Assembly: GCA_027593235.1 (NCBI GenBank)
Contig: JAQCIU010000041.1
Span: forward strand, 1-26,629
Source: Chloroflexota bacterium
GTDB taxonomy: Bacteria > Chloroflexota > Dehalococcoidia > UBA2979
Reading direction: 5' to 3'
DNA: 26,629 bases
The position numbers and the translations under genes are program-made. The notes beneath the pieces are model-generated. The model was given only the letters and a program-made list of their open reading frames with translations, did no database searches and was not told the origin of the DNA. Shown piece by piece: positions 1-26,629 of the stretch; within the stretch, counting starts at the first letter, position 1; each line of letters opens with the position of its first letter.

Positions 1-843
1 CTCTCTCGTCGCCAGCACCACGGCGGCGAGCCGTGCCGCCGGCAACGGCCGCCAGCGCCGGCGCAGGGCGGTCCGCGCCGGTTCTGCCAGCGCGAGCGCC
101 GGGCTCGTCGCTTCGAGGGCGCCCCATTCATCGAGGAGTCCGAGCGTTCGTCCGGCGCGCCCTCGTTCGGCGATCAAGGCGAACTCGCTCCACAACCGGT
201 CGCCGGAGACCGTGTCGAGCCAACGCGTGCCCTCGATGAGTCGCTCGCGTGTCGCGGCGGTCGGTCGCAGATCGTGATGTGCCGCCAATCGCGCGGCGCG
301 CCAGATACGCGTCGCGTCGTCCTCGAATGATCGCTGGTGCAGGACCTCGAACCGTCGTGCCGCGAGGTCGCCCAGCCCGTCATACGGGTCGAGCAACTCG
401 CCGGCGCGCGGTCCGGCCAGCGCGAGCGCGAGCGCGTTCACGCTGAAATCACGCCGCGCGAGGTCAGCCTCGACCGTCGCGCCTAGGGTCACGGACGGCA
501 GCGCGCCCGGCGCGTCGTATCGCTCGTCGCGCAGCGTCGCCAGGTCCAGTCGCTCGCCGCCCGCGACCACCGAGGCGGTCCCGAATCGCTCCTCGCCGCT
601 GACGATTCCGCCGAGGGCCTGCGCAACGGCGTGCGCCAGCGGCAGCGCGTCCCGGTCGACCGCGAGGTCGACATCGGCGAGCGGATCGCCGGCCGCGACG
701 TCGCGGATCGTGCCGCCCACGGCCCACAGTTGGAGGCCGCGCGCGTCGGCCTCGGTGGTCGCGGCGCGCAGCAGCGCCTGCGCGGGGGCCGTTAGTGCGG
801 CCTCCAGCGTCCTTCGGTGTGGCGGCGTAAGCGGTTTATCCAT
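1..843 (-). CDS. cca: CCA/tRNA nucleotidyltransferase (class II, PolyA_pol family), 3'-truncated by the window edge; absent from the ORF track
   Basis: Manual translation from ATG 843 is open to base 1: MDKPLTPPH...LWAVGGTIRD...DVDLAV (motif A, DxD), ERFGTA, LDLATLRDERYDAPGALPSV (flexible loop), EADLARRDFSVNALA (RRD), LLDPYDGLGDL, LHQRSFEDDATRIWRAAR. Confidence 0.92.
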   Translation of the reverse strand, partial: MDKPLTPPHRRTLEAALTAPAQALLRAATTEADARGLQLWAVGGTIRDVAAGDPLADVDLAVDRDALPLAHAVAQALGGIVSGEERFGTASVVAGGERLDLATLRDERYDAPGALPSVTLGATVEADLARRDFSVNALALALAGPRAGELLDPYDGLGDLAARRFEVLHQRSFEDDATRIWRAARLAAHHDLRPTAATRERLIEGTRWLDTVSGDRLWSEFALIAERGRAGRTLGLLDEWGALEATSPALALAEPARTALRRRWRPLPAARLAAVVLATRE

Positions 844-962
844 TCTTGACACCACCGAACCGCGTTCCTAGCATGGCCCGAACGACCAGCGCCCTCCCAG
901 TTGTCTGGGGTGGCGCGACGTAATCGTACGCACGGTGGGGCGCGTACGCTGGGAGACTAGGC

Positions 963-1814
963 GTGAGCGCCACCCTGCGACCCCCCATGTCTTCCCTTGA
1001 GGCTGGTGCCGTGCCCGTCAACTTCGACGCTCCCTCCGATGCGGATCCTTCCGCCCGGTTCGCCGATCTTGAAGCGCGGCTCAACACCACCTTCAACGAC
1101 CACGCGCTGCTCCTGACCGCGCTCACCCACCCCTCCTACGCCAACGAACACCCCGAGGATCCGACCGAGCACAACGAGCGCCTGGAGTTCCTGGGCGACG
1201 CCGTGCTCGGGATGATCGTCGCCCGCACCCTCTACCAGCGCTTTCCCGAGGTTCCCGAGGGCCGGCTGACCGAGTGGCGTGCGTACCTCGTCTGTGGACC
1301 AACGCTCTCGCGGGTCGCGGGAACGCTCGACCTCGGCCCCTGGCTGCGCCTGGGGCGCGGCGAGGATCAGACCGGGGGGCGCGAACGCGAGGGCAACCTC
1401 GAGCGCGCCTACGAGGCGATCGTCGGTGCGCTCTACCTGGATCGGGGGCTGAGCGTCGCGCGGAAGTTCGTCCGCGAGACGCTCGCGCATGAACTGGCGA
1501 CGCTGGAGATGAGCCCGGACGCCCTCAATCCAAAGGGAGCGCTCCAGGAACTCGTCCAGCAGCTCGGCAACGCGGAAGACGACAACGCCGTCAGGCCCGA
1601 GTATGTGCTGGTCACCGAATCCGGCCCGGACCATGAGCGCCACTACGAGATCGCCGTCGAGATCGACGGTGAGGCGCTGGGCCGCGGTGCCGGCGCCAGC
1701 AAGCAACAGGCAGAGAAAGCAGCAGCGGCGGAGGCCCTCGAACGGCTCCGCGCGCGGCTCGACGACGAAGGTGACGACCAGTCGCGCGTGGCGACGCGAG
1801 GGGACGGCCACTAG
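963..1814 (+). CDS. rnc: Ribonuclease III
   Basis: ALTHPSY, signature HNERLEFLGDAVLG, PEGRLT, C-terminal dsRBD (NPKGALQE...GPDH...GAGASKQQAEKAAA). GGGAG at 951-955 precedes GTG 963; alternative starts at 988 or later are possible. Confidence 0.97.
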   Translation: MSATLRPPMSSLEAGAVPVNFDAPSDADPSARFADLEARLNTTFNDHALLLTALTHPSYANEHPEDPTEHNERLEFLGDAVLGMIVARTLYQRFPEVPEGRLTEWRAYLVCGPTLSRVAGTLDLGPWLRLGRGEDQTGGREREGNLERAYEAIVGALYLDRGLSVARKFVRETLAHELATLEMSPDALNPKGALQELVQQLGNAEDDNAVRPEYVLVTESGPDHERHYEIAVEIDGEALGRGAGASKQQAEKAAAAEALERLRARLDDEGDDQSRVATRGDGH

Positions 1815-4800
1815 GTGTACCTGCGACGACTCGAGGTCCATGGGTTCAAGGCGTTCGCCGATCGGCAACGCTTTGAGTTCGGCAACGGCATGAGCGTGAT
1901 TGTCGGGCCGAACGGCTCCGGCAAGTCCAACGTGGCGGACGCGCTCCGCTGGGCCCTTGGCGAGCAGTCGTCGAAGCAGCTCCGCGCCCGCAAGACCGAG
2001 GACGTGATCTTCTCCGGTTCCGACAAGCGTCGTCAGATGGGCATGGCCGAGGTCACGGTCACGCTGGACAACACCGACGGTTGGATGCCGATCGATTTCA
2101 ACGAGGTGTCCGTCACCCGCCGCGCACACCGCTCCGGGGATAGCGAGTACCTGATCAACGGGCAGCAGGTGCGTCTCAGCGACGTGCTGGATCTGTTCCG
2201 TCGCGCCCAGGTCGGCCAGAACTCCTACGCCCACATGTCGCAGGGCCTCGTCGACGAGGTCCTTGCGCTCCGCCCCGGTGAGCGCCGCGAGCTGATCGAG
2301 GAAGCCGCCGATCTCCGTCGTCACCGCCACCAGCTCACGCTCTCCGAGCGCCGCCTGACCGAGACGCGCGACAACCTGGGCCACGTGCGGATGCTGATCC
2401 GCGAGGTCGAGCCACGGCTCCGCCAGCTCGAGCGCCAGTCCCGCAAGGCCGAGCGCTACCAGGAGCTTGCCGCCGAGCTGTCCGATGGGCTCCAGGTCTA
2501 CCTTGAGCACGAACTGCGCGAGGCGACCGAGAAGCACGCCGCCGGTAAGGCCAGCCACGACCAGCGTTCGCGCGCCTTTGGCGAGGCCACCTCGAAGATG
2601 ACCCAGCTCGAGCGACGCCTCGAGGGCCTGTCGACCGCCCTCGATGAGCACCGCGCCACGCTCGCCCAGTCGCAGAAGACCGAGCGCGCGCTCGCCGAGG
2701 AGGGTCTCCGCCTGGAGCAGGCCGTCGCTCTCGCCGATCAGCGCATGCAGCTGATCGGCGAGCGCCGCACCGAGCTGGAAGCGGCGATCGCAGCCGCCCC
2801 GCCCGGCGCCGCCGCTCCCGAGGATGATCAGACCGCCCTCGCGAACCTCGCGGCCACCGTTGAGCAGGCGCGCAGCACGCTCGCCCGTGAGCGCGAGGCG
2901 CTCACCGCCGCCGATGACACGACCCGCGCGATCCTCCGCGATCTGGCCGAAGCCGAGGCCCGCCGCGCCCGCCTCGAAGCGGACCGCGAAGACGCCGAGC
3001 GTCGCATCGCCGAACAGGCGCGCGAGCGGATCCGCCGCGAGACCGAGCGCGGCGCAGCCGGCGAACGCTTCGAGCTACTGAGCGCGGATCTGCGCGCCTA
3101 CCGGGACCGCTCGCCGCAACGTCGCGAGGTCTCCGTCCGGCTTGCGCGCCGCGCTGGTGATGCGCGCAAGCGCCGCGCCGCCGCCGAGGCCACGCTCGAG
3201 CGCGTGCAAACGGAGCAGGAGCAGGCCGCGAAGCACTTGCGCGACGCCGAGTCCGAGGCCGGGACGCTGGAGCAGCGCCACCTGCTGCTCGAGCAGCTCA
3301 CCGTCAGCCTGGAGACCGCCCAGGGCGCGCCGCGCGCCGTCATCGAGGCCGGTCGCCAGACGCCACCGACGCGCGAAGAACCGCTCGAGGGTGTGGTCGA
3401 TCTGCTCAGCCGCCTGATCCAGGTACCGAGCGGCCTTGAAGCGGCGATCGAAGCCGCCCTCGCCGAGCACCTCTCCGCCGTGGTCGTCGAGCGCGAAGAG
3501 GACGCCCTCGCCGCGATCGAGTACCTCCGTGACGCCGAGGCCGGTGCGGCCACGGTCTACCCGCTCGATCGCATCGAGCACGTGTTCCCCGTGAACCTGT
3601 TCAACGAGCGCGGGGTGATCGGCGTCGCCGCACGCCTCGTTCGCACCGAACAGAAGTACCGGCCGCTCGTCGACACGCTGCTCGGCCGCGTGATCGTCGT
3701 CGATGACCTCAAGGTCGCTCAGCAGATGGTGCGCCGCGGCCTCGGCTCGGTCGTCACCCGCGACGGCGTCCTGCTCCGCCCCAACGGCTCCGTCTACGGC
3801 GGTCGCAGTGGCGCGGGCGTCGAGGAGTTCGGACTGCGGCGCGAGCTTGAGTCGCTGCCGGAGCAGATCGCCGTCGCACGCGAGCGGCTGACGCTGGAGC
3901 GCGAGCGTGCACAGCGCAGCGAGCGCGTCGTCGCCGAGGCCCGCGCGGCCATCGTCATCGCCCGCGCCGAACTCGACGCCGTCGATATCGAGGTGCGTGC
4001 CGCCGATCAGGAGCGCGCTCGAGAGCGCCGCGCCTTCGGCCAGGTCGTCTCCGAACTGCGTTCGCTCCGCACCGTGCTGACCCGCGACGAGGACGCCGAG
4101 GAGATCGCCGCCGCCACCCGCGAACGGCTCGACACGGCCGAGCAGTCGTTCGCCGCCCTGCAACTGGACATCACCAAGCTCCGTGATCGCTCAACGTCGA
4201 TCTCGACCGAGCGCGACGCGGTCGCCGTGCGCCTCGATGCCGCGACGCAGACGCTCGCTCAGCGGGAGGCGGAGCACCGCGCGGAGACCACGCGCCGGCA
4301 GGAACGCGAGGACGAACGCCGCCGCCTGCGCGAGCAGCTCGAGCAGCAGCGGAACCAGTTCGCCAACCTCACCCGCGAACAGCAGGACCTCGAACTCTCG
4401 CTGCAGGACTACCGCGCTCGGCTGGCCAACAACCGCAGCGCCCGCACCGAGGCGCAGGAGGCGGTCGGCCCCGCCCACGCCGCCGTCGCCCAGCGCGAGG
4501 AGGAAGAGCGCGGGCTGTCGGCGACACGCCACGATGTCCAGCGCACACTCCTCGAGGCTGAGCGCGAGATGCTCACCAGCGAGGCCACCGTTCGCGAGCA
4601 GGCGCAGCGCGTGACTCAGCTCCGCGAGCAGGTCGACGAGGAAGGCATGGAGATCCGCGACGACGGCTCCGTCCGCCCGCGTATCGTCGCCGCCTCCGCA
4701 GCCGCCTTCTCCGAAGCGATCGACGGCGAACTCGATTCGCTCGAGGCCGATGACGACGACGACGAGGAGAGCGAAGCCGTCGAGCTGGCGTTGCCCGCCG

Positions 4801-5498
4801 CGATCGCCGGTGGCGCCGAGGTCGACATCCCCGCGCTCCGCGAGCGGATCCACGAGCTGCGCGCCGCCATCCGCGGCCTCGGCCCCGTGAACCTCGAAGC
4901 GCTCGAGGATCTGAGCGAAGAGCAAGAGCGCCACGACTTCCTCGTCGGGCAGATCGACGATCTCGAGGCCGCCGAAGGCGAGCTGCGCGAGGCGATCCGC
5001 GACCTCCGTCGATTGATCCGCGAACGCTTCGTCGAAACCTTCGATCAGGTGAACACGCGCTTCGGCGAGTACTTCACCCGTTTCTTCGGTGGCGGCCACG
5101 CCGAGCTGAAGCTGCTGGTGAACGAGGAAGAGCCGGAGTCCGAACCCGGCGTCGAGATCGTCGCGCAGCCCCCCGGCAAGCGGATCTCGAACCTCGCGAT
5201 CCTCTCCGGCGGCGAGCGTTCGATGACCTCGGTCGCGCTGCTCTTCGCGCTGCTGTCGGTGAACCCCGCGCCGGTCGTCGTGCTCGACGAGGTGGATGCC
5301 GCACTCGATGAGGCGAACGTCGGCCGCTTCGTCGACACCCTCAAGGAACTCCGCGAGCGCAGTCAGTTCGTCGTCATCTCGCACAACCGCGCGACCATCG
5401 AGGCCGGCGACGCGATCTACGGCGTCTCGATGGGTGACGATTCGTCTTCGCAGGTGCTCTCGCTCAAGGTCGAGCAGATGGCGCTCGCCTCAGCCTAG
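1815..5498 (+). CDS. smc: Chromosome segregation protein SMC
   Basis: GFKAF, Walker A GPNGSGKSN, Q-loop SQG, long coiled coils, hinge (DGVLLRPNGSVYGG), LGPVN, signature LSGGE, Walker B VVVLDEVDAALD, ISH. GTG start directly abuts the rnc stop codon. Confidence 0.98.
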   Translation: MYLRRLEVHGFKAFADRQRFEFGNGMSVIVGPNGSGKSNVADALRWALGEQSSKQLRARKTEDVIFSGSDKRRQMGMAEVTVTLDNTDGWMPIDFNEVSVTRRAHRSGDSEYLINGQQVRLSDVLDLFRRAQVGQNSYAHMSQGLVDEVLALRPGERRELIEEAADLRRHRHQLTLSERRLTETRDNLGHVRMLIREVEPRLRQLERQSRKAERYQELAAELSDGLQVYLEHELREATEKHAAGKASHDQRSRAFGEATSKMTQLERRLEGLSTALDEHRATLAQSQKTERALAEEGLRLEQAVALADQRMQLIGERRTELEAAIAAAPPGAAAPEDDQTALANLAATVEQARSTLAREREALTAADDTTRAILRDLAEAEARRARLEADREDAERRIAEQARERIRRETERGAAGERFELLSADLRAYRDRSPQRREVSVRLARRAGDARKRRAAAEATLERVQTEQEQAAKHLRDAESEAGTLEQRHLLLEQLTVSLETAQGAPRAVIEAGRQTPPTREEPLEGVVDLLSRLIQVPSGLEAAIEAALAEHLSAVVVEREEDALAAIEYLRDAEAGAATVYPLDRIEHVFPVNLFNERGVIGVAARLVRTEQKYRPLVDTLLGRVIVVDDLKVAQQMVRRGLGSVVTRDGVLLRPNGSVYGGRSGAGVEEFGLRRELESLPEQIAVARERLTLERERAQRSERVVAEARAAIVIARAELDAVDIEVRAADQERARERRAFGQVVSELRSLRTVLTRDEDAEEIAAATRERLDTAEQSFAALQLDITKLRDRSTSISTERDAVAVRLDAATQTLAQREAEHRAETTRRQEREDERRRLREQLEQQRNQFANLTREQQDLELSLQDYRARLANNRSARTEAQEAVGPAHAAVAQREEEERGLSATRHDVQRTLLEAEREMLTSEATVREQAQRVTQLREQVDEEGMEIRDDGSVRPRIVAASAAAFSEAIDGELDSLEADDDDDEESEAVELALPAAIAGGAEVDIPALRERIHELRAAIRGLGPVNLEALEDLSEEQERHDFLVGQIDDLEAAEGELREAIRDLRRLIRERFVETFDQVNTRFGEYFTRFFGGGHAELKLLVNEEEPESEPGVEIVAQPPGKRISNLAILSGGERSMTSVALLFALLSVNPAPVVVLDEVDAALDEANVGRFVDTLKELRERSQFVVISHNRATIEAGDAIYGVSMGDDSSSQVLSLKVEQMALASA

Positions 5499-5611
5499 GG
5501 ATCGCGGGATCGGGGTTTCGGCGTAGTCGTGCGAAGCCTCAGGCCGTACGATCGTCGCAACCCCACCCCCACGTTCAGCACGCCCGTACGCGCCAGCCGA
5601 GGGGAACGTCC

Positions 5612-6604
5612 GTGAGATTGTTCGGACGCAGCAAAGAGAGCGATCAGGCCACCGACCAGGCGCTTGAGCGCACCCGCCGCTCGTTCTTCGGGCGGATGAG
5701 CGAAATCTTCCGTGGATCCGACGTCACCGAGGAACTCTGGGAGTCCCTCGAAGAGGTGCTGATCGGCGCCGACACCGGCGTCACCACCACGATGGAACTG
5801 CTGGATCGCGTCCGCGCCAAGAACCCGTCACAGGCCGAGGACGTCCGGCGCCTGCTCCGCGAGGAGTTGCTGGCGATCCTGCGCGCGCCCTCGGAAGCCA
5901 CGCAGGGCCGGCTCTGGGGCCTGCCGGACGATGCGCCCGAACCCGATCGCCCGTGGGTCGTGCTCATCGTCGGCGTCAACGGCAGCGGGAAGACGACCGC
6001 GGTCGGCCGTCTCGCCTTCGCGTACCAGGAGCAGGGGCGCAAGGTCATCGCCGCCGCCGGCGACACCTTCCGTGCCGCCGCGATCGAGCAACTCCAGAAC
6101 TGGGGCCGCCGACTCAACTTCGAGGTGATCGCGCATCAGCAGGGCGCCGATCCCGCCGCGATCGCCTACGACACCATCGAGGCGGCGCGTGCCCGCGGCC
6201 ACGACGTCGTGTTGATCGACACCGCCGGTCGCCTCCAGAGCAAGAAGAACCTGATGGACGAACTGTCCAAGGTGCGCCGCGTGATCGAACGTCACGTCGA
6301 CCGCGGTCCCGACGAGGTGCTGCTCGTCCTCGATGCCACCACCGGGCAGAACGGGCTCTCGCAGGCCCGTGCCTTCGCCGAAGCTGTCGACGTCACCAGC
6401 GTGATGCTCACCAAACTCGATAGCTCCGCAAAAGGCGGCATCGTCTTCGCGATTGCGCAGGAGTTCGGCCTGCCGGTGCGCTTCGTTGGCGTCGGCCAGG
6501 AACCGGGTGACCTCGCGCCGTTCGATCCGGAGGCGTTCGTCGACGCACTGCTCGGTCATGCCGACGAGCACGAGCGGGTGACCGCCGGAGCGTCGGGCGA
6601 CTAG
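5612..6604 (+). CDS. ftsY: Signal recognition particle receptor FtsY (short form, no acidic A domain)
   Basis: GVNGSGKTT, DTFRAAA, DTAGRL, DATTGQN, TKLDSSAKGG. RBS GAGGGG upstream. rnc-smc-ftsY order. Confidence 0.97.
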   Translation: MRLFGRSKESDQATDQALERTRRSFFGRMSEIFRGSDVTEELWESLEEVLIGADTGVTTTMELLDRVRAKNPSQAEDVRRLLREELLAILRAPSEATQGRLWGLPDDAPEPDRPWVVLIVGVNGSGKTTAVGRLAFAYQEQGRKVIAAAGDTFRAAAIEQLQNWGRRLNFEVIAHQQGADPAAIAYDTIEAARARGHDVVLIDTAGRLQSKKNLMDELSKVRRVIERHVDRGPDEVLLVLDATTGQNGLSQARAFAEAVDVTSVMLTKLDSSAKGGIVFAIAQEFGLPVRFVGVGQEPGDLAPFDPEAFVDALLGHADEHERVTAGASGD

Positions 6605-6619
6605 CCCGAGGCACTAGCG

Positions 6620-8872
6620 ATGGCCGACGCGTTCCGCTGGTACCTCGCGACGGTGCTGATCGCCGGCGCCGGATTGGTGCCCGCGGCCGCCCTCTTTCCC
6701 ACGCTGCGTTCTCGCGGCGTCTTCTACGCCCGGCCGCTGGCGCTGGTCCTGCTCTCGGTCGGCGCCTGGTGGCTCGGCTGGAGCGGCCTCATCCCATACG
6801 GCGTGGTGGCGATTGCCCTCGTGCTCGCCGCGCTCTGGCTCGCAACCGGCGTGCTGGCACTCCGTGACCGCAAACTCGTTCCCGCGATCGTCGCGCAGTG
6901 GCGGCCGCTGCTGATCGGTGAGTGCGTCTTCCTCGTCGTCTTCGCGCTGCTCGCGTTCGCGCGTGCGCAGGCGCCCAACGCCGCCGCCACCGAGAAGCCG
7001 ATGGATCTGTTGATGTTGACCGCGATCCATCGCGCCGATTCGCTACCCGCGCCCGATCCCTGGCTCAGTGGGGAGCGCGTTTCCTACTACCACCTCGGTC
7101 ATCTCACCGTGGATGCGGTCGGGCAGCTCTCCGCGAACGGTCCGGAGATCGCCTTCAATCTCGGAATGGCGATGGTCGCCGCCGCCGCTGCGACCGCGAT
7201 CTTCGGGCTCGCCGGCGACGTGCTCGCGCTCAGTCCTCTCCGCCGCCGCGCAACCGCCTCGGTCGCCGGCGTCAGCGCCGTCTTCGCGCTGCTCTGGGTC
7301 GCCCCGCTCTCCAGTCACGTCGATATCGTTACGATCTTCGCTGAGGGTGATGGCGCGCGCTGGTTCGACCGCTGGTGGTGGTGGTGGGGTGCGACGCGTG
7401 TCTTCCCCGGCCCGATCACCGAGTTCCCGGCGTTCTCCCTCCTGCTCGGCGATCTCCACGCCCACGTGCTCTCCCTGCCGATCACAATCCTCGCGGTCGC
7501 CCTCGCGGTGGGCACCTTCCAGGGGCAATCAGCGCTCACCTGGCGCGCGTGGCTGACCGATCCGGTCCGCCTGGTCCTCGCCAGCGCTGTCTTCGCGGCG
7601 CTGTTCATGACGAATAGCTGGGACGTCTTCACCTTCGGCCCGCTCTGGTTCGCCGCGGCCGTCGTGGCGTTCCGCCGCGTCGGTTGGAGCTGGCCGGGGG
7701 CGGTCTTCGGCGGTGGCCGCTACCTCGTACTGCCGGCCGGCCTCGCGCTTCTCTTCGCCGCGCCGTTCATCGCCAACCTCGATTACACGTCGCGCTCACT
7801 CGAGCTGGTCAGTACCGAGGCCGCCGATCCCCTCAACTGGCTCCTGATCTGGCTCGTGCCGTTACTCCCGATCGGTCTCGCGGTCGCCGCACTCGAGGTC
7901 CGCGCCGACCGGAAAGCCGCGCTCTTCGCCGCGCTCGCCGCCACCGCCGCCGTCTGGCTCTGGGCGGTCGGCCAGCTCGCCACCGGTCACGCCAGCGCGC
8001 TGGTCGATCGAGCCTCGGGCTGGATCGTCCTGCTTGTGCTCGTCTCCGCGATCGGCCTCGGTGTTGGCGTGATCACGAGGGCGCAACGAACCCGCGACGA
8101 TGCGCTCGCCGGTTGGGTCGCGATTGCCGTCGCCGCCGCCGTGGTGATGCTCGCGACGGAGCTGCTGAACATCCGCACGGAGACCGCCGGTCGTTTTAAC
8201 ACCGTGTTCAAGCTCTGGTATCACCTCTGGACGCTCGTCGCCCTCGCCGGTGCCGTCGCCTTTGCGATGGTGTTCGACCGCCTCGGCTGGCGTGCGCTGC
8301 TCTCGAGGCTCCGCCACCCCGTCGCCGCGATCGCCCTCAGCGCCGGCGCGGTCGTCTACCTCGGTGCCTTTGTCTACGCGCCGGCGATGGCGATCAGCCG
8401 CGCGCGCGAGGGTCAGCCGACAACGCTCAACGCGCTTCGCTACCTCGATCGTTCCGATCCCGGCCTCGCCGGCGCCATCGACTTCGCGTGGACTCGCCTC
8501 GATCCAGAGGACGACGTGCTGCTCCAGGCGGTTGGCGAACCCTACGGACCGGGCGGGATCCTCGCCGCCGCGAGCGGGGTCCCGACGGTCCTCAACTGGC
8601 CGTATCACGAGATTCAGTGGCGCGGCTCGCCGGACGCGATCGCCGGCCGTCGCGAGCTGGTGCAGGCGATCTACAGCCTCGGCGCCACTCCCGAGGCCGA
8701 GCAGGCTGCCACCAGCTACGGCGTGACCTACGTCTACATCGGCCGCGAGGAGCGCGCACAGTTCGGCGCGGACGTGGCACAACGATTCGCGGGCTGGGCG
8801 GTTGCGTGGGAGGGTGACGGCGCGTTGATCATCGCCGTCCCGTCCGTGCCCGGAGTGGTGGCGCAGCCGTGA
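6620..8872 (+). CDS. DUF2298 / Chlor_Arch_YYY-type polytopic membrane protein (probable GT-C-like)
   Basis: Many TM segments; motifs EKPMD, PAPDPWLSG..YYHLGH, ITEFPAFSLLLGDLHAH, NSWD, RFNTVFKLWY, SGVPTVLNWPYHEIQWRG, YGVTYVYIGREER. Confidence 0.85.
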   Translation: MADAFRWYLATVLIAGAGLVPAAALFPTLRSRGVFYARPLALVLLSVGAWWLGWSGLIPYGVVAIALVLAALWLATGVLALRDRKLVPAIVAQWRPLLIGECVFLVVFALLAFARAQAPNAAATEKPMDLLMLTAIHRADSLPAPDPWLSGERVSYYHLGHLTVDAVGQLSANGPEIAFNLGMAMVAAAAATAIFGLAGDVLALSPLRRRATASVAGVSAVFALLWVAPLSSHVDIVTIFAEGDGARWFDRWWWWWGATRVFPGPITEFPAFSLLLGDLHAHVLSLPITILAVALAVGTFQGQSALTWRAWLTDPVRLVLASAVFAALFMTNSWDVFTFGPLWFAAAVVAFRRVGWSWPGAVFGGGRYLVLPAGLALLFAAPFIANLDYTSRSLELVSTEAADPLNWLLIWLVPLLPIGLAVAALEVRADRKAALFAALAATAAVWLWAVGQLATGHASALVDRASGWIVLLVLVSAIGLGVGVITRAQRTRDDALAGWVAIAVAAAVVMLATELLNIRTETAGRFNTVFKLWYHLWTLVALAGAVAFAMVFDRLGWRALLSRLRHPVAAIALSAGAVVYLGAFVYAPAMAISRAREGQPTTLNALRYLDRSDPGLAGAIDFAWTRLDPEDDVLLQAVGEPYGPGGILAAASGVPTVLNWPYHEIQWRGSPDAIAGRRELVQAIYSLGATPEAEQAATSYGVTYVYIGREERAQFGADVAQRFAGWAVAWEGDGALIIAVPSVPGVVAQP

Positions 8873-8891
8873 GCCTCAGGACCATCGCCCC

Positions 8892-10952
8892 GTGACACTT
8901 CCAGCACCGTCCATCTCCCGGCGGCCCACGCCACGGACCGAGGAGCCACTCGCTCCTGGGCCCGTCGCATCGCGCCGCACGATCGATTGGGTGATCTGGA
9001 CCGTTGCTGCGCTGGTCCTGGTCGCGCTGGTGATTCACCTCATCGATCTCGGCGTGCGCGCGATGCACCACGACGAATCGCTCCACGCGACCTTCTCCTG
9101 GTACCTCACGGACGGGCGTGGCTACCGCCACAACCCGCTGATGCATGGGCCGTTCCAGTTCCACCTGACCGCGCTGCTCTTCAAGCTCTTCGGTGACGGC
9201 GACGCCATGTCCCGCGTGCCGGCCGCGGTCGCCGGCGCAGCGCTGGTCGCTACGCCGCTGCTGCTGCGGCGCTGGCTCGGCTCGGTCGGGGTGATCGCCA
9301 CGTCGGTGTTCCTCGTGGTGTCGCCGTCGCTGCTGTACTACTCGCGCTTCGCCCGCAACGACATCTTCGTGGCCGTCTGGACGGTGCTCCTGATCGCCGC
9401 GGTCTGGCGCTACCGTGACGACGGTCGGCTGCGTTGGCTCGTCGTCCTCGGTGCCGCGCTCTCGCTCTCGTTCACCACCAAAGAGACGGCGTACCTCACC
9501 GCCGCGCTGCTGCTGCTCTATCTCAGCGTCGTGCTTGCGATCAGCCTCGCCACCACACACCTCGCAGCTACCCCGGCCACCGAGGTTGGCGCGACCACCG
9601 AGACCACCGAGGCTGGCGAGCACACCGAGGATGCCGTTCCGCGCGGCGCGCGTCGGCGGTTGCGATTCTTCGCCTGGGTGTTCCTCCTACTGCCGGTCGC
9701 CTGGCTGATCGCCGCCGCGTGGCCGCTGCTCGGCTCGTTCCGCCGCCGCCTCGGCTGGCTCGATCGACCGCGCGAGGCCGATCTAATGGTCGTCTTCGGG
9801 ACCCTGACGGCGTCTCAAATGGCGGCCGCCATCCAGATCCCGCTCGAACGGCTGGGAGTCAGCGTCACCGACGATACGGAGCTGATCGTCGGCGCGATCA
9901 CCGTCACCGTGCTCATCCTCGGTGGCGCCGCTGTCGGCGCGGCCTGGGACTGGCGACGCTGGGCGATCGTCGCCGGGCTCTTCTACGCCATCTACCTCCC
10001 ACCGTTCACCACCGGGTTCACGAACCCGGACGGGTTCGGCAGCGCGTTCTGGGGCAGCCTCGACTACTGGCTCGATCAGCAGGACGTGAACCGCGGCAAC
10101 CAGCCGGTCTTCTACTACTTCATGATGGTCCCGCTCTACGAGATGCTCACGCTCGTCCCTGCGTTCTTCGGTGGCCTCTGGTTGCTCTGGCGCCGCGACG
10201 GCCTCGCCGCGCTCATGATCGCCTGGTTCGTCTTCACCCTCATTGCGCTCACGATTGCCGGGGAGAAGATGCCCTGGCTGACCGTGCACCTCGCGCTGCC
10301 GCTCGCCTTCCTCGCCGGCTACGTCGCACAGCGCATCCTCCCGCGCTGGGGCGCCGCCCTCTGGGACCGGCGCGCCGGGGTCGTTGCGTGGGCTGCCGCT
10401 GGCGCTGCTGCTTCCACGTTCTTGTTGGTCTTCGCGCTGACCGTTCAGACCGGCCTCGCCGTCTCCTTCGATCACCCGGATACACCGATCGAGCCGCTGA
10501 TCTACACCCAGACGGCCCCCGAGGTGCCCATCCTCGCCCGCCGCATCGAGGCTGCCGCGCTCAGTGATCCCTCGGGCGTGCAGCGGCCGATCTACGTCGA
10601 CACGTCTGCCTCGCTGACCTGGCCCTGGGCCTGGTACCTGCGCCACCTGGAGGTCACGTACGCTCCGCAGGAGACCTTCACCGGCGACGAACTCCCCGAG
10701 GGCGCCATCCTCGTGACCACCCTCAACACGATCCCGCCGACGGATCCGCTCCGCTTCGAGTACCAGGAGCCTGTTCGCTACCACCACCGCTGGTGGTTCC
10801 CCGAATCCGGCTACCGCCGCACCTCGCCACGTTTCCTCTTCGACGGCATCCGTGACGGCTCGCTGCCCGCCGACTGGTGGAGCTTCGTGCTGAACCACGT
10901 CGACGAGTCCCAGATCGGTTCGCTTGAGGGCGAAGTCTGGTTCCCCGAGTGA
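8892..10952 (+). CDS. TIGR03663 / Agl23-like membrane protein (PMT-like GT-C fold)
   Basis: RAMHHDESLHA, YRHNPLMHGPFQF, SPSLLYYSRFARND, TKE, RGNQPVFYY, GEKMPWLTVH, LIYTQT, WPWAWYLR, HRWWFPE; multiple TM helices. Confidence 0.85.
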   Translation: MTLPAPSISRRPTPRTEEPLAPGPVASRRTIDWVIWTVAALVLVALVIHLIDLGVRAMHHDESLHATFSWYLTDGRGYRHNPLMHGPFQFHLTALLFKLFGDGDAMSRVPAAVAGAALVATPLLLRRWLGSVGVIATSVFLVVSPSLLYYSRFARNDIFVAVWTVLLIAAVWRYRDDGRLRWLVVLGAALSLSFTTKETAYLTAALLLLYLSVVLAISLATTHLAATPATEVGATTETTEAGEHTEDAVPRGARRRLRFFAWVFLLLPVAWLIAAAWPLLGSFRRRLGWLDRPREADLMVVFGTLTASQMAAAIQIPLERLGVSVTDDTELIVGAITVTVLILGGAAVGAAWDWRRWAIVAGLFYAIYLPPFTTGFTNPDGFGSAFWGSLDYWLDQQDVNRGNQPVFYYFMMVPLYEMLTLVPAFFGGLWLLWRRDGLAALMIAWFVFTLIALTIAGEKMPWLTVHLALPLAFLAGYVAQRILPRWGAALWDRRAGVVAWAAAGAAASTFLLVFALTVQTGLAVSFDHPDTPIEPLIYTQTAPEVPILARRIEAAALSDPSGVQRPIYVDTSASLTWPWAWYLRHLEVTYAPQETFTGDELPEGAILVTTLNTIPPTDPLRFEYQEPVRYHHRWWFPESGYRRTSPRFLFDGIRDGSLPADWWSFVLNHVDESQIGSLEGEVWFPE

Positions 10953-11998
10953 ACGCGGACCGTCCGAGGCCTGCCGCATCCGGCTCGCCCCGTCGCATGT
11001 TTGTCCGCGGTGGGATCGGTCTTCTCGGAAGCGCGCTGTTCATCGCGTTGCTGCTGCGCCAGGTCGACCTCAACGAGGTCGGTGACGCCTTCCGTGGCGT
11101 TACCTGGGGCTGGGTTGTCGTCGCCGCGCTGCCCTTCGGTGCCGCGATCTGGGTGCGCGCCTGGCGCTGGCGCATCGTCCTCCGCCCCGCTGTCGAGCTC
11201 GGCGCTGCCGAGGCTGCCTCACTCGTCGTCATCGGCTACGCCGCGAACAACCTGCTACCAGTACGCGCCGGCGAGGTCGTTCGCGCGGTCCTCGTCGAGC
11301 GCGCCACCGGTGCGGCGCGGATGCTCGTTCTTGGCACGATCGTCGTCGAACGCGTCTTCGATGGCCTCGTCCTCGCGATCTTCCTCGCTGTCGCGCTCGC
11401 CGTAGCCGGGAGCAACGACACGCTTCGCTGGCTCGCCGTGATCGCGGCGATTGGCTTTTTCGCGCTCACGCTCTTCCTCGCCTGGATCGCCACCGCCCCG
11501 ACGCACGCGCACGACCAGCTCGTCCGGCTACTCCGCTTCGCACCCGTCCGCCTCCGCCCGCGCCTGCGACTCTGGCTCGGCAGTTTCCTCGGTGGCCTCG
11601 GCCAGCTCCGTGGCATCCGGCCGTGGATGCTCGTGCTGCTCACCTCCGCCGCCTCCTGGGCCCTCGAGGCCGGTGCGTACTGGCTCGTCGGCGAGGCCTT
11701 CGGCCTCGGGATCGATCCCTGGCTCTACCTCGGCGTCGCCGGTGCCGCGAACCTCGCGATTGCCGCGCCCAGCACTGCCGGTGGCATCGGCCCGTTTGAG
11801 TTCTTCGCGCGCGAGGTGCTGGTCGTGTTCGGCGTCGCCAGCGCGACAGCGACCGCTTACGCGATCGCCCTACATGCGCTGATCCTCGTGCCCGTCGTCG
11901 TCGCCGGCCTTGGGCTGCTCTGGCAGCGCCACCTCGGGCCCGCCGTCCTCGCCAATCCCGATCGTGCGCTGCCCGCCGCCTCCGAGGTGTCGTCGTGA
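10949..11998 (+). CDS. LPG_synthase_TM / TIGR00374 flippase-like membrane protein
   Basis: RAWRWR, GYAANNLLPVRAGEVVR, VVERVFDG, PSTAGGIGPFE. GTGA overlap with the upstream stop. Confidence 0.9.
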   Translation: MNADRPRPAASGSPRRMFVRGGIGLLGSALFIALLLRQVDLNEVGDAFRGVTWGWVVVAALPFGAAIWVRAWRWRIVLRPAVELGAAEAASLVVIGYAANNLLPVRAGEVVRAVLVERATGAARMLVLGTIVVERVFDGLVLAIFLAVALAVAGSNDTLRWLAVIAAIGFFALTLFLAWIATAPTHAHDQLVRLLRFAPVRLRPRLRLWLGSFLGGLGQLRGIRPWMLVLLTSAASWALEAGAYWLVGEAFGLGIDPWLYLGVAGAANLAIAAPSTAGGIGPFEFFAREVLVVFGVASATATAYAIALHALILVPVVVAGLGLLWQRHLGPAVLANPDRALPAASEVSS

Positions 11999-13338
11999 AG
12001 GTGGTCGTGATCGGCGGCGGGGTTGCCGGCCTCGCCGCCGCGCATGAGCTGATGAAACACGGCCATGAGGTCGCCCTCTTCGAGGCGGGTCCGATTCTCG
12101 GCGGTCAGGTGCGCACCTTTGACATCGGCGGCGGCCGCATCGAGAGCTTCTATCACCACCTCTTCCGCTCTGACACCGAGATCATCGCGCTGATCGAGGA
12201 GCTGGGCCTCGGCCCGGACCTCGAGTGGATCGACTCACGCGGCGCGATGAACGCCGGTGGTCGTAACTACCCCTTCGTCGGCCCACTCGACCTGCTCCGC
12301 TTCGACCGCGTCTCGCTACTCACGAGGTTCCGCCTCGGCTTCGCCGCGCTTTGGCTGCGTCGCAACCCCAACTGGCGTGGTTACGAGGGCATTCGTGCGC
12401 GCGAGTGGATCACCTCGCGCGTCGGTCACGAGGGCTATGAGCGCGTCTGGGGACCGCTGCTCCGCGCCAAGTTCGGCCCCTACGCCGACGACATCGCGAT
12501 GACCTGGTTCTGGGGCAAGATCTACCTGCGCTTCGCCTCTCGCGAGGGCGGGCTGTTCGCCCGCGAGCAGCTTGGCTACCTCCGGGGCTCCTTCGGCCGC
12601 CTGATCGATGCCCTCGCGGAGTCGATCGTCGCCCAGGGCGGCACGGTCACCGCCGGGATCCCGGTGCGCCGCATCCGCTTCGAGGGCGGTCGCGTCACCG
12701 GTGTGGAAGTGCCCTCGGAGGATGGCGGCACGGAGCTTGTCGCCGCCGACGCCGTGATCGCCACCGTCCCATCCGGCATCTTCGCGCGCATGCTTCCGGA
12801 GCTGCCGGATCTCGATCCACGCTACGCCTCGATGATCGATTCGCAGCACTACCAGTGGGCCAGCGTGCTCGTACTCGCGCTCGATCGACCGCTCTCGGAG
12901 CACTACTGGCTGACGATGACCGACGAGGATTGCCCGTTCGTCGTCGCCGTCGAGCAGACGAACTTCGTGCCTCCCGCACGCTACGGCGGCAAGCACGTCC
13001 TTTACCTCTCGAACTACACCGATCCCGCCGACCCGATCATCGAACTCGACGCGGATGGCGTCTTTGAGCGTTACGAGCCGTACCTTCGCCGCATCAACCC
13101 CGATTTCGACCGGTCCTGGGTTACCGATCGCTGGCTCTTCGTGGATCGCGCCGGCCAACCGGTGGTCCATCACCGCTACCACGAGACGATCGCGCCGCAC
13201 CGTACGCCGGTGGACGGCCTCTACCTCGCCAACACCACGCAGATCTATCCCGAAGACCGCGGTCAGAACTACTCGATCCGCATGGGCCGCCGCGTCGCGC
13301 GCCTCGCCCACATCGATGCCGCGCCGTCCGAAGACTGA
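11995..13338 (+). CDS. FAD-dependent oxidoreductase (amine oxidase/PPO fold, PRK07233-like)
   Basis: N-terminal GGGVAGL...EA..LGG FAD motif, ESFYHHLF, PLLRAKFG, EQLGYLRGSF, EQTNF, IYPEDRGQNYS. GTGA overlap. Confidence 0.88.
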   Translation: MKVVVIGGGVAGLAAAHELMKHGHEVALFEAGPILGGQVRTFDIGGGRIESFYHHLFRSDTEIIALIEELGLGPDLEWIDSRGAMNAGGRNYPFVGPLDLLRFDRVSLLTRFRLGFAALWLRRNPNWRGYEGIRAREWITSRVGHEGYERVWGPLLRAKFGPYADDIAMTWFWGKIYLRFASREGGLFAREQLGYLRGSFGRLIDALAESIVAQGGTVTAGIPVRRIRFEGGRVTGVEVPSEDGGTELVAADAVIATVPSGIFARMLPELPDLDPRYASMIDSQHYQWASVLVLALDRPLSEHYWLTMTDEDCPFVVAVEQTNFVPPARYGGKHVLYLSNYTDPADPIIELDADGVFERYEPYLRRINPDFDRSWVTDRWLFVDRAGQPVVHHRYHETIAPHRTPVDGLYLANTTQIYPEDRGQNYSIRMGRRVARLAHIDAAPSED

Positions 13339-13435
13339 TCCGAGGAAGGCGCACCTCGGAGGGCGCCGACCCGCCGATCCGAGGCCGATCCGAGGCCGGC
13401 TCGCGCCTCGAACGGCGCACTGGGGTGCACCGTTC
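13339..13435 (+). terminator. Hairpins after the glycosylation cluster; possible transcription terminator
   Basis: TCCGAGG-8nt-CCTCGGA (13339-13360) and GAACGGCGCAC-TGGG-GTGCACCGTTC (13410-13435, one mismatch). No clear U tract. Confidence 0.35.
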
Positions 13436-13436
13436 C

Positions 13437-13465
13437 TTGAACCCGCGGGATCCCCTCCCTATAGT
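13437..13465 (+). promoter_or_regulatory. Sigma70-like promoter of the nuoE/nuoF-like cluster
   Basis: TTGAAC (13437-13442), 17-nt spacer, TATAGT (13460-13465). Confidence 0.65.
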
Positions 13466-13474
13466 TCGCGTAGC

Positions 13475-13490
13475 CGTGAAACCGTGCACG
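13475..13490. promoter_or_regulatory. Rex-like operator
   Basis: CGTGAA-ACCG-TGCACG, an imperfect palindrome resembling TGTGAA-N4-TTCACA, 9 nt downstream of the -10 element. Confidence 0.45.
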
Positions 13491-13529
13491 AGCGGCCCTC
13501 AGGCGAGGGCATGCTGACGAGGACGCCGG

Positions 13530-14057
13530 ATGCCACTGGAGACCGAGTCCCGCGCCGAGATCCGTTCCCTCGTCGCTGATCTGCTCCCGGACGACGGCAA
13601 GCTGCTCACCGCGCTGCACCGCGTCCAGCATCGCTACGGCTATCTCTCACGCGAGGCGATGGAAGTCATCGCCGAACAGCTCGAGATGTTCCCCGCCCAC
13701 GTCTACGGTGCGGCCTCGTTCTACGAGGAATACCGCTTCGAACCGCCACCCCGCACCGTCGTCCGCTGGTGCACCGGCCCCGCCTGCCGCCTCCGCAACG
13801 GCAACGGCATCCGCGACGCGATGCTTGCCACCCTCGGGCTCTCCGAGGTTGGCGACCGCACCGAGGACGGTCGCGCCGGCATCGTCTTCGGCCAGTGCAA
13901 CGGCTCCTGCGAGGCGGCGCCGATGGTCTGGGTCGAAGACAACGTGGAGCACACGCGCCATGTCCACGGCCAGCTCACCGCCGCCAGTGCCATCAAGCTC
14001 GCGCGCGCCATCCGCGACGGCGAAACTCTCGAGGGGGGGCACGAAACTGTCTACTAA
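13530..14057 (+). CDS. NuoE/HydC-like [2Fe-2S] subunit
   Basis: LLTALHRVQHRYGYL, VYGAASFY, CTGPAC (Cx4C), CNGSCEAAP (Cx3C). RBS GAGGA upstream. Confidence 0.93.
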   Translation: MPLETESRAEIRSLVADLLPDDGKLLTALHRVQHRYGYLSREAMEVIAEQLEMFPAHVYGAASFYEEYRFEPPPRTVVRWCTGPACRLRNGNGIRDAMLATLGLSEVGDRTEDGRAGIVFGQCNGSCEAAPMVWVEDNVEHTRHVHGQLTAASAIKLARAIRDGETLEGGHETVY

Positions 14058-15981
14058 CGCGGTCGCCACCCCCGCCGAGGTTCAGGCCCGCTTCGACGCC
14101 ATTCGCGAGGACGCCAACGCCGTCTACGCCGCGTGGCGGAACCCCGAGCGCCCACGTATCGACGTGGCCATCGATACCTCCTCGCTCGCCAACGGCGCCG
14201 CCGCAACGCATGCCGCGATCGCCGCGCTCGCTGAGGAGCGCCACGCCGCCATCGACGTTGGGCGCAACCACGGATACGGCATCCAGTGGCTGCACCCGCT
14301 CGTCACCATCACCTGGCCCGACGGCGCCTCCGTGCTCTACGGCCCCGTCACCGCCGCTGATGCCGCCGCCATCATCGACGAGGCCACCGGCGCCGCCGGC
14401 GGGGCCTCGAGGCTTGCCATCGGCACCCTCGCCGGCGAGCGCGCCGGCGTCCCCCCGATCCGCGATCACCCCTTCTTTGCCAGCGAGCCCGCCGCGCGCC
14501 GGATCATGGCCAACCTCGGGTTCACCGACCCCGAGTCGATGGAGCACTACATCGGCGCCGGCGGCTGGGCCGCCTTCGCCCGCATGCTCTACCGCGGCCA
14601 GCAGCCGCAGGCAGTGCGCCAAGAGTTGATCGACGCCTCGGTCGTCGGCCGCGGTGGCGCCTCGTTCCCTGCCGGCGTGAAGTGGAACTTCCTCGCCGGC
14701 GCGCCGGGCGACGAGCATTACGTCGTCTGCAACGCTGACGAGGGCGACCCCGGCGCGTGGGTGAACCGCGTCGTCCTCGAGGGCGATCCGCACCTCCTCG
14801 TCGAGGGCATGGCGATCGCCGCCTTCGCGACCGCCTCCAAGCGCGGCTTCATCTACATCCGCGAGGAGTACCCGCTCGGCGTTGAACGCACTGAACAGGC
14901 AATTCGTCAGGCGGAGGAAGCCGGACTCCTCGGCGACAACATCCTCGGCACCGAGTTCTCCTTCAAGCTCGAGGTCGTCAAGGGCGCCGGCGCCTACGTC
15001 TGCGGCGAAGAGACCGGGTTGCTGTCCTCCATCCAGGACAGCCGCGGCATGCCGCGCGTGAAGCCACCGTTCCCCGCCCAGGCCGGCGTGTTCATGAAGC
15101 CGTCCAACGTCAACAACGTCGAGACCTACGCCAACGCCCCCTGGGTCCTGCGTCACGGCCACGAGTGGTACCTGCAAGAGGGCACCGAGCAGATGCGTGG
15201 TACCCGCATCTTCTCCTTCTCCGGCGACATCCCGTACGCCGGCTTCATGGAGCTGCCGTTCGGCGCTCCGATGGCCGCAATTCTCGATGCCTGTGGTGGG
15301 ATCACCACGGGCCGACTGAAGGCGATCCAGTCTGGCGGTCCGCTCGGCAGTTTCGTGCCGGCCTCGGCGCTGCCGTCGCTCGTGCTCCAGAACTCCTCGT
15401 TCGCGCCGTACGACGCCATCATGGGTGCCGGTGGCATCGTCTTCGTCTCCGATCAGACCCACCTCGTGATCCTGAACGAACTCTTCTCCTGGTTCGTCGA
15501 AGAGGAATCCTGCGGCCGCTGCACTACCTGTCACGGTGGCAACCAGCGCCAGACCGAGATCTTCCGCCGCATCCTCGATGGCAATGGCCGTCGCGAGGAC
15601 GCGATCAACCTCAAGCTGATCGATGACACCCTCCAGTCCTCGAACTGCGTCCACGGCCAGTTCAGCCCCAAGATCATGCGCAACCTGCTGCAGCACTTCC
15701 GTGCCGACTACGACCAGCTCACCCTCGAACGCAGCGATCCCACGCTCACCATCCCCGCGATGACCTCGTTCCGCGTCGCCAACTCGCGCGATCCAAAGGT
15801 CGAGGACGCCGTCGCCATCTGCCCGGTCGACGCCTTCCGCGGAACCGCTGGCAACCGCTCGATCGACGACGCCGCCTGCATCCGCTGCGGCGCCTGCACC
15901 GACCTCGCACCGGGCGCGATCGTCCGTGAGCCGAAGGCCCTCGGTTCCGCGCCGATGCCGGTGATGGCCGCCCGGCGCTAG
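14047..15981 (+). CDS. NuoF/HydB-like FMN/NADH-binding subunit with a C-terminal ferredoxin domain; probable CTG start
   Basis: GRGGASFPAGVKW, CNADEGDPGA, YIREEY, GAGAYVCGEET, PRVKPPFP, NNVETYAN, GGPLG, ESCGRCTTC...C, CIRCGAC. The ORF-track start at 13708 lies deep inside nuoE. CTG 14047 follows GAGGGGGGG and overlaps the nuoE stop. Confidence 0.9.
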   Translation: MSTNAVATPAEVQARFDAIREDANAVYAAWRNPERPRIDVAIDTSSLANGAAATHAAIAALAEERHAAIDVGRNHGYGIQWLHPLVTITWPDGASVLYGPVTAADAAAIIDEATGAAGGASRLAIGTLAGERAGVPPIRDHPFFASEPAARRIMANLGFTDPESMEHYIGAGGWAAFARMLYRGQQPQAVRQELIDASVVGRGGASFPAGVKWNFLAGAPGDEHYVVCNADEGDPGAWVNRVVLEGDPHLLVEGMAIAAFATASKRGFIYIREEYPLGVERTEQAIRQAEEAGLLGDNILGTEFSFKLEVVKGAGAYVCGEETGLLSSIQDSRGMPRVKPPFPAQAGVFMKPSNVNNVETYANAPWVLRHGHEWYLQEGTEQMRGTRIFSFSGDIPYAGFMELPFGAPMAAILDACGGITTGRLKAIQSGGPLGSFVPASALPSLVLQNSSFAPYDAIMGAGGIVFVSDQTHLVILNELFSWFVEEESCGRCTTCHGGNQRQTEIFRRILDGNGRREDAINLKLIDDTLQSSNCVHGQFSPKIMRNLLQHFRADYDQLTLERSDPTLTIPAMTSFRVANSRDPKVEDAVAICPVDAFRGTAGNRSIDDAACIRCGACTDLAPGAIVREPKALGSAPMPVMAARR

Positions 15982-16077
15982 CCCGCTCGCCTCATCCGAG
16001 GACGATCGCGAGGCACCGTTGATCCGGCGCTGCCGCTGCTACGCTCGCCCGTACGAATGCTCGGTGACGGGAACGCC

Positions 16078-17175
16078 ATGCCCGAGGTGATCCGATTCGG
16101 CGTTGTGGGCGTCGGCCAGATGGGCCGGGAGCACATGCGCAACATCGCCGCCGTGCCGGGCGGGGACGTGGTCGCGGTCGCCGACCCACACGGCCCGTCG
16201 CTCGAAGCCGCGCGGGAACAGGCGCCCGACGTCGCGTTACATAACGACCTCGACGCATTGCTGGCCCGCAACGATCTCGACGCGCTCGTCATCGCGACGC
16301 CGAACCACACACACCGCGAGGTCGTGGAACGCGCCGCGCGCAGCGGCCTGCACCTGCTGATCGAGAAGCCGTTCGCCACCACGGTCGCGCACTCCCTTGA
16401 GCTGGAGTCGATCCTCGAGGGCTACGGGGCCACCGCCTGGGTCGGCATGGAGTACCGCTACAGCCCGCCGGTCGCGCGGCTCATCGAGGAGGTGCGGGGC
16501 GGCGCCGCCGGCGACGTCCGTATGGTCGCCATCCGCGAGCACCGCTTCCCGTTCCTCCCGAAGGTCGGCGACTGGAACCGATTCTCGAGGAACACCGGCG
16601 GCACCCTCGTCGAGAAGTGCTGCCATTTCTTCGATCTGATGCGGCACATCGTTCATGACGAACCGGTGCGCGTGTACGCCTCCGGCGCGATGGACGTGAA
16701 TCACCTCGATGAGCGCTACGGCGGCGAGCAGCCGGACATCCTCGACAACGCCTACACGGTCGTCGACTTCGCCGGCGGCCAGCGCGCGATGCTGGATCTC
16801 TGCATGTTCGCCGAGCAATCGCGGCATCAGACCGAGATCGTTGTGACCGGCCCGGCGGGCCAGGTCGAACTCGGCCAGCCCGAGGGCGTCGTCTGGATCG
16901 GCCAGCGCGAGCTGCCGACGCGCCCCGAGGTCCGCCGCGACCCGGCGCGCCTGCGTGCCCTCGAGATCCCCGTCGACGCGACGGCGATGGCCGTCGGCAC
17001 ACACCACGGAGCCACCTACTACCAGCACGTCGCCTTCCAGCGCGCCGTCCGCGGCGAGGCACCCGTCGAGGTGACGCCGCACGACGGCCTGATGGCGGTC
17101 GCCATGGGGCAGGCGGCCGAGCAGTCCGTGGTGCAGCATCGCCCCATCGAAATCACCGAAGTACTGAATCAATGA
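16078..17175 (+). CDS. Gfo/Idh/MocA-family NAD(P)-dependent dehydrogenase
   Basis: GVVGVGQMGREH, ATPNHTH, IEKP, GMEYRY, REHRFPFLPKVGDWNRF, GGTLVEKCCHFFD. Start at ATG 16078 (alternative 16057). Confidence 0.92.
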   Translation: MPEVIRFGVVGVGQMGREHMRNIAAVPGGDVVAVADPHGPSLEAAREQAPDVALHNDLDALLARNDLDALVIATPNHTHREVVERAARSGLHLLIEKPFATTVAHSLELESILEGYGATAWVGMEYRYSPPVARLIEEVRGGAAGDVRMVAIREHRFPFLPKVGDWNRFSRNTGGTLVEKCCHFFDLMRHIVHDEPVRVYASGAMDVNHLDERYGGEQPDILDNAYTVVDFAGGQRAMLDLCMFAEQSRHQTEIVVTGPAGQVELGQPEGVVWIGQRELPTRPEVRRDPARLRALEIPVDATAMAVGTHHGATYYQHVAFQRAVRGEAPVEVTPHDGLMAVAMGQAAEQSVVQHRPIEITEVLNQ

Positions 17176-17194
17176 CGATCGAGAGGGATCGACG

Positions 17195-18163
17195 ATGAAA
17201 GCAGCCGTCTACTACGAGACCGGCGATCCGAGCGTCTTCAAGTACGAAGACCTCCCCGATCCCACCTGCCACGCGCGCGGCATCCTCGTGCGCGTCGAAG
17301 CAATCAGCATCGAGGGTGGCGACGTCCTTTCGAGGGCTGGCGGGGAGCTGGCTACCTCGCCGCACGTCGTCGGCTATCAGGCGGCGGGCGAGATCATCGA
17401 GGTTGGCTCGGAAGTCACGGATCGCGCGGTCGGGCAGCGGGTGGTCACCATCTCGCCATTCGGCTCGCACGCCGAGCTGCGCTCGGTACCGGTGAATTCG
17501 TCCTGGCTGATCCCGGACGGCCTCTCCACCGAGGAGGGCGCGTGCGTTCCGATCCCCTTCGGCACCGCCGATGACTGTCTCTTTGAGTTCGGTCACCTCA
17601 AGGCCGGCGAGATGGTCCTGATCCAGGCCGCCACCAGCGGCGTCGGGCTGGCCGCCGTCCAACTCGCGAAGCGGGCGGGGGCCACGGTGATCGGTACCTC
17701 CTCGAGCGATGAGAAGCTGGAGCGGCTCCGCGAGTACGGCCTCGACCATCCCGTGAACTACCGCAGCGGTGACGTCGTCCGCGAGGTGATGAACCTGACC
17801 GAGGGTCGTGGCTGCGACCTCGTCGTCGACTCCGTCGGCGGTGAGGTGCTCCGGGGGAGCATTGCCGTTCTCGGCTACCGCGGGCGCGCCATCACCGTCG
17901 GCAACGTCAGCCGCGCGGACGGCAATCAAGTTGACGTTAGCTCGCTGTCGCAGGGCAATCGCTCGCTGACCGGCGTGTTCCTCGGCGCCGAGACGGCGCA
18001 GGGCCCACGTGCCTACGAGATGATTGCGAAGAACATCGCGGATGTTGCGAAGGGCGAACTGAAGGTCGTGATCGACAAACGCTTCCCGCTCGCCGAGGCG
18101 GCCGCCGCGCACGAGTACATCGAGAGCCGGCAGGCGTTCGGCCGCGTCCTGCTGATTCCCTAG
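17195..18163 (+). CDS. MDR-family (quinone oxidoreductase-like) NAD(P)H reductase
   Basis: MKAAVY, PHVVGYQAAG, LIQAATSGVGLAAVQLAK, DSVGG, FPLAEAAAAH..IESRQAFGRVLL. Confidence 0.92.
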   Translation: MKAAVYYETGDPSVFKYEDLPDPTCHARGILVRVEAISIEGGDVLSRAGGELATSPHVVGYQAAGEIIEVGSEVTDRAVGQRVVTISPFGSHAELRSVPVNSSWLIPDGLSTEEGACVPIPFGTADDCLFEFGHLKAGEMVLIQAATSGVGLAAVQLAKRAGATVIGTSSSDEKLERLREYGLDHPVNYRSGDVVREVMNLTEGRGCDLVVDSVGGEVLRGSIAVLGYRGRAITVGNVSRADGNQVDVSSLSQGNRSLTGVFLGAETAQGPRAYEMIAKNIADVAKGELKVVIDKRFPLAEAAAAHEYIESRQAFGRVLLIP

Positions 18164-18178
18164 CGATCGAGGGCAGAC

Positions 18179-19222
18179 GTGGCGATTGACCTCGGACACT
18201 GCGGGCGCTGCGGGACGCGGCTCGTCCCGTTCGAGCCGGAGCCCGCGCACGGGCAGTGCCCTGCGTGCGGCAAGCTGGAGTTCAATAACCCGATCCCGGT
18301 CGCGGGCATCCTCGTCGTTCGCGACGGCAAGGTGCTGCTCACCCGTCGCGCCATCGAGCCGCGCGCCGGCTACTGGGCCTTTCCCGGCGGCTTCGTCGAG
18401 CGAGGCGAAACCATCGAGGCCGCCGCCCTCCGCGAAACCCGCGAGGAGGTGAACCTCGAGGCGCGCATCACCGGCATCGTCGGCCGCCCCCACACCATGA
18501 TCGAGGAGGGCCACGTGGTGATCGCCTTCCGAGGTGAGGCCACCGGTGAGCCGCTCCCCGGTCCCGAAGTCTCCGCGGTCGCCTGGTTCGCCCCCGACGA
18601 GATCCCCTGGCCCGACATCGCCTTCCACACCACCACCGAGGCGCTGCGCGCCCTGATCGCCGAAGGCCTCGCCTCGGACCCCGCACACCGCCACGAGGTC
18701 CTCTTTGGCGGCAGTCCGTCGCCAATCGAGCTGCCGAGCCGCTGCCGGCGCTGTGGCGACCTACTCCGCGCCGCCGCTGCTCACGAGGATGGACACGGCA
18801 TCTGCACCGCCTGCGCGCGCCCGCACTGGGAGAACCCGGCGGCCGGCGCCAGCCTGCTCGTGATCCGTGACGGTCGGGTGCTCCTCGGCCGTCGCGGCAA
18901 GGAGAGCCGCCCGGGCTACGGCCTCTGGGCCGGACCCGCCGGCTTCGGCGAACTCGGCGAATCGATCGAGGACACCGCTCGCCGCGAGCTGTTCGAGGAA
19001 ACCGGACTCCATGGCGAGATCACCGGCCTCATCTCCATCTACACCGGAAGCCGCCACATCGAGATCGCGTACCACGGCGTTGCCGAGGGCCCGCCAGTCC
19101 CCACGGAGGAGTTCCCAGAACTGCGCTGGTTCGCCGCGAGCGAGCTGCCATTCGGGGGCATGTTCGATAGCTGCACGACCTCGGTCGAAACACTCGCGCA
19201 GCGCGGCCTACTCTTCGGCTGA
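18179..19222 (+). CDS. NUDIX hydrolase with two tandem zinc-ribbon + NUDIX modules
   Basis: CGRC/CPAC then GGFVERGETIEAAALRETREEVNL; CRRC/CTAC then AGFGELGESIEDTARRELFEETGL. Confidence 0.92.
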   Translation: MAIDLGHCGRCGTRLVPFEPEPAHGQCPACGKLEFNNPIPVAGILVVRDGKVLLTRRAIEPRAGYWAFPGGFVERGETIEAAALRETREEVNLEARITGIVGRPHTMIEEGHVVIAFRGEATGEPLPGPEVSAVAWFAPDEIPWPDIAFHTTTEALRALIAEGLASDPAHRHEVLFGGSPSPIELPSRCRRCGDLLRAAAAHEDGHGICTACARPHWENPAAGASLLVIRDGRVLLGRRGKESRPGYGLWAGPAGFGELGESIEDTARRELFEETGLHGEITGLISIYTGSRHIEIAYHGVAEGPPVPTEEFPELRWFAASELPFGGMFDSCTTSVETLAQRGLLFG

Positions 19223-19255
19223 GCGTTAGCAGGTGGCCACCGGTGGAGCTGGTAG

Positions 19256-19852
19256 ATGGTGAGCAGCCGAGTTGGGACGGACACAGCGCCGTTGTACTCC
19301 GAGGAAGTGAGTCCCCCTCGGTGGTTCGTTGGTCTGCGTGTCGGTGTCGTGGTCGTGCTGTTGGTCCCGATCGTCTCGCGGTATTCGGTTCCGCTGTCGT
19401 TGCCCCCCGGCGCTCTCGTTGCTGTGCTCCTCGCGGCGGCCGGCGGGTGGCTGTATTGGACGCAGCGTGTGATCGGCACCCGCAGCATCCTGATTCAGCG
19501 GGGCTCGATGATCTTGCTAAAGGGGCCGCTGGATTTTCTGTCCTACGCAAACACGAACTACCCCGCACTCGCATCAGGGGACTCGGGACCGCTGGCAACG
19601 GGCATCGTGCTAGGTCGAAGCTCGCTCGTGCGGGCTGACCGCCTGCCGCTCATTGGTCACCTGCTTCCGCCAGTCCGCGACTGGTGGCCGTTCCGCAAGA
19701 CGTTTCACGTGTCGATGGTCCGCACGGGAGTCGAGATTCGGACGGATCGGGGCAGACGGCATCGCTTCTGGGTGTCCACGAGGCACCCGGACCAGGTGAT
19801 CGACGCCTCGCGCCTGGCGGGTGCCCGGATCGGCGCGTCGACGCCGGACTGA
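19256..19852 (+). CDS. Hypothetical membrane protein, DUF3093-like
   Basis: Two N-terminal TM helices. LYSEEVSPPRW at the start and FWVSTRHP near the end resemble DUF3093 termini. GGAG upstream; fills the gap on the operon strand. Confidence 0.6.
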   Translation: MVSSRVGTDTAPLYSEEVSPPRWFVGLRVGVVVVLLVPIVSRYSVPLSLPPGALVAVLLAAAGGWLYWTQRVIGTRSILIQRGSMILLKGPLDFLSYANTNYPALASGDSGPLATGIVLGRSSLVRADRLPLIGHLLPPVRDWWPFRKTFHVSMVRTGVEIRTDRGRRHRFWVSTRHPDQVIDASRLAGARIGASTPD

Positions 19853-19912
19853 CGTCCTGATCGGGGCCGTGTCGGTGTTGGGCTAGACTGCCCTGATGTG
19901 AGAGGAGCAGCG

Positions 19913-21004
19913 ATGACCGCGGCATCCGATAGGATCACACTCCCAATTCCCGACATCTACGCGCAGGCCCACGCCGCCGCGCTCGCCGGCTTCGTCCGGC
20001 CGGGCAGCCACCTCGATGGCCCCACCCGGCGCGCGATCGTCGAGGAGTCGCGAGCGGCCCGCGACTGCGCGCACTGCGCCGCCCGTGCCGAGGCGCTCTC
20101 CGCCGCGGTGGTAGACGGCGCCCACTCGACCGTCAGCGACCTCTCGCCACACCTCGTCGAGCTCGTCCACCGGCTCACCACCGACCCGGGCCGCCTGACC
20201 CACGCGTGGTTCGAGGGGACCATCGCCGGCGGCGTCACCGAACCCCAGTACGTCGAGATCGCCGGCTTGATCGGCACCTCGACGATCGCCGACACCTGGA
20301 CGACCGCCCTCGTTGGTGCCCCACCGGTGTTGCCGGCGGCGGAGCAACGAACTCCGAGTGGGGAAACGAACCCCCATCTCGCCGACATCGGTGCCTATGT
20401 GGGTGTCATGGACCTCGAACACCCGCTTCCGAGGTTCAAGGGCGCCCGCCAGTCCGCCAACATCACCCGCGCGCTCGCCCTCGTCCCCTCCGCCGTCGAC
20501 GAGTTCTGGGACCTCTTCATGCCCCACTACCGTCCGATGGCCACCGAGGACGGCGACGAGATGCAGCGCCCGCAGATCGAGCTGGTCGCCTCACGGACCT
20601 CCGCGCTCAACGAGTGCTTCTACTGAACGACCTTCCACTCAGACGCCCTCCGTGCGAGCGGCGAAGCACTCGATGAGGCCTACGAACTCGGCGCGGTTAC
20701 CCGTCAGGTCGACTCGGACGGCGGCGTCCGCCACGGCGCGTACCTGCTCGAACTGACCGAGGCGGTTATCAAGCGCCGTCCCGACGCGGTGGCCACCCTC
20801 CGAGGGCAGGGTGTCGCACTGCTCGGTGAGCACGGTTTCGTGCGCGCGATCGGGGTCGCCGCCGGCTTCGACGGCATCAACCGCGTCGCCGATGCGATTG
20901 GCATCCCGCTCGACGACCGCTTCTCCGCCCTCGATGACTCATTCTGGTCCGCCACGCACATCAACGAGTTCTCCGAGGGCGCTGTCGTCCGCATCCGGAG
21001 CTGA
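19913..21004 (+). CDS. AhpD/alkylhydroperoxidase-related protein with in-frame UGA (probable selenocysteine, U238); 363 aa
   Basis: ORF-track entries 19898-20626 and 20789-21004 are in the same frame, and only TGA 20624-20626 interrupts it. Readthrough gives RPQIELVASRTSALNECFY-U-TTFH, matching the AhpD CxxC-xxx-H motif. Second motif CAHC near the N-terminus. AGGAG RBS before ATG 19913; TAGACT -10-like hexamer at 19884-19889. Confidence 0.85.
20644..20663 (+). other. Candidate bacterial SECIS hairpin
   Basis: CGCC-CTC [loop CGTGC] GAG-(C bulge)-GGCG. The loop starts 24 nt after the UGA, with G at loop position 2 followed by U. Confidence 0.6.
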
Positions 21005-21125
21005 GCCCCCTCAGGGGCCACTGAACGTGGGGAAACCCGCCGATGGTCACCACAGACTCTGTCATCGGCTTGTAAGGACGGCGGCGTAGGCTCCAATGAC
21101 TCGGAACGTTCCCCCGGAGGCCTTG

Positions 21126-21815
21126 GTGACCGGTGCCCGCATCCTGGTGGTTGAAGACGAAACCAGCATTGCTGACGTCGTCGCACGCTATCTGCGCCGC
21201 GACGGCCACGAGGTCGATACCGTCGGCGACGGCACTACGGCGATTGAGCACTTCGAACGCGACAGCCCGGAGCTGATCGTCCTGGACCTGATGTTGCCCG
21301 GACTCGATGGCCAGGAGGTGCTGCGTCGCGTGCGCGCGCACGGCAACACCCCCGTCGTCATCCTCACCGCCAAGGGCGACGAACTCGATCGGCTGCTCGG
21401 CTTCGGCCTCGGTGCTGACGACTACGTCACCAAGCCGTTCAGCCCGCGCGAACTCGCGGCGCGCGTTCAGGCCGTGCTCCGCCGCGCCAACCAGGAGCCG
21501 CCATCCAGCTCTGGCAGCGGCATCCGTATCGGCGACCTCCTGATCGACGGCGCGACCCGCGAGGTCGAGCGTGCCGGCGAGTCAATCCCGATGACCGCGC
21601 GCGAGTTCGATCTCGTCTACTTCCTCGCGCAGCACCCGGGCCAGGTCTTCAATCGCGACCAGCTCATCGACGCGGTCTGGGACTATCACGCGATCAGTGA
21701 CCCCGGCACAGTCACCGTCCACATCCGTCGGATTCGCGCCAAGCTCGAACCTGACCCATCGCGGCCGCGCTACCTCAAGACCGTCTGGGGCGTGGGGTAC
21801 AAGCTTGAACCGTAG
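21126..21815 (+). CDS. OmpR/PhoB-family response regulator
   Basis: ILVVEDE, LIVLDLMLPGLDG, LTAK, GADDYVTKPFSPREL, TVTVHIRRIRAKLE, TVWGVGYK. GGAGG at 21116-21120 favours GTG 21126 over ATG 21096. Confidence 0.95.
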   Translation: MTGARILVVEDETSIADVVARYLRRDGHEVDTVGDGTTAIEHFERDSPELIVLDLMLPGLDGQEVLRRVRAHGNTPVVILTAKGDELDRLLGFGLGADDYVTKPFSPRELAARVQAVLRRANQEPPSSSGSGIRIGDLLIDGATREVERAGESIPMTAREFDLVYFLAQHPGQVFNRDQLIDAVWDYHAISDPGTVTVHIRRIRAKLEPDPSRPRYLKTVWGVGYKLEP

Positions 21816-21974
21816 CCAGGCGCTCCCGCCCGCGCGGTCCCCATTCGATCGGCGCTTGCTGCTCGCCGCGCTGGGGCGTCGATGGTGGTGGGCCTGCCAT
21901 GGCCGACAGACGGGCAGTGACCTCACCGACCGGCGATGCATCGACGGAGTGGGGTGCCCCCAGGCTGGTGTCGC

Positions 21975-22011
21975 CGCGCGACAGTGAGTCCGTCGAGGGC
22001 TCACTCGCGCG
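21975..22011. terminator. Hairpin between the convergent response regulator and tRNA-Cys
   Basis: CGCGCG-AC-AGTGAGTCC [GTCGA] GGGCTCACT-CGCGCG; no U tract. Confidence 0.4.
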
Positions 22012-22051
22012 AGGGGAGGGCGGCGGATTGCGGCGCGTGACGCGGGGTGGC

Positions 22052-22125
<74 letters not shown>

Positions 22126-22207
22126 CCGGCGCCGATCGCGTCAACGATTGTGCCGGGTCGCCGCTCCGCGCGCGAGCATCCCAGCTCGATGCCGGGCTCG
22201 TGCCGCC

Positions 22208-22807
22208 CTACGCCAGATCGGCCCCGGCGGCGATCGAGGGCTGTCGGTCGGTCGGCTCGAGCGCGAATCGCAACGACACGTAGATCAGGTAGCCCAGCAG
22301 CAGGTACAGCAGCGCGCTGGCCCAGCCCAGGCCGCTGGGGTCCGTCGCAACGAAGATCACCGCCCAGAACCCCGTCACAACCGCACCGGCCGCGGCCAGC
22401 AGCCAGCGGACCGCGCGTCCCGTACGCGCCCGGCTGCCCCGCCAAGCGAGGGCGAACTGACCGAGGAAGAAGATCGCGAACGGTCCCATGCCAACGAACG
22501 GGACATAAGCGAGTAGTCGGTGCCACCAGCGGCGCAGCCGGGAACCGCTGGGGGAGCGACGCGCCACGAAGGCGTATGCGGCCGCGCCGCCGAAGCCACT
22601 GACGACTACCAGGATGAAAATCGTTCCGGGCACGCTGAAGACGCGTTCGTCCGAAATGAGCCGCATCCAGACGCGGCCGACGATCGCCCAGAGCAAACCA
22701 AGCTGCGCGCCGATCACCATCGCGCGGCGCCGGCCGCCGGGTTCTCCGGCCGCCTGTGCGACGCGTTCGATCAACTCTGATTGGATCGCTGCGAGGCGGA
22801 ACAGCAT
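22208..22807 (-). CDS. Hypothetical polytopic membrane protein
   Basis: About 5-6 hydrophobic helices (GLLWAIVGRVWMRLIS...FSVPGTIFIL). GGAGGA RBS and its own promoter upstream. Confidence 0.8.
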   Translation of the reverse strand: MLFRLAAIQSELIERVAQAAGEPGGRRRAMVIGAQLGLLWAIVGRVWMRLISDERVFSVPGTIFILVVVSGFGGAAAYAFVARRSPSGSRLRRWWHRLLAYVPFVGMGPFAIFFLGQFALAWRGSRARTGRAVRWLLAAAGAVVTGFWAVIFVATDPSGLGWASALLYLLLGYLIYVSLRFALEPTDRQPSIAAGADLA

Positions 22808-22839
22808 TGCGGATCCTCCGTCCGTGGCAGGGCGGGAGG

Positions 22840-22869
22840 AGAATAGGAAGATATCTTCCTATAAGTCAA
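22840..22869 (-). promoter_or_regulatory. Promoter TTGACT-18-TATTCT overlapped by the perfect palindrome ATAGGAAGATATCTTCCTAT (22843-22862)
   Basis: Read directly. An AT-rich 20-bp perfect inverted repeat fills the spacer and overlaps the -10 element. Confidence 0.85.
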
Positions 22870-22881
22870 CCAGCGGCTCCG

Positions 22882-23607
22882 CTAGCGAATGTCCGTCTCG
22901 CCGCCGCGCCCGCCGCTGCGTCCGCCGCCGGGTCCAATGTCGGGTACCCCAGCGCCCCCGCGCGGCACCCGCAGTGCGGACCGCCAGCCGAGGGCCAGCG
23001 CCGCGATCGGCGCGACGACCGTCATCCACAGCAGCAACCCGAACAGCGCGCTGCCGCCGATCACCAGCGCGGCGCCACGCCGCGGTCGGCTGCCGACGAC
23101 GCGACCGCCGAGGGCGACCGCGCCGGCCGCGAGCAGCAGCAGGCTGCCCCACCACAGCAGCGCGTTCACCGGCGTGCCGGAGTTGTTCGTCGGCGCCGTC
23201 ACGATCACCAGTAGCCCGATCAGCCCGATCACCGCCGCCACGCTGCTCGTGATCCCCGGCAGCCCGCGCCGTCCCAGCCAGCGCGCGCCGCGTTCGCAGC
23301 GCCCGAGGATCGCCAGCGTTCCGTTGATCGCCCAGCCCGGCATCCGCGCGAGCCTCGATCGCTCCAGTCGCCAGGAGAGGTCCGCGGGCACGCCCAGGGC
23401 GCCGCGCGCCACGATCTCGGCGCTGACGGCACCGCCGGCGCCTGCGTGCACGTTGCGCAGGTCGTGAGCCTGCTCCCAGAGGTCCGAGGCGATCTCGTCG
23501 CGCCGCTCCGCACGGACCTCGGCGGGCAGCCCGGCGGTATAGCAGCGCACCCACAGCGCCACCAGGCGCACGCTGCGCGCGGCGGGGTGGTCGGCGACGG
23601 CGGTCAT
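22882..23607 (-). CDS. PadR-associated membrane protein
   Basis: Soluble helical N-terminus (LWVRCYTAGLP...RRDEIASDLWEQ...RGALGVPADLSWR) followed by about 4 TM helices. ATGA overlap with padR. Confidence 0.82.
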   Translation of the reverse strand: MTAVADHPAARSVRLVALWVRCYTAGLPAEVRAERRDEIASDLWEQAHDLRNVHAGAGGAVSAEIVARGALGVPADLSWRLERSRLARMPGWAINGTLAILGRCERGARWLGRRGLPGITSSVAAVIGLIGLLVIVTAPTNNSGTPVNALLWWGSLLLLAAGAVALGGRVVGSRPRRGAALVIGGSALFGLLLWMTVVAPIAALALGWRSALRVPRGGAGVPDIGPGGGRSGGRGGETDIR

Positions 23608-23966
23608 GCCGGCTGCAACCCGCTGGGATCGCGCGTCGCGCTCTGCGCCGCGCTGGCCGATCGCGCGGCCTCGACCGCGGCGATGCCCGCAGCGGTCACG
23701 GTGTACAGGCGACGGCGGGGCCGCCCCGCCTCCGCCGCGATCGCCGGGTCCTCCCAGCGGGAGGTGAGCATGCCCTGCGTGCGCAGCCGCTCCAGCGCCT
23801 TGTAGAGCGTCCCGTGGGAGGTCAACATGCGCGCGGCCTCCTGTTCACGGATCACGTGCGCGGCACGGTACCCGTGGAACTCCGCGGTACCGCTGGCGCG
23901 CAGCTCCAGGCCGGCGGCCAGGATGTTGAACTCGATCGGAAGCAGAGTGCCGGGCTTTCGTCTCAT
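23604..23966 (-). CDS. PadR-family transcriptional regulator (120 aa)
   Basis: FHGY, SHGTLYKALERL..QGMLTSRWE, GRPRRRLYTVTAAG. True start is ATG 23966, not the ORF-track 24218. Confidence 0.92.
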   Translation of the reverse strand: MRRKPGTLLPIEFNILAAGLELRASGTAEFHGYRAAHVIREQEAARMLTSHGTLYKALERLRTQGMLTSRWEDPAIAAEAGRPRRRLYTVTAAGIAAVEAARSASAAQSATRDPSGLQPA

Positions 23967-23972
23967 GCTCGA

Positions 23973-24002
23973 AGTATAGGAAGATATATTCCGTTCGTCA
24001 GC
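23973..24002 (-). promoter_or_regulatory. padR promoter with second operator copy ATAGGAAGATATATTCCGTT (23976-23995)
   Basis: 17/20 match to the 22843-22862 palindrome. TATACT -10 lies 6 nt before the ATG; a weak TGACG -35-like element lies upstream of the operator. Confidence 0.8.
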
Positions 24003-24030
24003 GAACGTAGCCCAACGAACGGAGGCGGCA

Positions 24031-24555
24031 GTGACACCACCGGCAACCACGACGGCCCAGCGGCACCCTCGAGGGCGCCAACCCGGCGGTCGAGGGCGAC
24101 GTGCCCCGCTGCTCCTGACGCTGCTGCTCCTGGCCGCGCTGCTTGCCTTCGCTGCCTGCCGCGACGACGCGGCTGCCGGCGTCGGACAGACCGCCGAGGT
24201 TGGCGATGCCGATCTCACCCTCGTCAGCTTCGAAGTCCTCGAGGCGGGGAGCTACTCCGCGCTCTCGAACGCGAATGCGCGGGCGCGCGTCCGCGTGGTG
24301 AACGCCCGCGGGAAGTCGGGGGAGGTCTACCGCTTCGCGCCTTTCGCGGCGTTCCGGCTCGACGACTCCACTGGCGTCGGGCGCGGTCCGTTGATCTGCC
24401 TCGCCTGCGAGGATCCCGCCGACGCGGTCGACCTCGCGGTCGGCGCCGAGATCAGCGGTTGGCTCTACTTCCGGCTGGAGGACGGGCAGCGAGCGGAGAT
24501 GCTGCGCTATTCGGCGCCGCTGTCTCGCAATCGCGCCGAGTTCGCGCTTGAGTAG
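24031..24555 (+). CDS. Lipoprotein, DUF4352-like Ig-fold
   Basis: Basic N-region, Leu-rich H-region, lipobox FAAC (Cys at 24157). GQTAEVG..LTLVS, FRLDDSTG, L..GAEISGWLYF. GGAGG RBS. Confidence 0.75.
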   Translation: MTPPATTTAQRHPRGRQPGGRGRRAPLLLTLLLLAALLAFAACRDDAAAGVGQTAEVGDADLTLVSFEVLEAGSYSALSNANARARVRVVNARGKSGEVYRFAPFAAFRLDDSTGVGRGPLICLACEDPADAVDLAVGAEISGWLYFRLEDGQRAEMLRYSAPLSRNRAEFALE

Positions 24556-24626
24556 CTCGAATCGCGGCGCCCCGCTCCTACAAAGTTCTTATCGTTCGCC
24601 AACCGCAAGGCCTCAAGACTGCGGAC

Positions 24627-24764
24627 GTGGGCAACCCGCTGATTGGCAACTCGCTGTTCGCACTGATCCTCGCGCTGCTGCACGCGCCGCCGATGGTGGC
24701 GTTGTTCTGGGCGCAGCGCTGGCTCCGCCGCCGCATGCACCTCCGCGTCGGCTCGCGCGCGTAG
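24627..24764 (+). CDS. Putative 45-aa single-TM small protein
   Basis: MGNPLIGNSLFALILALLHAPPMVALFWAQRWLRRRMHLRVGSRA; GC3-rich codons; fills an intergenic gap; no clear RBS. Confidence 0.5.
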   Translation: MGNPLIGNSLFALILALLHAPPMVALFWAQRWLRRRMHLRVGSRA

Positions 24765-24859
24765 CGGTCCTCGTGCCAACCGCGCGGCCCCGATCGTCGA
24801 GGACGATAGGGAAGTCCACGATCGGACGGCGGATCGGTTCAGCCGACGATCGCCGTGTG

Positions 24860-25213
24860 ATGACCTCTTCCACCGCTCACACCTCGATGCGTTCGACGAA
24901 CGACGAGCTTCGCGGCGCGATCCGTTTCGCCGCGCTCGGGTTCGCGCTCTTTGTCGCGGGTGCCGCGGCGACGATGGCGCGCGCCGGCGTCTTCGACGCG
25001 TTGCTGCTCTCGGTCGCCGCCGTCGCGAATCTCTTCGCGATGCTCTCGATCTGCGCCGTCACCGCGATGATGTTGGATCTCGGGTCGCCGCACTCCGACG
25101 CCGAGCCGGTGCAGAGCATCCGTGTTGCGCGGCGCGCCCTGCAGTTGTCGGCCGTCTTCTGGTCGGCTGCCGGCCTCGTGTTCCTGCTGACCCCGGCGCT
25201 GGCACGCTTCTAA
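24860..25213 (+). CDS. Hypothetical small membrane protein (3 TM)
   Basis: Hydrophobic segments confined to the last ~117 aa of ORF 24548-25213. Start uncertain (24857, 24860 or 24887). Confidence 0.6.
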   Translation: MTSSTAHTSMRSTNDELRGAIRFAALGFALFVAGAAATMARAGVFDALLLSVAAVANLFAMLSICAVTAMMLDLGSPHSDAEPVQSIRVARRALQLSAVFWSAAGLVFLLTPALARF

Positions 25214-25228
25214 CGGACCAGTCGACCG

Positions 25229-26140
25229 CTAGCCCGCCTGCTCCGCCGCTTGCTGCACGCAGTACCGCGCGATGTCCGCATGCGTGGCGAACCAGACACC
25301 CTCGTGACCACGGATGTACTGCAGCACGCGGTCGAGCATCCGGATGCGCGATCGATGCCCGCTGACGTGCGGGTGCATCGTCAGCACGTACAGCCCGCCT
25401 TCCTCGTAAGCCCCGTCGAACTCCGCCTGGAAGACCTCCTGCACGGCTGATGGCGGTGTGTGCGGCCGCCCGGTGCCGAAGCGATCCATGTTGAAGTACG
25501 GGAAGTCGTCGCGAATCCACTCCGGCGGCAGTTCCACGATCCCGGTCGGCTCGCCCTCATCGAGGAGTTCGTACGGATCGTCGTCCGCCATCAGCGATGA
25601 GTCGTAGATCAATCCCATCTCGCGGATCAGCGAGAGCGTGTTCGGGCTGAAATCCCACGAGGGCGTGCGGATCCCGACCGGACGCGTGCCGGTGATTTCC
25701 TCCAGCGCGTCCGCCGCCTGGATCATCAGCCGCCGCTCGTCCTTGCGCTTCAGCACGCTGTTGCGCTCGTGGATCCAGCCGTGGATGCCGATCTCGTGGC
25801 CCGCCGCCACGACCTGCTGTTGCTCCTCCGGGTAGAGCTTCGCGATCACTGCCGGCACGAAGAAGGTCGCCGGCACCTCGTGCCGCGCGAGCAGATCGAG
25901 GATGCGCGGGACCGCGCGCCGCGCGCCGTATTCGCCCTGCGATAGCACCCCGGGCGAGCGACGATCGTCGCGGAGCGGGATCGCCTCGTGGTCGCTATCG
26001 AACGAGATCGCTACCGCGACGCGCGCGCCACCGGGCCAGCTCGCGGGCGTCAACGATCGGCCCGCGCGCACCTTCCCGACGATCTCGCGCCACGTCTCGT
26101 CTGGCCACTGCCACGGCTCAAGGCTGCTCGAATCGGCCAT
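25229..26140 (-). CDS. Polysaccharide deacetylase (CE4/NodB, PuuE/PgdA-like)
   Basis: WPGGARVAVAISFDSD, GEYG, ATFFVP, HEIGIHGWIHE, GIRTPSW, YDSS, LTMHP. GAGGGGA RBS before ATG 26140. Confidence 0.92.
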   Translation of the reverse strand: MADSSSLEPWQWPDETWREIVGKVRAGRSLTPASWPGGARVAVAISFDSDHEAIPLRDDRRSPGVLSQGEYGARRAVPRILDLLARHEVPATFFVPAVIAKLYPEEQQQVVAAGHEIGIHGWIHERNSVLKRKDERRLMIQAADALEEITGTRPVGIRTPSWDFSPNTLSLIREMGLIYDSSLMADDDPYELLDEGEPTGIVELPPEWIRDDFPYFNMDRFGTGRPHTPPSAVQEVFQAEFDGAYEEGGLYVLTMHPHVSGHRSRIRMLDRVLQYIRGHEGVWFATHADIARYCVQQAAEQAG

Positions 26141-26203
26141 TGCTGATCCCCTCGCGGCGCCGCCGGGCTTGTGTTCCGTGCGGCGAACGATCACGCTGCG
26201 GCG

Positions 26204-26629
26204 ATGAGCATGCCAGCGTTCGGACTGAACCGCTTCGACTTCTCGACCCCGGCCAACTTCGCGGCCGATGTTGCCCGCGCCGAGGCGCTCGGCTGGGACA
26301 TCGCCTTCGTCCCCGATTCGCAGCTGCGCCGTCACGATACCTATGTGCTGCTGGCCTTCGCCGCACAGGCCACCTCGCGGATCCGCGTTGGTCCGCTGCT
26401 CGCGAACCCGGTCACGAGGCACCCGACCGTCACCGCCGGATCGATCGCCACCGTCGATGTCGTCTCCGACGGACGCGCGTTCCTCGGGCTCGGTATCGGC
26501 GACACCGCCGTCCGCCTCGCCGGGCTGCGTCCCGCGAAGGTCGCCACCCTCGAGGCCGCGACCGCGACGATCCGCGCGCTGCTGCGCGGCGAGGACCTCG
26601 AGGTCGGCGCTGCGCGCCCGGCGCGGCTG
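26204..26629 (+). CDS. LLM-class (luciferase-like, Mer-like) flavin/F420-dependent oxidoreductase, 3'-truncated; absent from the ORF track
   Basis: Manual translation: MSMPAFGLNRFD...ARAEALGWDIAFVPDSQ...DTYVLLAFAAQATSRIRVGPLLANPVTRHPTVTAGSIATVDVVSDGRAFLGLGIGD; open to the window end. Confidence 0.92.
   Translation, partial: MSMPAFGLNRFDFSTPANFAADVARAEALGWDIAFVPDSQLRRHDTYVLLAFAAQATSRIRVGPLLANPVTRHPTVTAGSIATVDVVSDGRAFLGLGIGDTAVRLAGLRPAKVATLEAATATIRALLRGEDLEVGAARPARL

What the first reader, a model, noticed from the sequence alone, without database searches (positions are those of the whole stretch)
19913..21004. Hidden selenoprotein: multi-domain AhpD-like enzyme with CxxU, split in two by standard gene calling
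Seen: the apparent stop at 20624-20626 falls exactly at the second Cys position of the AhpD motif (E-L-x7-N-E-C-F-Y-[UGA]-T-T-F-H). The frame continues for 125 sense codons with normal codon bias and AhpD-like sequence (IGVAAGFDGINRVADAIGIPLD), and the downstream part has no convincing RBS/start. A second CxxC (CAHC) lies near the N-terminus. Knowledge: bacterial UGA-to-Sec recoding needs SelA/B/C/D and a 3'-adjacent SECIS. AhpD-like CxxU selenoproteins have been predicted before, and I recall CFYU-type homologues being annotated, so the class is not new, though I know of no biochemical characterisation. Inference: a 363-aa Sec-dependent peroxidase/reductase with a possible CxxC-to-CxxU relay.
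Basis: partly seen in the sequence, partly recalled or inferred. Interest (0 to 1): 0.85.

Follow-up and report, generated by a model that had tools for sequence, protein, structure and literature searches.

The report
Known AhpD-like selenoprotein, truncated by gene callers
This gene encodes a 363-residue redox protein whose in-frame TGA is read as selenocysteine; it belongs to a selenoprotein family first reported in 2005 and already curated by NCBI, so it is real but ordinary, although most gene catalogues cut it short at the TGA.

Summary
ATG 19913 to TGA 21004 is one frame with a single internal TGA at 20624-20626, in the motif C-F-Y-[TGA]-T-T-F-H. The read-through protein scores 343.5 bits (cut-off 175) on NCBIfam NF041238 [quoted passage not shown]. 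A 2026 review equates this model with "hypothetical protein 1" of the 2005 Sargasso Sea selenoproteome.

- **Same codon in relatives:** all 19 family genes found in related genomes have TGA in this column. Of 31 full-length database relatives, 25 have Cys there.
- **SECIS:** a conserved hairpin (20644-20663) lies 17 nt after the TGA. Its Leu, Arg and Ser codons are frozen at synonymous sites, unlike 36 other conserved columns.
- **Sec machinery:** the genome has selA, selB, selD and tRNA-Sec.
- **Architecture:** two AhpD-like lobes, Sestrin2-like.
- **N-terminal CxxC:** it belongs to a C-C-H-H tetrad that 6 of 19 Sec forms have lost entirely, so an obligatory CxxC-to-CxxU relay is unlikely.

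Verdict: a genuine selenoprotein of a known family. Its biochemistry is untested. Interest is low.

The parts
19902..19907 (+). Shine-Dalgarno GAGGAG, 5 nt upstream of the ATG
   Evidence: Read from the sequence.
19913..21004 (+). Complete selenoprotein gene: 363 codons including UGA-Sec, plus the terminal TGA stop at 21002-21004
   Evidence: NF041238 scores 343.5 bits against a cut-off of 175 and covers model positions 5-356 of 357.
19913..20392 (+). N-terminal lobe (about residues 1-160): a divergent AhpD/CMD-like helical domain
   Evidence: Model of residues 1-170 folded alone has pLDDT 93.9. Its top 7 structural matches are all AhpD/CMD folds, Z 7.9-5.5 over residues ~7-136. Foldseek ranks the same families first, at E >= 0.045. 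No sequence match to Pfam or the PDB.
20066..20077 (+). N-lobe C52-A-H-C55 motif; with H71 (20123-20125) and H86 (20168-20170) it forms a conserved C-C-H-H tetrad
   Evidence: The tetrad reads CCHH in 190 of 203 family sequences. Among 19 Sec forms, 13 have all four residues and 6 have lost C52, C55 and H71 together.
20405..21001 (+). C-terminal lobe (about residues 165-363): AhpD / 'peroxidase-related' domain carrying the active site
   Evidence: A family profile against PDB sequences gives 6k40 at 1.2e-18, 2oyo at 2.4e-16 and 3c1l at 1.7e-15 over profile positions 162-351. Pfam CMD scores 27.6 bits, above its 23-bit cut-off, at residues 219-262. Structural matches reach Z 11.4-7.6.
20579..20638 (+). 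AhpD-type signature E223-x11-C235-F-Y-U238-x3-H242
   Evidence: C235, U238 and H242 are present in 19 of 19 Sec forms; E223 in 18 of 19, with Asp in one. The signature residues are as described for AhpD in PMC3141380.
20624..20626 (+). UGA read as selenocysteine (U238)
   Evidence: TGA in 19 of 19 family genes. Cys in 25 of 31 full-length relatives. Sec machinery present.
20644..20663 (+). Putative SECIS hairpin: 5' arm 20644-20650, apical loop C-G-U-G-C 20651-20655, 3' arm 20656-20663 with C20659 bulged; the stem starts 17 nt after the UGA
   Evidence: Sub-window folds. The core CUC...GAG is present in all 17 aligned Sec forms, and the same core is in L055 and L056. Codon entropy is 0, 0 and 0.35 bits at L246, R247 and S249 against >= 0.91 bits at 36 other conserved columns.

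Best explanation
Window 19913-21004 is a single gene for a 363-aa selenoprotein of the curated family NF041238 (AhpD_rel_CFYUT, the 'hypothetical protein 1' of the Sargasso Sea selenoproteome).

Shown here:
- The internal UGA (20624-20626) occupies the second position of an AhpD-type E-x11-C-x-x-[C/U]-x3-H signature.
- It is TGA in every family gene of the related genomes examined and Cys in most full-length database homologues.
- It is followed, after 17 nt, by a positionally conserved hairpin with a small G/U-containing apical loop.
- The genome encodes SelA, SelB, SelD and tRNA-Sec(UCA).

Inferred for translation: SelB carrying Sec-tRNA-Sec binds the hairpin at 20644-20663 and inserts selenocysteine at codon 238. 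Ribosomes that fail to do so release a 237-aa fragment.

Inferred for chemistry (my odds about 0.4-0.5): the C-terminal lobe acts as an AhpD-like thiol/selenol oxidoreductase. The U238 selenolate attacks an oxidised substrate, either a hydroperoxide or the sulfenic acid or disulfide of a partner peroxidase. C235 then resolves the adduct into a selenenylsulfide, and an external dithiol donor re-reduces it.

The N-terminal lobe is a second, divergent AhpD-like domain, which gives a Sestrin/YciW-like two-lobed fold. Its C52/C55/H71/H86 tetrad is most likely an accessory metal-binding or structural site, not an obligatory electron relay.
For: - **Family:** 343.5 bits against a cut-off of 175; 334.9 bits on the genomic DNA with '1 TGA'.
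- **Sec/Cys pairing:** 15 of 15 matches above cut-off among 61 genomes have one TGA, and 16 of 16 among 99 genomes of the taxonomic family. The union is 19 distinct genes, all with CFYU. Of 31 representatives of at least 320 aa, 25 have Cys at this column. All 12 Cys forms scanned pass the NF041238 cut-off.
- **Coding downstream of the UGA:** invariant H242, L246, S249, L278, A284, F319, R324, G330 and P332.
- **SECIS:** codons L246 (CTC 15/15), R247 (CGT 13/13) and S249 (AGC 14, AGT 1) have the three lowest codon entropies of 39 conserved degenerate columns. Third-position major-allele frequencies are 1.0, 1.0, 1.0 and 0.94 there, against 0.35-0.76 in the codons on either side. A hairpin forms in all 15 sub-windows folded. 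Outer stem pairs differ between subfamilies (GCC/GGC against UG/CA) but pairing is kept.
- **Machinery:** selD 359 bits, selA 544 bits, selB 299.7 bits and tRNA-Sec 72.7 bits, all above cut-off; anticodon tca.
- **TGA is otherwise a normal stop:** 8 of 14 genes end in it, and none of the 11 other plus-strand genes checked has an internal TGA.
- **Assembled contigs:** no other letter is listed at 20624-20626. One contig of X1 and two of X3 cover it with 0 differences.
- **Fold:** pLDDT 90.6. C-lobe matches AhpD-type structures. The whole model matches Sestrin2 5cuf_A at Z 15.3, rmsd 3.7 over 236 residues. The N-lobe alone matches AhpD/CMD folds.
- **Relatives with experiments (passages read):** M. 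tuberculosis AhpD uses Glu118, Cys130, His132, Cys133 and His137 (PMC3141380). A D. radiodurans DR1765 mutant is H2O2-sensitive and complementation depends on the CxxC cysteines (PMC8945050).
Against: - No direct evidence of Sec insertion or of expression: no RNA run was listed, and nothing was tested at the protein level.
- The hairpin is not thermodynamically outstanding. The 77 nt after the UGA fold worse than shuffles (z +1.69). The 26-nt hairpin window ranks only at about the 10th percentile (median) of windows within its own gene, and at the 56th percentile in one relative, L027.
- Rfam has no matching SECIS model.
- The L-R-x-S peptide is itself conserved, so part of the nucleotide conservation is protein constraint.
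- The only Cys-form DNA available (L053, n = 1) also folds into a small hairpin there (-6.8 kcal/mol), so that control is uninformative.
- The contigs covering the TGA come from runs flagged as possible sources of this DNA, so they are not independent.
- Function: TIGR01926 (47 against 81.8 bits) and TIGR00778 (23.7 against 27.8 bits) are below their cut-offs. No AhpC/peroxiredoxin gene lies in the window. No member of NF041238 was found to have been assayed.
- N-lobe structural matches are modest (Z < 8), and the lobe-against-lobe profile comparison is not significant (probability 3.5 %).
Confidence: 0.9

Rival explanations
1. The protein is a genuine selenoprotein, but its substrate is not a peroxide or peroxiredoxin. 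The CxxU centre would perform another reductive chemistry known from the CMD/AhpD fold, for example thiol-mediated reductive dehalogenation as in the debrominase Bmp8, or a role in sulfur/cysteine metabolism as proposed for two-lobed YciW-type proteins.
For: Bmp8 (6ohi_A) matches the C-lobe as well as the peroxidase-related structures do: Z 11.2 against 11.4, a tie. It also appears in the PDB sequence-profile list at E 0.16. No AhpC/Prx partner is encoded nearby. Bacterial two-AhpD-domain proteins such as YciW are described as Sestrin analogues in PMC11429811 (passages read). The link of YciW to sulfur metabolism is my recollection and comes from no call.
Against: The full AhpD proton-relay signature E-x11-C-x-x-U-x3-H is conserved. 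The best sequence relatives with solved structures are AhpD/peroxidase-related proteins (1e-18 to 5e-14). A shared fold alone shows no function.
Confidence: 0.15
2. The TGA is a real stop. Either the gene is a pseudogene or sequencing error, or only the 237-aa N-terminal product is made and the downstream 125 codons are a remnant.
For: Gene callers treat it this way: all 52 nearest relatives are fragments. Some termination at UGA is expected for any selenoprotein gene; that is general knowledge, not a call.
Against: TGA is kept at the same column in 19 of 19 genes from 14 different genomes. The downstream part is conserved as protein, with 9 invariant columns, and completes the AhpD domain and its catalytic His242. 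Truncation at Y237 would remove the second redox residue. Contigs show no variant at the codon.
Confidence: 0.02
3. There are two separate genes: an N-terminal gene ending at TGA 20624 and an independently initiated downstream gene.
For: Short downstream ORFs of 98-123 aa are present as separate entries in the protein library: P0065, P0105 and P0163.
Against: The first possible in-frame start after the TGA is GTG 20789, 55 codons downstream. That would skip the conserved H242, L246, S249 and L278. Cys forms are single polypeptides of 330-430 aa. The structure model places both sides of the TGA in one domain with high confidence.
Confidence: 0.01
4. The UGA is decoded as a standard amino acid (Trp, Gly or Cys) by genome-wide or near-cognate recoding, not as Sec.
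For: None specific. Cys forms of the family exist, so a Cys at this site would be functional.
Against: TGA terminates 8 of 14 genes in the window, and none of the 11 other plus-strand genes checked has an internal TGA. A complete Sec machinery is present and selD itself carries an in-frame TGA. The synonymous sites under the downstream hairpin are frozen, which a plain sense codon would not require.
Confidence: 0.02

Closest known systems
NCBIfam NF041238 'AhpD_rel_CFYUT', alkylhydroperoxidase-related (seleno)protein = 'hypothetical protein 1' of the Sargasso Sea selenoproteome (Zhang, Fomenko & Gladyshev 2005, PMC1088965; listed in the 2026 review PMC13188914)
   Same: The window protein is a member: 343.5 bits against a cut-off of 175 over the full model length, with the same C-F-Y-U-T motif. 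The 2005 paper reports a CXXU motif, Cys homologues and a predicted SECIS (passages read). The review ties the accession to that family.
   Different: Nothing essential differs. [quoted passage not shown] The AhpD signature, the two-lobed fold and the N-lobe tetrad described here go beyond the passages I read. Figures are not held, so I could not compare its drawn SECIS with the hairpin here.
Single-domain AhpD-like CxxU selenoproteins ('AhpD-like 1', COG2128/TIGR01926; 'AhpD-like 2', PF02627) of marine metagenomes (PMC2398784)
   Same: Same fold for the C-lobe, same CxxU placement of Sec and the same habitat type. 299 and 70 sequences were found in the GOS data (table read). Related genomes also carry such shorter genes with CRYU or CHYU motifs.
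   Different: Those are about 180-200 aa with one lobe. This family is about 360 aa with an extra N-terminal AhpD-like lobe. TIGR01926 scores only 47 bits, below its 81.8-bit cut-off.
Mycobacterium tuberculosis AhpD (1gu9/1knc) and P. aeruginosa PA0269
   Same: All-helical CMD/AhpD fold: Z 9.0 for the C-lobe and 6.7 for the N-lobe. The helix-turn-helix carries E-x11-C-x-x-C-x3-H, matching Glu118, Cys130, Cys133 and His137. Like PA0269 (C-A-Y-C), the window has Tyr at the third position.
   Different: Sec replaces the second Cys. The protein has two lobes in one chain. There is no adjacent ahpC. Sequence similarity is very low (E 0.036 for 1gu9 with the family profile).
Deinococcus radiodurans AhpD-like DR1765 (PDB 6k40) and the structural-genomics 'peroxidase-related' proteins 2oyo, 2pfx, 2prr and 3c1l
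   Same: These are the best solved relatives of the C-lobe: profile E-values from 1.2e-18 to 5.2e-14, and TM-score normalised to the target of 0.69. DR1765 loss gives H2O2 sensitivity that depends on its CxxC (PMC8945050).
   Different: They are single-lobe Cys proteins of about 190 aa, with 21-24 % identity.
Sestrin2 (5cuf) and bacterial two-AhpD-domain 'Sestrin analogues' such as E. coli YciW (PMC11429811)
   Same: Two AhpD-like lobes in one chain. Sestrin2 is the best whole-model match: Z 15.3, rmsd 3.7 over 236 residues, model residues 9-332.
   Different: There is no sequence relationship: no Pfam hit other than CMD at E <= 1. The protein sequence has no DDYDY-type hinge. The cysteine/selenocysteine active site is retained here, whereas the review says the hinge replaces it in Sestrin. 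Any relationship to YciW itself was not tested.

Membership tests
NCBIfam NF041238 AhpD_rel_CFYUT | Whole-protein HMM score above the curated cut-off of 175 bits, over the full-length model | tested here: met
   343.5 bits, model positions 5-356 of 357. 334.9 bits on genomic DNA.
NCBIfam NF041238 AhpD_rel_CFYUT | C-F-Y-[U/C]-T motif, with Sec or Cys at the fourth position | tested here: met
   The window reads N-E-C-F-Y-U-T. The motif is present in 19 of 19 Sec forms, and 25 of 31 long relatives have Cys.
Bacterial selenoprotein gene | In-frame UGA aligned with Cys in homologues, with conserved coding sequence on both sides | tested here: met
   12 of 12 Cys forms scanned are in the same family.
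Bacterial selenoprotein gene | SECIS stem-loop shortly downstream of the UGA, with a small apical loop containing G | tested here: met
   A conserved hairpin at 20644-20663 with loop CGUGC; synonymous sites are frozen. [quoted passage not shown] Caveats: stability is only moderate, there is no Rfam match, and SelB binding was not tested.
Bacterial selenoprotein gene | Genome encodes SelA, SelB, SelD and tRNA-Sec | tested here: met
   All four score above their curated cut-offs. ARAGORN finds tRNA-SeC with anticodon tca.
Bacterial selenoprotein gene | Selenium physically present in the protein | not testable with these tools
   This needs 75Se labelling or mass spectrometry.
AhpD / CMD superfamily (PF02627) | Pfam CMD domain above the gathering score, and an AhpD-type fold | tested here: met
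   PF02627 scores 27.6 bits against 23. The C-lobe matches at Z 11.4-7.6 and PDB profile hits reach 1e-18.
AhpD / CMD superfamily (PF02627) | Proton-relay signature E-x11-C-x-x-C-x3-H | tested here: met
   E223, C235, U238 (in place of Cys) and H242 are conserved in 18-19 of 19 Sec forms. The signature is from PMC3141380.
TIGR01926 'peroxidase-related enzyme' / TIGR00778 AhpD core domain | Score above the curated cut-off | tested here: not met
   47.0 against 81.8 bits and 23.7 against 27.8 bits. The protein is related to these families but not a member.
AhpC/AhpD alkylhydroperoxidase system | Partner peroxiredoxin AhpC and lipoamide-dependent re-reduction | not tested
   No Prx/AhpC gene lies in the 26.6-kb window.
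Sestrin (Pfam PA26) | Sequence membership in the Sestrin family | tested here: not met
   Pfam lists only CMD at E <= 1. The resemblance is architectural only (Z 15.3).

The most novel reading that the evidence does not exclude
NF041238 proteins may be two-centre enzymes. A Cys2His2 metal or redox site in the N-lobe (C52, C55, H71, H86; CCHH in 190 of 203 sequences) would cooperate with the CxxU centre of the C-lobe in a prokaryotic Sestrin-like scaffold. The chemistry would differ from peroxide detoxification, for example selenium-dependent reductive dehalogenation of the Bmp8 type. The six tetrad-less Sec forms would then represent a functionally distinct subfamily.
Probability: 0.1. Interest if true: 0.5.

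Novelty: already known. Interest (0 to 1): 0.2.

Why it matters
The scientific interest is limited. The family has been known as a selenoprotein since 2005, and NCBI's annotation pipeline holds a model named after this very motif.

The practical point is about annotation. In the large metagenome protein collections searched here, this family is almost always stored as a truncated 'hypothetical protein'. All 52 nearest relatives are fragments, and 103 of the top 150 representatives end at the Sec codon. Catalogues built with standard gene callers therefore systematically miss the catalytic half.

Three small additions may help whoever characterises the family, which I did not find to have been assayed:
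- the precisely placed, conserved SECIS core (CUC-CGUGC-GAG, 24 nt after the UGA);
- the Sestrin-like two-lobed fold;
- the all-or-none C-C-H-H tetrad in the N-lobe.

Tried and rejected
- **Rfam scan** of 19800-21100 at E <= 10: only a chance lncRNA hit and no SECIS family.
- **MFE fold** of the 77 nt after the UGA: no better than shuffles. I therefore moved to comparative evidence.
- **The search for related loci in genome contigs:** one locus only. With alignment A2 on metagenome contigs the tool returned an error, because no stretch was conserved enough. With the single Cys form P0054 it returned one locus. The intended Cys-form control for synonymous-site freezing is therefore n = 1 and uninformative.
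- **tblastn against plasmids:** no match.
- **Sequencing runs:** no RNA holder was listed, so nothing can be said on expression. The laid runs were contigs only.
- **The search of earlier findings**, by genome words and by sequence: nothing.
- **hhalign of the N-lobe against the C-lobe:** probability 3.5 %. An internal duplication is not demonstrated by sequence, although the one alignment given places C52xxC55 on C235xxU238.
- **Distances in the model:** coordinates are not exposed, so I could not measure C52/C55 to C235/U238, or the geometry of the tetrad.
- **Gene context:** NUDIX, then the AhpD gene, then the response regulator is conserved only in the closest orthologues. It suggests no partner.
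- **The selD hairpins** were not comparable enough to use as an internal SECIS reference.
- **Sub-threshold match:** one hit in G012 (28.3 bits) has an internal TAG. It is a distant paralogue and was not examined.
Full report
**Observation.** The frame that opens at ATG 19913 is preceded by GAGGAG at 19902-19907 and runs to TGA 21002-21004. It holds one internal TGA at 20624-20626, in the context S-A-L-N-E-C-F-Y-[TGA]-T-T-F-H. After the internal TGA the first in-frame start codon is GTG 20789, 55 codons on. CAHC lies at residues 52-55.

**Family.** With the TGA read through, the 363-aa protein matches NCBIfam NF041238 'AhpD_rel_CFYUT, alkylhydroperoxidase-related (seleno)protein', an equivalog model. 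It scores 343.5 bits against a cut-off of 175 and covers model positions 5-356 of 357. Pfam sees only a CMD domain at residues 219-262, at 27.6 bits against a 23-bit cut-off. The related single-domain models TIGR01926 and TIGR00778 stay below their cut-offs. [quoted passage not shown] The 2005 Sargasso Sea paper describes 'hypothetical protein 1' from four sequences. [quoted passage not shown] AhpD-like CxxU selenoproteins in general were among the most abundant families in the GOS data (PMC2398784, table read). The kind is therefore already known and curated.

**Sec/Cys test.** I searched whole genomes with the family model. Among 61 genomes (the window's own plus relatives), 15 of 15 matches above the cut-off carry exactly one in-frame TGA, and they lie in 10 genomes. 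Among 99 genomes of the same taxonomic family, 16 of 16 do, in 12 genomes. In an even sample of 401 genomes of the phylum, only 2 genomes have the family. The union is 19 distinct genes, and in all 19 the TGA sits in the C-F-Y-U column. In a 15-sequence alignment the protein is conserved after the TGA, with invariant H242, L246, S249, L278, A284, F319, R324, G330 and P332.

The word-indexed search of 5.8 billion proteins returned 52 relatives. All are 203-259 aa and cover at most 65 % of the query, and those that carry a name are called 'hypothetical protein', apart from one 'alkylhydroperoxidase family enzyme'. The exhaustive HMMER scan of 1.84 billion representatives found 867 relatives at E <= 0.001. 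Of the best 150, 103 end immediately after C-x-x, which means they were cut at the Sec codon. Three short entries (98-123 aa) are the orphaned C-terminal piece. Of the 31 representatives of at least 320 aa, 25 have Cys at the Sec column, 2 have Gly, 1 has Leu, and 3 stop there. All 12 Cys forms that I scanned pass the NF041238 cut-off, at 247-427 bits.

**SECIS.** Seventeen nucleotides after the UGA the window can form a hairpin. The 5' arm is 20644-20650, the loop C-G-U-G-C is 20651-20655, and the 3' arm is 20656-20663 with C20659 bulged. The core CUC...GAG with a five-base G/U-containing loop is present at the same distance in all 17 aligned genes, and the same core is in the two further loci. 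The outer stem differs between subfamilies (GCC/GGC with a bulge, against UG/CA without one) while pairing is kept.

The strongest evidence is at synonymous sites. Among 39 conserved columns of four- or six-fold degenerate residues, L246 (CTC 15/15), R247 (CGT 13/13) and S249 (AGC 14, AGT 1) have codon entropies of 0, 0 and 0.35 bits. The other 36 columns have at least 0.91 bits and use 3-5 codons. Third-position major-allele frequencies are 1.0, 1.0, 1.0 and 0.94 under the hairpin, against 0.35-0.76 in the codons on either side. [quoted passage not shown]

Several results count against the SECIS reading. Stability is unremarkable: z is +1.69 for the 77-nt stretch, and the hairpin window ranks at about the 10th percentile (median) within its own genes and at the 56th in one relative. 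Rfam has no match. The L-R-x-S peptide is itself conserved. My only Cys-form DNA control is a single sequence, and it also forms a small hairpin.

**Machinery and code.** The window's genome (78 contigs, 89.7 % complete) encodes selD (359 bits, itself with one in-frame TGA), selA (544 bits), selB (299.7 bits) and tRNA-Sec (72.7 bits). All four are above their curated cut-offs, and the tRNA has anticodon tca. TGA is an ordinary stop here: 8 of 14 Pfam-supported genes in the window end in it, and none of the 11 other plus-strand genes checked has an internal TGA. I laid contigs of four runs from four studies on the gene, and no alternative letter was listed at 20624-20626. One contig of X1 spans the whole gene, and two contigs of X3 cover the codon, all with zero differences. 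Both runs are flagged as possible sources of this DNA, so this is weak support.

**Architecture.** An AlphaFold model built from a 37-sequence alignment is confident (pLDDT 90.6, pTM 0.90) and all-helical. The C-terminal half (from about residue 165) matches AhpD-type structures. By sequence profile these are 6k40 at 1.2e-18, 2oyo and 3c1l. By fold, Z is 11.4-7.6, and M. tuberculosis AhpD scores Z 9.0. The best match to the whole model is human Sestrin2, a protein of two AhpD-like lobes: 5cuf_A, Z 15.3, rmsd 3.7 over 236 residues, model residues 9-332.

Folded alone, the N-terminal 170 residues have pLDDT 93.9. Their top seven hits are all AhpD/CMD-fold proteins at Z 7.9-5.5 over residues ~7-136, and unrelated folds follow at Z <= 4.7. 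Foldseek agrees on the families, but only weakly (E >= 0.045). The N-lobe is therefore probably a second, divergent AhpD-like domain. Sequence profiles do not prove an internal duplication (probability 3.5 %). Bacterial proteins with two AhpD-like domains in the Sestrin arrangement, YciW for instance, have been described (PMC11429811, passages read).

**The N-terminal CxxC.** C52 and C55 are conserved together with H71 and H86, and the four read C-C-H-H in 190 of 203 family sequences. Among the 19 Sec forms the pattern is all-or-none. Thirteen have all four residues. Six have lost C52, C55 and H71 together, five of them also H86, and the two G058 (L032) copies also carry long deletions in the intervening loop. 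All 19 keep C235, U238 and H242, and 18 keep E223. This pattern fits an accessory metal-binding or structural site better than an obligatory redox relay to the CxxU centre. That is an inference, and I could not measure distances because coordinates are not exposed.

**Context.** The window also holds a poly(A)/CCA-polymerase head domain, SMC, an FtsY-like SRP GTPase and three membrane proteins (DUF2298, PMT_2, LPG-synthase TM). Further on come an amine oxidase, a NuoF-like fusion, a GFO/IDH/MocA oxidoreductase, a Zn-type dehydrogenase and a double NUDIX protein. Beyond the gene lie an OmpR-type response regulator, tRNA-Cys, a PadR regulator and a polysaccharide deacetylase. There is no peroxiredoxin. 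The order NUDIX, AhpD gene, response regulator recurs in the closest orthologues (L046 and L021/L033; NUDIX is also adjacent in L045). It suggests no partner.

**Mechanism.**
- Shown: one gene; UGA paired with Cys in homologues; a conserved hairpin with frozen synonymous sites; Sec machinery present; an AhpD-type signature E223-x11-C235-x-x-U238-x3-H242.
- Inferred: SelB-dependent Sec insertion at codon 238. Also inferred is an AhpD-like catalytic cycle, in which the selenolate attacks a peroxide or an oxidised partner peroxidase and C235 forms a selenenylsulfide that an external dithiol reduces.
- Basis: the analogy rests on M. tuberculosis AhpD (Glu118, Cys130, His132, Cys133, His137; PMC3141380) and on DR1765, whose loss sensitises D. 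radiodurans to H2O2 in a CxxC-dependent way (PMC8945050).
- Which of the two cysteines of AhpD is the nucleophile was not established from the passages I read.
- A different substrate, for example Bmp8-type dehalogenation (Z 11.2, tied with the peroxidase-related hits), is not excluded.

**Literature limits.** Nine papers in the library hold 'AhpD-like', 'selenoprotein' and 'selenocysteine' together. By their titles and the starts of their abstracts all are bioinformatic surveys or reviews, and I saw no biochemical study of an AhpD-like selenoprotein among them. Figures of the 2005 and 2008 papers are not held, and I opened no supplements. They may contain the family's alignment and drawn SECIS.

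**Verdict.** This is a genuine selenoprotein gene that belongs to a family known since 2005 and curated by NCBI. The finding is ordinary except as an example of systematic truncation in gene catalogues.

Noticed in passing
window 19223-19912: A ~690-bp stretch with an unassigned 198-aa ORF (19256-19852; no Pfam or NCBIfam hit) lies between the NUDIX gene and the selenoprotein gene. tblastn found no counterpart of this ORF in the 14 related loci searched, and in L046 the NUDIX match ends only ~57 nt before the selenoprotein gene's start. The stretch is single-copy in the genome.
   Followed up: partly
L001 (G000:C16:112734-113672, minus strand): The genome's selD itself carries one in-frame TGA (motif ...S-C-A-G-U-A-G-K...) followed by stable hairpins, so SelD here is also a selenoprotein.
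   Followed up: partly
L034, L037, L040, L051 (relatives G037, G017, G035, G003): Shorter AhpD-like genes with C-H-Y-U or C-R-Y-U and an in-frame TGA score below the NF041238 cut-off. They look like single-domain AhpD-like selenoproteins, so these lineages carry several CxxU AhpD paralogues.
   Followed up: no
L032 340-1425 and 1483-2538 (minus strand; G058:C6): Two NF041238 genes lie in tandem, 57 nt apart. Both have TGA and the SECIS core, and both lack the N-lobe C-C-H-H tetrad.
   Followed up: partly
L031 (G014:C12:341299-342198): This copy matches the family model only over positions 18-324. In the alignment it diverges completely near its C-terminus and has an aberrant N-terminus, so it may be frameshifted or decaying.
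   Followed up: no
window 21005-21018: A GC-rich inverted repeat, GCCCC-CTCA-GGGGC, starts directly after the gene's terminal TGA and has no T-run. It may be a terminator-like hairpin. This is read from the sequence only.
   Followed up: no
window 13708-15981: A 757-aa NuoF-like protein (Complex1_51K plus the NADH 4Fe-4S region). It has a ~260-aa N-terminal extension without a family hit and a ferredoxin-like C-terminus. It scores below the NuoF equivalog cut-off, 370.8 against 558.65 bits.
   Followed up: no
window 22052-22125 (minus strand): A tRNA-Cys(GCA) gene lies just downstream of the response regulator.
   Followed up: no
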